The position numbers and the translations under genes are program-made. A stretch of 64,000 bases of DNA from Oscillospiraceae bacterium (lineage in GTDB: Bacteria; Bacillota_I; Bacilli_A; RF39; UBA660), in assembly GCA_963632935.1 (NCBI GenBank), contig CAVGWA010000005.1:610-64609 (forward strand), written 5' to 3'. How positions within the stretch are numbered: the stretch's first letter is position 1; every line of letters starts with the position of its first letter. The notes under the pieces were generated by a model. It saw only the letters and a list, made by a program, of their open reading frames with translations, made no database searches and was not told the DNA's origin. Shown here in pieces: positions 1 to 64,000 of this stretch.

Positions 1-146
1 AGATCCTGATTATTAGAAACAGATACATTACTAGAATTTCCCTTTGATGAATTATTAATCACAACATAAGTTAAAGCAACAATTAAAATTATAACCATAA
101 CCATTAAAATATAAATTAAAATTATCTTACCCTTTTCACTCTTCAT
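1..146 (-). CDS. Partial CDS (5' end only, runs off the window): N-terminally membrane-anchored protein, function unknown
   Basis: ATG at 144-146 (minus) preceded by an AGGTGAT Shine-Dalgarno. Translation MKSEKGKIILIYILMVMVIILIVALTYVVINNSSKG... is a short basic N-terminus plus one hydrophobic helix. The frame stays open to the window edge. Confidence 0.4.
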   Translation of the reverse strand, partial: MKSEKGKIILIYILMVMVIILIVALTYVVINNSSKGNSSNVSVSNNQD

Positions 147-188
147 CCTTATCACCTATTACTAATATAACACATTTCATTTTAAATT

Positions 189-3041
189 TCAATTTTCTAA
201 CTTAACTATTTCACTTGCAATCAATTGATATTCATTAAATCTTTTCTCTACCTTACACTTTATCTTTAAAAAATCAGCAATAAACAAATTATGCTTATAA
301 ACCTTAGGGAAAACAACAACTTCTATTTGTGAAAGTTCATCACTAACAGTCAAAAAAGCCATTTTTTCCTTATTTTTAGTATCTATCTCTCTTAACTTGT
401 CAACACTAACAATAACAGTAACATTCCTATCAAAATAATTAGCAATATTCTTTAAATCAATAATATCCTTATAAACTTTCTTATATTCACCGATTGGGTT
501 TACAGTTAAATAAAAACCAAACACATCAAGTTCCTTTTGCATCAGCTCTTTTTTAGAAAATTCTTTAAATAAATTCAACTGAGGTTTTAAACTATCATCA
601 ACATACCTACCAATTTCACTATAATTAATTATAATATCTAAATTATTAATTAATGTTTTCTTATTAGCAAATTCATCAAAAACACCCGCATATATTAAAC
701 TTTCAAATGAACTTCTACTAATATCACACCTACAAACAAAATCAAAAATATCATTAAATTTTCCTTTTTTTCTTTCGTCCAAAATCATATTTACATCAAA
801 TTTACTAACACCTTTTATAAAAGTCAAAGGAAAAATTATTCTATCATTTATCACCTTATAATCATTATCACTCAAATTTATATTAGGTTTTAAAACTTTA
901 ACTCCATTTAAACTACATTCATAAATATATTCTCTCATCTTCACTTCACTACCAGATGCGAAAGAAAGTAAATGTTTCATAAAAATAGCAGGAAAATGTG
1001 CCTTCAAATAAGCCATACGATATGAAATCATCCCATAAGCAATAGAATGAGAACGATTAAAACCATAATCAGCAAACTTAAAAATCATGTCATAAACCCT
1101 GCTAGCAGTATTTAAATCATAACCTTTTTTTAAACTACCAGCAATAAACTTATTTTTTTCATTTAAAAGAATACGTTCACTTTTTTTACTCATAGCTCTT
1201 CTTAATAAATCAGCCTCGGCCAAAGAATATCCAGCCATAACATTAGCAATTCTCATAATTTGTTCCTGATATACAATAATACCATATGTAGATTCCAATA
1301 TAACCTTTAAATCATCATGAAAATAATCAATCTTCTCTTCTCCATTTCTTCTTCTAATGTAAGAATCAATATTTTTCATAGGTCCTGGTCTAAATAAAGC
1401 TAAAGCAACCGCAACATCCTCAAAACTATCAGGTTTTAATCTTTTTAAAAAATTCTTCATTCCCTCAGATTCAAATTGGAAAATTCCAGCAGTTCTTCCA
1501 TCTTTAAAAACATTTAAAGTTAACTCATCATCAAGTACAATATCATCAAACTTCAAATTAATATCCTTTAAAATATCAGCTATAATAGTTAAATTTTTAA
1601 GACCCAAAAAATCCATCTTTAAAAAACCTATTTTTTCTAAATGATCTTTATCATATTCACTAACAAAAAAATCATTTACCTTATCAAGGGGAATATATTC
1701 ATCTAAATTATATCTTGACATAATAACCCCTGCCGCATGAAGCGAAGTATGTCGTTTTAAACCTTCAATTTTAGAAGCAATTTTATATAAACCTTGAAAC
1801 TCTTTATTAGCCTTCAAAAAATTTTTAACCTTAACGTTTTGATAATTTTGTTTTAAACTTAACCTAGAATCCAAAAGTTTACTTAACTCATCAGTCTTTT
1901 TTGCATCAACGCCAACTATCTTACTTACATCTCTTACAGCTTGCTTAGAAGCTAAAGTATTAAAAGTAACTATCAAAGCGACTTTTTTTTGACCATACTT
2001 TTCAATACAATATTTTATAACCTCTTCCCTTTTTGTGTCCTCAAAATCAACATCTATATCAGGCATAGTAATACGTTCAGGATTTAAAAATCTTTCAAAA
2101 AGTAAATTATATTTAATTGGATCAATAGTAGTAATATTTAAACAATAAGCAACTAAACAGCCAGCCGCACTACCCCTACCAGGACCAACCAATATATCAT
2201 GTTCTCTCGCATATTTAATATAATCCGCAACAATTAAAAAATAATCACAAAATCCCATCTTATTAATAACATCTAACTCTTTTTTTAACCTAATCGCATA
2301 CCTTTTAGAAACTTGATCACCAAAAATTCTCTTCATACCTAATATACATTGTCTTTTTAACTCCTGATAAGCATCTAAATTAGAATCATATACTGGAAGT
2401 AAATCATCTTCCTTTTTAATTTTTAAATTACAAATACTAACTAAATATTCATTATTTTTATCAAATCCTTTTAAAGGAAACAAACTTTTACCTTTAAAAT
2501 CATCCTCTATTTCATTAATCTTTATTCCATCACAAATTGCCTTTAAGTATTTTAAATTATTAATATCATCTTCATTTATACAAAGAATCTCACCCATATA
2601 AATAATATTTTTATTTTTAATTTTTAATCTTTCTTCTTCATTTTTATAACCGATAAAAATATACTCATAAATATTTTTAAGTTCTCTATAAATTTTTCCG
2701 CTTTCAAATGGAACTAAACACACAAGTCCAGATGAATATAAATTCAAATCATCAATTTTAATACTATCTTTTATAGTAACAAGTTTCATTAAATTTTTAT
2801 ATCCATCATAATTCATCGCATAAAATATCACGTTATAAGGAATAGAAAGTTCTAAACCAACAATAGGCTTAATGCCATTTAAAATGCATTTATTATAAAA
2901 TTCAAATGCACCATACATATTATAATCAGTAATAGTTAAAGCTTTGATATTATTTTTTAAAGCAACATCTATTAAATCATCAATTTTAATCATACTTTTT
3001 AAAAAAGAATTATCTGTTTTTATATTAATTGGTGCATTCAT
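189..3041 (-). CDS. dnaE: DNA polymerase III alpha subunit, DnaE type (short, about 950 aa)
   Basis: Polymerase core motifs GPGRGSAAGCLVAYCLNITTIDP, MPDIDVDFED, FRPGPM and IVYQEQIM, plus a C-terminal OB-fold-like region. The start is set at ATG 3041 (MNAPINIK) because AGGAGGT lies 6 nt upstream; the ORF track starts at 3062. Confidence 0.9.
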   Translation of the reverse strand: MNAPINIKTDNSFLKSMIKIDDLIDVALKNNIKALTITDYNMYGAFEFYNKCILNGIKPIVGLELSIPYNVIFYAMNYDGYKNLMKLVTIKDSIKIDDLNLYSSGLVCLVPFESGKIYRELKNIYEYIFIGYKNEEERLKIKNKNIIYMGEILCINEDDINNLKYLKAICDGIKINEIEDDFKGKSLFPLKGFDKNNEYLVSICNLKIKKEDDLLPVYDSNLDAYQELKRQCILGMKRIFGDQVSKRYAIRLKKELDVINKMGFCDYFLIVADYIKYAREHDILVGPGRGSAAGCLVAYCLNITTIDPIKYNLLFERFLNPERITMPDIDVDFEDTKREEVIKYCIEKYGQKKVALIVTFNTLASKQAVRDVSKIVGVDAKKTDELSKLLDSRLSLKQNYQNVKVKNFLKANKEFQGLYKIASKIEGLKRHTSLHAAGVIMSRYNLDEYIPLDKVNDFFVSEYDKDHLEKIGFLKMDFLGLKNLTIIADILKDINLKFDDIVLDDELTLNVFKDGRTAGIFQFESEGMKNFLKRLKPDSFEDVAVALALFRPGPMKNIDSYIRRRNGEEKIDYFHDDLKVILESTYGIIVYQEQIMRIANVMAGYSLAEADLLRRAMSKKSERILLNEKNKFIAGSLKKGYDLNTASRVYDMIFKFADYGFNRSHSIAYGMISYRMAYLKAHFPAIFMKHLLSFASGSEVKMREYIYECSLNGVKVLKPNINLSDNDYKVINDRIIFPLTFIKGVSKFDVNMILDERKKGKFNDIFDFVCRCDISRSSFESLIYAGVFDEFANKKTLINNLDIIINYSEIGRYVDDSLKPQLNLFKEFSKKELMQKELDVFGFYLTVNPIGEYKKVYKDIIDLKNIANYFDRNVTVIVSVDKLREIDTKNKEKMAFLTVSDELSQIEVVVFPKVYKHNLFIADFLKIKCKVEKRFNEYQLIASEIVKLEN

Positions 3042-3159
3042 AACCATACCTCCTAACTCCATTTTACTATAATTTAAATTTTTATAAAAGATATTATTTA
3101 CAACATAAATATGAATTTGCTATAATAAATACTAAAATTATTATGAAAGTTGGTTTAAT

Positions 3160-4566
3160 ATGAAAAGCAATAATATTTTAGATGCCTTTGGACTAGATGA
3201 CATTCTCGAAAACTTATGCATCTGTAATATATTTAAAAGAAACGAAAAGATAATTAATGAACATTTAATAGTATATTTTGAAAATATAGGACTAGATTTT
3301 GGCTTTGTTTGTAAAGATGTCAATTTATTTATCTCACTAAAAAAAGCTCCAGGAGAAGCTTTAAATATAAATGATAAAACAGATGATATTTGTGCTGTTT
3401 CATGCACATCATTAGATTTATTTTCAAACAATGTTGAAGAAATTATAAAAGAACGTTCTAAAGAAGACGGAAACTTTTATATTTTTAATGAGGAAGAAAA
3501 TAACTTTGAAGAAATTAATGACGAAAAAATACTAAAACTATGTAAACACAATGATGAAGAGGAAAATTTTTCAAATTTAAATATTTCAGAAATGTTTAAT
3601 TCAATAAAACAAACAATAATTTCCCAAGATAAACAAATAATGCAAATATTAGCATCAATTTACAAAAACCAAGCAATTATTAACTCTGATTTAGATGATT
3701 TCACAATAGCTAAATTAAAAGAAAATATAATTGTATATGGTCCCACCGGTACAGGTAAGACAGAAATATTAAAACAAATAGCTAAAATGTGTGGCATCCC
3801 AATTGTAATTGAAGACGCAACCTCGTTTACAGAAGTAGGATACGTTGGAAGAAATGTGCCAGAAATGCTGAATGATCTATATAACCAAACAAATGATGAC
3901 ATAGATATAGCACAAAAAGGAATATTAGTTATAGATGAATTTGATAAACTAGCAAGCAGTAGTTCAAATGGAAATGAAGATGGCCCATCTAGACAAGGCG
4001 TTCAAAGGTCACTATTAAAAATATTAGATGGTGGTACAGTTTCATTCGCAGAAGATACCCTTGGTGGAGATACGATAAACTTTGACACATCAAAATTAAC
4101 AGTTGTTGCCCTAGGTGCATTCGAAGGCATTACAAAAGATGAAGAATATGAAAATATAACAATTAAAGACTTTACCGAAAGAGGAATAATGAGAGAAGTA
4201 GTTGGAAGATTTTCAAAACTAGTAGCAATGAATTCGTTAAACAAAAAAGATTTTAAAAAAATACTAATAGAATCCAACTTAAGTCCATTAAATACATATA
4301 AAAGATTCTTTGAAAGCATTGGGGTAACATTTACCTACGATGAAGAATTAATAGATTATATCACAGACGAAGCACTAGCTTTAAATCTAGGTGCGAGAAG
4401 CTTAAAAACAGTATTGGACAATATCATTAATGATAAACTTTATGAAATATTTGCTGAAGAAAAAAAAGAACTTCATCTAACAAAACCAGAAAAAAATAAA
4501 TCATACATATTAAAAAATAAAAAAAGAAACAGCAAAACTTATATTGGTTTCGCACAAAATTATTAA
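3160..4566 (+). CDS. ClpX/HslU-family AAA+ ATPase with a unique acidic N-terminal region (orphan unfoldase-like)
   Basis: Walker A GPTGTGKTE, pore-loop segment ATSFTEVGYVGRNV (HslU/ClpX signature), Walker B ILVIDEFDKL, GVQRSLLKILDG, and sensor-2-like GARSLKTVL. No C4 zinc-binding domain, no HslU I-domain and no internal IGF loop. Confidence 0.75.
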   Translation: MKSNNILDAFGLDDILENLCICNIFKRNEKIINEHLIVYFENIGLDFGFVCKDVNLFISLKKAPGEALNINDKTDDICAVSCTSLDLFSNNVEEIIKERSKEDGNFYIFNEEENNFEEINDEKILKLCKHNDEEENFSNLNISEMFNSIKQTIISQDKQIMQILASIYKNQAIINSDLDDFTIAKLKENIIVYGPTGTGKTEILKQIAKMCGIPIVIEDATSFTEVGYVGRNVPEMLNDLYNQTNDDIDIAQKGILVIDEFDKLASSSSNGNEDGPSRQGVQRSLLKILDGGTVSFAEDTLGGDTINFDTSKLTVVALGAFEGITKDEEYENITIKDFTERGIMREVVGRFSKLVAMNSLNKKDFKKILIESNLSPLNTYKRFFESIGVTFTYDEELIDYITDEALALNLGARSLKTVLDNIINDKLYEIFAEEKKELHLTKPEKNKSYILKNKKRNSKTYIGFAQNY

Positions 4567-4582
4567 TTTATACCAATATTAT

Positions 4583-4611
4583 TTGACTTATTTAACATAA
4601 TATGGTAAAGT
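4583..4611 (+). promoter_or_regulatory. Sigma-A-type promoter for rpmB
   Basis: TTGACT (4583-4588), a 17-nt spacer, then TGgTAAAGT, an extended -10 (TAAAGT at 4606-4611). It lies about 34 nt upstream of the rpmB start. Confidence 0.45.
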
Positions 4612-4644
4612 TATAACCGTGAGAAAAACTTAAGGAGGGATATT

Positions 4645-4818
4645 ATGGCTAAAAAAATAACTGAAGCAAAACCTTTATTTGGTAATCGTCGTTCACATGC
4701 ATTAAATGCAACAAAACACGCATTTAAACCAAATTTACAAACAGTAACAATTGATGGTAAAAAATACAGAATTACTGCTCGTGAATTAAAAACAATTAAA
4801 AATAAATTATCTGCATAA
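4645..4818 (+). CDS. rpmB: 50S ribosomal protein L28 (57 aa; below the ORF-track length cutoff)
   Basis: GGAGGG SD 7 nt upstream of the ATG. Translation [57 protein letters not shown] matches the L28 pattern (GN..SHA.N.TKR.F.PNLQ). Confidence 0.9.
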
Positions 4819-4840
4819 GTTCATTATGAACTTTTTTTAT
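4817..4840 (+). terminator. Rho-independent terminator after rpmB
   Basis: Stem aagttca (4817-4823) / tgaactt (4827-4833) with a 3-nt loop, followed by tttttat. Confidence 0.6.
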
Positions 4841-4844
4841 TATC

Positions 4845-4874
4845 AAAAAAGAAAGCCCTGAGAGATAAGCTTTC
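4845..4874 (-). terminator. Possible terminator after the histidine kinase gene
   Basis: Stem gaaagc (4851-4856) / gctttc (4869-4874) with a 12-nt loop, and a T-run on the minus strand (plus-strand aaaaaa, 4845-4850). Confidence 0.4.
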
Positions 4875-6134
4875 TTATTTTATTGTAAATGATATACCAG
4901 TTCGTTCATTTTTTGCACTTACTTCATAACCAAGTAAAGACAGTGTTTGTTTAACAATAGATAAACCTAAACCAAACTGGCCTTTAATACCTTTTTTATA
5001 AGGAGTAAACATGTTGTTTAAAATATTTTCATCAATATTAGGACCGTCATTATAAAATGTAATGCGATGATTTTTAACCGTTATTTTTATTATTTTATCA
5101 GCATAACGAATAAAATTACTTAAGATATTATCAATAATCGCTTCCCACATATCGGTCGAACCTTTAAAATCAGTTCTTTTATCTAAAATATCGATTTGCC
5201 ATTTAATATCTGGCCTTGTTATTTTAAACTTAGATACAGAATCTTCTAATATTTCAGTAACATTTATAATATCACTTTTATAATTATCCATATCTTTAAA
5301 ATACGTTAATTTATTTAAATATAGTAAGGAGTGTACTTTAATTTCTAATTTTTTAATTTCTTGTTTAATAATTTTCAATCCGTGTTTTTCATCCTGCATG
5401 CCATCTTCAATCGCTTCAATATATGACTTTATAACGGTGAGAGGTGTCTTAAAATCATGAGAAATATTTTGATACATTTTGTTTTTATACTCTTCTCCTT
5501 TAGAAAGAGTAAGCTTCATTTCATCAATGGCATTTGACAAGACTTTTAATTCATCATCTACTTTATAGCTATATTTATCTACATAATTTTCATTATCTAA
5601 ATTATCAACCTTTTCCTTTAAATGATGAATTTTTTGGGCGAGCAGCTGACTCCACCATGCAACTATAGCAATCATTAGTAGCAAGGTAACAAACAAGACC
5701 GGGAATAAAGCCTCTAATATATCAGTCCGCATTTGACGAATATAAGCATCACTAGTTATAGCAACACGATAACTACCTTCGTCTTTTTTTGTATAATAGT
5801 AATATGTTTTATTTTTATAAACAAATTTACCATATTCCCCTTTTATGTTTTTCATAATTTGATTAGTTGGAAGATTAGTAACTTTATCCATATTTTTTGA
5901 CACTGTTATAACATCATTTTCAACATAAATATACGCTATTTTACTATCAATATCCTTCGAAAAAGTATCAGTCTGGACAACGTCTAATGGATTTTTTAAA
6001 TATAAATATATATTTTTCTCATAAATTGGTAATAAAACTCTAGGAAAAACAATTGCAAAACTTATATAAATCAAAGCAAACATAACTAAAACAATAGTTA
6101 AAATTTGCCTATATAAATTATGTTTTAATTTCAT
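4875..6134 (-). CDS. Sensor histidine kinase (two TM segments, HAMP-like linker, HisKA, HATPase_c)
   Basis: H-box ISHDFKTPLT, N-box IIDNILSNFIRYA, and G-boxes FYNDGPNI and GLGLSIVKQ. It overlaps the upstream response regulator gene by 4 nt. Confidence 0.85.
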   Translation of the reverse strand: MKLKHNLYRQILTIVLVMFALIYISFAIVFPRVLLPIYEKNIYLYLKNPLDVVQTDTFSKDIDSKIAYIYVENDVITVSKNMDKVTNLPTNQIMKNIKGEYGKFVYKNKTYYYYTKKDEGSYRVAITSDAYIRQMRTDILEALFPVLFVTLLLMIAIVAWWSQLLAQKIHHLKEKVDNLDNENYVDKYSYKVDDELKVLSNAIDEMKLTLSKGEEYKNKMYQNISHDFKTPLTVIKSYIEAIEDGMQDEKHGLKIIKQEIKKLEIKVHSLLYLNKLTYFKDMDNYKSDIINVTEILEDSVSKFKITRPDIKWQIDILDKRTDFKGSTDMWEAIIDNILSNFIRYADKIIKITVKNHRITFYNDGPNIDENILNNMFTPYKKGIKGQFGLGLSIVKQTLSLLGYEVSAKNERTGISFTIK

Positions 6135-6784
6135 GATAAGCGGTATCCATATCCATAAACTGTATTTAATCTTAACTCAGGCATTTTTTTTCTAAGTCTT
6201 CTAACTAAATCATCTACCACTCTATCACTTCCAAAGTAATCATCACCCCAAACATTTTTCAATATATGACTCCTAGAAAAAGATTTATTTTTATTATTTA
6301 TAAACATTATTAATAAATTAAATTCTAAAGTAGTGAGAGAAATTTCTTTAGTTTTACTTTTAACCAATCGCTTGTCTAAATCAATTTCATAACAGCCATA
6401 CTCAACAATCTTTCCATGAGATGTATAAGTTCTTTTTATTATATTATTAACTCTTAATACCAATTCTTTGGGAGAATATGGTTTAGTAATATAATCATCA
6501 CTTCCTAATTCTAAACCAATTATTTTATCCAAATCTTGATCTCTAGCAGAAGTAAATATTACAGGAACATCTTTACTTTCTCTTAATTTTTTTATAATGT
6601 CATAACCGCTTATTTCATCGCCTAACATTATATCCAATATCCATAAATCAACTTTATCAGTTGTGTGATTTAAAGCATCAGTTCCAGAATAATATGAAAC
6701 CACTTCATATCCTTCCCTTTCAAGATAAGATTTTATAAGATCATTCAAATTTTTTTCATCTTCAACTAAACAAATTTTATACAT
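6131..6784 (-). CDS. OmpR/PhoB-family response regulator
   Basis: Receiver domain (DLWILDIMLGDEISG, VIFTSA, KPYSPKEL) plus a winged-helix C-terminus (LTTLEFNLL...VWG...DRVVDDLVRRLRKK...TVYGYGYRL). Confidence 0.9.
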   Translation of the reverse strand: MYKICLVEDEKNLNDLIKSYLEREGYEVVSYYSGTDALNHTTDKVDLWILDIMLGDEISGYDIIKKLRESKDVPVIFTSARDQDLDKIIGLELGSDDYITKPYSPKELVLRVNNIIKRTYTSHGKIVEYGCYEIDLDKRLVKSKTKEISLTTLEFNLLIMFINNKNKSFSRSHILKNVWGDDYFGSDRVVDDLVRRLRKKMPELRLNTVYGYGYRLS

Positions 6785-6906
6785 TAATTATCGCCTCATT
6801 TAATAGTATAACACTATTTTACTGTTTTCTCATCTATCACTTCCTTTCAAGAGCTTTTCCTTCGCTCTGTAACCATAATACAAAAACATTATGGACAAAG
6901 TTTGAT

Positions 6907-6930
6907 AAAAATATGTGAAAATATGTGAAA
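6907..6930. repeat. Tandem 10-bp direct repeat (atatgtgaaa x2) upstream of the two-component operon; candidate response-regulator site
   Basis: aaaa-atatgtgaaa-atatgtgaaa read directly at 6907-6930, about 127-146 nt upstream of the response regulator start codon (6784). Confidence 0.3.
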
Positions 6931-6946
6931 AAAGAGTTCTACTCTT
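6925..6946 (-). terminator. Possible terminator after obg
   Basis: Stem aagagt (6932-6937) / actctt (6941-6946) with a 3-nt loop that contains the obg stop codon. On the minus strand it is followed by tttttc. Confidence 0.4.
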
Positions 6947-8207
6947 TAAATTCGAACTCATAATTAAACATTTTAATTAAATCACCATCTTTAGCACCTA
7001 ACGCTCTTAATTCATCATCAATCCCCATTTTCCTTAACTTATTAGAAAATCTAAATATAGCCTCATCAGTATCTAACCTACTCATTATTAATAACTTTTC
7101 AACCTCTTTACCACTAATAACCCAATAATCATTTTCTTTAACAATTTTATAAGGTTTTTCTTCTTTAAACTTATAAACAACATGACTTTCAAACTTTTCA
7201 CTGCTATATAAATCTTTCTTAGGAATACTATCTAAGGTATCAGCAATAACACATAAAATTTTAGAAATACCATCACCATTAATAGCTGACATTTCATATA
7301 TATCCTTATCAACTTTTTCTTTAAATAGTTCTAAATTTTTTTTAGAATCAGGCATATCCATTTTATTAGCAATAATTATTTGTGGTTTTTCTAATAACTT
7401 CTTATCAAAGTTTTCAAGTTCCTTATTAATTGTAATATAATCAATATAAGGATCATTAGTATAACCACTCATATCAATTATATGAGCAATCACCCTAGTC
7501 CTTTCGATATGTTTTAAAAACCTATCACCAAGCCCATGACCTAAAGAAGCTCCTTCAATTAATCCTGGTAAATCAGCAACAACAAAACTACGATTATCAA
7601 TAGTTTTAACGACTCCTAAATTAGGTTTTAAAGTAGTAAAAGGATAGTCAGCAATTTTAGGTCGAGATGCAGATATTTTAGAAATAAAAGTTGACTTCCC
7701 AACAGATGGCATACCAACCAAACCAACATCAGCCATCAATTTAAGTTCAATCTTAACCTTTATTCTTTCACCAGGCTCACCATTTTCAGCATAATGTGGA
7801 GCAGGATTAGATTGAGTAGCAAATGCCATATTTCCTCTACCACCACGGCCACCTTTAGCAATCACAAACTCTTCACCTGGTTTTGTTAAATCAGCAATAA
7901 CCAAATTAGTATCATAGTCAGTAACAACAGTTCCTTGAGGAACAGGAATTACAATATTAGACGCATTCTTACCGTGCATTCCCTTACCTAAACCATTTTC
8001 ACCATGATAACCCTTAATAATTTTTTTATACTTAAAATCAACTAAAGTATTAAGACCCAAATCAACCTTAAAAATAATATCAGAACCTTTTCCTCCATTA
8101 CCACCAAAAGGGCCTCCCATAGCAACATATTTTTCTCTTCTAAAAGCTAAGCAGCCATCTCCACCACTGCCAGCAATCAATTCAACTAAAGCTTCATCTA
8201 TAAACAT
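6939..8207 (-). CDS. obg: GTPase Obg/CgtA
   Basis: Obg fold N-terminus (FIDEA...GGDGC..FRREKY...GGP.GG.GG.G), G domain (GMPSVGKST, DLPGLIEGA, NKMD) and a C-terminal OCT domain. Confidence 0.95.
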   Translation of the reverse strand: MFIDEALVELIAGSGGDGCLAFRREKYVAMGGPFGGNGGKGSDIIFKVDLGLNTLVDFKYKKIIKGYHGENGLGKGMHGKNASNIVIPVPQGTVVTDYDTNLVIADLTKPGEEFVIAKGGRGGRGNMAFATQSNPAPHYAENGEPGERIKVKIELKLMADVGLVGMPSVGKSTFISKISASRPKIADYPFTTLKPNLGVVKTIDNRSFVVADLPGLIEGASLGHGLGDRFLKHIERTRVIAHIIDMSGYTNDPYIDYITINKELENFDKKLLEKPQIIIANKMDMPDSKKNLELFKEKVDKDIYEMSAINGDGISKILCVIADTLDSIPKKDLYSSEKFESHVVYKFKEEKPYKIVKENDYWVISGKEVEKLLIMSRLDTDEAIFRFSNKLRKMGIDDELRALGAKDGDLIKMFNYEFEFKE

Positions 8208-8257
8208 AACAATCGCTCCTTACTAAATACATTATACATTAAAGCATAGATAATAAC

Positions 8258-8283
8258 AAGAAAAACACATCGACGATGTGTTT
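8258..8283 (-). terminator. Rho-independent terminator after the LRR pilin-like gene
   Basis: Inverted repeat aaacacatcg (8263-8272) / cgatgtgttt (8274-8283), followed on the minus strand by ttttcttgtt. Confidence 0.6.
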
Positions 8284-8749
8284 AACTCCAATGTATAGTT
8301 GCATCTTCAGCCCCCCATGGAAAGCCAGACAAAGACCCAGTATCAATAGTTTTAACATAAAATATTATTCCACTATTTCCAACAAATGCATCAGATGAAA
8401 TTTCCAAAATATTAGACTTTATAGTAATATTAACTAAAGATTTATCTTTAAAAGCCGAAGATCCAATAGAATCAACAACTAACCCATTAATAGTTTCTGG
8501 AATAAATACTGTTTTATCACAATCACCACTATATCCAGTAATTGTCGCATTTCCATTAGAATTTTTCTGATAATAAAAACAAGATTCTTCCGTAGTCAAC
8601 TTTTGAACATCATCCAAAGCACCCTCCTTTATTTTATCATTACTAAGCTTATGATTAGATAAAATAGAAACAGTTCCCATAACCAAAACTAAAAAAAGTG
8701 ATAAAATACCATAAAGTAATGCGGAAGTTACAAAACCATTTTCTTTCAT
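8282..8749 (-). CDS. Pilin-like N-terminus fused to a BspA-type leucine-rich-repeat module (minor-pilin-like; no Glu at +5)
   Basis: N-terminus MKENG|FVTSALLYGILSLFLVLVMG. The C-terminal half (FIPETINGLVVDSIGSSAFKDKSLVNITIKSNILEISSDAFVGN) looks like LRR_5/BspA-type repeats. Confidence 0.6.
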   Translation of the reverse strand: MKENGFVTSALLYGILSLFLVLVMGTVSILSNHKLSNDKIKEGALDDVQKLTTEESCFYYQKNSNGNATITGYSGDCDKTVFIPETINGLVVDSIGSSAFKDKSLVNITIKSNILEISSDAFVGNSGIIFYVKTIDTGSLSGFPWGAEDATIHWS

Positions 8750-8773
8750 ATAATCCCCTTACCTTTTACTAAA

Positions 8774-8802
8774 ATTATACCCCATTTATTTATCCAAGGC
8801 AA
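8774..8802 (-). promoter_or_regulatory. Sigma-A-type promoter for the LRR pilin-like gene
   Basis: On the minus strand: TTGCCT (8797-8802), a 17-nt spacer, then TATAAT (8774-8779). It lies about 25 nt upstream of the start at 8749. Confidence 0.5.
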
Positions 8803-8851
8803 GTACTAACCAACCAGCAAAATAAATCATATAATAATAAAGGTGATATAA

Positions 8852-9025
8852 ATGAAAAACATCTTCTTTGGTAAAGGAAAATGGACATTACTATGCATAA
8901 TATGTATGATAATACTACTTTATCAAATACTAATTACAATATTTATTGTAACAAGATTTAATGTATTTTTAATATTCATATTTCTAATAATTTTATTTAT
9001 TTGTATCTTTAGACTCCTTTGGTAA
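8852..9025 (+). CDS. Possible small hydrophobic protein (57 aa, two predicted TM helices)
   Basis: AGGTGA SD 6 nt before the ATG. Translation is MKNIFFGKGKWTLLCIICMIILLYQILITIFIVTRFNVFLIFIFLIILFICIFRLLW. It overlaps the 3' end of the convergent 8993-9907 gene by 33 nt, and AT-rich sequence yields such ORFs by chance. Confidence 0.2.
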   Translation: MKNIFFGKGKWTLLCIICMIILLYQILITIFIVTRFNVFLIFIFLIILFICIFRLLW

Positions 9026-9907
9026 AATAAACTTATCTGTCTTTAAAATCATATTAACCATATTATTGATATGTTTACAATTATTATATTCACTATCCCT
9101 AAAATCAATTAATAAAGGCTGACTTATTAAAATAAAAAACAACTCTTTTTCTGAACTTAACAAAGGATAATATTTTTCATATCTCTCAAGTAAAACATCA
9201 AAATCAAAATCTAATCCATGATTCATATATAACTTATAAAGATCAAAAACAGGCGAAGCTATTTTAGCCTTATCCCAACTAATTAAATAAGGTTTATCAG
9301 AAACAAAAAAATGAGATAAATTTAAATTATTATGAATAAAAACCCTACGTTCTTTTCTTTTTTCTTTTATATGTTTATGCCACTTTAAAAGTCTTTTTTT
9401 ATTATCATCAATTGCCTTATAAATAACCGATACATTCCTTGCAAATAACTGCTGATAAGGACTCATATAAACCTTAGATTCAATAAGAGTAATTATATCA
9501 GTATAATATGTATATAAATAATCTAAATTATTATTCAAATCATCAAATATTTGTTCATAATAATCTAAATCAATTTCCTTATAATGAGTCGTTTTAGAAT
9601 GAAGAAGAGCTACTACATGAACTAAATCTAAAATCTTTTGTTCATCTGGAATAGAAAAATCATCAACATATTCCATCAATTGATATTCATCATTAAAATT
9701 AGTTAAATACTTAGGCATATAATCAAAATTACGTGATTTTAAATAATCAAATATCTCTTTATTTAATCTTCCTTCTTTATAAACATATCTTCCATCATCG
9801 GTAGTTACAATTAAACTCCTACCTTTTTTTTCATATCCGCTAGGTTTTAAATTATATTTCTTTAATACCTCATTAACTTTCATGTGCTGGTATAATAACT
9901 TTATCAA
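8993..9907 (-). CDS. CotS/YsxE-family spore coat protein (kinase-like fold)
   Basis: Phosphotransferase-like core IHNNLNLSHFFVSDKPYLISWDKAKIASPVFDLYKLY. It sits directly downstream of a SpoVID-like gene, as ysxE does in Bacillus subtilis. An alternative start at 9880 (MKVNEVL) is possible. Confidence 0.65.
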   Translation of the reverse strand: MIKLLYQHMKVNEVLKKYNLKPSGYEKKGRSLIVTTDDGRYVYKEGRLNKEIFDYLKSRNFDYMPKYLTNFNDEYQLMEYVDDFSIPDEQKILDLVHVVALLHSKTTHYKEIDLDYYEQIFDDLNNNLDYLYTYYTDIITLIESKVYMSPYQQLFARNVSVIYKAIDDNKKRLLKWHKHIKEKRKERRVFIHNNLNLSHFFVSDKPYLISWDKAKIASPVFDLYKLYMNHGLDFDFDVLLERYEKYYPLLSSEKELFFILISQPLLIDFRDSEYNNCKHINNMVNMILKTDKFILPKESKDTNK

Positions 9908-10451
9908 AAACAGTCAAATTATCAAGATCATTATACTCCGCAAGTTTTTCCCTAGTTACACCATATCTCTCAGCAATCGACAAGGCAGTATCATTTTCTA
10001 AAACAACATGAACCTTATAAGTAACATATCTTTCACCATCATCAAGATTAGAAAAAACAGACTTTGATAAATTATCTTCTAAAATAACTTCCTCATTTTC
10101 TTCTTTAACCTCTTCACTTCTTTCATTTTCAATAAGTCCATCAATGGCGACCTCAATATCAATAGAAAGAATTTTATCATCCTTAACCTCATAATAAAAA
10201 TCATTAATATCAATAACAATATTATCAGTATTATACTTTCCATCAATACTTATATCAAATGGTAACTTATATTCAAAATTATCAACAGTCAAACTAGCAG
10301 ATGTCATCTTATAACTACCACTCACCACAAATTCCAAAGAAACCAAATTATTTTCTTTTAATTTTAAACTATGATCTAAAGATATACTATTTACCTGTGC
10401 AATATTAGAATCAAATAAAATATCTTTAGAAAAAGGTACTATTTTTTTCAT
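9873..10451 (-). CDS. spoVID: SpoVID-like spore coat morphogenetic protein (N-terminal SpoVID domain plus C-terminal LysM)
   Basis: The start is set at 10451 (MKKIVPFSKDILFD) with an AGGAGGGG SD. C-terminal LysM is YKVHVVLENDTALSIAERYGVTREKLAEYNDLDNLTVFDKVIIP. An acidic middle region is present. Confidence 0.65.
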   Translation of the reverse strand: MKKIVPFSKDILFDSNIAQVNSISLDHSLKLKENNLVSLEFVVSGSYKMTSASLTVDNFEYKLPFDISIDGKYNTDNIVIDINDFYYEVKDDKILSIDIEVAIDGLIENERSEEVKEENEEVILEDNLSKSVFSNLDDGERYVTYKVHVVLENDTALSIAERYGVTREKLAEYNDLDNLTVFDKVIIPAHES

Positions 10452-10491
10452 ACCAACCCCTCCTAAAAAAATATATGCCATTAATAAAAAA

Positions 10492-11097
10492 TTATACTAA
10501 ACTATCATACAAACTACTTGCATAATCAAAATTAACCTTATTCCAAATATTTTTAAGATAACTATCCTTATCATTTTTATATTTCAAATAATATGCATGT
10601 TCCCATAAATCAACAGTAAAAAGAGGTATTAAATCATAAGAAAAAGGAGTCTCTTGATTAGGAAGATTAATAATAGATAAACTACCAACCTTATCCATAA
10701 CTAAAAAAGTATACCCACTACCAACTAACAACCTAGCCTTCGAAATAAAAATATCTTTAAAACTGTCAAAACTGCCAAACACTTCGCTAATCTTATCAGC
10801 AAGCTTACCACATGGATAAGACTTAACATCAAAAAGCCCTTGAAAATATAAATTGTGATTTAAAACGCCGCCCACATTATATAAAATTGTCCCTCTTTTT
10901 TCCAACGGAAACTCATCAATTCTTTTAGGAATATCCTCTAAAAGAATATCTTTAAATACCAATTTATTTAAATTATCCAAATATTTTTTATGATGTTTAT
11001 TATAATGAATATTAACCGTTTCAGAATCAATATATGGTTCTAAAGCATCATAATCATATGGAAGTTTAATAATATCAAACACAAAATCACCATCCAA
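10492..11097 (-). CDS. sodA: Fe/Mn superoxide dismutase
   Basis: LPYDYDALEPYID, HYNKHHKKY and DLWEHAYYLKYKN motifs. Confidence 0.9.
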   Translation of the reverse strand: MDGDFVFDIIKLPYDYDALEPYIDSETVNIHYNKHHKKYLDNLNKLVFKDILLEDIPKRIDEFPLEKRGTILYNVGGVLNHNLYFQGLFDVKSYPCGKLADKISEVFGSFDSFKDIFISKARLLVGSGYTFLVMDKVGSLSIINLPNQETPFSYDLIPLFTVDLWEHAYYLKYKNDKDSYLKNIWNKVNFDYASSLYDSLV

Positions 11098-11136
11098 TCT
11101 ATCATATTAAAAATCAAAAAAAAGATACCTAAAGTA

Positions 11137-12051
11137 TCATATAAAAATTTTATCAATTTCACTTTTTGGAAGTAACATTTTTATTCCCTTAACTATTTTT
11201 ATCTCATATTCCTTCGATCTATCATTAAGCTCCTCACCATCAATACAAAATCTTTTTTTAGGTCTTTCCTTTAGCTTGATTTTTAAATAATTAGTTTTAA
11301 AAAAATAAAATCCAGGAACCTTTGTAATATCACTAGTTTTAACATAATATAAACTCTTAATAATATCTTTTTTAGAAGAAATATTAGAAACCAAAACCTC
11401 AAACTTATCATCATTCATTTTAACATCTTGTAAAATTTCTAAACCACCCATCCTAGAAGCATTACAAATTAAAATAAATGAATAAAGACCTGTATATTCT
11501 TCACCATTGGCTGTTAAAGTCATTTCAAATAAAGAAGTTTTTCTATTAAATGATTTAATCGCATTTAACATATAAGCTAAATAACCAAAATTTTTCTTTA
11601 AACTTCTTGGAGTATCATATGCAACATTGGTAAACTTACCAAGTCCTGCAACATAAACAAATGGAACATCATTAATCGTACAAATATCTATATCCTTAAT
11701 GGTACCATCCAAAACCAATTTTAAATTTTGAACCGGATTTTTAACCATACCAAACATCGCACCTAAATCATTAGTAGTACCAAATGGAATATGTGTAAGC
11801 AATAATTTTTTATTTCTTTTTAAATTACCATTTACAACCTCATTAAATGTACCATCGCCACCAAAAGAAATAACTAAATCAACATCATCATCAAGATCAA
11901 ATATAATTTTTTTAGCATGTCCTTGATAAGATGTAAATAAAACTTGAACATCATAACTATATTTATTTAAAATCTCTTTAAATTTTGAAATATAAACATC
12001 TTTTTTTTTCTTACCACTATGTGGATTACAAATAACAACACATTTTTTCAT
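11137..12051 (-). CDS. Diacylglycerol/lipid kinase family protein (DagK/YegS-like)
   Basis: IICNPHSGKKK, GGDGTFNEVVNG and PFGTTNDLG motifs. Confidence 0.85.
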   Translation of the reverse strand: MKKCVVICNPHSGKKKKDVYISKFKEILNKYSYDVQVLFTSYQGHAKKIIFDLDDDVDLVISFGGDGTFNEVVNGNLKRNKKLLLTHIPFGTTNDLGAMFGMVKNPVQNLKLVLDGTIKDIDICTINDVPFVYVAGLGKFTNVAYDTPRSLKKNFGYLAYMLNAIKSFNRKTSLFEMTLTANGEEYTGLYSFILICNASRMGGLEILQDVKMNDDKFEVLVSNISSKKDIIKSLYYVKTSDITKVPGFYFFKTNYLKIKLKERPKKRFCIDGEELNDRSKEYEIKIVKGIKMLLPKSEIDKIFI

Positions 12052-12089
12052 TATATCACCTAATTCATCATATAATATATATGTGAAAT

Positions 12090-12533
12090 TTATATATTAT
12101 TAATTTTTTTATCAATTTGTTCAAAAAGAATCGAAAAATTTTCATCATCCTTATAAAATGTTGACAAAGCCCTTTTTGCCTTAATTAAATCAGATTTATT
12201 ACAAGAAGAAATCCAATCATCAAATTTACCTTTTGTATAATTTAAATACATATTCAAAAAGGAAGCATCTTCACTTTCATGTACATATGTAGTTAAAGTT
12301 AAAGTTAATCTTTGAATAATTAAATTATCTTCAAAAAAACTTAAAATTTCTAAAATTTCATAAATTTTTTCATATTCCAAATCATTAATATAATTATCTA
12401 AAGTATTATTCTTAAAAGCTTCCTTCATTTCATCTAAAATTACTTTATTAGAATTTAATAAACCTTTTCTTTTTTTAAATACCTCATCATCACATTCTTT
12501 TAAAATAAAATCATCAAACACTCTATCTACCAC
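12090..12533 (-). CDS. Hypothetical protein, tandem paralogue A
   Basis: 147-aa ORF, apparently cytoplasmic and helical. It shares blocks with the adjacent ORF (NTLDNYINDLEYEKIYEILEILSFFE vs NAIDSYISKCSYDELCEVWDIMAFMK; FDDWISS...LIKAKRALSTF vs FMNWLES...LRMLKKALFTF). Confidence 0.5.
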   Translation of the reverse strand: MVDRVFDDFILKECDDEVFKKRKGLLNSNKVILDEMKEAFKNNTLDNYINDLEYEKIYEILEILSFFEDNLIIQRLTLTLTTYVHESEDASFLNMYLNYTKGKFDDWISSCNKSDLIKAKRALSTFYKDDENFSILFEQIDKKINNI

Positions 12534-13005
12534 CCTTTAGTTTTTCATAATAGATATTTATCTTTTCTTCCATCAAAATATATTTATCATCCTTATTATC
12601 ATTTCCAAAATTAAATGTAAATAATGCTTTTTTTAACATCCTAAGTTCCTGCATGCTTAAGCTCTCAAGCCAATTCATAAAATTATTTTCATCAATATTT
12701 TTAATCATATCAATAAATATATCACCTTCATATTCATGAATCTTAGAAACAACTTTACCAATAACTTCATAATAATCATATTTCATAAAAGCCATAATAT
12801 CCCAAACTTCACATAGTTCATCATAGCTACATTTAGAAATATAACTATCAATCGCATTCTCATTATAAGCCTTTATTAAATCTTTCAAAATTTTATAACA
12901 ATGAACTCTTTTTTTATTTTCATGGTAAACTTTTTTAACATCATCTATATAATAAATACCATTATCATCCTTTACGCCTACCATATTAATTTTAAAATTT
13001 TCCAT
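12523..13005 (-). CDS. Hypothetical protein, tandem paralogue B
   Basis: The start is set at ATG 13005 (MENFKINMVG) with a GAGGGA SD; the ORF track starts at 13062. It overlaps paralogue A by 11 nt. Confidence 0.5.
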   Translation of the reverse strand: MENFKINMVGVKDDNGIYYIDDVKKVYHENKKRVHCYKILKDLIKAYNENAIDSYISKCSYDELCEVWDIMAFMKYDYYEVIGKVVSKIHEYEGDIFIDMIKNIDENNFMNWLESLSMQELRMLKKALFTFNFGNDNKDDKYILMEEKINIYYEKLKGGR

Positions 13006-13147
13006 AATATAATCCCTCAAAGATATAATAATATTTACAAGGAAAAAAGTCAAATCTGACATAGCACTTAAAAAATAATATCTTTATTATGATTTTTTTA
13101 GCAGTTGTCATACAAATTAAAAAGAAAGTCAAAGATAGTACTACTCA

Positions 13148-13357
13148 CTAAATAAAAATATTTAATTGTGAATATTTAAGTCTGTATTCAACAAGTGATA
13201 AATATCCAAGTTTCTTTTGAATTGCAAATTTTAATCTTACTGTTCCACAACCAGATATTCCATATTTGTTATTTAAATAAAATATAGTCGCCCTTGATTT
13301 AAATTCTTTTACTATTTTGACTTTATCATTCAAAGTCCATTTCTTATGTTTTTCCAC
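13148..13357 (-). pseudogene. Internally deleted IS3-family transposase remnant (OrfA HTH start fused to OrfB C-terminal tail)
   Basis: 69-aa ORF. KKWTLNDKVKIVKEF...LNNKYGIS resembles the IS3 OrfA N-terminal HTH. The C-terminus KKLGYLSLVEYRLKY resembles the conserved end of IS3 OrfB (LGY.SP.EYR). The DDE core is absent. Confidence 0.45.
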
Positions 13358-13463
13358 GAAAAAAACACCTTCAAAACTCTTTCTAAATATATTTTAACAC
13401 ATTTACATGTTTCTTTTTATTTAATGTGAGCTTTAAAGGTATTATAATCAATTGACTTCCTTT

Positions 13464-14504
13464 TTAAAAATTACTTCTTTTTCTAAGGAATGCTGGTATA
13501 ACAGTGTCTTCATCATCTAAACCAGAAATAGGTGTTATATCTTCTTCCTTTTTTTCTTTGGCTTGATCAAATCCAGTTGCAATAACTGTTACAATTAATT
13601 CATCTGTAAAATTTTCATTAATAACGGCACCAAATATTGTATTAATGTCAGTATTAGCTGATTTTCTTACTGCTTCTACTGCTTCTTCAACTTCAAATAA
13701 AGTTAAGTTTGGACCACCTGTAACATTGATAATTGCATCAGTTGCTCCATCAATACTAGTTTCTAAAAGTGGACTTAAAACCGCTTGATTAGCAGCTTCT
13801 ACTGCTCTATCTTCGCCAACACCTGCACCAATACCAATTAGGGCATTTCCACGTTTTTCCATTACTGTTTTTACATCAGCAAAATCCAAGTTAATTAATC
13901 CAGGACATGCAATTAAATCTGAAATAGATTGAACACCACGGCGAAGTACATTATCAACTTCTTTGAATGAATCAAGAAGTGGTGTTGATTTATCAATAAT
14001 TTCTCTTAATCTATCATTAGGAACAACAATTAATGTATCTACATGTTTTTTTAATTCCTCAATACCGTCTAAGGCTTGTGTCATTCTCTTTTTACCTTCG
14101 AAAGAAAACGGTTTTGTAACAATGCCAATTGTTAAGGCACCTGAATTTTGAGCAATATCTGCGATAACAGGAGCAGCACCGGTTCCAGTTCCACCACCCA
14201 TACCACAAGTGATAAATACCATATCAGCTCCTTTTAATGCTTCTTCTAGTTCTGTTTTAGATTCTAAAGCTGCTTCTTTACCAATTTGTGGATTTGCTCC
14301 AGCACCAAGGCCATGAGTAAGTTCAGTTCCTATTTGTATTTTATTTTCAGCCATTGAATTGTTAAGCACTTGTGAGTCTGTATTTGCAACTATAAATTCA
14401 ACGCCTTCTACTGATTCTATCATTCTATTGACGGCATTACATCCTCCGCCACCGACACCAATTACTTTTATTTTTGCTAATTGATCCATTTCAATTCCCA
14501 TCAT
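13464..14504 (-). CDS. ftsZ: Cell division protein FtsZ
   Basis: [32 protein letters not shown] and NLDFADVKT motifs. AGGAGG SD 7 nt upstream. Confidence 0.97.
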
Positions 14505-14515
14505 TATAATTCCTC

Positions 14516-15745
14516 CTATTCGCCAAAAAAGTATCCAAATACTTTTCCAAGCATTGTGTTATCTGAAATATTTTGTTTAGGCGATGAAATTTCATCCATA
14601 TCATTTTCACTAAACATGGAATAGTTCATTCCTTTTAATTTTAATGTATTTAGAAAATAAATTATATTTCCAATTACGGTACTATATTTATTATCCCTTA
14701 CACCGATTAATTTAACAGTCCCTTTATTAGCTACTGGCAAAACATCGTTTAAACAGCTTTCAAAATCCAACATATTACTGACACCACCAGTTACTATTAT
14801 ATACTGAATTGGCTTATTTGTTAAGTCATTTAACGTATTTTTTGCTAAAGTTAATGTCTCTTCAATCCTACTCATAACAACTTCTGAAGCGGCTGATTGG
14901 TTAATTTTTATTTTTACATTATCAATATTTAACGTTTCATATACTTCATTATTATTGGCATTTTTTTTATGAGCTAAGGCAAATTTTTCTTTTATTTTTT
15001 TTGCTTCATTAATGTCAATTTTATACATGTATGCTAGATCACGTTCAATATCTTTTCCACCTGTACCAATTATTTTTGTGCTTACAGGAATTGATTTATT
15101 ATATAAAGATACTGTTGTGACTTCTGCACCTATATTAATAATTGCACTTATTGAATTATCTAAGAATTCATTTTTAAAACAATTGATATCACCAATGCTT
15201 CCCACTGAAATATCAACAATTTCTATACCTAGACTTTCTATGATACTAGCTACTGAATATACATTTTTCTTTGGTGTTGTTACCATCATTGCTCTTCCCA
15301 TTAAAACGGTTCCAGGGAAACCTTTTGGATCTTTCATAACTGTTTTACCATTTATTTTAAAGTCAATTGGAACAACGGTTACGAATTCTTCGTTTGGTAA
15401 TATATTTTTCTTTATTCCATCCTTATAGGAATTTATCATATCACTAGCTGTAATTAGGTCGCCCACTACTTTGCACTCACCTTTGATAATTTTATATTCA
15501 GCCATATGATTAGGAATACTAACGATGATTTTTTTTATTTTTACTCCAAGCATATCTTCAACATCTTTTAAAGCAAGCATAATAGATTTTTTTGTTAAAT
15601 CAGGTTCAACAATTAAACCCTTTTTTATTCCCCGTGAAGGTATAGTAGATGCTGCAAGTAAGTTTAAATGATTTTGATAAAGTTCACAAACTACAAGTTT
15701 AATTGAATCACTACCAAGTTCCATACTTGCGTAAACCTGTTCCAT
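14516..15745 (-). CDS. ftsA: Cell division protein FtsA
   Basis: Actin-like ATPase. Motifs: [27 protein letters not shown] and VTGGVSNM. It lies immediately upstream of ftsZ. Confidence 0.95.
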
Positions 15746-15773
15746 AACATCATCCTCCTACGGTCTATCATTA

Positions 15774-15801
15774 ATTATACTATAATTTTACCTTATTGCA
15801 A
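15774..15801 (-). promoter_or_regulatory. Sigma-A-type promoter for ftsA-ftsZ
   Basis: On the minus strand: TTGCAA (15796-15801), a 16-nt spacer, then TATAAT (15774-15779). It lies about 28 nt upstream of the ftsA start. Confidence 0.45.
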
Positions 15802-15839
15802 AGAAAATGTAAATTAAAATTGCTCTTTAAACTTATTTT

Positions 15840-16514
15840 TTATTCTTTTACTTCAAAATATTCACCTGAGTCTAAATATAAAATTCCTTTTTTATTGTTA
15901 AATTCTTTAATTATTGTCAAATAATTATCAAGACTTGAAAATTTATTTAGTGTTAAGTAAACCTGATTACCATCGTTCATGGTAAGAAAAAATCTTCCAC
16001 TGTCAACTTCATTAGGGTCATATTTTATTTCTGAAATTCTTTTTACGATTGGATAATCAATTTTTGAAATTGCTTTTAAAAATTTTGTATACGTTTTATC
16101 AGGTATATAGTTTATAACGGTTGGTACTGAAAAGTTATCATCGGTTTCTGTTTTATCTTTCAATATTGTTTTTTGTTTTGGCAAGTAATAAAATAAAGGC
16201 AAGTTTTCTTCAACTTCAATGACTATGTTGTTAAAGTTTCTTTTTTTTACTTTAGCAGTTTTTATATATATATCTTTTTCTAAGGCTTTTTCTACATTTA
16301 TGGATAAAGTTTTTATACAGCTTGGATAATCTGAAAGTCCAGATTTTTTAATTATTTCCCAGTCAGTATATAAAACATTATTTTTTACAACTATATTGTT
16401 AATTTTTACATCAGTTAAAAAAGCAAACATAAGTAGTGCTAATGATGTTATTAAAAAAACAATTAGTATATTTTTTATTTTTAGTTTTCTTTTTTTCTTT
16501 GATTTTTTTGCCAC
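15840..16514 (-). CDS. divIB: Cell division protein DivIB/FtsQ (POTRA)
   Basis: Basic N-terminus, a single TM segment, then a POTRA-like region (INNIVVKNNVLYTDWEIIKKSGL). It sits between murG and ftsA. Confidence 0.8.
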   Translation of the reverse strand: MAKKSKKKRKLKIKNILIVFLITSLALLMFAFLTDVKINNIVVKNNVLYTDWEIIKKSGLSDYPSCIKTLSINVEKALEKDIYIKTAKVKKRNFNNIVIEVEENLPLFYYLPKQKTILKDKTETDDNFSVPTVINYIPDKTYTKFLKAISKIDYPIVKRISEIKYDPNEVDSGRFFLTMNDGNQVYLTLNKFSSLDNYLTIIKEFNNKKGILYLDSGEYFEVKE

Positions 16515-16526
16515 AAAACCACCTTT

Positions 16527-17600
16527 TTATTCTATTATTTTTTTTATTGCATTATATATAATTTCAGCACTATCTTTTATTAACATTTTGTCTAGGTTTT
16601 TTTTAATTTTTATACATTTATCTTGATTATTTATTAGTTCATCTATGGTATTTACTAGTTTGTTTTCTTTTAAATCTTTTTCTTCAATCATTAATGCGGC
16701 ATCATTATTTATTAAATCTATGGCATTTAAATATTGATGGTTATTAGCCACAAAAGGTGATGGAATTAGTATTGATGGAACTTTAAGGGAAATTATTTCG
16801 CTTAAGGTAGAGGCTCCTGCTCTTGAAACCATTACATCGGTTTTTTTCATAATACTAGTAAGTCCTTCATAAAATGGTAATATTTTAACATTTGATGGAT
16901 ATTTATTTTTATTTACTTCATCGTATGAACTTTTTCCTGTGATAAATAATACTTCATAATTTTTTCCTTCAAAGTTTTTAAGCTCATTTTCTAGGTATTT
17001 ACTAACTCTTGAAGCTCCAAGTGAACCCATTACAATTAAAACTAATTTTTTGTTTGGATTTAAATTTAATTTCCTTTTGTCTACTTCTTTAACTGTTTGT
17101 GCGAGTTCACTGCAAGGATTTCCTGTAACTATAGTTTTATTTTGTGGTAGTTTTTTTTGTGAGGAAGCAAATGATACGCCTATCATATCACAATATTTAC
17201 TTAAAAATTTGTTTGATTTTCCTGGAAGCGAATTTTGTTCATGTAAAAATGTTTTATAACCTAATTTTTTTGCACTAATGATTACTGGTACTGTTACGTA
17301 ACCACCTACTCCTATAACAATATCAGGGTTAAATTCTTTAATCATTTTTTTACAATCTTTATATGCTTTAATTAAGCATTTAAAAGTTTTTATGTTTTTA
17401 AGTGGTTTTTTACTAAAACCGTATATTTCAACTGTTTTAAATGGAATTTTTTTTGCTGGTACGATATCTTTTTCCATACGATTATGTGTGCCTATGTATA
17501 AAAATTCACTATTGGGTTCTTTTTGTTTTATTTTTTCAATTATTGCTAATGCAGGATATATGTGTCCACCTGTTCCACCAGCACTTATTACTACTCTCAT
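16527..17600 (-). CDS. murG: UDP-N-acetylglucosamine--N-acetylmuramyl-(pentapeptide) pyrophosphoryl-undecaprenol GlcNAc transferase MurG
   Basis: ISAGGTGGHIYPALAI, GVGGYVTVP and SRAGASTLSEI motifs. Confidence 0.93.
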   Translation of the reverse strand: MRVVISAGGTGGHIYPALAIIEKIKQKEPNSEFLYIGTHNRMEKDIVPAKKIPFKTVEIYGFSKKPLKNIKTFKCLIKAYKDCKKMIKEFNPDIVIGVGGYVTVPVIISAKKLGYKTFLHEQNSLPGKSNKFLSKYCDMIGVSFASSQKKLPQNKTIVTGNPCSELAQTVKEVDKRKLNLNPNKKLVLIVMGSLGASRVSKYLENELKNFEGKNYEVLFITGKSSYDEVNKNKYPSNVKILPFYEGLTSIMKKTDVMVSRAGASTLSEIISLKVPSILIPSPFVANNHQYLNAIDLINNDAALMIEEKDLKENKLVNTIDELINNQDKCIKIKKNLDKMLIKDSAEIIYNAIKKIIE

Positions 17601-17666
17601 CTCATCACATCCTTGTAATTATTATATATCATAATTATATTTAATCGCAAGTAAATAAATACGTAT

Positions 17667-19565
17667 TTAAAAAATATCACTTTTTATATTAACAATTAAA
17701 CTTTCTTTTTTTAAAGAATGATGGCTTAAAATCATGCATAAAGTTACGATGATAAAACAAATTAATAAACTTATTAATAAAATTTTATAATCAAAAATTG
17801 GCATTTTTACATTAAATATTTTTCCAAGATTTTCATATAAAAATTTGAAAACAAGTAAAATAAATGGTAAGGCATATATAAATGATTTTATCGTTATTAT
17901 TAAACTCTCTAGGCACAAGATTTCACTTATTTTTTTATTTGCAAGTCCAAAGCTTTTTAAGGAGGCAAGTTCTTTTTTCCTAAATTTAATGCTTGCAGAT
18001 ACAATATTTAATATCGTTGTTATACAGATAAATATTATAATCATTATGATTAAAAATACAAATATTTTAATTAATAAAATAAAGTTTTTGATAAATTGTT
18101 TGCTTTTTTTCACATTGCTATAACTTAATGAAATATCATGCTTTTTTGCATATTCATTTATAATATTGTCTAGTTTTTGTTTATTCGTTTCAAGAAATGC
18201 GGTGGTGATATGATTTGGACAAAATGTGAGAAAGTTTTCTTCATCTAAATTTAATATTACGTTATCACTTTTTAAGTTAGTTTTAAAACCATATGGTATT
18301 TTATTTGTTAGTTTTATGTTTAGAGTTTTTTCATTTATTGTAATTTGCTTTAGGTTTTTAAAAGGAATATAATCTTCTTTTTTCATTATTTCATTTTCTG
18401 TTATTACTTGTGATACCTTATTTACAATTTCATTATTACCCAAGTTTGTAATTGTTGCATTTTGATAGTTTTTATTATAATTTTGCTTGTTTATTTTTAT
18501 TGTAGCAGCACATGAAGAATATATTATAATTTTTTTTGGATTAAATTTTTTGCTAATATTTTTTATTTGTTTTTCTTCTTCTGAAATTAGTGCTAAATCA
18601 TACTGAGGAATCATTATATAATCATCAATTATTTTTATTGTATATTTTGCAAATGAAATGGTTGTATTAAAAAGAAAAAATAAAACAAAAATACATATAA
18701 TTAAACTTTTATACTTTTTTCTTTCTCGTTTATAATTAATTAAAGAATAACTTAAGATGTAGTTTTTTTTTAAATTATAACCTTCTATATTTTCATTTGT
18801 ATGATAAATTATGGTTTTTTTTATATTTTTAAGTGGCATTATTGAGGATATGATTATAATTAAAAACATAAAAAATGTCGGGATTATAATAAAACTAATA
18901 TATATTGAAAATTTTAATTTTTCTTTAAAAAATTCACATAATAGTACGTTAATTACTTTTATTAATATACAATTTAAAATTATACACATTAAAAATCCTA
19001 TAATTATTCCTGCTAGTCCAACTATAATTCCTTGTAGAAAATATATTTTATATAAATCTATATTACTCGCACCACTTATTTTAAGTAGAAATATATCTTT
19101 TTGTTGTTTTAAAATTGATATGTTGAAGGAGTTATATATGATAAAAAAAACTGATATTGATAATATTAATACTAATGTAATTATTATTTTTTTTAATGTA
19201 TTAAGAAGGTTTTCATCATTGTTTACTCCATATAGGGAAAGTAATTTACTATTATAGGTTATTTTCTCACATTTGTTTTTTTTACATATATTTTCTGTAT
19301 TTTCATATACTTTTTTTATATCTTTAAATTGGATATAATATTCATTTTCTTTTTTTATATTTAGGATTGTTTTATTTTTGGTTATGTTTCCTACTATTTT
19401 AACATGATAGGTACCAATATTTTTCTTTACATCTTCAATCATAAAATTTCTAAATGATGAAAATAATATACTGATGCTAAATAGTAAAATACTAGCTAAT
19501 ATGGTTCCAACAAGCATAGCAATTGTTTGTTTTTTATTATGTTTTAGATATTTAAAACTTATCAT
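17667..19565 (-). CDS. ABC transporter permease, FtsX/BceB-like (two FtsX modules with a roughly 200-aa extracytoplasmic loop)
   Basis: 632 aa with multiple TM helices, a large hydrophilic region in the middle, and FtsX-like segments (LKISGASNIDLYKIYFLQG; LKSFGLANKKISEILCLES). It overlaps the ATPase gene by 14 nt. Confidence 0.8.
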   Translation of the reverse strand: MISFKYLKHNKKQTIAMLVGTILASILLFSISILFSSFRNFMIEDVKKNIGTYHVKIVGNITKNKTILNIKKENEYYIQFKDIKKVYENTENICKKNKCEKITYNSKLLSLYGVNNDENLLNTLKKIIITLVLILSISVFFIIYNSFNISILKQQKDIFLLKISGASNIDLYKIYFLQGIIVGLAGIIIGFLMCIILNCILIKVINVLLCEFFKEKLKFSIYISFIIIPTFFMFLIIIISSIMPLKNIKKTIIYHTNENIEGYNLKKNYILSYSLINYKRERKKYKSLIICIFVLFFLFNTTISFAKYTIKIIDDYIMIPQYDLALISEEEKQIKNISKKFNPKKIIIYSSCAATIKINKQNYNKNYQNATITNLGNNEIVNKVSQVITENEIMKKEDYIPFKNLKQITINEKTLNIKLTNKIPYGFKTNLKSDNVILNLDEENFLTFCPNHITTAFLETNKQKLDNIINEYAKKHDISLSYSNVKKSKQFIKNFILLIKIFVFLIIMIIIFICITTILNIVSASIKFRKKELASLKSFGLANKKISEILCLESLIITIKSFIYALPFILLVFKFLYENLGKIFNVKMPIFDYKILLISLLICFIIVTLCMILSHHSLKKESLIVNIKSDIF

Positions 19566-20238
19566 TAACTATATCCTTTATAATTTTTCCATCTGACATT
19601 GTAATTATTCTATTAGTATTTTGTGCGAGTGAAATGTCGTGGGTTACCATAATAATTGTTTGTTTATATTTTTTATTGTAATATTTTAATAATCTCATTA
19701 TTTTTTTTGTATTTTTACTATCTAGGTTTCCTGTCGGTTCATCTGCTAATAATAATTTAGGACGATTTATTAACGCTCTACCAATACTTACACGTTGCTG
19801 CTGACCACCTGATAGGTCGTTTGGTAATATGTTTTCCTTTGTTGATAGATCTAATGTTTTAATTAATTCATTTAGTTTTTTTTCACTAATTTTACGATTA
19901 TCAAATAATGCTGGTAGTAAAATATTTTCTTTAACATTTAATACTGGTATTAAGTTGTAAAATTGATAAATAATTCCAATATTTTTTCTTCTAAAAATTG
20001 TTAAATCGTTATCTTTCATTTTGTTAATGTCTGTATTATTTATTAGTATTGTACCACTATCAGGTTTATCAAGGCCACCAATTAAATGAATAAGCGTACT
20101 TTTTCCAGAACCACTTTTTCCTATAATTGATACAAATTGTCCTTTTTTTATATTAATGTTGATGTTTTTTAATGCGTAAAATTCATTATTTCCATTTTTA
20201 TATTTTTTATTTAAATCTTTAATGTTTAATATATCCAT
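19552..20238 (-). CDS. ABC transporter ATP-binding protein (MacB/BceA/LolD-like)
   Basis: Walker A GKSGSGKST, signature LSGGQQQRV, Walker B LLLADEPTGNLD and H-loop VTHD. Confidence 0.92.
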   Translation of the reverse strand: MDILNIKDLNKKYKNGNNEFYALKNININIKKGQFVSIIGKSGSGKSTLIHLIGGLDKPDSGTILINNTDINKMKDNDLTIFRRKNIGIIYQFYNLIPVLNVKENILLPALFDNRKISEKKLNELIKTLDLSTKENILPNDLSGGQQQRVSIGRALINRPKLLLADEPTGNLDSKNTKKIMRLLKYYNKKYKQTIIMVTHDISLAQNTNRIITMSDGKIIKDIVNDKF

Positions 20239-20402
20239 ATTTGTTCCTTTCTAAATTTATCTTTCATTTAATAACATACGATTTTTTTGTCTTATTTCCT
20301 GCAAGAACGATAAAAAAAAATTAAGAATATGAAAAAAATATAAAAAGGTAAAATATTTAAATTTTTAAACATATTAAAAAAGACTAGAATAAAGACTAGC
20401 CT

Positions 20403-21806
20403 TTAATTATTTACTACATATGGATTAGAAATAGTTCCTTCACCTGATAAAGTAATATCAGATGATAAGAAGAAGACTGGAGATATAGAACTTACACTAG
20501 AAGGTAAACTCCAACCTGTTGACCAACTAATAGAATACAAATGGCCTGCATAATCAGTATAAGTTGGTGTAATTGTATAACTAGATAAATATGCTAACCA
20601 GTTTGTAGCCATACATTCATAACCTTCCTCATAAACAGAACTTTTACGTAAAGTACCACATAATTCTGTATTACTATTAGCCTTTACATAATCGCTTGCA
20701 TTTATTAATCCTATTTTGCCCTTCCACTGATAAGTGCTTTCTTGACTCAATGTATCAGATAAACTAGTATCTGCATAACTCATTGCACTTGTAATACCTA
20801 CATTAAACAAATGCGTTACTATTTTGCTTTGTATATTTGTGGGTAATGTATTTAACCATGTTTTATTTAAATATGTATTTATATATGCTTCTTTTTCCGG
20901 AAGATTATACAAATTTCCTCCTACAGTCCTTGGCATAGACGTTACATTATTTCCTGATGAATCTAACATTGTTGTCCTACTTCCCCATACATTACAGCCT
21001 GAATATTGAGCTTCTACTGAAGGAGAAGAAGGATTCCCATTCGAACCATAATAACAATAATCCGTAAATGAACTTGTATATCTTGTTCCAGTAACAGAAT
21101 TTGCATCCGTTACTCCTGATATACTTGTTGAATATCCTGGGTCAAATGGCATACTTCCAATGTTATCATTTTTAATTACTTTAAGTGTTCCATCTGATTC
21201 TATAGATATTATTCTATACATATCAGAACCTAATTTAATATAATTACCTGGAGTTACTCCTTTATACACATATCTATTTGATTCGGTACTATCAACATAT
21301 AACCCATCTCCCGATGTTACTACACCCTTAATCAAATCAGATGTTTCAGTAAAAATACCACATTCAGCTTCAGATACCTTAGTAAAAGTTAAAGTTTTAT
21401 CAGTATCTTTTTTTATGGCACATATTCCAACTGATTTATTATAAACAGCCATTGAAATTTTACCATCTTTATCAATTTTTATTGTTCCACTATCTGGATT
21501 TGTTCCAGAATATTTAAGTAAACTTTCAGTAGAAGTTTCTTCCTTTTTTGTTTGGGCGTTTGTATATGTATTTGTTTGATTTTGATTTTTAAATGTAATT
21601 TGTAATGGTAATTTTACTGTTTCTTCTAGTGATTGAGAACTATAATAGTTTTGAGAAGCTTTTAATAATAATGTTGTGCTATCTTCAAAACTCTTTGTTT
21701 TAGCAGTACTAATAACATTAAGAACAATTGGTGTTGTTATGGTTGCTATTATTCCAATGATTATAATGACAGCTAATAATTCAACTAATGTAAAACCTTT
21801 TTTCAT
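20403..21806 (-). CDS. Type IV pilin-like protein with a large (about 430 aa) C-terminal domain
   Basis: The start is set at ATG 21806 (MKKG|FTLVELLAVIIIIGIIATI), a prepilin class III signal with Glu at +5. This ATG overlaps the TAA of the upstream pilin gene (TAATG). Confidence 0.8.
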   Translation of the reverse strand: MKKGFTLVELLAVIIIIGIIATITTPIVLNVISTAKTKSFEDSTTLLLKASQNYYSSQSLEETVKLPLQITFKNQNQTNTYTNAQTKKEETSTESLLKYSGTNPDSGTIKIDKDGKISMAVYNKSVGICAIKKDTDKTLTFTKVSEAECGIFTETSDLIKGVVTSGDGLYVDSTESNRYVYKGVTPGNYIKLGSDMYRIISIESDGTLKVIKNDNIGSMPFDPGYSTSISGVTDANSVTGTRYTSSFTDYCYYGSNGNPSSPSVEAQYSGCNVWGSRTTMLDSSGNNVTSMPRTVGGNLYNLPEKEAYINTYLNKTWLNTLPTNIQSKIVTHLFNVGITSAMSYADTSLSDTLSQESTYQWKGKIGLINASDYVKANSNTELCGTLRKSSVYEEGYECMATNWLAYLSSYTITPTYTDYAGHLYSISWSTGWSLPSSVSSISPVFFLSSDITLSGEGTISNPYVVNN

Positions 21807-22210
21807 TAAGCACATTTTTCCTTATTATTTTTATTAATGTATTCATAAAAATATTTTTTATAATTGCTTGTTACCTTAACAACATCCTTTAACATTTCAC
21901 AATTTTTTTTGCTATTTATTGTATTGCTACTTATATAACCATTATCAACTAAAACTTGTCCTGTTATCTCACCACTACTACCATATTCTTTTATAACAGT
22001 ATCTGATTTTAATGCTTTAGGAAATTCATCAACATGATTATTTACATAATTTCTAGCAGCTGATATCATTAATTGTTTTGATGCTTCATCTGTTTCATTT
22101 TGCGAATTATTAAGCATGCTTAATACAGCAGGAAATGCTAATAAAGCTATAATAGCAAGTATAACAATCGTTCCTAATAGTTCAATTAAAGTAAATCCTT
22201 TATTTTTCAT
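21806..22210 (-). CDS. Type IV pilin-like protein (134 aa)
   Basis: MKNKG|FTLIELLGTIVILAIIALLAFP, a canonical prepilin cleavage/methylation motif followed by a pilin-sized globular part. Confidence 0.85.
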   Translation of the reverse strand: MKNKGFTLIELLGTIVILAIIALLAFPAVLSMLNNSQNETDEASKQLMISAARNYVNNHVDEFPKALKSDTVIKEYGSSGEITGQVLVDNGYISSNTINSKKNCEMLKDVVKVTSNYKKYFYEYINKNNKEKCA

Positions 22211-22254
22211 ATAAACACCTACTGTGATAATTATAGCATTTATGTTTTAAGATG

Positions 22255-23019
22255 TCAATTTACTTGATGAAAATCTAATCTTAATTTATCAGCAATAGTT
22301 ACCATAAATTCTGAATTAGTAGGTTTTGCTTTATCAATATCTACACTATATCCAAATATTTCTTCCATAAAATCTAAATTTCCTCTATTCCAGCTTACTT
22401 CTATTGCATGTCTTATTGCTCTTTCGACTCTTGATACTGTTGTATCAAATTTATCAGCTAATAATGGATATAATTCTTTAGTAATTCCTCCTATTATACC
22501 TGGATTTTCAAAAATAACATTTACAGCTTCCCTTATATATTGATATCCTTTTATATGTGAAGGTATTCCTAATTCATGTAGCATTTTAGTAATAGAAATT
22601 TGTAGATTACTTGTATAAAAATCAATGTTTTGATCACTATTTTCTTTTTCCATAATATCATATATTCTTTTTTCCAAAATAGATAAATCAAATGGTTTTA
22701 AAATATAATAACTTACTCCAAATTCTGATACTTCACGAATTACTTCAGCTGCATTATAACTTGTAGCTACTATAACTTTATTTTTTAAATTTCTTTTTTT
22801 CATTTCATTTAAAACATAAATTCCATCTTTGTTTGGCATAATTAAATCTAATATTATTAAGTCTATTTTATTTTGATATTTTTCTATTTGCTTTACTCCA
22901 TCTTCCCCATCATTTGCTTGATAAGCTATATTTATATTTTCATTTTCTTTAAAATATTCTTTTACCATTTCTATTAAATTTAAATTATCGTCTATCATTA
23001 AAATATTTATTTTTTTCAT
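22255..23019 (-). CDS. spo0A: Sporulation master regulator Spo0A
   Basis: Receiver domain (ILMIDDN..., DLIILDLIMPNKDG) plus a Spo0A-specific C-terminus (HIKGYQYIREAV...ITKELYPLLADKFDTTVSRVERAIRHAIEVSWNRGN). Confidence 0.95.
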   Translation of the reverse strand: MKKINILMIDDNLNLIEMVKEYFKENENINIAYQANDGEDGVKQIEKYQNKIDLIILDLIMPNKDGIYVLNEMKKRNLKNKVIVATSYNAAEVIREVSEFGVSYYILKPFDLSILEKRIYDIMEKENSDQNIDFYTSNLQISITKMLHELGIPSHIKGYQYIREAVNVIFENPGIIGGITKELYPLLADKFDTTVSRVERAIRHAIEVSWNRGNLDFMEEIFGYSVDIDKAKPTNSEFMVTIADKLRLDFHQVN

Positions 23020-23121
23020 ATGTTATCTCCCCTTTTTATTTAAAAATTTATTTATAAGCTTACTACACTAAAATTATACAAAAGTTTTTATTTTTATTCT
23101 AGGGTTAAAAATATCTAGTTT

Positions 23122-23128
23122 TGTCGAA
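23122..23128 (+). promoter_or_regulatory. Consensus 0A box (TGTCGAA) upstream of spo0A
   Basis: Exact TGTCGAA at 23122-23128, about 103 nt upstream of the spo0A start. An extended -10 (TGTATAAT on the minus strand) lies at 23073-23080. Confidence 0.4.
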
Positions 23129-23160
23129 TAAAAAAAGGAGTTATTTTTGAACAACTTCCT
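23129..23160 (-). terminator. Possible terminator at the end of tpiA
   Basis: On the minus strand: AGGAAGTT (23160-23153) pairs with AACTCCT (23142-23136) with one bulge and a 10-nt loop, followed by tttttttatt. Confidence 0.4.
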
Positions 23161-23803
23161 CAATTTTTAATAAACTACTAATTTTAACACCAGAAATTCC
23201 TAATAAAAAACCAGAAATATTCTTTATTTCATTTAATTTTTCTATATTACTTTCATCTATGCTACCACCATATAAAATTTTAAAATTTGGATATTTATTT
23301 TTTATATAATCTATTATTTTTTCTATTTCTTCAGCAGTAGGAGTTATGCCTGTTCCAATAGCCCACACGGGTTCATAAGCAATTATTACATTTCCTTTTA
23401 TATTTTTTAAAACATTTAATTGTTTATCTAAATGGTTTTTTATATTTTCATTTTTTTCTTCACCAACGCACAATACGGGAATCAAATTATTTTCTAAAGC
23501 TATTTTTATTTTTTCTTCTATTTCATCACTTATATTTTTTCTAACTTCACTATGACCGATTAAAGCATAATGACATCCCATTTCTTGTGCGGAAAGTGCG
23601 GATATTTCTCCAGTGTATGCCCCTGATGAATGTGAAGAGATATTTTGAATACCACAGGTAAAACCATTTTCTATAAATGTCCCAATATGAATAGATGAAG
23701 GGAAAAAAATTATATTTTTTTCTTTTAATGCTTTTATATAATTTTGAATATCTTCTTTTTTGTTCAAATACATCTTTAAATTAACAAATATCATTTTTTC
23801 CAT
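23141..23803 (-). CDS. tpiA: Triose-phosphate isomerase (short form, 220 aa)
   Basis: FVNLKMY (Asn/Lys), IGHSEVR (His) and AYEPVWAIGTG (Glu) catalytic motifs, plus YGGSI. The start overlaps the upstream glycosyltransferase gene by 13 nt. Confidence 0.9.
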   Translation of the reverse strand: MEKMIFVNLKMYLNKKEDIQNYIKALKEKNIIFFPSSIHIGTFIENGFTCGIQNISSHSSGAYTGEISALSAQEMGCHYALIGHSEVRKNISDEIEEKIKIALENNLIPVLCVGEEKNENIKNHLDKQLNVLKNIKGNVIIAYEPVWAIGTGITPTAEEIEKIIDYIKNKYPNFKILYGGSIDESNIEKLNEIKNISGFLLGISGVKISSLLKIEEVVQK

Positions 23804-25017
23804 TTAATCACCTTTTTGAAAAAATTTTCTATTTTTTCTTTATAACTTAATTTTCTATTTTTTAAAGCTAAATTGTAAACATCTAATACTCTTTCTGCGA
23901 AGTATTTTGCAGAATGCATCTCAGCACTATTTCTAGCCCCTTTTTTTAAAGATAAAAATAATTTTTTATCATTCATAATTTTTATTATTTTATTAATGCT
24001 ATCTTCTTCATTTTCAAATAAATAACCATTTAAATCATCAATTACAGTACCTGCGAAGCTTTCATCATTTATACATAATGAAGGAAGTGATGATGCCATA
24101 GCTTCAATTATTGTTAAACCTTGTGTTTCACTTTGAGAGGCGGATATAAATATATCAGCTAGATTATAATATGAAGGTACATCATCCCAAGGAACTTTCC
24201 CTGTAAAAATAATATTGTTCATACATTTACTAGATAATTTTTCATATCTTTCTTTATCAGGACCATCTCCAACAATTAATAATTTAAAGTTTGGTTTTTG
24301 TTTTATAATTTTTTCAGTTATATTTATTAAAAATGGAATATTTTTTTCTTCAGCTATTCTACCTACAAATATGGCTACAAAATCTTTATTTTTTATATTG
24401 TATTTTTTTTGTAATATGTTTGTTTTTTTTATATCAACATTTTCTTCATAAAAACGTTCCAATTCTATTCCAGTTGGAATTATATGAATATTTCTTGAAA
24501 CATTATATTTTTTCTTAAACAAATCATAAGCTTTTTTAGTTGGAACAATAAGTTCTGTTATAGTTCTATCACAATAGAATTTGGTTAAATATTCAAGTAG
24601 TTTTTTACTTGATCTATCAAAATGACCTTTAGTTATATAATATACATAATCTTCATACATTGTATGATATGTATGAACTATTGGTATATTATATTGCTTT
24701 GCGAATAATCTAGCAAATGTACCAATAGCGAATTCTGTTTGAGAATGTATAACATCTAAATTCCAACTTCTTATTTTATTTATTGCTTTAATTGGATAAA
24801 TACTAGTTAATCTTGAATCATATATACCCGTTGGTATTCCTGGGATTTTTAAAACTTTTTCTTTTTCATCATATTCATAATGAAAATTTTCTAAATTAGC
24901 AGTTACAACATAAACTTCATGTCCTTTTTTTTCTAAGGCCTGTTTTAACATAAGTTCACTTGTTACAAGACCACTAATATATGGTGTATATGTTTCAGTA
25001 AAAATTCCAATTCTCAT
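23791..25017 (-). CDS. GT4-family glycosyltransferase (diacylglycerol glycosyltransferase-like; membrane glycolipid synthesis)
   Basis: MRIGIFTETYTPYISGLV N-terminus and a C-terminal GT1/GT4 motif (SQSETQGLTIIEAMASSLP). It resembles 1,2-diacylglycerol 3-glucosyltransferases. Confidence 0.8.
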   Translation of the reverse strand: MRIGIFTETYTPYISGLVTSELMLKQALEKKGHEVYVVTANLENFHYEYDEKEKVLKIPGIPTGIYDSRLTSIYPIKAINKIRSWNLDVIHSQTEFAIGTFARLFAKQYNIPIVHTYHTMYEDYVYYITKGHFDRSSKKLLEYLTKFYCDRTITELIVPTKKAYDLFKKKYNVSRNIHIIPTGIELERFYEENVDIKKTNILQKKYNIKNKDFVAIFVGRIAEEKNIPFLINITEKIIKQKPNFKLLIVGDGPDKERYEKLSSKCMNNIIFTGKVPWDDVPSYYNLADIFISASQSETQGLTIIEAMASSLPSLCINDESFAGTVIDDLNGYLFENEEDSINKIIKIMNDKKLFLSLKKGARNSAEMHSAKYFAERVLDVYNLALKNRKLSYKEKIENFFKKVIKWKK

Positions 25018-26018
25018 TATTTTGCCTCCTTATTAAAGGAAAGTGTTAAACCACCTATTAATATTCCAAAGTAGTACGTTACTATTCTCCAAGCAATCAT
25101 AACACTTGATAAAACTGGTTCGGTTATAAAGTTTTTAAAAAATGAAAGAAAACTATATTCTAATCCACCAGTACCTCCAGGAATTGGTGTCATTGAACCT
25201 ATCAGCATAACATATGCGGATGTAATTACTACTTTTATTGGATTTAAATATATTCCAAGACCCATTAATAATGCGAATGGAATTAAATATTGACCTATTA
25301 AAGCTATAAAGTTTAATAAAATTATTTTAAATACATTTACTTTATCTTTAAAAAGTACTATCGCACTTTCATGAAAATTACTAATAAATTCTTCTGAACT
25401 TTTTAATTTTTCTTCTTTATTTTTAATTATTTTCAATTTATATAAAATATTAATGGAACCATCAATTAATTTTTTATTCCATTTTCGACTAAATGCGACT
25501 AAAAATAGAAAAATAACTACTAATGTATTTATTGTAAAACCTAATACTACTAATTTTTTTAAAAGTGCACTAGCTGGAAATAAACGGAGCTGATAATTTG
25601 TAATAATAGCAATTAATCCAAGTAAAACAAGAGCAATTTGATATGCTATAAAATCTTGAATTATAACATTACTAGCCTGACCTAAAGATAGACCATCTTT
25701 TTTTAATTTATATATCTGCCATGGCTGACCACCAGATGAAAATGGAGTTATTGCATGAAAAAATTGTGTAGTTACCATAAGTAAAATACCTTGCTTAATT
25801 GTATATTTATCATATACTTTTTTTGTGCAGTAATATAAAACTAATCCTTTAAAAAACCAATATAATAAAATTAAAGAAAAAGCTATTAATAACCATTTAA
25901 TATCAAATGAAAATAAATATTTAACCTTTTCTTGAAAATTATCTTTTAAAGCTAAATAAAGTACCAATACGGTAAGAACTAATATTATTATAAAATTTCT
26001 TTTATTATTTTTCATCAA
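25017..26018 (-). CDS. Flippase-like / lysyl-phosphatidylglycerol-synthase TM-region family membrane protein (UPF0104)
   Basis: 333 aa with about 8 TM helices and a PIPGGTGGLE motif typical of this family. There is a 1-nt overlap with the downstream GT4 gene and a 14-nt overlap with pgk. Confidence 0.7.
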   Translation of the reverse strand: MMKNNKRNFIIILVLTVLVLYLALKDNFQEKVKYLFSFDIKWLLIAFSLILLYWFFKGLVLYYCTKKVYDKYTIKQGILLMVTTQFFHAITPFSSGGQPWQIYKLKKDGLSLGQASNVIIQDFIAYQIALVLLGLIAIITNYQLRLFPASALLKKLVVLGFTINTLVVIFLFLVAFSRKWNKKLIDGSINILYKLKIIKNKEEKLKSSEEFISNFHESAIVLFKDKVNVFKIILLNFIALIGQYLIPFALLMGLGIYLNPIKVVITSAYVMLIGSMTPIPGGTGGLEYSFLSFFKNFITEPVLSSVMIAWRIVTYYFGILIGGLTLSFNKEAK

Positions 26019-27189
26019 TTATATCCAAAGCTTTTAAAGCTTTCCCTTCTAAATATTCTAAACTAGCTCCCCCTCCAGTTGAAATATGACTTATTTTATC
26101 TTCTAAGTTAAATTTATTAACACTTCTTACTGAATCTCCACCACCTACTACAGTGTAAGCTTTAGTTTCTGATATGATTTGTAATATTTTTTTAGTACCG
26201 TTTTCAAAAGGTTTTAATTCAAAATATCCTAATGGACCGTTTAAAAATATTGTTTTTGAATCGTCTATATACTGTTTAAAAACTTCTACTGTTTTTGGAC
26301 CAATGTCTAATCCAATTTCATCTTCTTTTATTTCATTTATAAATCTTTCATTAGTATTTGCTTTATCAGATATTTCATTAGCTGTTATGATATCAATTGG
26401 TAAAATAATTTTATCTTCATATTTATCAAGTAAATCTTTACAATATGATATTTTATCTTTTTCTAAAAGAGATTGTCCAATATTAAACCCTGCAGCTTTT
26501 AAAAATGTAAAAGACATTCCACCAGCAATTAAAATATAATCGGCTTTATTTATTAGATTACTAATAACTCCAATTTTATCACTTACTTTAGAACCGCCTA
26601 AAATAATTATATATGGTTTTTTAGGTTTATCTATTAGTTTACTTAATTTTTTTATTTCATTTTCAACTAAAAAGCCAATTCCACTAGGAATATTCTTTGA
26701 AATTCCATAGTTTGATGCATGAGTTCTATGAATAGTTCCGAAAGCATCATTTATAAATATATCACCTAAACTTGCCCAATATTTACTTAATTTTTCATCA
26801 CAATTACTTTCTTTTTTATTAGGTAAATCTTCAAACCTTGTGTTTTCTATTAAAATGACATCTTTATTTTTCATTTTATTTATAGCTTTTTCTATTTGTT
26901 CTCCACGAGTGATATCTATAAATGTAACTTTTTTTCTTAATAGTTTACTAAGTCTTTCTGAAACTGGTTTTAGGGTATATTTTTCTTTATCATCTTCTGT
27001 TTTAATTCTTCCTAAATGTGAAAGTAAAATTACTTTAGCTCCCATTTTTCTTGCATATCTAATTGTTTTTAAACTAGCTTTTAATCTTTTTTCATCTTTT
27101 ATAATTCCATTTTCTATTGGAACATTGAAGTCACATCTAATTATAACTTTTTTATCTAATAAGTCATAATCTTTTATTGTTTTTTTCAT
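26005..27189 (-). CDS. pgk: Phosphoglycerate kinase
   Basis: RCDFNVP, LLSHLGR, FEDLPNKKE, GGSKVSDKI and STGGGASLE motifs. Confidence 0.96.
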   Translation of the reverse strand: MKKTIKDYDLLDKKVIIRCDFNVPIENGIIKDEKRLKASLKTIRYARKMGAKVILLSHLGRIKTEDDKEKYTLKPVSERLSKLLRKKVTFIDITRGEQIEKAINKMKNKDVILIENTRFEDLPNKKESNCDEKLSKYWASLGDIFINDAFGTIHRTHASNYGISKNIPSGIGFLVENEIKKLSKLIDKPKKPYIIILGGSKVSDKIGVISNLINKADYILIAGGMSFTFLKAAGFNIGQSLLEKDKISYCKDLLDKYEDKIILPIDIITANEISDKANTNERFINEIKEDEIGLDIGPKTVEVFKQYIDDSKTIFLNGPLGYFELKPFENGTKKILQIISETKAYTVVGGGDSVRSVNKFNLEDKISHISTGGGASLEYLEGKALKALDIIDEK

Positions 27190-27193
27190 ATGC

Positions 27194-27559
27194 CTAACCT
27201 CCGTATGTATATTCTAATGTACCATTATTGTTTTTTACTTTTACATAGCTAGCTTCTTCAATAACTTTTGATTTTGTTTTAGGGTTTTGTAAAGTTCCTT
27301 GAACATAACCTGCAGCAACTAAATCTTCCGATTGTATTGTTTCTTCTGAACCATTTGTTGTTTTTAAAATATAATATTCATCTGAATGCACTTCCACATA
27401 TACTTCAGCCGCTTTTTCAATGGTATGTTTATATTCTGCATAATTATTTTCCTGAAATTTTTTATTTGTATCTATAATTGATGGAACAGATACTAAGATT
27501 ATAATTCCAAGTATAGTTAAAATTGCGAGTAATTCAACTAATGTAAAACCTTTATTCAT
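27194..27559 (-). CDS. Type IV pilin-like protein (121 aa), first gene of the pgk operon
   Basis: MNKG|FTLVELLAILTILGIIILVSVPS. Its stop codon lies 4 nt before the pgk start. A terminator lies upstream (27617-27641) and a candidate promoter lies between them. Confidence 0.85.
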   Translation of the reverse strand: MNKGFTLVELLAILTILGIIILVSVPSIIDTNKKFQENNYAEYKHTIEKAAEVYVEVHSDEYYILKTTNGSEETIQSEDLVAAGYVQGTLQNPKTKSKVIEEASYVKVKNNNGTLEYTYGG

Positions 27560-27576
27560 ATTATCACCCTATATTC

Positions 27577-27605
27577 ATTCTATAACATTTTTATAATAAT
27601 AACAA
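27577..27605 (-). promoter_or_regulatory. Candidate sigma-A-type promoter for the pilin-pgk operon
   Basis: On the minus strand: TTGTTA (27600-27605), a 17-nt spacer, then TAGAAT (27577-27582). It lies about 18 nt upstream of the pilin start. Confidence 0.35.
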
Positions 27606-27616
27606 GTTGTTTACAG

Positions 27617-27641
27617 ATAAAAACGTATCAGCTTGATACGT
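27617..27641 (-). terminator. Rho-independent terminator after the PASTA-domain gene
   Basis: Stem acgtatca (27623-27630) / tgatacgt (27634-27641) with a 3-nt loop, followed on the minus strand by ttttat. The stop codon lies in the stem. Confidence 0.55.
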
Positions 27642-28446
27642 CATTTGAAGTAGAATCACCTATTTTATCTTCTTCACTTATTTTATCTTCTTCACTTATT
27701 TTATCTTCTTTGGTTGTTTTATTATTTTCTTCATTGTTACTTTCTTCTTCATTATTTTTTGACACAGTTATTATTAATGTATCTGTTAATTTTATTTTTT
27801 TACCTTTTTTTACGTTTTGATTTATTACTGTGTCATTATCCTCGTCAGATAAAGAGTATACTATTTTATATTTTATATTATTTTTATTTAAAATATTTAT
27901 TGCTTCATTTAAATTAAGGTTAATTAAATTAGGAACTAAAATACTTGAATCTAAAATACCAACAGTTAATTTAATAGTAGTATTTTCCATTACCTTTGTA
28001 CCACTTTTTTTACTTTGATTAATTACAATTTTAGCATTGCTCTGATCAGTAACTATTTTTTCAATCTTAGCACATTGTAATTTTTTATTTTTAAGTATCC
28101 CACAAGCCTTTTCATAACTATAGCCAGTAACAGATGGAACAATAATATTTTGATTTGTATAAATATAATAACCTAAAAATCCAGCAAGACCTAAAGCCGA
28201 TAAACTTAATAAAACTAAAAATAACATCATAAATTTTTGGAATAAATTCATTTTACCTTTTTCTTTATTTCTATCAACATATTTTACTTTAGTTTTTTTC
28301 TTAGTTTTCACCTTAGTTTTTCCTTTTTTATACTTAATTTTTTCAAAGTTTTCAGGTTTTTCATCTAATGGAAAACCACATTTTTTACAAAAGAAAGAAT
28401 CTTCATCATTTTTTTTATTGCATTTTGGACAGTACATTTTCATCAC
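27628..28446 (-). CDS. Zinc-ribbon / single-TM / double-PASTA-domain protein (no kinase or PBP domain)
   Basis: N-terminal CPKC-N10-CKKC ribbon, a Lys-rich linker, a TM helix, two PASTA-like repeats (VPSVTGYSYEKACGILKNKKL...; VPNLINLNLNEAINILNKNNI...) and an acidic repeat tail. Confidence 0.75.
   Translation of the reverse strand: MMKMYCPKCNKKNDEDSFFCKKCGFPLDEKPENFEKIKYKKGKTKVKTKKKTKVKYVDRNKEKGKMNLFQKFMMLFLVLLSLSALGLAGFLGYYIYTNQNIIVPSVTGYSYEKACGILKNKKLQCAKIEKIVTDQSNAKIVINQSKKSGTKVMENTTIKLTVGILDSSILVPNLINLNLNEAINILNKNNIKYKIVYSLSDEDNDTVINQNVKKGKKIKLTDTLIITVSKNNEEESNNEENNKTTKEDKISEEDKISEEDKIGDSTSNDVSS
27661..27712. repeat. 18-bp tandem repeat x2.8 inside the PASTA-gene 3' end (encodes the SEEDKI repeats)
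   Basis: tattttatcttcttcact is repeated at 27661, 27679 and (partially) 27697. The protein reads KEDKISEEDKISEEDKIG. Confidence 0.9.
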
Positions 28447-28480
28447 CTACATATATTATACATTTTTTTAAAATAAAAAC

Positions 28481-29494
28481 CTAGTTTACACTAGATTTAA
28501 ATAAATATTTAGCTGTTCTTACCATCTGCATTGAGTAACTCATTTCATTATCATACCAAGCAATAACTTTTACTAAATCACCATTTTCAGTTTCTAATAC
28601 ATCTGTAAGAAGTCCATCAACAACACCACCATGTGTATCACCAATAATATCGCTTGATACAATTGGATCTTCTGTGTAACCTAAGGTTTCATTTGAATTT
28701 TGTTTAAATGCATCATTGATTTGATCTTTAGTAACTTTACTATTTAGCTGTAGTGTTAAATCTATAACAGAACCTGTCGTTACTGGAACTCTTATAGCGT
28801 TTCCATCTAATTTACCATTTAAAGATGGAATTACTTTACCAATGGCACTTGCTGCACCGGTTGATGTCGGTATTATATTAGCAGCCGCTGCTCTTCCTCT
28901 TCTTGCTTGAATACCTTTTTTGTGGGCAACATCTAATACTGTCTGATCATTTGTATAAGCGTGCACTGTTGTCATGTAACCATTTTTTATTCCAAAGTCA
29001 TTGTTTAAAACATTTAAAACAGGAGCTAAACAATTAGTTGTACAAGATGCGGCACTAATTATTTGTTCAGTTCCATCTAAAATATTTTCATTAACTCCAT
29101 ACACTATTGTTTTTAAATCACCCTTGGCAGGAGCTGAAATAATTACTTTTTTAGCACCAGCGTTTATATGAGATATTGCTTTTTCTTTATCAGTAAATTT
29201 ACCAGTACATTCAAATACTGCATCTATATCTAACTGTTTCCATGGTAAGTTATTAGGGTCTATTTCAGAATATATTTTTATCTTTCTTCCTTTTACAATA
29301 ACACTATCTTCATCATAAGAAATTTCATTTGGTAAATATTTTCTATGTGATGTATCATATTTAAGTAAATACGCTAGTTGTTTAGGATCTGTTAGATCAT
29401 TTATGGCAACTATTTCAATATTCTCATCTTCTTCCATTATTCTAAATACTAATCTTCCTATACGTCCAAATCCGTTTATTGCTACTTTTATCAT
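28481..29494 (-). CDS. gap: Glyceraldehyde-3-phosphate dehydrogenase
   Basis: The start is set at ATG 29494 (MIKVAINGFGRIGR) with a GAGGAGG SD. Active site is SCTTNCLAP, and WYDNE is also present. Confidence 0.96.
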   Translation of the reverse strand: MIKVAINGFGRIGRLVFRIMEEDENIEIVAINDLTDPKQLAYLLKYDTSHRKYLPNEISYDEDSVIVKGRKIKIYSEIDPNNLPWKQLDIDAVFECTGKFTDKEKAISHINAGAKKVIISAPAKGDLKTIVYGVNENILDGTEQIISAASCTTNCLAPVLNVLNNDFGIKNGYMTTVHAYTNDQTVLDVAHKKGIQARRGRAAAANIIPTSTGAASAIGKVIPSLNGKLDGNAIRVPVTTGSVIDLTLQLNSKVTKDQINDAFKQNSNETLGYTEDPIVSSDIIGDTHGGVVDGLLTDVLETENGDLVKVIAWYDNEMSYSMQMVRTAKYLFKSSVN

Positions 29495-29495
29495 T

Positions 29496-31157
29496 TTATT
29501 CCTCCTCAAAAACACTTCCACCAATAAATTCTCTTAATATAGAATCTTTAGGTACAACTTCACTTGTTATTGGTAAAAAGTTTCTTAATAAATTTATTAA
29601 TCTAACTGCTTCAGGATACTGATCACTACTACTAATTATTCCATAAAGTAATGGTTCAGCATATATTCTAAGAACACTTAATTCATAACCTAATGATGAG
29701 TTTATCATAGCATCAGCATCATCTTGATATGGATAAATATTTAAACTGGCTTCTTTATCAACGTTTGGCCACATTGCTAATGTCGCTTCAGCATTTGTTC
29801 CTCTAAATAAATTATCTCTTACAATTCTTCTTAATTTTCTAACATCGGTTGTATGAACTCTATTGTGGTTATCTAATTTTAAATGTATTAAAGGACTCAT
29901 AAATATTTTAAATTTATTTTCTCTTGGTATTATTTGTGTTAACGCTTCATTTAATGTATGAATTCCTTCAATAATTAAAACTTCTCCTTTTTCTAACTTT
30001 AAAAAATCACCTTTAAATATTTTTTTACCTGATACAAAATCATAATATGGTAGTTCGGTTTTTTTACTATCCAAAAGATCTTTCAAATTTTCTTCAAATA
30101 ATTTTGTGTCGATTGAGTCCATACTAGAAAAATCTAAGTTACCGTTTTCATCTCTTTTTGCTTTATCACGATCAACAAAATAATTATCCAAAGATATTTT
30201 ATGCGATTTTATACCTTTTACACGTAGATATAGTCCTAATTTTTTTGCGGTTGTTGTTTTACCACTTGAAGAAGGACCTGCGAGTAAAATTAATTTTATT
30301 TTATCCTTGTTTTGAAAAATATCTTCAGCTATTTGTGATAATTGATCTTCATAGTGTGTTTCAAATAGTCTTACTACATCTGGATGTTTTCCTTTTGTAC
30401 ATATTTCATTTAATTGCGAAACAGTACTTATATTAATAATTCTCCCCCATTTTTGAAAATTTTTATATGTTTCAAATGTTAGTTTATGATGTATGTATTC
30501 ATCTACTTTATTTGGATTTTTTACTGAAGGATATGTTAGTATAAAACTATTTTCTTTTAAATATATTATTCCAAAATGTTCAAGTATTGATGTATCATAA
30601 ACTAATGGTCCATAAAAATAATCATATACTCCATCTAAAGAATATAATGTTATTGTTTTATTTGTCATATATTTTAAGCTATCTACTTTATCTAATTGAT
30701 TATGCGTTTTAAAATAATTTATTGCGGAAAAACGGTTTACGTTAATTTCAATGTATGGTATTTTTTTATTTACCATTTCATGCATTTTATTTTCAATCAA
30801 AGCAAGTATTTGTTTATTAATATCTTCACCTGTTATTTCACAATATATTCCATTTTCTAATGAATAGTTTATTAATATATCAGCATTTTGTCCTAGTATT
30901 TTATTTGTAGCAACAGTTACTAAAAATTCTAAACTTCTCGAATAAATTCTATTACCTATATTTGATGAAATGTCATAAAATTCTATATTTCCATCAGATA
31001 TTACTTCTTTATTCAAATCAACTAAAAATTGATTTAATTTAGCTCCGACTATTGGATACTTAAAATCATTTTTTACTTGTTTAGCTATTTCATAAAGTGT
31101 TTTTTTTCCTTTTATTTCAATGTTTTTATCTTTATATTTTAAGTTTATACTATTCAT
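29496..31157 (-). CDS. Uridine/nucleoside kinase-family P-loop protein with an N-terminal ThrRS-like (TGS-type) extension
   Basis: P-loop LLAGPSSSGKTTTAKKL in the C-terminal half. The N-terminal roughly 270 aa resembles the TGS/second-additional domains found on long uridine-kinase-like proteins of Firmicutes. Confidence 0.7.
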   Translation of the reverse strand: MNSINLKYKDKNIEIKGKKTLYEIAKQVKNDFKYPIVGAKLNQFLVDLNKEVISDGNIEFYDISSNIGNRIYSRSLEFLVTVATNKILGQNADILINYSLENGIYCEITGEDINKQILALIENKMHEMVNKKIPYIEINVNRFSAINYFKTHNQLDKVDSLKYMTNKTITLYSLDGVYDYFYGPLVYDTSILEHFGIIYLKENSFILTYPSVKNPNKVDEYIHHKLTFETYKNFQKWGRIINISTVSQLNEICTKGKHPDVVRLFETHYEDQLSQIAEDIFQNKDKIKLILLAGPSSSGKTTTAKKLGLYLRVKGIKSHKISLDNYFVDRDKAKRDENGNLDFSSMDSIDTKLFEENLKDLLDSKKTELPYYDFVSGKKIFKGDFLKLEKGEVLIIEGIHTLNEALTQIIPRENKFKIFMSPLIHLKLDNHNRVHTTDVRKLRRIVRDNLFRGTNAEATLAMWPNVDKEASLNIYPYQDDADAMINSSLGYELSVLRIYAEPLLYGIISSSDQYPEAVRLINLLRNFLPITSEVVPKDSILREFIGGSVFEEE

Positions 31158-31241
31158 TTAACTCACCCTTACTTTCATATTTTAGCTTAGCACATTTATC
31201 TAAATTTGTCATGTTTTTTATTGAATAATATTTTCTCTTTA

Positions 31242-31262
31242 CACCTATTATATTAATAGGTG
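31242..31262. promoter_or_regulatory. Perfect 9-3-9 palindrome covering the clpP ribosome-binding site
   Basis: CACCTATTA-TAT-TAATAGGTG at 31242-31262. The right arm contains the AGGTG SD, and the clpP ATG is at 31268. Confidence 0.35.
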
Positions 31263-31267
31263 ATGAT

Positions 31268-31837
31268 ATGAGTTTAATTCCAAGTGTTGTTGAAAAAAGT
31301 AGTGATGGTGAAAGAGTTTATGATATTTATTCAAGATTATTAAAAGACAGAATTATTATTTTATCTGGTGAAATTGATGATAATTTAGCTAATAGTATAG
31401 TTGCTCAAATGCTTTATTTAGATTCTGTTAATAATGATACTATTAATTTATATATTAATTCTCCTGGTGGTTCTATTACTGCAGGATTTGCCATTTATGA
31501 TACAATGAAGTACATTGAAAGTAAGGTTTCAACTATTTGTATTGGTATGGCAGCAAGTATGGGAGCATTTTTACTTTCTTCTGGTGAAAAAGGTATGAGA
31601 TATATATTACCTAACAGTGAAGTTATGATTCATCAGCCCTTAGGAGGTGTGAAAGGACAAGCTACAGAAATTAAAATTGCAGCTGAAAGAATATTAAAAT
31701 TAAAAGAAAAATTAAATAATATTTTAAGTAAAAATACTGGACAAGATATAAAAAAAATTCAGAGTGATACTGAAAGAGATTATTTTTTATGTGCATCTGA
31801 AGCACTAAAATATGGACTTATAGATAAAATTCTATAA
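31268..31837 (+). CDS. clpP: ATP-dependent Clp protease proteolytic subunit ClpP
   Basis: Motifs: [29 protein letters not shown] (Ser) and IHQPLGG (His). Confidence 0.96.
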
Positions 31838-31839
31838 GT

Positions 31840-32496
31840 CTATTTAAATTTCACAAATTTCATGCCTAATTTTTTATAAACACTTGTGGCACGTGGAAGA
31901 TGAAATACTCTAGCAAATATTAAATTATAAAACTCATCAAATAAAATAATAAAGCATAAGATAAAACTAATAGATAAAAATACTTTTTTATTCATATGAT
32001 TAGCTAAATAAAAACAAAATGGCATAACAACATAAATCAAAAACAAGCTAGAAAGTCCAAAAAAAGTTACACTTCTTAAGCAAACAAAACCATCAATATT
32101 ACCAAAATTAAGTATTTCAGCATTATAGTTCCAACATCTCATTCCATGACCGATAATGTACATTCCAAGTCCTGAAAAATATTCTAAAATGCCACAAGAA
32201 ATTGCACTAACTAAAAAAACATAAAAAGGTTTATTTCTTAACTTATAAGTTAAAATAAATACCATAATAGCACCCGTCGCATAAATATTTATCCAAGGTA
32301 AAAAATTACCACCTCTCCAATAAAAAGTTTTCATTCCTCCATTGAAAAAATAAAAAATGAATTCATAAAGCCAACCAAAACAACCAGATATAACTATTAC
32401 TAAAGCAAATATTCCAAGTAATGTTATTCTGTCATAATCCATAATGTTGTCTAAATATTCTTTATATTTTTTTTTCATAAAACTAACTTCCTTCAT
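31840..32496 (-). CDS. Polytopic membrane protein (resembles the 'putative ABC-transporter type IV' / DUF1113 family)
   Basis: 218 aa with about 6 TM helices. The family call is by overall pattern only. Confidence 0.5.
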   Translation of the reverse strand: MKEVSFMKKKYKEYLDNIMDYDRITLLGIFALVIVISGCFGWLYEFIFYFFNGGMKTFYWRGGNFLPWINIYATGAIMVFILTYKLRNKPFYVFLVSAISCGILEYFSGLGMYIIGHGMRCWNYNAEILNFGNIDGFVCLRSVTFFGLSSLFLIYVVMPFCFYLANHMNKKVFLSISFILCFIILFDEFYNLIFARVFHLPRATSVYKKLGMKFVKFK

Positions 32497-32515
32497 TATA
32501 ATATTTTATATTTTT

Positions 32516-33085
32516 TTAATTTACGGATAAACAAGCGTGATCAATTGTACCGGTAATAAGCCTACTTACTTTATTAACAATTAATTCAGGATTTTCCTGC
32601 ATACCACTTTCTATCCAATTTAAAACTATTGAGGTAAATGAATATTTATAGAAATCTGCTATAAATTTTTTATCTTCTTGTTTTAAATTTTTTCCTTTAG
32701 ATTTTTCAATTATTTCGCTATATATTATTGGATAAACTAGGCTATATAAATTATTTCTTAATACTTCTGAAGAGACAGAGTGGTAGATGTTTTTTACAAA
32801 GATTTTTTCATCTTCCATTATTTTAAAAATAAGTAGAAATTTATCTTCCCATTTTTCACATTCATCTTCTATACTATCAAATTCATCTATACAGATCCAT
32901 TCTGTTAAATCTCTAATGTCTTTGAAATGATAATAAAATGTTTGTCTATTTATGTCACATTTACGAGCTATATCATTAATTGTAATTTTATTAAATGGTT
33001 TTTCTTTTAATAAATCTTTAAAAGTATATGCGATTGCTTTTTTTGTTGTTAAACTGCTCATTATATCACCTTTAACATTATACAT
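32516..33085 (-). CDS. TetR/AcrR-family transcriptional regulator
   Basis: N-terminal HTH FNKITINDIARKCDINRQTFYYHFKD. It lies directly downstream of the oleate hydratase gene. Confidence 0.85.
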   Translation of the reverse strand: MYNVKGDIMSSLTTKKAIAYTFKDLLKEKPFNKITINDIARKCDINRQTFYYHFKDIRDLTEWICIDEFDSIEDECEKWEDKFLLIFKIMEDEKIFVKNIYHSVSSEVLRNNLYSLVYPIIYSEIIEKSKGKNLKQEDKKFIADFYKYSFTSIVLNWIESGMQENPELIVNKVSRLITGTIDHACLSVN

Positions 33086-33113
33086 TAAAAAAAATATGAA
33101 AACAAATCATATT

Positions 33114-34904
33114 TTATTTAAATAAGCCACTTTCTTTAAATAATATTTCAAGGTCAGTTCCTTTAATTTTCTTTTCAAATATTTTTATAACTTGTTTTTC
33201 AGCAAATGATAGTGGCAGATTATTAATTGATTTTTTATCAACGGCATAATAACAAGCTTTTAAAAGTTCTCTTACATCATATTTACTGCCCCATACTTCA
33301 GGAACGGCTCTATCTATTTTTAGTAAGCTATAAACTGCTTCCATGCCTGTACGTATTGAATATTCTGTTGTAAATATTGTGTCCCTTGGAGTTTCTGCAA
33401 ATTGTCCTATGAATGCGAAATTAATTGATTCATTTGGTACTACAAGTGGCCTATCTTTTTCTTCACGTGGTTGAAAAAATGCATTTATGTATGGCATATA
33501 ACATGTTGTTGTATTACATCTATCTGCATATTTTTCAATTTCGTTTGTATTAATACCAATATGGTATAACCATTCTTCACATACTTCTTTTCCTGTGCAT
33601 GTTTTTATTTTTTTATTTACAAAATTACCATTTTTATTAGTGTTTAATGCATATACCCAAACTAAAATGCTGTTTTTATTTTGTGATTTGAATTGAGGCT
33701 GTCTATTAATTGTCCAAGATAAATACCAATTTTCTATACTATCTTTTACGGTTACAATTCCCCCTGTTGTAACTTTTCCTTCTTTTGGATCACGTTTACA
33801 AATATTTATGATGTGTTTAATTATATCATCTTCTGTTACCTCTATAGTCGCACTCATCCAATTAGTTAAGTTTTCATTACCGCAGAACTTGTCTGGATTA
33901 CCAAATTCACCATTATTAGCTTGCTTTGCTATATTTTTCCATAAATCCCATGATTCACCGTGTCCATTTTTTATGTCTGATAAATCAGGTGCATTGTTTT
34001 GATCTCCATAGCAAGATGTATCTGTGCAGCACCCATTTGTAATAAATACTAGATCATCTTCTGTTAAATTTATTTCTTTTTCTTGATTATTATTTTCATA
34101 TATAATTTTTTTTGCTAATTTTTTATTTTGTTTAGATTCAAATATAACGTTTTTAACATCTACTGCATATTCAATTTTTACACCGTTTTTTTCTAAATAT
34201 TTTGTGAGTGGTAAAATCATTGATTCATATTGATTATATTTCGTAAATCTTAGTGCTGAAAAATCAGGCAGTCCATCTATATGATGAACGTATCTACATA
34301 GATATCTTTTCATTTCTAGTGCAGATGACCATTTTTGAAATGCAAACATAGTTTGCCAATATAGCCAGAAATTTGTTTCCCAAAACGAATCTGGTAAAAC
34401 ATCTGATATTTTTTTGTTTTCTAAATCTTTCTCTGGCGTAATAAATAATTTAGAAAGTGCTAGTGCAGATTTTTTATCTAAATTAAATAATTTATCAGTA
34501 TGAGCATCTTCACCACAATTTATAGTTGCTCTACACAATGAATAATTTGGGTCGTGTTTATTAAGCCAATAATATTCATCTAATACAGATATATTTGGTG
34601 TTTCTATTGATGGGATACTTCTAAACATATCCCACATGCATTCAAAATGGTTATCCATCTCACGACCACCACGCATATAAAATCCTTTAGTAATATCTTT
34701 TCTTCCATCACATGAACCACCAGCTAAATCTAGTTTTTCTAGTAAATGAATATTTTCACCTTTCATTTGTCCATCTCTAACTAAATAAAATGCGGCTGAA
34801 AGTCCAGCTAAACCTGTACCAATTATATAAGCAGTTTTTTTATCTACTCCTTCTGGTTTTTCTGGTTTGGCAAAAGCCTCGTATGTTCCTGATCCATAAT
34901 ACAT
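33114..34904 (-). CDS. ohyA: Oleate hydratase (myosin-cross-reactive antigen family, FAD-dependent)
   Basis: 596 aa with FAD motif AYIIGTGLAGLSAAFYL, plus GGREM and the conserved C-terminal region FIGQFAE...TTEYSIRTGMEAVY. Confidence 0.92.
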   Translation of the reverse strand: MYYGSGTYEAFAKPEKPEGVDKKTAYIIGTGLAGLSAAFYLVRDGQMKGENIHLLEKLDLAGGSCDGRKDITKGFYMRGGREMDNHFECMWDMFRSIPSIETPNISVLDEYYWLNKHDPNYSLCRATINCGEDAHTDKLFNLDKKSALALSKLFITPEKDLENKKISDVLPDSFWETNFWLYWQTMFAFQKWSSALEMKRYLCRYVHHIDGLPDFSALRFTKYNQYESMILPLTKYLEKNGVKIEYAVDVKNVIFESKQNKKLAKKIIYENNNQEKEINLTEDDLVFITNGCCTDTSCYGDQNNAPDLSDIKNGHGESWDLWKNIAKQANNGEFGNPDKFCGNENLTNWMSATIEVTEDDIIKHIINICKRDPKEGKVTTGGIVTVKDSIENWYLSWTINRQPQFKSQNKNSILVWVYALNTNKNGNFVNKKIKTCTGKEVCEEWLYHIGINTNEIEKYADRCNTTTCYMPYINAFFQPREEKDRPLVVPNESINFAFIGQFAETPRDTIFTTEYSIRTGMEAVYSLLKIDRAVPEVWGSKYDVRELLKACYYAVDKKSINNLPLSFAEKQVIKIFEKKIKGTDLEILFKESGLFK

Positions 34905-35057
34905 ATATTATCCCTCCTTGTATGATCACTTAAGATTGTATTATTTTTAAAAATCTTGTTCAATAATCATTTTATCTAGTGTGTAAAAATAACAAGACAC
35001 TAAATTAAATTTGGAGTAATATCTATACATAAACAGTAAAATGTATATTAAATTTAA

Positions 35058-35543
35058 TTATAACAAATTAATCCAACTATTTATTTCATCTTCTGATGTA
35101 ACAAGTTTATCACTATAGCTTTTAAAAACTATATTCATTTCATTTTTAATATTTGAATTTGGACATAAATTTTCTATTTCTTTAAATGTTCCACCAAGCC
35201 ATCCAGCGTTAGTTGCATATGGAATTACTGTTTTTCCAGTTAAATTATTTTCTTTTAAAAACGTTCTAACTACTGGACAGATTGTGTACCACCAAACCGG
35301 TGTTCCAATTATAATTTCATCATAATCATTTAAATCAATATTTATATTTTGAATTTCTGCTGTTTTTTTACTACTTTCATTATTTTGTTCTTCATCTACT
35401 ACTGTTTGGTAATTATTGGAATATGGCTTGACTGGTTTCAATTCTAATATATCACAGTGCAATTTTCCTTTTATTTTTTCTGCTATTTTTCTTGTGTTTC
35501 CTGTATATGAAAAATGTATTATTAATTTTTTACTATTTTGCAT
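35058..35543 (-). CDS. Flavodoxin-family protein
   Basis: Motifs: IIHFSYTGNTRKIAEKI and IIIGTPVWWYT. It overlaps the upstream cupin gene by 11 nt. Confidence 0.8.
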   Translation of the reverse strand: MQNSKKLIIHFSYTGNTRKIAEKIKGKLHCDILELKPVKPYSNNYQTVVDEEQNNESSKKTAEIQNINIDLNDYDEIIIGTPVWWYTICPVVRTFLKENNLTGKTVIPYATNAGWLGGTFKEIENLCPNSNIKNEMNIVFKSYSDKLVTSEDEINSWINLL

Positions 35544-36024
35544 CTTTATCTTCTTTACTTTCTAATTTATTATATTCCTCATCAGTAACTTTTTCACACC
35601 ATTCATTTGATGTATTTTCTCCTGGCACTTCAACAGCCAAATGACTAAACCAACAATTTTTAGCTCCATGCCAATGTTTAATATTTGAAGGTATTTTTAC
35701 AACATCTCCTGGTTTCAGACTTTGTGCCTCTTTGCCTTCTTCTTGGTACCAGCCTTCTCCATCAACACAAATTAGAATTTGGCCTCCACCTTTAGTTGCA
35801 CGATGAATATGCCAATTATTTCTACAATTTGGTTCAAATGTTACATTTGTTATGGAAAAATTATCAGTTTGAGCTAGTAGTTTTAAATATGAATTTCCTA
35901 CAAAATATTGTGCGAATTTTATGTTAGGATTTCCCATTCCAAACACTCCTCCATGTTTTTCTTTTATATCATCTTTATAAATTTCTTTGGCTAAATTGTC
36001 TCTGCCAGCTGTTTGTTTTATCAT
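35533..36024 (-). CDS. Cupin-domain protein
   Basis: Cupin motifs NWHIH....GGQILICVDGEG and GDVVKIPSNIKHWHGA. Confidence 0.8.
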   Translation of the reverse strand: MIKQTAGRDNLAKEIYKDDIKEKHGGVFGMGNPNIKFAQYFVGNSYLKLLAQTDNFSITNVTFEPNCRNNWHIHRATKGGGQILICVDGEGWYQEEGKEAQSLKPGDVVKIPSNIKHWHGAKNCWFSHLAVEVPGENTSNEWCEKVTDEEYNKLESKEDKDAK

Positions 36025-36045
36025 TTTATATTTCCTTTCAAATTT

Positions 36046-36426
36046 TTAATTTTCTGTAAAATCTTTTCTTTTACCATCTATAATTTCATTATATAGTTTT
36101 ACTTTATAATCTAATCTTTCAAGTGTTTGATTAATATTATTTTGTTTTTCTATTAATTTATTTTTCTGCATTTCTAAAAGTTGTTTTCTTTTTTCTACGG
36201 TTTTTTTTCCTTTTTCAAGTAAAGCCATGTATTCTATTAAAATTTCAATTTCTACGCCTGCTGTTCTCATGCACTTTACAAATTCTATTTTTTTGCATGT
36301 TTGTTCATTATAATTTCTTATACTGTTTGAATTTCTTGGAACATTTGAAATTAATCCAATTTTTTCATAATATCTTAGTGTATCTGGAGATATATTATAT
36401 TTTTTACTTACTTCGGATATTGTCAT
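36046..36426 (-). CDS. MerR-family transcriptional regulator
   Basis: N-terminal HTH MTISEVSKKYNISPDTLRYYEKIGLI followed by a coiled-coil dimerisation helix. Confidence 0.9.
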   Translation of the reverse strand: MTISEVSKKYNISPDTLRYYEKIGLISNVPRNSNSIRNYNEQTCKKIEFVKCMRTAGVEIEILIEYMALLEKGKKTVEKRKQLLEMQKNKLIEKQNNINQTLERLDYKVKLYNEIIDGKRKDFTEN

Positions 36427-36440
36427 TGTTAGTCCTTTCT

Positions 36441-38201
36441 TTAAATCATTTTTCTTAAATCATCCACTATGTTTTCTTTAGTTATACCATTTTCTTTTAA
36501 TAATTTTTCAACATCATATCTATCGTAAAAAGCTTTTTTTATTCCATAATTTTTTATTTTTATATTACTTTTTCCATAAAATCTAGCTATTTTTTCGCCA
36601 AATCCTCCATCTAATATTCCATCTTCAAGTGTGATTACAATATCATGGCTTTCTTTTAATTTTTCAAGTAACTCTATATCTAATCCTGTTATATATCTTG
36701 GGTTTATTAGTGTCGCATTTATATTTAATTTATCAGATATTTCTTTTAGTATTTCTTCTGCTAATTGATAGAAATCACCTAGTGCGAGTAGTGCTATTTT
36801 TTCTCCTTGCTTTTCTACTTTGTATTTATTTAAATTACTATAGTCTTTTTCCACTTTTCTTTCATCTTTTATTACACCATTACAAGGAACACGAACAGCA
36901 ACTGGGTATTTATTTTGCTCGATACTCCAGTTTAGCATCGCAAAATATTCTTTTTTAGAAGTTGGTGCTAGATAAACCATATTAGGTATATTTGAAATTA
37001 GTGGTATATCAAATATTCCCAGATGAGTAACATCATTCATGCCATATACAGATGCTGTATTTATTATTATTGTTGCGGGGTTGTTATTTATACATAAGTC
37101 TTGTGATAGTTGGTCATATGTTCTTTGAATAAAACTAGAATGAGTAGCGAAAATAGGTTTACCACCATTTGCAGCAATTCCAGATGCCATTGCAATACCA
37201 TGTTCTTCGGCAATTCCTACATCTATAAATTGTTTTCCAGCAAGGGCTCTTTTTTCTTTTGTAAATCCAATATTTGATGGGACAGCTGCAACTATTGTAA
37301 CAACTTTTTCATCTTTTTTCATTTTTTCTAATAAAAAATCTGCAGTTAATGAAGCATAATTTTCTTTATTTAAATCAATTTTGATTTTTCCTGTTTCGAT
37401 ATCAAATGGCATAGTCCAATGCCATTTTTCTTTATTTCCTTCAGCTAGTTTGTAACCTTTTCCTTTTTTTGTATTTATATGAACTACTATTGGATGGTCT
37501 ATATCTTTTACAATTTTAAATATTTCTATAAGTTTTTCGATGTTGTTTCCTTCTTGTACATATATGTAATCTAATCCCATTGCTTTGAATAAATTACATT
37601 CACTTTTTCCATTTGTTTCTCTTAGTTCTTTTAAATTTTTATATAATCCCCCATGATTTTCTGCAATTGACATATCATTATCATTAACTATTATTATAAA
37701 ATTAGTCTTTTGTTCACCTGCAAAATCTAATCCTTCTAGTGCTTCTCCGCCACTTAAAGAACCGTCACCTATAACTGCAATTACATTATAATGTTCATTT
37801 TTTAAATCTCTTGCTTGAGCTAAACCTGAGGCTAAACTAATTGAAGTTGAAGTATGACCAATTCTAAAAAAGTCATGTTCACTTTCATTTTGGTCAGTAT
37901 AACCTGTAACATCATCATACTTTTCTTCATATATAAAAGCATCTTTTCTTCCTGTTAATATTTTGTGAGTATAGCTTTGGTGTGAGACATCAAATACTAT
38001 TTTATCTATTGGCGAGTTAAATACATAATGCATAGCAATAGTTGCCTCTACCATACCAAAATTTGGTCCAAAATGTCCTCCATGAATACTTAATTTTTTT
38101 AATAATACTTCCCTTATTTCTGAGCTTAATTTTTCTAAATTATCTTTCGATAAGTCTTTTAAATCTTCTGGCCCATTAATTTTATTTAATATTTCTAACA
38201 T
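36441..38201 (-). CDS. 1-deoxy-D-xylulose-5-phosphate synthase-like transketolase-family enzyme (586 aa, shorter than canonical DXS)
   Basis: Motifs: GGHFGPNFGMVEATIAMHYVF, DVSHQSYTHKILTGR, GHTSTSISLASG, and TPP motif GDGSLSGGEALEGL...NDND. It is the first gene of the MerR operon. Confidence 0.8.
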   Translation of the reverse strand: MLEILNKINGPEDLKDLSKDNLEKLSSEIREVLLKKLSIHGGHFGPNFGMVEATIAMHYVFNSPIDKIVFDVSHQSYTHKILTGRKDAFIYEEKYDDVTGYTDQNESEHDFFRIGHTSTSISLASGLAQARDLKNEHYNVIAVIGDGSLSGGEALEGLDFAGEQKTNFIIIVNDNDMSIAENHGGLYKNLKELRETNGKSECNLFKAMGLDYIYVQEGNNIEKLIEIFKIVKDIDHPIVVHINTKKGKGYKLAEGNKEKWHWTMPFDIETGKIKIDLNKENYASLTADFLLEKMKKDEKVVTIVAAVPSNIGFTKEKRALAGKQFIDVGIAEEHGIAMASGIAANGGKPIFATHSSFIQRTYDQLSQDLCINNNPATIIINTASVYGMNDVTHLGIFDIPLISNIPNMVYLAPTSKKEYFAMLNWSIEQNKYPVAVRVPCNGVIKDERKVEKDYSNLNKYKVEKQGEKIALLALGDFYQLAEEILKEISDKLNINATLINPRYITGLDIELLEKLKESHDIVITLEDGILDGGFGEKIARFYGKSNIKIKNYGIKKAFYDRYDVEKLLKENGITKENIVDDLRKMI

Positions 38202-38241
38202 TTTTATCCTCCTTTTTTAGGAAAATAAATTTCCCTCTTAT

Positions 38242-38272
38242 TTTATATTACTTGGAGTTTACTCTAAGTCAA
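38242..38272 (-). promoter_or_regulatory. MerR-type promoter: -35 TTGACT, 19-bp spacer containing a dyad, -10 TATAAA
   Basis: The minus strand reads cTTGACTtagagtaaactccaagtaaTATAAAat. The -35 is at 38267-38272, the -10 at 38242-38247, and the spacer is exactly 19 nt. The dyad ACTTAGAGT-aa-ACTCCAAGT matches at 8 of 9 positions. Confidence 0.6.
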
Positions 38273-38290
38273 GAGTTTTTTTGAAATTTA

Positions 38291-38313
38291 AAAAAAATAG
38301 TGAACATTCACTA
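38291..38313 (-). terminator. Rho-independent terminator after the phosphatase pseudogene
   Basis: Stem tagtgaa (38298-38304) / ttcacta (38307-38313), followed on the minus strand by tttttttt (38291-38297). Confidence 0.55.
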
Positions 38314-38711
38314 CTTGACAAAGAACCTTAATCCTCCGTGCGTTACTAACAAAATATTCTCATCTTTGTATTTTTTCTTCAATTCATCTAAAAGTTCTTT
38401 AATTCTTTGATAAACATCTTTCATAGATTCAAGTTCTGGTATTACAATCTGAATTATAATCCCAAAACACATTCCAATCCAAATTATCAAATGGAATATT
38501 TTCATATATCCCCATATTTCTTTCTTTTAACCTATCTTCTATTAATACAGGAATACTCCTATCTAAGTCTAATTTTCTTAATTTTTTTCTAACGTTAATA
38601 GCTTGATTCATTCCTTTTTTATTTAATGGTTAACTTAAATTAGCAATAATTCTATTTTTCCCTTGTTCCGTTTTTTCATTATATACACACTAATATGGTA
38701 TAGGTAAACAT
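38311..38711 (-). pseudogene. Histidine phosphatase (phosphoglycerate mutase/CobC family) pseudogene, with multiple frameshifts and stops
   Basis: Family-like pieces lie in three frames: ATG 38711 with a GAGGAG SD then a stop after 10 codons; TEQGKNRIIANLS*PLNKKG; the 38429-38611 ORF (IEDRLKERNMGIYE...); and the 38311-38505 ORF ending ILLVTHGG. Confidence 0.65.
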
Positions 38712-38835
38712 ATTCTCCTCAAACAACCTCCATAAAATTTTATCACATTTTTTTTAAAAATAAGTGTTTTTTTATCAAAAATATACTTTTTTTTGATAGT
38801 CACTGAACAGTTGATTTTCGTCTAAATATAAGGCA

Positions 38836-40020
38836 TTATTTAAATTTTAAAACACACACGCACTCTACGTGATGTGTTTGTGGGAACATATCAAATGGTA
38901 TAACTTTTATAACATCATATTTATCAAGCAATTTAATATCACGTGCTAAAGTTACTGGATCGCATGAAACATATATAATTTTTTTAGAATTAATTTTTAA
39001 TATATCACCAATTGCTTGTTTAGTAAGTCCTGCTCTTGGTGGATCAACAACAATACAATCTGGTTTAAACGATAATTTATCTATTTCTTTAGAAACATCC
39101 CCACATATAAAATTAACATTATTAATATTATTTATTTTTTTATTTAAATTTGCACACTCAACTGCATCTTTATTTATTTCTATACCTAATACACTTTTAA
39201 CCTTTTGAGCTAAGAATAAACTAATTGTACCTGTACCACAATATAAATCTAATACGTTGTTGCCATCAATATTATTTAAAACTTCTTTATAAAGTTTTTC
39301 GGTTATTTCATTATTAACTTGAAAAAAAGCTTCGCTACCAACTAAAAATTTTAAATTATTAATATGATTATAAACATACTTTTTCCCATATACACAAATA
39401 TTATTCATGTATATACTATCAGCATGTTTTTTCAAATTATCTATATTCATTTTTCCAGTAATTACTATCATAATCTCATCATATGATTTTATAACAATTT
39501 CAGTAACATTATTTAAATTTTCTTTATTAAGTAAAGTAATTATTTCATTTATTTTTTCACTTGCTAGTTCATGTCTTTCAATAGCTACAAAGTCATGTGT
39601 TTTATTTTTATAATAACCACATTTTCCCTGCACCTTTAAAGTTACTTTATTTCTATAGTTCCAATTTTTATTACCAGAAATAATATGGTTTACAATATTG
39701 TCCATATTTAAAAATTTTAAAAATATATTACGTAATTTTTCTTCTTTATATTCTAATTGTTTACTATATTTTAAGTGTTTTAAGTCACATCCACAATCTT
39801 CGTTTTTACATTTTCCTTCTACTTTATCAGGTGATTTTTTTATAATTTCTATTATTTTTCCTTCCATGTAATTCTTTTTTTCTAATGTTTTTATTACATA
39901 TGCTTCTTCGCCTGGAAGCAAGTTTTTAACAAACATAATTTTATTATTAATTTTAACTATTCCTCTTCCAAAATTATCTAATTTTTCGCATTCAACTAAA
40001 ATCTTTTCCATATGAAACAT
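38836..40020 (-). CDS. 23S rRNA (uracil-5-)-methyltransferase RlmCD/RumA family (TRAM plus SAM-MTase)
   Basis: TRAM-like N-terminus, then LDLYCGTGTISL, VVDPPRAGL and YVSCDP motifs. An alternative start at 40011 (MEKILVE) is possible. Confidence 0.88.
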   Translation of the reverse strand: MFHMEKILVECEKLDNFGRGIVKINNKIMFVKNLLPGEEAYVIKTLEKKNYMEGKIIEIIKKSPDKVEGKCKNEDCGCDLKHLKYSKQLEYKEEKLRNIFLKFLNMDNIVNHIISGNKNWNYRNKVTLKVQGKCGYYKNKTHDFVAIERHELASEKINEIITLLNKENLNNVTEIVIKSYDEIMIVITGKMNIDNLKKHADSIYMNNICVYGKKYVYNHINNLKFLVGSEAFFQVNNEITEKLYKEVLNNIDGNNVLDLYCGTGTISLFLAQKVKSVLGIEINKDAVECANLNKKINNINNVNFICGDVSKEIDKLSFKPDCIVVDPPRAGLTKQAIGDILKINSKKIIYVSCDPVTLARDIKLLDKYDVIKVIPFDMFPQTHHVECVCVLKFK

Positions 40021-40024
40021 TATA

Positions 40025-40054
40025 ACATAATTTTAATATTAAATAGCCATAATA
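40025..40054 (+). promoter_or_regulatory. Possible forespore (sigma-G/F-like) promoter for the ger operon
   Basis: ACATA (40025-40029), 18 nt, then CATAATA (40048-40054), compared with my recollection of the sigma-G consensus GHATR-N18-CATXHTA. The first base mismatches. Confidence 0.25.
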
Positions 40055-40076
40055 TAAAAAGAAAGAAAGGTATAAT

Positions 40077-41537
40077 ATGGAAAAAATATGTAAAAATGCG
40101 AAATTAGCCATTGAAAAGGTTAAGTTTATTTATGGTAATTCACCTGATATAAATACTCGTTTGATAAAGGTTAAAAATAAAAATGTTGGTGTGGTTTTTC
40201 TAGAAAGTTCTTCTGAGACTAAAACGATATCTGATTTTATAATTAAAGGTACTTTATATGCTAAAAATGATAAGTCTTTTTTTGAAAGTTTATTTAGTGT
40301 TTTAAAAAACAGTTTATTTAATTGTCAGTTATTTACGATTAAAGATTTTAAACAGTTTCCTTTTTATCTTTCAAGTGGTTTTACTATTATTTGTGTGGAT
40401 GGCGTAGATAAAGCTATTGTAATGGAAACGAGGGCTTCTTTGGATAGAGGTGTTAGTGAGGCAACTAGTGAGCCTGTTTTAAGAGGACCAAAAGATGGAT
40501 TTACTGAAAGTCATTCTAAAAATCTAGGATTAATTAGAAAAAGAATTAAAGATGAAAATTTATGGTTTAAGGATTTAAAGATAGGTAGAAGAACGATGTC
40601 TAGAGTTACTATTGCTTATATTAATGGAATTGCGGATGAAAAAAAGTTAAATATAATTATGGATAGATTAAGTAAAATTGATATTGATGGGGTTTTGGAT
40701 AGTGGTAATTTAAGAGATTATCTTCTTGATAAAAAATCTATTTTTCCACAAATTCAAAGTAGTGAAAGACCTGATGTCGCATCTGAGGCACTTTTGGATG
40801 GTAAAATAATTATTTTTGTAGAAAATTCCCCTTTTGTTTTAATTTTACCTACTGTTTTTATTGATTATATTCATAGTTCGGCTGATAAAAATCAAAAATC
40901 ATCTAATGTTTCGATTACTAGATTACTTAGGTTACTTGCTTTAATTATAACTTTATTTACACCGGCTATTTATATTGCCATTACGACTTATGATCAAAAT
41001 ACGATACCCGATAAATTATTAATTTCTATTGCTGTTCAAAGAGAGGGAGTTCCTTTCCCAACTGCCTTTGAAATTATTATGTTGGAAATTATTTTTGAAA
41101 TTATTAGGGAAAGTAATATTCGTTCTCCTAGTAGTATGTCGGCTGCAATGAGTATTGTTGGTGCTTTAGTTTTAGGTCAATCTGCAGTTGATGCGGGTAT
41201 TGTGTCACCAATAAGTGTTATTATTGTGGCTGTAACTTCTATTTGTAGTTTGATTTTTACTGATATTGATTTTATGAATGCAATTAGATCTTGGAGATTT
41301 TTGTTTATGCTTTCTGCAAGTCTTTTAGGTCTTATTGGAATAATGTGTATGAGTATTATTTGGCTTATTAAAATGGCAAGTTTAGAAAATTTATATACTA
41401 GTTATATCTCTCCTTTCGCTCCTTTTGATATTTATGGGCAGCAAAATGCGATTGTAAAATTTCCAAATAATAAGATGTTTATAAGGCCAAGATATATTAG
41501 TAAAGAAAATCCACATAGACAAAGGAGAGGTTTATGA
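40077..41537 (+). CDS. Spore germination protein, GerA (A-subunit) family
   Basis: 486 aa with a soluble N-terminal domain and a C-terminal TM bundle. Conserved blocks: EPVLRGPKDGFTES, SSERPD and FPTAFEIIMLE. Confidence 0.9.
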   Translation: MEKICKNAKLAIEKVKFIYGNSPDINTRLIKVKNKNVGVVFLESSSETKTISDFIIKGTLYAKNDKSFFESLFSVLKNSLFNCQLFTIKDFKQFPFYLSSGFTIICVDGVDKAIVMETRASLDRGVSEATSEPVLRGPKDGFTESHSKNLGLIRKRIKDENLWFKDLKIGRRTMSRVTIAYINGIADEKKLNIIMDRLSKIDIDGVLDSGNLRDYLLDKKSIFPQIQSSERPDVASEALLDGKIIIFVENSPFVLILPTVFIDYIHSSADKNQKSSNVSITRLLRLLALIITLFTPAIYIAITTYDQNTIPDKLLISIAVQREGVPFPTAFEIIMLEIIFEIIRESNIRSPSSMSAAMSIVGALVLGQSAVDAGIVSPISVIIVAVTSICSLIFTDIDFMNAIRSWRFLFMLSASLLGLIGIMCMSIIWLIKMASLENLYTSYISPFAPFDIYGQQNAIVKFPNNKMFIRPRYISKENPHRQRRGL

Positions 41538-42703
41538 AGAAATTAATTTTATTTATTATTACTTTATTTTTATGTGGTTGTGGTAATTATGCGGAGTTAA
41601 ATAAGTTATCTATTGTTACAGCTGTTGGTATTGATAAAAGTAATGATGGATATGAACTTAGTTTTTTAATTGCGAATGCTCCTAAGGCTGAGACAAGTAG
41701 TAAAGAGGGAGAAGCTAAAACTACTGTTTATAAAGGTAGTGGTAAAACGATACCTGAAGCTGCTCAAGCAATTGATCAGATAAGTCCTAAAAGGCTTTAT
41801 TTTGGACATATTAATGTTGTTATTATATCTGAGGATATTGCTGAGGAAGGCTTTTTTAAGTCTGCTGATTGGCTTCTTAGAAATCCTCAAACTAGAAAAA
41901 AGTTTTATCTTCTTCAAGCTAAAAATGTTAAAGCTGGCAATATTTTAAAGATTGTATCTCCACTTGAATCTTTTCCTTCTCAAAATATTGCGACTTTAAT
42001 TGAATCTAATCAAAATTCTAAATCAATTGCAACTTCGATTAGTTATAGTACGTTTATTGGTACTTCTTTGCAACAAGGTTTAGATCCTGTTTTACCATCA
42101 ATTACTATTAAAGGTAGTGTCAAAAAAGGAAGTAGTGAGAAGAATTTAGAAACAACGACGCCTGAGTCTTATCTTGCTTTAGGCCCTTTAGCCATTTATA
42201 GAAAAGATAAATTAAAAGGATTTGTTACAAAAAAAGAAAGTCAATCTATAAATATTTTGAAAAATGATACTAAGGAATTAAATTATACTATAAAGTATAA
42301 GGGTGAAAATATTAGTATTGATTCTAGAAATTTAAAGACGATAATAAAGTATGATGGAGATAATAGTTTTAATATTAATGTATATGGTAAAGGAAATATT
42401 TATAATGTTAATGGAAATATTAATATTAAAGATTATAAGGTTTTAGAAAATATAGAAAAGGTTTGGAATAAACAAGCCAAAAAAGATTTACAAAGGGTAA
42501 TTTTAAAGATGAAAAAGAATTATAAAACTGATATATTTGGATTTGGGAATATTATTTATAAGAATAATCCAAAGAAATGGAAAAAAATAAAATCAAAATG
42601 GAATGATAAATATTTTCCTAAAATTAATGTTAAAATTAACTGTAATTTAAATATTTCTGCAACCGGATCACTTGCTAAAACTATAAAGGAGGTGGCAAAA
42701 TGA
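41534..42703 (+). CDS. Spore germination lipoprotein, Ger(x)C family
   Basis: Lipobox LFLCGCG, then a GerxC-like N-terminal block (LSIVTAVGIDK) and C-terminal domain. There are 4-nt overlaps with both neighbouring genes. Confidence 0.88.
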   Translation: MKKLILFIITLFLCGCGNYAELNKLSIVTAVGIDKSNDGYELSFLIANAPKAETSSKEGEAKTTVYKGSGKTIPEAAQAIDQISPKRLYFGHINVVIISEDIAEEGFFKSADWLLRNPQTRKKFYLLQAKNVKAGNILKIVSPLESFPSQNIATLIESNQNSKSIATSISYSTFIGTSLQQGLDPVLPSITIKGSVKKGSSEKNLETTTPESYLALGPLAIYRKDKLKGFVTKKESQSINILKNDTKELNYTIKYKGENISIDSRNLKTIIKYDGDNSFNINVYGKGNIYNVNGNINIKDYKVLENIEKVWNKQAKKDLQRVILKMKKNYKTDIFGFGNIIYKNNPKKWKKIKSKWNDKYFPKINVKINCNLNISATGSLAKTIKEVAK

Positions 42704-43770
42704 GAAAAATTTCTTCATTGGAATATAATACTATTTTGTTTTTTTTAATAAGAGCATGTTTTATAGAAGTTACTGTGGGTATTTTAATTTCTATGTGCAA
42801 TGAAGATGCTTGGATAAGTATTGTTTTGGGTATTATATTAGGTATTATTCCGTTTTTTTTGTTTCATTTTATTAAAATAAATAATCCAAATAAAAATATT
42901 ATAGATATTATTAATAATAATTTTAAATTTTGCCTCGGTTTAAATTTTATTATTTTAATTGGTGTATTGATTTTTACAATATGTAATTTTTGGAATTTAA
43001 TTCATTTTATTGATTCACAGTTTTTATATAAAACATCTACTTGGATAATAACTAGTGCGGTGATTTTACCTATTTGCTATGCCGTTAGTAAAGATTTTCA
43101 TATTGTTAGTAAGGTTAGTTTAATTTTATTTTATGTTGTTATAATATTTATGATTTTTATAATTTTAGGCTTAATTTCTGGTATAAATATTGATAATTTA
43201 AAACCAATTTTATTTACAAGGCCTAAAAATATCTTATGTGGATCTTTTATTTTTATAGCTTATAATGTTTTGCCATTGTTTCTTTTAACCATTATACCTA
43301 ATGATAAAATAATTAATTATTCGGTTAAAAAAAATTTTTTATTTTATTTATTTGCGACTATTTCTCTTTTGAATATTATGTTTTTAACAATAAGTATTTT
43401 TGGTATAGATTTAGCTTCACTTTATGACTACCCTAGTTTTCATTTGTTAAAAAGGGTCAGTGTTTTAGAGATTGCTAACAGAATTGAAAGTATTTTATCT
43501 TTGGAATGGATATTTGCTTTGTTTATTTTAATAATTATAGGATTATTTTTTATTAAAGAAGGAATAAAGGTAATTTTTAAAGTAGATAAAAAAACAAATA
43601 ACAAAATAATAATTGTTATTTGCATTGCTATGAGTTTTATATCTAATGTTATTTTTTTAACTCATGGAACGAGTGAATATTTTTTTCAAAATTATCTTAT
43701 TTATATACTTTATATTATATTTTTTATAATTCCTTTTGTTGTTTTTATTAAATGTAAGGTTTTAAAATAG
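42700..43770 (+). CDS. Spore germination permease, GerAB/ArcD-like (B-subunit) family
   Basis: 356 aa with about 10 TM helices. It is the third gene of the ger operon. Confidence 0.85.
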   Translation: MRKISSLEYNTILFFLIRACFIEVTVGILISMCNEDAWISIVLGIILGIIPFFLFHFIKINNPNKNIIDIINNNFKFCLGLNFIILIGVLIFTICNFWNLIHFIDSQFLYKTSTWIITSAVILPICYAVSKDFHIVSKVSLILFYVVIIFMIFIILGLISGINIDNLKPILFTRPKNILCGSFIFIAYNVLPLFLLTIIPNDKIINYSVKKNFLFYLFATISLLNIMFLTISIFGIDLASLYDYPSFHLLKRVSVLEIANRIESILSLEWIFALFILIIIGLFFIKEGIKVIFKVDKKTNNKIIIVICIAMSFISNVIFLTHGTSEYFFQNYLIYILYIIFFIIPFVVFIKCKVLK

Positions 43771-44544
43771 ATTCAGTTTTTTAGCAACCAAAATTCCAAC
43801 AACTGTAATAATTCCTAAAATTATAATTGTTATTAAAATGGTTTTAAAAACTGATGATTTATTATCTTTGTAACCAACAAAGTCTGCTTTTTTTAGTTTT
43901 ATATTTGAAGTAAAAAATGAATTATCCATGGTTTGTTCTTTTTTCTTTGTTTCATTTATTAATTCTTTAAAATCTTTAATATCTGAAACTTTTGTATCAT
44001 CGTTATTTGCTTTTAAGTCACTAAACATATCACTAGCTAAATCAATATCATTCATTTTATTAAGCATACTTGTATTAGAGATTGTTTGAATCATATCTTT
44101 AAGTTCTTCTTTTTCATATTCTTGGTCTATGTTAGTTTTTAAATTTAATTTTTTTAATATGTCGTAGCTCGTTTTACTTAATACTCTTTCTTTGTCATCA
44201 GGTGTTTTACTTTCTTTTGCTTTTGATAAGACGTCCATAATATCATAATTTCTGTTTTCTTCTTTATATCTTTTTTTTACTTCTGGTATTTTATTTATTT
44301 CTTCATTATTTGTTAATCTACGATATTTTCTTTCTGCTTGATATTTTTCTCTATTATCAAGCATTTCTTTTATTTTTGTAATATCTATTTCGTTTGTATT
44401 ATCTATTGATGCAATTCCTTCGATATTACTGTATTTTCCATATGAATATATACTATTATATAATGTTTTATTTCTATTAGTTCTTGATGAATTACTAGCA
44501 TTTTTTTTATAATAGCGTTCCATCCTTGATGCCACCCGTACCAC
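43762..44544 (-). CDS. Hypothetical C-terminally membrane-anchored protein (charged, Lys/Glu/Asn-rich)
   Basis: About 255 aa with a single C-terminal TM helix (VFKTILITIIILGIITVVGILVA). The likely start is GTG 44535 or ATG 44523, after the AGAGGTGG SD. It overlaps the convergent gerAB-like gene by 9 nt. Confidence 0.5.
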   Translation of the reverse strand: MVRVASRMERYYKKNASNSSRTNRNKTLYNSIYSYGKYSNIEGIASIDNTNEIDITKIKEMLDNREKYQAERKYRRLTNNEEINKIPEVKKRYKEENRNYDIMDVLSKAKESKTPDDKERVLSKTSYDILKKLNLKTNIDQEYEKEELKDMIQTISNTSMLNKMNDIDLASDMFSDLKANNDDTKVSDIKDFKELINETKKKEQTMDNSFFTSNIKLKKADFVGYKDNKSSVFKTILITIIILGIITVVGILVAKKLNLF

Positions 44545-44643
44545 CTCTTATTTTAATGATATCATATTTTGATATTTTTTTAAAGGCAAGGTATTGCTTT
44601 TTTTAATGATTGCAAATATAATTTTTATATAGGAGGATTTATA

Positions 44644-44829
44644 ATGGATAAAGTTAAAGTTGATAAAGAAAAATGTATTGGCTGTGGTGCATGCACTGCA
44701 ATATGCCCTGATGTATTTGATTTTGGTGATGATGGGCTTGCAGAAGTTATTAAACAAGAAATTAATGATGATGTAAAAATGGCTGCAGAAGGTTGCCCAA
44801 CTGAAGCCATTGAAATTGAAACTGAATAA
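44644..44829 (+). CDS. 4Fe-4S ferredoxin (61 aa)
   Basis: AGGAGG SD, a CIGCGACTAICP cluster motif and a distal CP. Confidence 0.9.
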   Translation: MDKVKVDKEKCIGCGACTAICPDVFDFGDDGLAEVIKQEINDDVKMAAEGCPTEAIEIETE

Positions 44830-44837
44830 GTTTCTTT

Positions 44838-45548
44838 TTATTTTAATGAATATAATTTTTTTACTTCTTTAATGTTTAAATGTCTATATTCACCTGATTT
44901 TAATCCAGATAAATCTAAACCAGCAAATTTTTCTCTTTTTAATTTTGAAACTTTGTAACCTATTGCTTCAAACATTTTTTTTACTTGATGATTTCTTCCC
45001 TCATGGATTGTTAATTCAATTAATGAAGTTTTTTTCTTTCTATCCAGTTTTTTTATTTTTACTTTTGCTTTAGCTGTTTTTTTACCATCAATAATTACTC
45101 CATTTGCTAAAGATTTTACTTTAGTTGGAATTACTAATTCGTCTATTTTTACTAAATAAACTTTTTCAACTTCATGTTTTGGATGTATTAAAATGTTTGT
45201 TAATTCACCATCATTAGTAAGTAAAATGATTCCACTAGTATCATAGTCTAATCTACCAACGGGATATAGTCTATTTGTAGTTTCTATTATATCAACTACT
45301 GTTTTTCTACCTTTTTCATCATGTGCTGATGTAACTATTCCTCTTGGTTTGTATAGTAAGATATATTCTTTATCTTCTAGTTTTAATGTTGTATTATTTA
45401 TTACAATAGTATCACTATATGAAGCTTTGGTACCTAAATCAGAAACTACATTACCATTAACTTTAACTAATCCTTTTTTAATTAATTCTTCTGCTTTTCT
45501 TCTTGAACAGTATCCACTATTTGCTATTATTTTTTGTAATCTTTCCAC
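44838..45548 (-). CDS. rluB: Pseudouridine synthase, RluB/RsuA family (S4 domain plus catalytic domain)
   Basis: S4 N-terminus (RLQKIIANSGYCSRRKAEELI) and the catalytic GRLDYDTSGIILLTNDG motif. Confidence 0.92.
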   Translation of the reverse strand: MERLQKIIANSGYCSRRKAEELIKKGLVKVNGNVVSDLGTKASYSDTIVINNTTLKLEDKEYILLYKPRGIVTSAHDEKGRKTVVDIIETTNRLYPVGRLDYDTSGIILLTNDGELTNILIHPKHEVEKVYLVKIDELVIPTKVKSLANGVIIDGKKTAKAKVKIKKLDRKKKTSLIELTIHEGRNHQVKKMFEAIGYKVSKLKREKFAGLDLSGLKSGEYRHLNIKEVKKLYSLK

Positions 45549-45596
45549 TTAAATCACCGTGTTTATTATACTTAAAAATACTTAAAAATACAAGGT

Positions 45597-47990
45597 TTAT
45601 ATTTGATCTATATATTCAAGTAATTTTAGAAACATTCTAACAAATTTTTTATCAAGACCAATGCGTGATAGTTTACGAACTGCTATTCTTTTTTTCTTAA
45701 TATCGTTGATACTGAATAATATTGAATCAATTTTTTCTTTCATTTGTGTTGATATTTGTAAGTCACTTATGATTCTTTTAATATCTTCATTAATTAATCT
45801 TACGGCATCTATTTCAATGTCTTTACCTTTACAACTTAATGATAGTTGTCCAACTGTTGGTACATCTTTTATTTCAACTACAAAATCTGGTCCATCAACA
45901 TATGTTTTTAATGAAATTGGAGTATTATTGCTTTGTGCGGCAACATCTGTGGTTCTTTTTGTGTTTCTGAAGACAATTTTGTAATTACGTTTTTCAGGGA
46001 TGATACCACTTTTTCCTTCAATAGCTCGTATAACAACACTATAGTTATTTGGCATATATGTATAATCTATTTGTGTTAAAATATAATAATTTTTACGATA
46101 TAGATCACTTTCTCCATCATCTTCAAATAGCGTATATGAATTGCTTGTGCCTGGGAATATATGAATTTCCATATCAGTTGGTGGTGTTGTATCATTTAAG
46201 TTTTCATTGTTGCTTAAAGGAATAATGGAACCTGATTTAGCAAATACAGGGTAATCTTCATCTCTAAAAAAACTAATATAGCTTTTGTTTCCTGAAAATT
46301 TTTTGCCAGTAACAAAGTCATACCATATTCCATCTGGAAGGTAAAAGTTATGTACAACACGGTTCATGACAGTGTCTTTTGGTGTGATTATTGGTGCTAT
46401 AAATAATGATGTACCGAAAAAATATTCATTACGGTATAAAACGTCATCATATAATTTGTTTTTAATGTAATAAAGGGGTTTTATTAATTGATCACCAAAT
46501 TTATGATATTTATATGCTTCGCTATATATATATGGAATTAATTTATGCCTTAGTGTTAGGTAATCTTTGGCTATTGTGTATGTTTTTATATCCCATCGCC
46601 ATGGTTCTCTTTTATAATAGTTTCCTTTATCAACACCAAATTTTAAAATTGGTGAAAAGGTTGCTAGTTGAATTGACCTTAGATACAACTCATTATCTTC
46701 GGTTCCTTTAAAATATCCACTAATATCATGTGCCCAAAATGGTGCACCATTATTAAAGCTGTTATTATTATAAAAAGGAATTTTTCTTAATGTATGCCAA
46801 CCTACACTTGTTTTACCTGAATATAATACTGGATAGCGGTGTTGGGCGATATTATTGCCATTTGAAAGTAACAATGGACGACGTTTAAAGTCTCTTTTCA
46901 TATCTGAAAATTGATAATGTTTTAGAAGATTTAATTCTGGGTTATTTTTGTCTGTGTCCAGCCAATAGAAATCAACGCCTAATGAGTCTAGCGAATGAAT
47001 TAGTAGTTTAAAATATACATCTATGAATTTAGGATTTAATATATTAAATGGTATTTTATTGTTTTCCTCTGATAAATATTTTAGTGCTTCATTGTAGTAT
47101 TTATCAATGTTATAAATTCCTGATGTTGGGTCTATGCTTAATCCTAAACGAATATTTTTTGTATGTAGATAATCTATCATGGCTTTAGGATTTTTGAAGT
47201 AATTATTGTTAAATGTAAATCCTGTTTTTAATAGTTTATCTCCAATTTTTATACGGTTGTGCCAATCTTTATCTAATACTACTACTGATAATGGGATTTC
47301 TTTATTTTCAAAGGTATCTACTAATGTTTTTAAACTTAAATCATTATAATCGTTATTGCTACTCCACCAATTGCCTAATGCATATCTTGGAATTAAAGCA
47401 GGATATCCTGTTATTTGATAATAGTCTTTTAATGCTAATTCAAAGTCTTTATTATACATGAAAAGATACGTGTCTATTCTTAAATTTTCTACAGTTTTAG
47501 TTGTGCCATCTTCATTCATTATTAAGGAGGATGTATCATCAATACTTGCCATACCATCTGCTGAATATAATCCTTTTCCTTTAAGTCCACCCTCTTCTAA
47601 TGAGCTATTGGGAATTCCGTAGTTACGTATTTCTGGATGCCCATAATACCAATAGTATTCTGTATTTAATAATTCTACTTTTAAATTGGCAGCTGGTGAT
47701 GCTTTACCACCTAAAAATGATTTTTCTTTGATATATGTCAATTTAAAGTATTTTGTTTTTATGACTAAAAAGTTTGTATCTTCATCTACATCAAATGATG
47801 GTGTTTTTAAATCTCTATATAAAACTAATTGCGTTGGTTCATCTAAAAAAATGCCATTATCATTATATTCTAATCTTATTAATCTTTCGGTTAAGATTGT
47901 AAATCTATATTTTTTTCCTTTAATTATATTTTTAGGATTTGCTAGTGCTCTTTTTTTATCTATTTTAAATTGTTCCCCTAAATTATACAT
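45597..47990 (-). CDS. Glycoside hydrolase family 31 (alpha-glucosidase/xylosidase-like)
   Basis: 797 aa. GVDFYWLDTD (nucleophile-region-like) and FWAHDISGY (acid/base-region-like) blocks, with N- and C-terminal beta-sandwich-sized flanks. Confidence 0.8.
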   Translation of the reverse strand: MYNLGEQFKIDKKRALANPKNIIKGKKYRFTILTERLIRLEYNDNGIFLDEPTQLVLYRDLKTPSFDVDEDTNFLVIKTKYFKLTYIKEKSFLGGKASPAANLKVELLNTEYYWYYGHPEIRNYGIPNSSLEEGGLKGKGLYSADGMASIDDTSSLIMNEDGTTKTVENLRIDTYLFMYNKDFELALKDYYQITGYPALIPRYALGNWWSSNNDYNDLSLKTLVDTFENKEIPLSVVVLDKDWHNRIKIGDKLLKTGFTFNNNYFKNPKAMIDYLHTKNIRLGLSIDPTSGIYNIDKYYNEALKYLSEENNKIPFNILNPKFIDVYFKLLIHSLDSLGVDFYWLDTDKNNPELNLLKHYQFSDMKRDFKRRPLLLSNGNNIAQHRYPVLYSGKTSVGWHTLRKIPFYNNNSFNNGAPFWAHDISGYFKGTEDNELYLRSIQLATFSPILKFGVDKGNYYKREPWRWDIKTYTIAKDYLTLRHKLIPYIYSEAYKYHKFGDQLIKPLYYIKNKLYDDVLYRNEYFFGTSLFIAPIITPKDTVMNRVVHNFYLPDGIWYDFVTGKKFSGNKSYISFFRDEDYPVFAKSGSIIPLSNNENLNDTTPPTDMEIHIFPGTSNSYTLFEDDGESDLYRKNYYILTQIDYTYMPNNYSVVIRAIEGKSGIIPEKRNYKIVFRNTKRTTDVAAQSNNTPISLKTYVDGPDFVVEIKDVPTVGQLSLSCKGKDIEIDAVRLINEDIKRIISDLQISTQMKEKIDSILFSINDIKKKRIAVRKLSRIGLDKKFVRMFLKLLEYIDQI

Positions 47991-48007
47991 AAGTATTTTT
48001 TCCCCCT

Positions 48008-49420
48008 TTATATTTCTTCTATTTGCATAAAGTTTGTGTGCATTACTTTTTTAAATGGATAACCACCTGTTATTATGATTTTGTCTCCTTGTTTTAAATT
48101 TAATTCTTTTATCAATTTTTCTTTTACGTTTTGTGTTAGGCTTTCTAGGGTATCACCTTCTGCTTTTAAAGGTAATATTCCAAAATTTAATTGCATACTT
48201 TTTACTACTTCTTCATTTGATGCTGCTGCTATAATTGGGCATGGTGGTTTTAATTTACTTATATATCGTGCTGTTTTTCCAAAGTTTGTTGCTACAAGTA
48301 TTGCTTTACATTCAAGTTCATTTGCTCCTAGAACAACACTTGATGAAATTGTAGATGTTATGTTTTTTTCTTTTGTTGAAAGTGAATTCCTAAAGAAATA
48401 TTTGTAGTCAATGCTGTCTTCAGATTCTTTAATTATTTTACTTACTATTCTTACTGTGTCTATTGGGTGTGCACCTATGGTTGTTTCGCTTGTAAGCATA
48501 ATAGCATCAATCGCATCAGAAACTAAGGTTGAAAGATCTGATACTTCTGCTCTATTTGGAACAGATTTTCTTGTTAGAAAGCTATTAAATTCTGCTGTTA
48601 TTATCATTAAACATCCTTGTTCATAACATTTATGAATAATTTTCTTTTGAATGTTTGGAACTACTTCTATAGGCATATCAATACCTATATCACCTCTGTC
48701 TAATATAATCCCATCTGCAATATTTATAATATTGTCAATGTCATCTACCGCTCTTTTATTTTCTATTTTGGCAAGCAAGCCTATATGTTCATTTTTTAAT
48801 TCTATTAATAAATCATTAATTTCTAATACATCTTCGGCTGAAGAAATTGATGATATGCTGATAAAATCTACGTTCATTTCATTAGCAAACAGTATATCTT
48901 CATAATCTTGTTTTGTTAAAAATTTTCTATTTGGTTTTGTTTCCGGCAAATATATTTTTGAATTATCAGTTACTTCGCCACCTTTTAATACTTGACAAAC
49001 AACATAATCTAATCCTTTTTCAGTGACTTGAAGAATGACATTTCCTTTACTTAGTTTTATTTTTGTATGATATTTTAAATCATTTACTAAATTAGGATAA
49101 TTGACTGAAAACCCTGTCATATCTCCTTTCATATCATCCATATATATTCTTATTTTATCACCAGTATTTAGCATTGCTTTACCGTTTATAAACTTATTTG
49201 TTCTAATACATGGTCCCTCTAAATCAAGCATAACAGCTACATTGGTATTTAATTTTTGATTTTCTTCTTCTATTAGTCTAATTAATCTTTTGCATATTTC
49301 ATGATTTGAATAGCTCATGTTTAAACGTATAACATCGATACCACTTTTAATAAATTCTTCTATTTGTCTTTTTTCATCTCTGTTTTCGCATATTGTCGCA
49401 ATTAATTTTGTTTTTTCCAT
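48008..49420 (-). CDS. pyk: Pyruvate kinase
   Basis: The start is set at ATG 49420 (MEKTKLIATI) with an AGGTGA SD. Motifs: RLNMSYS, KIENKRAV, DGIILDRGDIGI and MLTSETTIG. Confidence 0.95.
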   Translation of the reverse strand: MEKTKLIATICENRDEKRQIEEFIKSGIDVIRLNMSYSNHEICKRLIRLIEEENQKLNTNVAVMLDLEGPCIRTNKFINGKAMLNTGDKIRIYMDDMKGDMTGFSVNYPNLVNDLKYHTKIKLSKGNVILQVTEKGLDYVVCQVLKGGEVTDNSKIYLPETKPNRKFLTKQDYEDILFANEMNVDFISISSISSAEDVLEINDLLIELKNEHIGLLAKIENKRAVDDIDNIINIADGIILDRGDIGIDMPIEVVPNIQKKIIHKCYEQGCLMIITAEFNSFLTRKSVPNRAEVSDLSTLVSDAIDAIMLTSETTIGAHPIDTVRIVSKIIKESEDSIDYKYFFRNSLSTKEKNITSTISSSVVLGANELECKAILVATNFGKTARYISKLKPPCPIIAAASNEEVVKSMQLNFGILPLKAEGDTLESLTQNVKEKLIKELNLKQGDKIIITGGYPFKKVMHTNFMQIEEI

Positions 49421-49539
49421 TGTCCTTATCACCTACTTTAATTAAATTATAATTGATATATCTTTTAAAGTCAATTAATTTTATATGCGGTTTCATATGA
49501 ACTTTTGTATAAATTTTAGTGGCTTGAAGAAATTATAAA

Positions 49540-49568
49540 CATAAAAGAGATGATTTTTGTCATCTCTT
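49540..49568 (-). terminator. Rho-independent terminator after the giant pilin gene
   Basis: Stem aagagatga (49545-49553) / tcatctctt (49560-49568) with a 6-nt loop, followed on the minus strand by ttttat. Confidence 0.65.
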
Positions 49569-49570
49569 AA

Positions 49571-52500
49571 TTAAGATACTCTTAAAACAAATTGTGCCCA
49601 AGCTTCGTTACCTGCATTATCCCATATTTTACGTTGCTCATCAAAGTCAATCGGACGATAAAAATCAGATTCTATATGATATGCACAGGTGGTTGTCCAT
49701 ATACAATTTGAAAATGAACCATTCGTTGGTTTCCAATATATTAAATCCGAACCTGCTTTAACTCCTGATAAACTATCAGCTTTATATACGCTTGCATCAT
49801 AAGCAATCCAGCCATTAAACGTTGCATTGGCATAACAGCTTTGTCTTCCGTCGCAATTCGAATATGTTATGGTTAACTTGCTACCTCCGACTACATTATA
49901 GAAATAAAGTGTTGGTGAAGTCACATCCATCATTAATTTTGCTGATGAAGAATTTGAAACATTTCCAGCTTTATCTACTGCTCTATAGTAAATTGTTTGA
50001 TTCTTTTCTGGTGACCAGTTATTTGTGGCACCAGTATCAGTCCAGGTACCATTATTACCTAAACGATATTGATATTTAGAAATTCCAGAGCCTTCATCTT
50101 TTGAAGATACAGTTGTAATTATACTACTATTGTTCCACTGTGAATTAGATGCTCTAACACCTAATTTATTGATTTTATATTTCAATCCAGAAACATTACC
50201 AATGTCAAATCTAACATTGTTATAAGTTCCATTTGGAATTGTAATTGTAATTTTAGTTTGTCCTGCTTTTAATGTTGCTTTTTTGGAATTAGCTTCACTA
50301 TGACCATTTCCACTTGTTGCGTAGAATATTTGGATATTTATGTCTTTAGTTAGTGCTGATGCTAATTCAATGTAGGCACCATCTATATTTTTTATCCAGT
50401 TTCCAACTTCAATGTCTATTATTGGATCATTAGTTGAGGTTTCCCATGTTCCTGTTGTTCCAGCATCACTTTTGTATCCATTTAAGGATTTTGTTTTAGT
50501 TCCCCATATGTTATATATTGTACTTATTGTTGGTGTAGTTGGCGCTGTTTTATCTAAAGCATTTGCATATAAAGTTTTATTACCAGTTAATGTATATTTA
50601 CTACCGGCTGAGGTACCTGAAGTAGCTCCACTAGTTGTATTCCATCCAACTGATGTATATCCAGTTTTTGCTGTAATACTAGGTAAAGTTACTGTGCAAC
50701 TAGTTGCTTGAGCTGTTCCATTATAAGTTGCTGCACGTGTGCAGCTTCCAGTAGTTGCTCCAATTGCAGATACATTAGCTCCTTTACTATAAGTTATAGT
50801 ATGAGTTTTCGCATTTGCTTTAGTAATTGCATAATATGTTGCATTTGAACTTACTGCTTTAGCTGTATTTTGATTCCATCCACTTGTTGTAGCTGATGAA
50901 GAAGTATTATATCCAACTACTGTTGGTGTATTACTACTTCCTACTATTGTTGGACTAGTTACACTACATGTTGTTGCTTGCGAAGCATTATTATAAACTG
51001 CAGCTATTGTACAAGAACGTGTTACAGTAGTATCACTTACAGCTGTCCCACTACTATTTGTTTGCGTTGATGCATTATTTTTATTAAATGTAACTGTTAT
51101 TGTTTTTGCTTCTTTTCTATATATTGCATACAAAGTTACATTACTAGTTCCCATCGTTAAACTAGATAATTTACTAGTCGCATCCTTATTTGTATTCCAT
51201 CCAACAAATGTATAACCTGATTTGGTTGCTGTTGGAGTTAAATCTATAGCTGATGATTCATTAACTATCGCTGACGTTTTAGTAGAAGATGTTCCTCCAT
51301 TTGTTTTATAATTGTATGTTACTGTTCTTCTAATAGCAATATTATATGAAGTTGATATGGTATTTGTTCCATCAGTTACTTTCGCTATTAAAGTGGTATT
51401 GCTTGTAAATTCTATGGTTGGATTAGATGTTACTGTAACCCAGTTAGTTCCACCATCTTTACTATAAGAACATGTTAATCCATTAGAGCATCCTGATGGA
51501 TATGTAACAGTTACTTTTGATTTGCCTATTTCAGTCTCTTCTGAGAAAGTAGGTTTATTTATTGTTACTGTTGAGACTGTTTTACTTGCAGTATTTTGTT
51601 TAGAAGCTGTAGAAGTTACTCTTACTTTTATATTATAATTTGTTCCATGTGTTAATTTATCAAATGTATAAGTATTACCGGTTCCGGTAACCCATGTAGA
51701 ACCACCATCTTTAGAATATTCATATTTTGAAATACCTGATAAAGCATATGCATTAGCTACTACGGTTATGCTTTTGGAAGTTGATGTTGTTGATATACTT
51801 AATGTAGGTGCGGTTGCATCCCTTTTTACAGTTAAATTACATGTTCCAGTATTTCCAGCTTTATCTTTAACAAAACCATAGTATGTTTTTGATGATACAT
51901 CTTGATTTAATGTTTTTTCTGTTACATTATTGTATTCTACATTATTTGTCTCGGTTAATCCTTTAGATGCTACTCCACTTTCTTTGTCTGTTGCTGTTAG
52001 GGTTATCTTTACATCTGATGTATACCAATTATTATTTCCCAAAGTTCCTGATGAAGTTATTTTACAAGTTGGTTTTACTGTATCTGTTATCTTAAATGTT
52101 TTACCATCAGAGATATTACCCGCTTTATCTTTTGTCCATACATAATAAGTACCTAATGAATAACTATTAGTATATACCTTTTCTTCATTTGCCTTAGATG
52201 TAAATGATGTCCAACTATTACTTGTTTCACTCGGTTTTGTACTAGAAGTACTGATATATATACCATTTATTCCTGATATAGTATCTTTTACAGTAATATT
52301 AACTTTTTGTTTTTCATTAGACCAAGAGTCTAATTTAATATTTGTAATTAAAGGATTAACACTATCTACATTTATTACTTTATATTTATTTGTTATTGTG
52401 TTGTTTCCTTTTAGTTGTGCAGTTATTGTAGATATTTTAGTGAACGTTAGTTTTGTTTTTCCTCCAGAGTTTGCTCCATCTATGATCCAATTTCCTTCAT

Positions 52501-52996
52501 CTATTTTATATTTTGATTTATAATCACCTTCAACTTCTGGGTACAATATTGTAACGGTTCTTGATTTTACCCAACTGTTCCCATATGGATTTACAATAAA
52601 ATCAATGGTAGGCATTGCGGCTTCTTCTTTACATGAAGTGGTATCTTTTATTTCATATTCTGATGTACCTTGTGAATATATTGTTACTAATACAGTTTTA
52701 TCAGTTATATCTTTATTAGTTTCAACATCCTTTACAGGCGAAACTAAATATCCATTATCGACAAGTATTTGTATAGGAATGCAGTACTTACCACTTTTCC
52801 CTTTGGGATATAAATTACTATTTTCATCAATATATTGCTGTGTAGCTGTCCCTATAACACTATCACTTGCTATTTTTGATGGTGCTTTTGTTTTTGCAAT
52901 ATTATTTATAATTGTTGGCACAATTAAAATAAGTAACAGAGATATTATTACTATTACTCCTAATAATTCTGCTAATGTAAATCCTTTATTTTTCAT
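49571..52996 (-). CDS. Giant type IV pilin-like adhesin (about 1,141 aa): prepilin N-terminus, Ig-like modules and Listeria-Bacteroides-type repeats
   Basis: The start is set at ATG 52996 (GGGTGA SD): MKNKG|FTLAELLGVIVIISLLLILIVP. There are four D(K/N)AGN-terminated modules (KDKAGNIS, KDKAGNTG, VDKAGNVS, WDNAGNEA) and three GY(T)xVGWNT/GYNT repeat modules. Confidence 0.8.
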   Translation of the reverse strand: MKNKGFTLAELLGVIVIISLLLILIVPTIINNIAKTKAPSKIASDSVIGTATQQYIDENSNLYPKGKSGKYCIPIQILVDNGYLVSPVKDVETNKDITDKTVLVTIYSQGTSEYEIKDTTSCKEEAAMPTIDFIVNPYGNSWVKSRTVTILYPEVEGDYKSKYKIDEGNWIIDGANSGGKTKLTFTKISTITAQLKGNNTITNKYKVINVDSVNPLITNIKLDSWSNEKQKVNITVKDTISGINGIYISTSSTKPSETSNSWTSFTSKANEEKVYTNSYSLGTYYVWTKDKAGNISDGKTFKITDTVKPTCKITSSGTLGNNNWYTSDVKITLTATDKESGVASKGLTETNNVEYNNVTEKTLNQDVSSKTYYGFVKDKAGNTGTCNLTVKRDATAPTLSISTTSTSKSITVVANAYALSGISKYEYSKDGGSTWVTGTGNTYTFDKLTHGTNYNIKVRVTSTASKQNTASKTVSTVTINKPTFSEETEIGKSKVTVTYPSGCSNGLTCSYSKDGGTNWVTVTSNPTIEFTSNTTLIAKVTDGTNTISTSYNIAIRRTVTYNYKTNGGTSSTKTSAIVNESSAIDLTPTATKSGYTFVGWNTNKDATSKLSSLTMGTSNVTLYAIYRKEAKTITVTFNKNNASTQTNSSGTAVSDTTVTRSCTIAAVYNNASQATTCSVTSPTIVGSSNTPTVVGYNTSSSATTSGWNQNTAKAVSSNATYYAITKANAKTHTITYSKGANVSAIGATTGSCTRAATYNGTAQATSCTVTLPSITAKTGYTSVGWNTTSGATSGTSAGSKYTLTGNKTLYANALDKTAPTTPTISTIYNIWGTKTKSLNGYKSDAGTTGTWETSTNDPIIDIEVGNWIKNIDGAYIELASALTKDINIQIFYATSGNGHSEANSKKATLKAGQTKITITIPNGTYNNVRFDIGNVSGLKYKINKLGVRASNSQWNNSSIITTVSSKDEGSGISKYQYRLGNNGTWTDTGATNNWSPEKNQTIYYRAVDKAGNVSNSSSAKLMMDVTSPTLYFYNVVGGSKLTITYSNCDGRQSCYANATFNGWIAYDASVYKADSLSGVKAGSDLIYWKPTNGSFSNCIWTTTCAYHIESDFYRPIDFDEQRKIWDNAGNEAWAQFVLRVS

Positions 52997-53014
52997 ATCA
53001 TCACCCATAAATGG

Positions 53015-53035
53015 CCGTATAAATACCATTTATAC
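53015..53035. promoter_or_regulatory. Palindromic motif copy 1 (CCGTATAAATA-cca-TTTATAC) in the giant-pilin leader
   Basis: Read directly at 53015-53035, between the candidate -10 (53054-53059) and the start codon (52996). Confidence 0.3.
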
Positions 53036-53053
53036 AATACCTTTCATACTAAA

Positions 53054-53062
53054 ATTATATCA
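53054..53062 (-). promoter_or_regulatory. Extended -10 (TGaTATAAT) candidate promoter for the giant pilin gene
   Basis: The minus strand reads tttGATATAATttt. TATAAT is at 53054-53059 and TG at 53061-53062. The -35 is weak (AAGACT). Confidence 0.35.
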
Positions 53063-53122
53063 AATTTATATAAAAAAGTCTTAAAAAAGTAAGAATATTG
53101 TTTTTTGCAGCACTTTTTTTGC

Positions 53123-53143
53123 CGTATAAATAGTATTTATACG
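53123..53143. promoter_or_regulatory. Palindromic motif copy 2: perfect 10-1-10 palindrome CGTATAAATA-g-TATTTATACG
   Basis: Read directly at 53123-53143. It shares CCGTATAAATA with copy 1. It is flanked by T-runs on the plus strand and A-runs on the minus strand. Confidence 0.3.
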
Positions 53144-53234
53144 ACCTTTTTTTCACATATTATTAATAAAATTAAATTTTACATTTTTTACACTGGTTAT
53201 TTTTTTATAAAAAAATATGACTTACATTGCATAT

Positions 53235-53558
53235 TTATTTTAAATCATCAATATTTTTCTTTAATTGTTTAGCATCTTCACCAAAAATTATTTTTAATTG
53301 ATTATCAATTTCAACTATTCCTTGAGCACCCATTTTTTGAATTGCTTCTTTGTTTACAAGATCAATGTTGTGAAGATTAACAACAAATCTTGAATTATTT
53401 ACTTCATAATTAATAATATTTGCTGTTCCACCTAGGTATTCAATTAGTTTGTTTGCTTCAAGTTTAAAATCTTTGTTTTTAGCTTTCAAAATTGCAAATG
53501 CTATTACAAGTAAAATTACAATTATTACTATATATTGCCACATCATTTTATCACCCAT
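53235..53558 (-). CDS. Membrane-anchored PTS EIIB(Glc)-like domain protein lacking the phosphorylatable cysteine
   Basis: An N-terminal TM helix, then LIEYLGGTANIINYEVNNSRFVVNL...GAQGIVEIDNQLKIIFG, which parallels the EIIB pattern LGG..NI.....C.TRLR......G..G......Q.I.G. Cys-x-Thr-Arg-Leu-Arg is replaced by Asn-Asn-Ser-Arg-Phe-Val. Confidence 0.6.
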   Translation of the reverse strand: MGDKMMWQYIVIIVILLVIAFAILKAKNKDFKLEANKLIEYLGGTANIINYEVNNSRFVVNLHNIDLVNKEAIQKMGAQGIVEIDNQLKIIFGEDAKQLKKNIDDLK

Positions 53559-53562
53559 TTTA

Positions 53563-53722
53563 ATTATACTATATTTTTTATTATTTGGACAAAAGTTTTT
53601 ATTTAATGTTATAAATTTTATATTTTCTTTACTGTTTTTTTTGTGTGTTAGTGTATTATATTAGTGGTAATATAAATGAAAAATATTTCTAAATACCAAC
53701 TTGATAAAACTATATTAATTCC
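53563..53722. repeat. Direct repeat copy 1 (160 bp): duplicate of the rodA promoter, RBS and first 16 codons
   Basis: About 96% identical to 54042-54202, with roughly 6 differences including two indels in T-runs. Confidence 0.9.
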
Positions 53723-53738
53723 CAAGTTTAACAGTTGA
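53676..53738 (+). pseudogene. Truncated 5' fragment of the RodA/FtsW gene (20 codons, then element-derived sequence and a stop)
   Basis: MKNISKYQLDKTILIP-KFNS* compared with the intact gene MKNISKYKLDKTILIP-ILIF.... The SD is weakened (GGTAAT vs GGTGAT). Confidence 0.6.
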
Positions 53739-54041
53739 AAAAAATTTTAGCTCTCTAAGCCTTATAAATCCTAGGTTTAGCTAGTTTTTGAAATTGTCGT
53801 AGTATTCGTAACTATTGACTATTGATTTAACTTTATATATAATTTTTATATAAATTAAAAGAAAATAAAGAAAATTTAATATTACTTATAAAGTAAGAAA
53901 TTATAAGGTTTTATACAAATTTTCAAAAAAAATTTTTAAGTAAATTAAATAATAGATACTACGCAAAAAAATAAATCCTCTCATTCCCAGTATTTATAAT
54001 GGTTTGTGGGGATTTTTTATGGTACAACTGTCAAACTCAAG
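53723..54041. mobile_element. 319-bp non-coding insert with imperfect terminal inverted repeats (MITE-like or IS/integrative-element scar)
   Basis: The left end caAGTTTAACAGTTG (53723-53737) matches the reverse complement of the right end CAACTGTCAAACTcaag (54025-54041) at 12 of 13 positions. There is no ORF over 30 codons. It is bracketed by the 160-bp direct repeats. Confidence 0.35.
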
Positions 54042-54202
54042 ATTATACTATATTTTTTATTATTTGGACAAAAGTTTTATTTAATGTTATAAATTTTATA
54101 TTTTCTTTACTGGTTTTTTTTTGTGTGTTAGTGTATTATATTAGTGGTGATATAAATGAAAAATATTTCTAAATACAAGCTTGATAAAACTATATTAATT
54201 CC
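54042..54202. repeat. Direct repeat copy 2 (161 bp): functional promoter, RBS and 5' end of the RodA/FtsW gene
   Basis: See copy 1. This copy continues into the intact 376-codon ORF. Confidence 0.9.
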
Positions 54203-55286
54203 TATTTTGATTTTTGCTTTTATTAGTATTATTACTTTATATGGAGCTAAAAGTATTTTACCAAGTACTATGAGCCATTTGATGACAAATCAAATAATTT
54301 GGTATATTGCTGGCTTTATTTTAATTTATTTAATAATGACAATTGGAAATACTTACATTTATAGAATAAGCTGGTTTTTATATTTTGTAGGAATAATTTC
54401 ATTAATCGGACTTTTTTTCTTCGGAAAATCCATTAATAACGCAGTATGCTGGTACGAAATAAAAGGTATTGGTACAATTCAACCTAGTGAATTTATGAAA
54501 ATAATTTTAATTATTATAAATGCATCTATGATTTCTAAATTTAATGAAGAATTTCCAAATCCAAGTGTTAGAGAAGAATTTATGTTTTTAGTAAAAGTAT
54601 TTCTTGTTATTTTACCCCCAAGTATTTTAACATTTATGCAACCAGACACTGGTGTTGTTTTAATTTATTTATTAATTACATTTGTTATGCTTTTTATTTC
54701 TGGCATTAGATATAGGTGGTTTATTGCCGTTATTGCAACAGGAGTTATTACTGTTGGATTTGTTTTAGGAATTTATTTTTTAAATCAAGATTTATTTATT
54801 AAAATATTTGGAACTAGTTTCTTTTTAAGGGTTGATAGATTATTAGATTGGTCTAATCAAAGTGGCTATCAACTTGAAAACAGTTTAAGTTCCATTGGTT
54901 CAGCGGGTCTTTTTGGGCATGGTTTAACTAGTAACCCAATTTATTTTCCTGAAGCTCAAACTGATTTTATCTTTGCAGTTTATGCAAGTCATTTTGGATT
55001 TATTGGATCTATTATTTTACTTTCTTTGCTTGCTATTTTTGATATAAGATTAATCACATTAGCTTTAAAAACCAATAAATTAGTAAATAAATATGTCATT
55101 GCAGGTGTTGTTGGTATGCTTATATATCAACAAGTTCAAAACATTGGTATGACTTTTGGCTTACTTCCAATAACTGGTATTACACTACCTTTTATCAGTT
55201 ATGGTGGTTCAAGTTTATTAAGTTATATGCTTGCAATGGGAATGATATTTAATATTTCAAATGAAAACATGAGATATACAAATTAA
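54156..55286 (+). CDS. SEDS-family peptidoglycan glycosyltransferase (RodA/FtsW/SpoVE family)
   Basis: 376 aa with 10 TM helices. Motifs: IQPSEFMKI, PDTGVVLIY, EAQTDFIFA and LPITGITLPFISYGGSS. Confidence 0.92.
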   Translation: MKNISKYKLDKTILIPILIFAFISIITLYGAKSILPSTMSHLMTNQIIWYIAGFILIYLIMTIGNTYIYRISWFLYFVGIISLIGLFFFGKSINNAVCWYEIKGIGTIQPSEFMKIILIIINASMISKFNEEFPNPSVREEFMFLVKVFLVILPPSILTFMQPDTGVVLIYLLITFVMLFISGIRYRWFIAVIATGVITVGFVLGIYFLNQDLFIKIFGTSFFLRVDRLLDWSNQSGYQLENSLSSIGSAGLFGHGLTSNPIYFPEAQTDFIFAVYASHFGFIGSIILLSLLAIFDIRLITLALKTNKLVNKYVIAGVVGMLIYQQVQNIGMTFGLLPITGITLPFISYGGSSLLSYMLAMGMIFNISNENMRYTN

Positions 55287-55313
55287 AAACTGCTTATTCA
55301 GCAGTTTCTTTTT
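55287..55313. terminator. Bidirectional terminator between the SEDS gene (+) and rpmF (-)
   Basis: Stem aaactgct (55287-55294) / agcagttt (55300-55307) with a 5-nt loop and a T-run downstream on the plus strand. It overlaps the last codons of rpmF. Confidence 0.55.
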
Positions 55314-55482
55314 TAGCAACTATTTCTTTGCCTTTATAAGTTCCACATTCTTTACATACGCGATGTGGTTTTACTGGTGCACCACATTTAGGGCATACTG
55401 TAACAGTTTTAGCACTTATTTTATAATGGGTACGACGCATTCTTCCACTAGTTTTACTAACTTTTCTTGCTGGTACGGCCAT
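55294..55482 (-). CDS. rpmF: 50S ribosomal protein L32
   Basis: MAVPARKVSKTSGRMRRTH... with a CPKC...CKEC zinc ribbon. Confidence 0.93.
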   Translation of the reverse strand: MAVPARKVSKTSGRMRRTHYKISAKTVTVCPKCGAPVKPHRVCKECGTYKGKEIVAKKETAE

Positions 55483-55493
55483 GATAACACCTC

Positions 55494-55952
55494 CTATAAT
55501 AAATCTTTTAACTTAGCTAGGCTATGGTTGCCTTCTTTTTCGCTATCAGTTATAAGTTCCCAACCATTTCCCTTAGCTTTAATATTTCCTTCATTTTTGC
55601 TAACGACTTTAATGGGAATTTCCATTAATATATTTTCCCATATTATTGGTAAAATATCAATAGTTTTTTGATTTTTTTTAAAGTTTTCTAATATTTCTGA
55701 AAAGTTTTCTTCAACTTTTATCGAAAATGGATAATCAACTGGTTCTAAAGTTAAACTACTAGGAAGAACCATTTTACCTTTTATATCAAGGTCAATCATA
55801 TATTCATCATAAGAACATGTTATTTTACCTATTACATTTACCTTTTCCATTTTTAAAATTCCTGCTTTTTTTAAATCGTTTTCATCAAATTGAATTTTTT
55901 CATTTATATCAATACTGTTTTTTGTATTTAAAATATTTAAATCAATATTCAT
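55494..55952 (-). CDS. YceD/DUF177 family protein (23S rRNA accumulation protein-like)
   Basis: 152 aa and acidic. It sits in the conserved position immediately upstream of rpmF. Confidence 0.8.
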   Translation of the reverse strand: MNIDLNILNTKNSIDINEKIQFDENDLKKAGILKMEKVNVIGKITCSYDEYMIDLDIKGKMVLPSSLTLEPVDYPFSIKVEENFSEILENFKKNQKTIDILPIIWENILMEIPIKVVSKNEGNIKAKGNGWELITDSEKEGNHSLAKLKDLL

Positions 55953-55988
55953 TTTATCACCTGCTTAAATTATAACACTTTTTTTATT

Positions 55989-56648
55989 TTAAGCAAGTTT
56001 TGATATATATAAAAATGCATTAGTATCTGGGGCAGTTGTTAGTTCTGATGCCTTTCTTGTCTTAACAACTAGGTTTATAATATCTCCTTTTTTAGCTCTA
56101 GTAACTGCCATACTGTGGAAATCGGTATCATTATTTACTATAACATCTTTACTAACTTCCGAACCTTCAACAAATTCACCGTTTAACCATATTTCAGTGA
56201 ATAAAGCTGTTTGAACAGAAGAAGAAGCCGAAAAAAAGTATTCTATTTTATATATGCCATCTTCATTAATTGTAAAAGCATTTCCTGTATTAATTATTCC
56301 TATTACTTCACCAGTTCTATTTAATTCAACTTCTTTAAATGTATCATCTTCTAAGTTCATTATATTTCCAGCATCACTAAATTTATATCCAAATACACTA
56401 CGTGGCAAAGGTCCAGTTGGTCCTGTTGGGCCAATACTTCCTTTTGGAATTTTAAAATCTAAAATATGAGTTTTATCTATTAATGTATCTATAACTACAG
56501 CTTCTGTGTCTGGTTCTGTTGTTTCCGTTTTTCTTACTTTAATACTTTCAGATTCTCCTACTGGTCCAGTTGGACCAATATTACCATATTTTTCTTTACA
56601 TTTTTTTCCTTCTATTAAAATATCATCAATTTTTTTTGAATATTTCAT
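55989..56648 (-). CDS. BclA-like spore-surface protein: two mini collagen-like (GXY)4 runs plus a C-terminal beta-rich (C1q/TNF-like?) domain
   Basis: GNIGPTGPVGES (residues 22-33; DNA 56550-56585) and GSIGPTGPTGPL (residues 70-81; DNA 56406-56441). GPT triplets are the hallmark of Bacillus/Clostridium exosporium collagen-like proteins. The C-terminal roughly 135 aa is beta-strand-rich. Confidence 0.55.
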   Translation of the reverse strand: MKYSKKIDDILIEGKKCKEKYGNIGPTGPVGESESIKVRKTETTEPDTEAVVIDTLIDKTHILDFKIPKGSIGPTGPTGPLPRSVFGYKFSDAGNIMNLEDDTFKEVELNRTGEVIGIINTGNAFTINEDGIYKIEYFFSASSSVQTALFTEIWLNGEFVEGSEVSKDVIVNNDTDFHSMAVTRAKKGDIINLVVKTRKASELTTAPDTNAFLYISKLA

Positions 56649-56726
56649 ATATCATTCCCCTCGTATTATTATATGTTTTATGTATAGTTTTAATAATTTA
56701 ATTCAAAATAAATTTAGGTGAAATGT

Positions 56727-57197
56727 ATGATAACTTATTTATTAGTTTTTATTTTTAAAATTATAGAAGATGCATTAGCTACATTAAGAATAATTGTTGT
56801 TAGTAATGGTAAAAAAAAATTAGGAGCTTTTTTACAATTCATCGTTACTTTGATATGGATTATTTTAACAGGAACTGTTTTATTTAATTTACAAAAGGAT
56901 ATATTTAAAGCGATTGCCTTCGCTTTTGGTTCCTTTTTCGGTTCGTATTGTGGGAGTTTATTAGAAGAAAAAATAGCTTTAGGTACAAATATAATTATGG
57001 TAGAAGTTAATAATGATGATGCGAATGCTATTATTAAAAAATTAAAAGATTATAATATTTTAAAAATATTAAATAACAATAATACAATTTTAATAATTAC
57101 ATGTCCTAGAAAAGAGAATGATAAAATACTTTTTACAATTAAGTGCATTGAGGATAAAGCTTTTATATTAAGTGAAAAAGTTAAGGTTTTTTTATAA
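56727..57197 (+). CDS. UPF0316 family membrane protein (YebE-like; DUF2179 C-terminal domain)
   Basis: The start is set at ATG 56727 after a TAGGTGA SD. The N-terminus has TM helices (IFKIIEDALATLRIIVVSNGKKKLGAFLQFIVTLIWII), and a small soluble C-terminal domain follows. Confidence 0.7.
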   Translation: MITYLLVFIFKIIEDALATLRIIVVSNGKKKLGAFLQFIVTLIWIILTGTVLFNLQKDIFKAIAFAFGSFFGSYCGSLLEEKIALGTNIIMVEVNNDDANAIIKKLKDYNILKILNNNNTILIITCPRKENDKILFTIKCIEDKAFILSEKVKVFL

Positions 57198-57789
57198 AAT
57201 TATATATTAATTTACAGTTGTCTGTTATAAAATTATCATTTTTATTTTTTATATTTTCTAATTTATTTACCGTCCATTTAAAAGTTTCTTTATTTGATAA
57301 TTTATTGCATAAATAATTTATTGAATTAAAGTCAAATTCATTGTTTATATACTTTGTATTTATTTTTATCCCTATAATTAATCCACATTTTATTTTATAA
57401 TTTTCTTTTAAATGCTTTAGTAATTTATAATTAAATGAACAAATGTAAATATTTAAATTATATTTTGATATTGTTTTAATAATTACTTTTGATATTCTTT
57501 TAATATTATTATCACACTTTATTTCTATCATTATTATTTTATTTGTTTTTATTTTATTTAATACTTCGCTTAAAGTATTCAAACCTAATTGTCTTAATTT
57601 TTTTGAATTTTCTTTTTTAATTAATTTTCCTTTATAAAATGGATCGTGGTTTAAAATTAATTTATTATCTTTAGTTAATCTTACATCAATTTCTATTCCA
57701 TCAACATAATATTTACTTAAACTATTTAAAATAGCTTCTATACTATTTTCTCTATGAATATTATCATTAGCTCTATGGGCAATTATCAT
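57181..57789 (-). CDS. Glycerophosphodiester phosphodiesterase family protein (short)
   Basis: Motifs: MIIAHRANDN..ENSIEA and GIEIDVRLTKDNKLILNHD. Confidence 0.75.
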   Translation of the reverse strand: MIIAHRANDNIHRENSIEAILNSLSKYYVDGIEIDVRLTKDNKLILNHDPFYKGKLIKKENSKKLRQLGLNTLSEVLNKIKTNKIIMIEIKCDNNIKRISKVIIKTISKYNLNIYICSFNYKLLKHLKENYKIKCGLIIGIKINTKYINNEFDFNSINYLCNKLSNKETFKWTVNKLENIKNKNDNFITDNCKLIYNFIKKP

Positions 57790-57818
57790 ATTTTAAATAT
57801 ATTAAAAACAAAAGGATT

Positions 57819-58505
57819 TTATACCCTTTTGTTCATAAATGGTTTAACTTTTTTATAAACTAGTTCACTAATTTCAGCTATACTTTTAGGATTTTCATTT
57901 TCAAAACATTCTATAGTTTCAAATTTATATTTTTGTGCAAGTTCTAAATATGCTTGTTCCGCATTTTTTAAATGATTAATATCTTTTTCATGTTCGTCAG
58001 CTTTTTCTTTTCTGTTTGCTTTTAATTTTTCAGCTATTAATACAGGCATATGAAGAAATATAGTTAAATCTGGCTTTGGTAATTCCATTAAATCAAATTC
58101 TAATTTATCTAACCAATTATACATTTCATTTCTTTCAGTTTTATTTTTTATTTTTCCACCTTGATGAGCCATATTAGAATAAATATATCTATCTAAAATA
58201 ACATTATATCCTTGATTTAATAGAAAATTTATTTTATCAATGTTATATTTTCTATCAGCAGCATAATAAAGTGATGCAACTTTTGGATCAACGTTAGTAG
58301 GTCCTTCTTCAAAATAACATTTATCAAAATTTTCTTTTCCTAAATATGGTCCCCCTATAATTTTTCCTGTTGGTGAATTATAATTTGGAAATGAAAAGTT
58401 TTGTACTTGATATCCTTCTTCTCTTAATTTTTTTATTAATAAATTAGTTTGTGTTTCTTTGCCTGAACAATCAGTTCCTTCAATTGTGATTAATTTTCCT
58501 TTCAT
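57819..58505 (-). CDS. tmk: Thymidylate (dTMP) kinase
   Basis: P-loop ITIEGTDCSGKETQ, the DRY motif region ILDRYIYSNMAHQG, and a LID-like region. Confidence 0.88.
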   Translation of the reverse strand: MKGKLITIEGTDCSGKETQTNLLIKKLREEGYQVQNFSFPNYNSPTGKIIGGPYLGKENFDKCYFEEGPTNVDPKVASLYYAADRKYNIDKINFLLNQGYNVILDRYIYSNMAHQGGKIKNKTERNEMYNWLDKLEFDLMELPKPDLTIFLHMPVLIAEKLKANRKEKADEHEKDINHLKNAEQAYLELAQKYKFETIECFENENPKSIAEISELVYKKVKPFMNKRV

Positions 58506-58516
58506 ATATTTCTCCT

Positions 58517-59533
58517 TTACTGAGCTAATGGAAATCTAATCTTCCCATGATGTTTATAATTTAATACTTTAACATCTTTACATTCTTTGGAATTATCAAA
58601 TTTAAAGAAATCATTAACTTCTGGATTAAGCCATAACTCTGGTGCTTTTAAATCTTCAAGTTCTTCTCCGCGACAAATTTGCTCTTTTATACCATCAATT
58701 TGATTTACATATATATGTGCATCTTTAATACTCCAATCTAAAGAACCTGGAGTTAAATTTGTAACTTGTGCAAGCATATTTAGCAGTACTGCATATTGTG
58801 TGACATTAAATGGAAGACCTAGTGGCACATCACAACTACGTTGATGAACCCAAGCATTTAATTTACCATCCGCAACATCCCATTCACTAGACCAAACGCA
58901 TGATGGTAAAACTGCTGTATTTATATAATCATCTTGCCAAAGACTAATAACATTTCTTCTATCAGATTGATTTTCTTTTAAATTAATAATTAAATTTTGA
59001 ATAGATTGAAATTTTCCAACAATATATCCATATGCTGTTCCAATTGTATGGGCATATTTTTTTCCATAAAATTTTGCCTTTTTAATATTTCTACCATTTT
59101 TTAAGCTTTTAGCAGTCATTATATTATTTTTCATTTGTTTAAATTGCATATTATCATTGTGCTGATGCTTTGGAATACTATAAACATCTAAAACAGAAAC
59201 TTCTTTATTTTCATCATATGGTGCTTTTTCTGATTCATATATACGGTAAATTCCATCTTCATCTATTTCCCACTCATCCCATATATGAACGTTTCTTTCT
59301 TGAAGCCATCTAACATCATTACTTTGTGCTTGATAAATCCAAAGCATTTCTAAAACTGCTTGCCTTATAAATAATTGTTTTGTTGTTAGAATTGGAAATT
59401 CTTCATCTAAATTAAATTTAAAATGATAAGATGGAATTTTTATTGTGTTTATTCCCGTTCTATTTTCAACTTCATATCCATTTGTTAATATTTCTTTACA
59501 TAATTCTAAATATTCTTTATCCCATTTAGCCAT
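58517..59533 (-). CDS. thyA: Thymidylate synthase, ThyA type (B. subtilis ThyA-like) with a roughly 68-aa insertion
   Basis: Motifs: NRTGINT, FPILTTKQ, HIWDEW, SDRRNVISLWQ, active-site LPSCVW, HQRSCDVPLGLPFNVTQYAVLL and DAHIYVNQ. An extra segment spans residues 95-162 (DNA 59048-59251). Confidence 0.88.
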   Translation of the reverse strand: MAKWDKEYLELCKEILTNGYEVENRTGINTIKIPSYHFKFNLDEEFPILTTKQLFIRQAVLEMLWIYQAQSNDVRWLQERNVHIWDEWEIDEDGIYRIYESEKAPYDENKEVSVLDVYSIPKHQHNDNMQFKQMKNNIMTAKSLKNGRNIKKAKFYGKKYAHTIGTAYGYIVGKFQSIQNLIINLKENQSDRRNVISLWQDDYINTAVLPSCVWSSEWDVADGKLNAWVHQRSCDVPLGLPFNVTQYAVLLNMLAQVTNLTPGSLDWSIKDAHIYVNQIDGIKEQICRGEELEDLKAPELWLNPEVNDFFKFDNSKECKDVKVLNYKHHGKIRFPLAQ

Positions 59534-59534
59534 A

Positions 59535-60116
59535 TTATTCCTCTATTTCATTATCAACAAACTTTATATCCAAAAATTTTCTACTAGCAAGAAAATCACA
59601 CATATGAACAAATCTTTGATATTTATTTTTAGGAATTGGCAAAACAACATCACTATATGGATTTGTATTCCAACTACCCATGTGTGATGAAATCACACTT
59701 GCTATAAAATTTATTTCATTTTCTGAAAATGATAATTTATCTTTATTTTCTTTAATGTAATTAGCCATTAAAATAGGGTGATCAAATCTAACATATTTTT
59801 CTTTTGTAAGGCCATGTTTTAGTCCATCGTGCATAATTAATGCGATTAACATTAAATCTTTTTCATTATTCATAAATGAATAACCTATAACATCGTCTTC
59901 TAATATTTCATGAGCTATTTTAACGGCTGCTTTAGTATGTCTTACTAACCCACCTTCATTTAAGGCAAATGAAGGATGATACTTTCCTGTAGAACTTGCA
60001 GCTACTTCATAAAAATAGTCTGGTAGCAGTTCTATTAATTCTGCTGCTGCTTTTTTATATTTTTCATTTTTTATGTACGTAAGTTCTTTTTCAAATGCAT
60101 TTTTCATATTCATCAC
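59535..60116 (-). CDS. HD-domain phosphohydrolase-like protein
   Basis: The motifs are GKYHP..., LVRHT and IALIMHDGLKHG (HD motif). Confidence 0.75.
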   Translation of the reverse strand: MMNMKNAFEKELTYIKNEKYKKAAAELIELLPDYFYEVAASSTGKYHPSFALNEGGLVRHTKAAVKIAHEILEDDVIGYSFMNNEKDLMLIALIMHDGLKHGLTKEKYVRFDHPILMANYIKENKDKLSFSENEINFIASVISSHMGSWNTNPYSDVVLPIPKNKYQRFVHMCDFLASRKFLDIKFVDNEIEE

Positions 60117-60137
60117 CTATAATAAGAATATCACAAA

Positions 60138-61220
60138 CTAATGTTTGTGTAAAGAAATATCAACAAAATTTAATAAAATTTCATTTGATACATATATATA
60201 TTTAGGATTAATATATATATTTGTTTGATTTTCTTTCAATATTTTATTTTTTAATAATTCTTCTACTTTTTGTATTTCTTTTATATTTTTTTTATACTTT
60301 TTAAAAAATATTTGTTTATTTATACCATTTATTTTTCTAAGACCTAATATAAATTCATTTTGAAGTTTTTCATCTATAGTAAGTACATGGGATTCTAATT
60401 TATAATTTTCTTTTAAATAATTAGATAAGCTCCTAGTATTTTCATATCTTACATTATTTAAATAACCTGAAGCCCCTAAGCCAAAACCATAATAATTTTC
60501 ATTGTTCCAATATACTAAATTATGCTTCGATTCATAATTTTTTTTTGAAAAATTTGAAAATTCATATTGATGATATCCACTTTGTTTTAATTTTTGTATT
60601 ATAAAATCATACATTTTTCTTTCATTATCATCAGATTGTGATTGATAATTTTCTATATATAATTTTGTGTTTTTTTCTATAATTAAACAGTATGTTGAAA
60701 TATGCGTGGGATTTAATTTTAATATTTTATTAATATCGTCATTTAAATCATTTAAATTTTGATTATTAAATCCATACATTAGGTCAATATTTATATTTTT
60801 AAAATGTTTAAATGCCTGTTTTATATTATTAATATTTAATTTTCTATTTAATAATTTTAAATTATTTTTATTAAATGTTTGAACACCTATACTTAATCTA
60901 TTTACTTTATTTTTTAAATATAAAATTTTATCTATAGTTAAATCTTCACTGTTAGATTCAAATGTTATTTCAGCATTTTCATTCAAATTAAATATGCTTA
61001 TGATTTCAAACAGTTTTTTTAATTGATTTAAATTAAGTACACTTGGAGTTCCACCGCCTATATAAATATTATTTATTTTTTCTCCTTTATAATTTATTTC
61101 TACTTCTTTTTTCAAAGCCGATAAATATTCATCTATCCATATTTGATTTTTTAAAAGTTTACAAAAATCACAATAAGAACAAATTGATAAACAAAATGGA
61201 ATATGAATATAAATACTCAT
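60138..61220 (-). CDS. hemW: Radical SAM heme chaperone HemW (oxygen-independent coproporphyrinogen-III-oxidase-like)
   Basis: YIHIPFCLSICSYCDF (CxxxCxxC), GGGTPS and an HemN_C-like C-terminus. It is downstream of lepA, as in many Firmicutes. Confidence 0.88.
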   Translation of the reverse strand: MSIYIHIPFCLSICSYCDFCKLLKNQIWIDEYLSALKKEVEINYKGEKINNIYIGGGTPSVLNLNQLKKLFEIISIFNLNENAEITFESNSEDLTIDKILYLKNKVNRLSIGVQTFNKNNLKLLNRKLNINNIKQAFKHFKNINIDLMYGFNNQNLNDLNDDINKILKLNPTHISTYCLIIEKNTKLYIENYQSQSDDNERKMYDFIIQKLKQSGYHQYEFSNFSKKNYESKHNLVYWNNENYYGFGLGASGYLNNVRYENTRSLSNYLKENYKLESHVLTIDEKLQNEFILGLRKINGINKQIFFKKYKKNIKEIQKVEELLKNKILKENQTNIYINPKYIYVSNEILLNFVDISLHKH

Positions 61221-61600
61221 AACTGTTTTCCTTTTCTTTTTTCTTTTATTTCACTATGTAATTGACCCATTTCTTTATTAATTATGTCATATTCTGTAGA
61301 ATTTCCAAACAAATAAGTCTTTAATCTAGAATAATTTCTTCTTGTTGTACCTATTTGATTATAGTCTAAAAATTTCAGATCAATAGTATGGAGTTGTCTC
61401 AGTTTAATTTTTCCCTTTAAAAATAATTCTACTCTTAAATCAATTTCGTTTTTTAATTTTATATTTTCATCTGAAATACTTTCGGTATTAATTTTTTCTG
61501 AATAATTGTTTGCATCCGAATTTTCATTAATTGTATCAGAATTATCAGGTATTGTGTTTGATAAATCTGGTATAACATTTTTTATTTCACTATTTTTCAT
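61217..61600 (-). CDS. Hypothetical protein inserted between lepA and hemW
   Basis: The start is set at ATG 61600, 1 nt after the lepA stop (the ORF track starts at 61618, inside lepA). The N-terminal half is Asn/Asp/Ser-rich and low-complexity (IPDLSNTIPDNSDTINENSDA), and the C-terminal half is basic. There is a 4-nt overlap with hemW. Confidence 0.45.
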   Translation of the reverse strand: MKNSEIKNVIPDLSNTIPDNSDTINENSDANNYSEKINTESISDENIKLKNEIDLRVELFLKGKIKLRQLHTIDLKFLDYNQIGTTRRNYSRLKTYLFGNSTEYDIINKEMGQLHSEIKEKRKGKQL

Positions 61601-61601
61601 A

Positions 61602-63404
61602 TTATTTACCTTCTTCATCTAATTTTAAAACAGCTAAAAATGCAGAACTTGGTAGTTCAACATTACCTACCATTTTCATTCTTTTTTTACCTTCTTTTTG
61701 CTTTTCTAATAATTTTCTTTTCCTTGTAATATCGCCACCATAACATTTAGCTAAAACATTTTTTCTTAAAGCTTTTATGTCAGCTCTAGCTATTACTTTA
61801 GAACCTATTACTGATTGAATAGGTACTTCAAATAATTGTCTTGGAATTATTTCTTTTAATTTTTCTACTATTGCTTTTCCTCTTGTATATGCAAAATTTT
61901 TATGAACAATTATACTTAATGCATCAATTACCTCACCATTTAATAATATATCCATTTTAACTAAATCACTAGGTTTATAACCTATTAATTCATAGTCAAA
62001 TGAGGCATATCCTTTTGTTGAACTTTTTAATTTGTCAAAAAAATTATAAACTATTTCTGATAAAGGTATTTCATAGTGAATATTAACTCTTGTTTCACTA
62101 ATATATTCCATGTTTATATATATTCCCCTTTTATTTTGACATAATTCCATTATTGGTCCTATATAATTTGTTGGAACATATATATTTGTTTTTACATATG
62201 GTTCTTCTACTTGTTTTATTTTTTGTCTATCAGGCATTTTAGCTGGACTATCAATGTAAATTACTTCATTATCTGTTTTTGTTATTTTATAAATTACAGA
62301 AGGACTTGTCGCAATATGATCTAAATTGAATTCTCTTTCTAGCCTTTCTTGTATTATTTCCATGTGAAGTAAACCTAGAAAACCACATCTAAAACCAAAA
62401 CCTAAAGCTTTTGATGTTTCTGGTTCAAATTCTAAAGCAGAATCATTTAATTTTAATTTTTCTAAAGCTTCTCTTAATTCTGGATATTTATTTGTTTCTA
62501 TTGGATATAATCCACAAAATACCATTGGTTTCATTGGTTTATAACCCGGGAGGCTTTCTTCAGCTGGGTTATTTTCTAAAGTAATAGTATCTCCTACTTT
62601 AATATCACTGATACTTTTTATACTAGCACATAAGTAACCAACTTCACCACAGGATAAAGATGTTTTTTTCTCTAAATGTGGATTACTTACACCAAGTTCC
62701 GTTACTTCATAGACTGCATTTACTTTCATAAATTTTATTTTGTCTTTTAATTTAATACTACCACTTTTAATTCTAACTAAAACCACAACACCTTTATATG
62801 AATCAAAATGACTATCAAATACTAGTGCTTTTAATTTGTCATTTGTATTACTTTCTGGTGATGGTATTCTTTCAATTACAGCTTCTACTAATTCTTTTAT
62901 TCCTTGTCCTGTTTTAGCACTTGTTAAAATTATTTCATCTTCTTTAAATCCTAATGTTTCTAACTCTTTTTTTACTTTTGGAATATCTGCATTCGGAAGA
63001 TCTATTTTATTTATTACTGGTATTATTTTTAAGTCATTTTCTATAGCTAAATATACATTGGCAAGAGTTTGAGCTTCTATTCCTTGTGCGGCATCTACTA
63101 CCAATATTGCACCCTCACAAGCTGCTAGACTTCTAGATACTTCATATGAAAAATCTACATGACCTGGAGTATCAATTAAATGCATTATATAATCTTCATT
63201 TTTATAATTATAATGAAGCTGGACAGCATTTAATTTTATCGTTATTCCTCTTTCTCTTTCAATGTCCATATTATCTAATAATTGGTCTTTTTTTTCTCTT
63301 TCACTAATAGCACCTGTTAGTTCTAATATTCTATCGGCAATTGTGCTTTTTCCATGATCTATATGGGCTATTATTGAAAAGTTTCTGATGTTTTTTTGAT
63401 TCAT
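61602..63404 (-). CDS. lepA: Translation elongation factor 4 (LepA)
   Basis: The start is set at ATG 63404 ([21 protein letters not shown]). [13 protein letters not shown] and the LepA-specific C-terminal domain are present. Confidence 0.97.
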
Positions 63405-63450
63405 GTATATCACCGATTTAATTATATCAAAAAAAAAAGTAATACGCTAC

Positions 63451-63900
63451 TTACCATTTGAATTTACAATCTAAAGTTTTTCCTGCTTTTTGGTTGCATG
63501 CATACAAACCAAATTTTAAATCTTTAACTTCTATTTCACCATCTGTATTTATTACTACTTTACCACTAGATGCTTGTTTTCCTTCAATTTTTATTTTAAC
63601 TGTATTAGGTATTGTATATTCTCTTCCATCTTCATAAAGTGTATATTTTCCATGTTTATATTCAACGGTAAAAGGCAGAGCAACATCATCTCTTAAATTA
63701 ATAGATGCATACATGTCTTTTACAGTAGAAATGGTACCCTCTGTATTTAATTTTGCTGAATTATACATAGTAGTTGATACTATTTTAGTAAATGAAGGTG
63801 TTAATATTATTAAGATTATAAATAACATTAATATGACTAGTCCATATTCTATCATTTGTATTCTTTTACTATCTTCATTGACTTCTTTCATCGCACCCAT
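63451..63900 (-). CDS. Hypothetical secreted/anchored protein with a Flp/pilin-like N-terminal segment (IEYGLVI)
   Basis: AAGGGG SD. The N-terminus ...SKRIQMIEYGLVILMLFIILIILTP contains an EY plus hydrophobic helix as in Flp/TadE-type pilins, but has no Gly at -1. The C-terminal roughly 110 aa is beta-rich. Confidence 0.45.
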   Translation of the reverse strand: MGAMKEVNEDSKRIQMIEYGLVILMLFIILIILTPSFTKIVSTTMYNSAKLNTEGTISTVKDMYASINLRDDVALPFTVEYKHGKYTLYEDGREYTIPNTVKIKIEGKQASSGKVVINTDGEIEVKDLKFGLYACNQKAGKTLDCKFKW

Positions 63901-64000
63901 ATTTCATACCCCTTTATGCTAATAATATATCATAAAATTTAATGTCATACAATAGTCAGTTTTAATATGATAGTGTAAAATGGGATAGTGTAACAATTTA

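What the first reader, a model, noticed from the sequence alone, without database searches (positions are those of the whole stretch)
53563..54202. 160-bp duplication of the rodA promoter and 5' end bracketing a 319-bp insert with inverted-repeat ends
Positions 53563-53722 and 54042-54202 are about 96% identical direct repeats. Each contains the upstream region, the RBS, the ATG and the first 16 codons of the SEDS (RodA/FtsW-family) gene.

Copy 1 runs into unrelated sequence and stops after 20 codons (MKNISKYQLDKTILIPKFNS*). Copy 2 continues as the intact gene.

The intervening 319 bp has no ORF of note. Its ends are inverted repeats: AGTTTAACAGTTG at 53725-53737 matches the reverse complement of 54025-54037 at 12 of 13 positions.

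A 160-bp flanking duplication is far too long for a transposase target-site duplication. It looks more like attL/attR from an element that integrated into the 5' end of an essential gene while carrying a replacement 5' end, and was then mostly deleted. Alternatively it is a MITE insertion rescued by a local duplication.
Basis: seen in the sequence. Interest (0 to 1): 0.65.

Follow-up and report, generated by a model that had tools for sequence, protein, structure and literature searches.

The report
Decayed IS1634-type element with 160-bp footprint
The 319-bp insert is the gutted remnant of an IS1634-family jumping gene, and the 160-bp repeat on either side is the unusually long target duplication this family makes, which here rebuilt the promoter and start of rodA so the gene stayed whole; it is a clear but ordinary example of a known oddity.

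Summary
Positions 53563-53722 and 54042-54202 are direct repeats (160 and 161 bp, 156 of 162 aligned columns identical), found nowhere else in the genome, and they bracket a 319-bp insert with inverted-repeat ends.

The interpretation needs correcting. The insert carries both termini, the 5' leader and the 3' tail of an IS1634-family insertion sequence. The roughly 1.7-kb transposase gene is gone. A full 2.0-kb relative with a 602-aa IS1634-family transposase lies on another contig of the same genome.

Among 13 full-length relatives with both flanks readable, 11 have long direct repeats (46-625 bp) that directly abut the element ends. So 160 bp is a normal target-site duplication for this lineage. 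No att sites and no separate rescue duplication are needed.

At least five species of the genus show the uninterrupted single-copy site. One IS end sits directly after the -10 box (TATAAT) of the divergent neighbour gene. The other end sits 160 bp away, in codon 16 of rodA.

The duplication therefore leaves one full intergenic region on each side, so both genes keep their control regions. Copy 1 has since drifted, which points to an old insertion.

The parts
53235..53558 (-). Divergent upstream neighbour, a 107-aa membrane-anchored protein. It is adjacent to rodA in most species of the genus.
   Evidence: ORF list. It is syntenic with rodA in G012, G016, G001, G019, G004 and others. It has no Pfam hit.
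53563..53722 (.). Target-site duplication, copy 1 (160 bp). It holds the full intergenic region plus 47 nt of rodA, and it is the drifting copy.
   Evidence: The derived changes lie in this copy: RBS GGTGAT to GGTAAT at 53669, and codon 8 AAG to CAA at 53697/53699, judged against relatives.
53563..53592 (-). Promoter-like site of the 107-aa gene: TTGTCC, an 18-nt spacer, then TATAAT. The -10 hexamer (53568-53563) forms the first 6 nt of the duplication.
   Evidence: Promoter scan, 10 of 12 matches. ATTATACTATA is conserved at this spot in all aligned relatives. The gene's start codon lies 16 nt downstream, behind the RBS GGGTGA.
53676..53738 (+). Dead 5' stub of rodA. It has 20 codons and runs into the element's left end, where it stops.
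   Evidence: Sequence and translation.
53723..54041 (+). Internally deleted, non-autonomous IS1634-family element of 319 bp. It lies in transposase-forward orientation and has no transposase gene.
   Evidence: The left ~100-170 nt align with the 5' leaders of full-length elements (z 6.7-6.8 with the G009 and G065 copies). The right ~155 nt align with the 3' end of the full IS on contig C4 (72-73% identity, z 14). No ORF of 40 aa or more lies wholly inside it.
53723..53737 (+). Left terminal inverted repeat, CAAGTTTAACAGTTG.
53815..53843 (+). Promoter-like site inside the element: TTGACT, a 17-nt spacer, then TATAAT. It is probably the leftover transposase promoter and points toward rodA.
   Evidence: Best promoter match in the region, 11 of 12. 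Function was not tested.
53975..54013 (+). Decayed hairpin that corresponds to the strong subterminal hairpin of full-length elements.
   Evidence: The fold is weak: -12.5 kcal/mol, z -1.2. The counterpart in the C4 IS is a 23-nt inverted repeat, 91% complementary (pair I6).
54025..54041 (+). Right terminal inverted repeat, CAACTGTCAAACTCAAG.
54042..54202 (.). Target-site duplication, copy 2 (161 bp). It holds the full native intergenic region and the 5' end of the working rodA. It also holds a second copy of the neighbour's promoter (54071-54042, minus strand), which now points into the element.
   Evidence: It keeps the ancestral RBS and Lys8.
54156..55286 (+). Intact rodA (SEDS family), 376 aa, the same length as in relatives.
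   Evidence: Pfam PF01098, 238.5 bits, residues 15-371. Relatives' RodA proteins are 376 aa.

Best explanation
An IS1634-family insertion sequence transposed into the short divergent region between the 107-aa gene and rodA.

One end, the one downstream of the transposase gene, was joined directly after the -10 hexamer TATAAT of the 107-aa gene's promoter. The other end was joined 160 bp away on the other strand, in codon 16 of rodA. Repair of the two long single-stranded gaps copied the 160 bp between the joints. This step is inferred, and it is the standard way target duplications form.

The result is [107-aa gene]-[160 bp]-[IS]-[160 bp]-[rest of rodA]. The 160 bp covers the entire intergenic region plus the rodA start. 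The left copy therefore still serves the 107-aa gene, and the right copy still supplies rodA with its native upstream region, RBS and first codons. An insertion into the 5' end of a probably essential gene was thus harmless.

Later the element lost about 1.7 kb, including the whole transposase gene. This loss most likely happened in place. What remains is 319 bp with both termini. The unused copy 1 has picked up mutations in the rodA RBS and in codon 8.
For: 1. The genome has a full 2.0-kb IS on contig C4 that encodes a 602-aa protein. This protein matches NCBIfam NF033559 (IS1634 family transposase) at 297.9 bits against a cutoff of 100. The right 148 nt of the insert are 72-73% identical to that IS's 3' end.

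2. The same terminal motif, (C)YYRAGTTTGACAGTTGT, ends the C4 IS and other IS1634-family pieces in the genome.

3. Full-length relatives in the same genus and in other Bacilli MAGs have repeats that directly abut both element ends: 119, 67, 121, 241, 120, 625, 80, 146, 70, 46 and 93 bp. That is 11 of the 13 copies with both flanks readable.

4. The literature reports that IS1634 and IS1549 make variable duplications of 8-514 bp (PMC2266710; the title of Vilei 1999 appears).

5. Relatives carry the site once and uninterrupted. The boundary sequences ATTATACTATA and TTAATTCC are native in them.

6. The tnp-downstream end abuts a -10-like hexamer in every copy examined: seven exact TATAAT, the rest one mismatch (TAAAAT, TATACT) or two (TATATT). 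The window shows the same arrangement.

7. Where relatives allow the changes to be polarised, the derived changes lie in copy 1.
Against: - The structure therefore rests on one short-read-type assembly.
- No genome of the same species with an empty site was found. The empty sites come from other species at 71-84% identity.
- The exact parent IS of this remnant is not in the assembly; the best relative is only about 72% identical.
- The genome's own full-length C4 copy and one copy in G042 lack flanking repeats.
- The gap-repair step and the way the two joints are spaced have never been shown biochemically for this family.
Confidence: 0.92

Rival explanations
1. The repeats are attL and attR of a site-specific integrative element (phage, ICE or IME). 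The element integrated into the 5' end of rodA, carried a replacement 5' end, and was later mostly deleted.
For: Direct repeats bracket foreign DNA at the 5' end of a gene, and the gene stays intact.
Against: Neither an integrase nor any remnant of one is present. The insert's ends are inverted repeats shared with DDE-transposase elements. The repeats abut those ends exactly, as they do in 11 of 13 full-length relatives. Both repeat copies are host sequence, including the neighbour's promoter. An element-borne replacement would not normally be 160 bp of near-identical host intergenic DNA.
Confidence: 0.02
2. The element inserted with an ordinary short duplication. The 160-bp repeat arose separately, either as a tandem duplication before the insertion or as a compensating duplication after it.
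For: Most IS1634-family members are listed with 5-6-bp duplications (PMC2266710; ISGka5 makes 6 bp). Two relatives here lack long repeats.
Against: It needs two independent events whose boundaries coincide to the base with both element ends. No short duplication lies inside the long one. The same geometry recurs at 11 other, unrelated loci.
Confidence: 0.04
3. The structure is an assembly artefact. A metagenome bin wrongly joined or doubled the rodA upstream region.
For: The genome is a 43-contig draft. Other IS copies sit at contig ends. Reads could not be checked.
Against: The two copies differ at 6 positions and share no exact run longer than 38 nt, so they are not a collapsed or doubled identical repeat. 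The structure also has exact biological hallmarks that misassembly would not create: family-typical termini, abutting repeats, the -10 box junction, and mutations confined to the unused copy.
Confidence: 0.02

Closest known systems
IS1634 of Mycoplasma mycoides subsp. mycoides SC (Vilei, Nicolet & Frey 1999) and IS1549 of Mycobacterium smegmatis, both in the IS1634 family
   Same: The related full-length elements here encode an IS1634-family DDE transposase. All have short terminal inverted repeats and long, variable target duplications. The range here is 46-625 bp, against 8-514 bp reported.
   Different: The window's element has lost its transposase and is only 319 bp. The host is an uncultured low-GC (26%) gut Bacilli lineage. 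The lineage shows a consistent junction of one end with a promoter -10 hexamer. I could not check whether this was reported for IS1634 or IS1549, because the 1999 paper is not held.
Bacterial MITEs (miniature inverted-repeat transposable elements)
   Same: It is small, has terminal inverted repeats and a flanking target duplication, has no transposase, and derives from an IS by internal deletion.
   Different: It is a single copy. No second copy was found in the genome or by an exact 28-nt scan of metagenome contigs, which may leave out near relatives. There is therefore no evidence that it spread as a MITE family. An in-place deletion of a full-length insertion is more likely.
Typical IS1634-family members such as ISGka5 of Geobacillus kaustophilus
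   Same: Same transposase family.
   Different: Those make 5-6-bp duplications. This lineage makes tens to hundreds of bp.

Membership tests
IS1634 family insertion sequence | Encodes an IS1634-type DDE transposase | tested here: not met
   The 319-bp element has no transposase ORF. Only a trace of the 3' coding end aligns. Its full-length relative on contig C4 does meet the feature: NF033559 at 297.9 bits against a cutoff of 100, and Pfam DDE_Tnp_1. I therefore file the element as a deletion derivative, not as an autonomous member.
IS1634 family insertion sequence | Terminal inverted repeats homologous to those of elements that carry the family transposase | tested here: met
   The core AGTTTRACAGTTG at both ends matches the termini of the C4, G061, G009, G065 and G050 elements. 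The subterminal regions also align (z 6.7-14).
IS1634 family insertion sequence | Flanking target-site duplication that abuts both ends. For the IS1634/IS1549 type it is long and variable. | tested here: met
   Repeats of 160 and 161 bp directly abut 53723 and 54041. In addition, 11 of 13 full-length relatives have abutting repeats of 46-625 bp.
IS1634 family insertion sequence | The target is single-copy and uninterrupted in genomes that lack the element | tested here: met
   Empty sites were found in G012, G016, G001, G019 and G004. These are other species of the genus. No same-species empty site was found.
MITE | Short non-autonomous element with terminal inverted repeats and a target duplication | tested here: met
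   319 bp, with inverted-repeat ends, a flanking duplication and no transposase.
MITE | Multiple dispersed copies mobilised in trans | tested here: not met
   It is the only copy in the genome. There were no exact hits in metagenome contigs.
Site-specific integrative element (att-flanked) | A tyrosine or serine recombinase, and att core repeats contributed by the element | tested here: not met
   The insert has no recombinase gene or remnant. Both repeats are host DNA.

The most novel reading that the evidence does not exclude
This IS1634 lineage may be directed to active promoters. One end would be joined immediately after the -10 hexamer, whether it recognises the sequence or the melted open complex. 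The other end would be joined a variable 46-625 bp upstream. The long duplication would then preserve the promoter and any divergent gene start, which would make insertions next to essential genes tolerable. The rodA remnant would be a long-surviving example of that self-limiting damage. Supporting evidence: in 9 of 12 elements a long ORF starts 5-36 nt after the hexamer, against 14.4% of the 4,308 TATAAT hexamers in this genome that had 700 nt of downstream sequence to test. The thresholds were chosen after seeing the data.
Probability: 0.5. Interest if true: 0.6.

Novelty: new member of a known kind. Interest (0 to 1): 0.3.

Why it matters
This finding explains away an apparently exotic structure as the footprint of a known transposon family. 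The family's long duplications are documented, but no mechanism for them has been proposed.

The locus is a tidy natural illustration of one consequence. A long duplication can make an insertion into the 5' end of a cell-wall gene harmless, because it rebuilds the gene's control region and start. The insertion can then persist long enough for the element itself to decay.

Together with the related copies gathered here, it adds data on the family's target choice: one end at a -10 box, the other at a variable distance. That is useful for anyone trying to work out how these transposases space their two strand transfers. It is also a caution for annotation pipelines, which could call the stub a duplicated or split gene.

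Tried and rejected
- An Rfam scan of 52500-55500 found nothing credible in the insert, so it is not a known RNA gene.
- I looked for other copies of the insert in the genome. The only hit was the 72%-identical end of the C4 IS; the rest were AT-rich noise.
- Two exact-pattern scans of metagenome contigs found nothing. One used the element's left end, the other the rodA junction. Records close to this genome may be left out of that collection.
- An exact-protein look-up of RodA found nothing. A look-up of L32 found close relatives, but these have a different gene (dus) upstream of rodA, so they give no same-species empty site.
- The subterminal hairpin is not a convincing terminator. The fold has z -1.2 and the terminator scan found none, so I do not claim one.
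- The 1999 IS1634 paper is not held. The claim about published duplication lengths therefore rests on the 2008 review.
- I first suspected that the conserved TATAATCYY outside the core repeat was part of the element's terminus. The repeat analysis showed that TATAAT belongs to the duplicated target, not to the element.

Full report
**What is there.** The window is C5:610-64609 of a 1.13-Mb, 43-contig, 26%-GC draft genome. Related records label such genomes as uncultured gut Bacilli MAGs.

Positions 53563-53722 (160 bp) and 54042-54202 (161 bp) are direct repeats. They are identical at 156 of 162 aligned columns, with three substitutions and two indel events. The longest exact shared run is 38 nt. 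The sequence occurs only at these two places in the genome.

Each copy contains the whole region between the divergent 107-aa gene (53235-53558, minus strand) and rodA, plus the rodA RBS, ATG and 47 coding bases. Copy 1 runs into the insert and stops after 20 codons. Copy 2 continues as an intact 376-aa SEDS protein. The insert is 53723-54041 (319 bp) and has inverted ends.

**What the insert is.** Its right 148 nt are 72-73% identical to one end of a 2.0-kb element on contig C4 of the same genome. That element encodes a 602-aa protein. The protein matches the NCBIfam equivalog for IS1634 family transposases (NF033559, 297.9 bits, cutoff 100) and Pfam DDE_Tnp_1.

The C4 element ends in perfect 16-18-bp inverted repeats, (C)YTAAGTTTGACAGTTGT. 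The insert's ends are versions of the same motif: CAAGTTTAACAGTTG on the left and CTTGAGTTTGACAGTTG (as reverse complement) on the right.

- The left ~100-170 nt of the insert align with the 5' leaders of related full-length elements. The z-score is 6.7-6.8 against shuffles for the G009 and G065 copies.
- The right ~155 nt align with the 3' end of the C4 element (z 14). This stretch includes the last transposase codons, the subterminal hairpin and the terminal repeat.

So the insert is an IS1634-family element that has kept both ends and lost about 1.7 kb, including the whole transposase gene. The genome holds other pieces of the family:
- a copy split over a contig start (C22) and possibly a contig end (C5:65958-66012);
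- a second internally deleted copy (C27);
- more distant copies (C41, C43, C14).

A close relative's genome (G077) has a 390-bp deletion derivative of the C22-type element. Such decay therefore recurs.

**Is 160 bp a target duplication?** I collected full-length relatives from complete or long-contig genomes of the same genus (G009 with two copies, G065 with four, G061, G050, G042) and from other Bacilli MAGs (L068, L069, L073).

For each copy I compared the DNA just outside the two ends. Eleven of the 13 full-length copies with both flanks readable carry direct repeats that abut both ends. The lengths are 119, 67, 121, 241, 120, 625, 80, 146, 70, 46 and 93 bp. All are 100% identical except the 625-bp pair, which is 99.7% identical. 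The genome's own C4 copy and the G042 copy have none.

[quoted passage not shown] Most of the family makes 5-6 bp (PMC2266710; ISGka5 makes 6 bp).

**The empty site.** In many species of the genus the 107-aa gene and rodA are direct neighbours, and the duplicated stretch is present once. An alignment of five of them (G012, G016, G001, G019, G004) shows that both boundary sequences are native host DNA. These are ATTATACTATA next to the 107-aa gene and TTAATTCC in rodA codons 14-16.

Where these relatives allow the differences between the two copies to be polarised, copy 2 keeps the ancestral state and copy 1 is derived:
- the RBS GGTGAT became GGTAAT at 53669;
- Lys codon 8 (AAG) became CAA at 53697/53699.

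That fits a working copy 2 under selection and a free-drifting copy 1. The full-length relatives have perfect repeats, so this insertion is comparatively old. A gutted element with a decayed hairpin fits the same picture.

**Where the ends landed.** In every copy examined, the end downstream of the transposase gene abuts a -10-like hexamer on the flank. Seven are exact TATAAT; the rest differ at one position (TAAAAT, TATACT) or two (TATATT). The repeat analysis shows that this hexamer belongs to the duplicated target, not to the element.

In the window it is the -10 of a TTGTCC-18-TATAAT site (53592 to 53563, minus strand). It lies 16 nt upstream of the 107-aa gene's start, behind a GGGTGA RBS.

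In 9 of 12 elements a long ORF (89 or more codons) starts 5-36 nt after the hexamer in native context. The same holds for 14.4% of the 4,308 TATAAT hexamers in this genome that had 700 nt of downstream sequence to test (binomial P about 4e-6). The thresholds were chosen after seeing the data, and the control is one genome. The other end shows no clear motif.

Earlier notes of this scan describe the same -10 adjacency for other IS1634-family elements. I saw the hexamer before reading them. Their promoter idea prompted the ORF test.

**How it most likely happened.**
- Shown: the element's identity, the abutting duplication, the single-copy ancestral site, and the junction at the -10 box.
- Inferred: one end was transferred just after the -10 hexamer of the 107-aa gene's promoter, and the other end 160 bp away in rodA codon 16. 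Gap repair then copied the intervening 160 bp. The element later lost its interior.

The duplicated piece spans the entire intergenic region. The left copy therefore still serves the 107-aa gene, and the right copy gives rodA its full native upstream region, RBS and start. The second copy of the neighbour's promoter (54071-54042) now points into the element. The element's own leftover promoter-like site (53815-53843, 11 of 12 matches) points toward rodA. Neither was tested.

Whether the 319-bp form arose in place or moved as a MITE is open. I favour in-place decay at about 2:1, for three reasons: it is a single copy, the diverged repeats point to age, and comparable solo remnants exist elsewhere (C27; L078 in G077).

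**Rivals.**
- *Att-flanked integrative element.* No recombinase is present. The ends are those of a DDE element, and both repeats are host DNA.
- *Separate duplication plus an ordinary insertion.* This needs two events whose boundaries coincide to the base. It also ignores the 11 parallel cases.
- *Assembly artefact.* The copies differ at six positions with no shared run over 38 nt, and the structure has family-specific hallmarks. Two metagenome scans and one exact-protein look-up found nothing from the same species.

**Verdict.** This is a new example of a known kind: an internally deleted IS1634-family element with the family's long target-site duplication, in an uncultured gut Bacilli genome. 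It is neat because the duplication rescued rodA and the divergent promoter. It also adds to the evidence on -10-box targeting. It is not a new type of system. Interest is about 0.3, and confidence in the explanation is about 0.92.

Noticed in passing
Window 53563-53568 and 54042-54047; loci L037-L046, L050, L053, L041, L068, L069, L073, L079-L082: In this IS1634 lineage the end downstream of the transposase gene always abuts a -10-like hexamer (mostly TATAAT) that belongs to the target. In 9 of 12 cases a gene starts 5-36 nt after it, against 14% of the 4,308 testable TATAAT hexamers in the genome. The other end lands 46-625 bp away with no clear motif.
   Followed up: partly
L029 (G009:C1:1085200-1089600), L030 (G003), L031 (G006): In three other species of the genus, the same intergenic site between the 107-aa gene and rodA holds a different insertion of 1.4-1.9 kb. 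It carries an XRE-type HTH gene (Pfam HTH_3) and a 316-335-aa PD-(D/E)XK 'transposase' (PF12784, Rpn/YhgA-like). In G023 and G018 the assembly breaks between the two genes. The spot looks like a recurrent landing site.
   Followed up: partly
L058-L061 (G077 and Logan contigs) against window 54079-58518; own genome C12:10595-13336: Close relatives have dus-DHH upstream of rodA instead of the 107-aa gene. Their rodA region is 91-95% identical to the window, and their dus region is 98.7% identical to own contig C12. In the own genome, dus follows miaB on C12. The homology break is near window 54079, 37 nt inside duplication copy 2. This is a strain-level rearrangement next to the insertion site, of unknown cause.
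   Followed up: partly
Own genome C27:10656 to about 11180 (outside the window): This is a second internally deleted IS1634-family remnant. It joins transposase residues 1-73 to residues 543-601 of the C4-type element. It has a left terminal repeat but no recognisable right one.
   Followed up: partly
Own genome C5:65958-66012 (about 1.35 kb past the window end) and C22:1-1265: Contig C5 ends inside an IS1634-family terminus, and contig C22 starts inside a transposase gene of the same type (50% identical to the C4 protein). IS copies are breaking this assembly. The two may be one copy.
   Followed up: no
L062 (G061), L067, L071, L074: Transposases 68-98% identical to the C4 protein sit on contigs labelled Sphaerochaetaceae, Methanobrevibacter, Bacteroidaceae and Melainabacteria. 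Most are short contigs of IS length only. Mis-binning of a repeated element is more likely than transfer across phyla, although the 98% copy in G061 suggests recent spread between species of the genus.
   Followed up: no
Own genome C4:12205-14250: The only intact IS1634-family copy in this genome has no flanking direct repeat. Its tnp-downstream end still abuts TTATAAT. A later rearrangement or a deletion of one flank is possible.
   Followed up: partly
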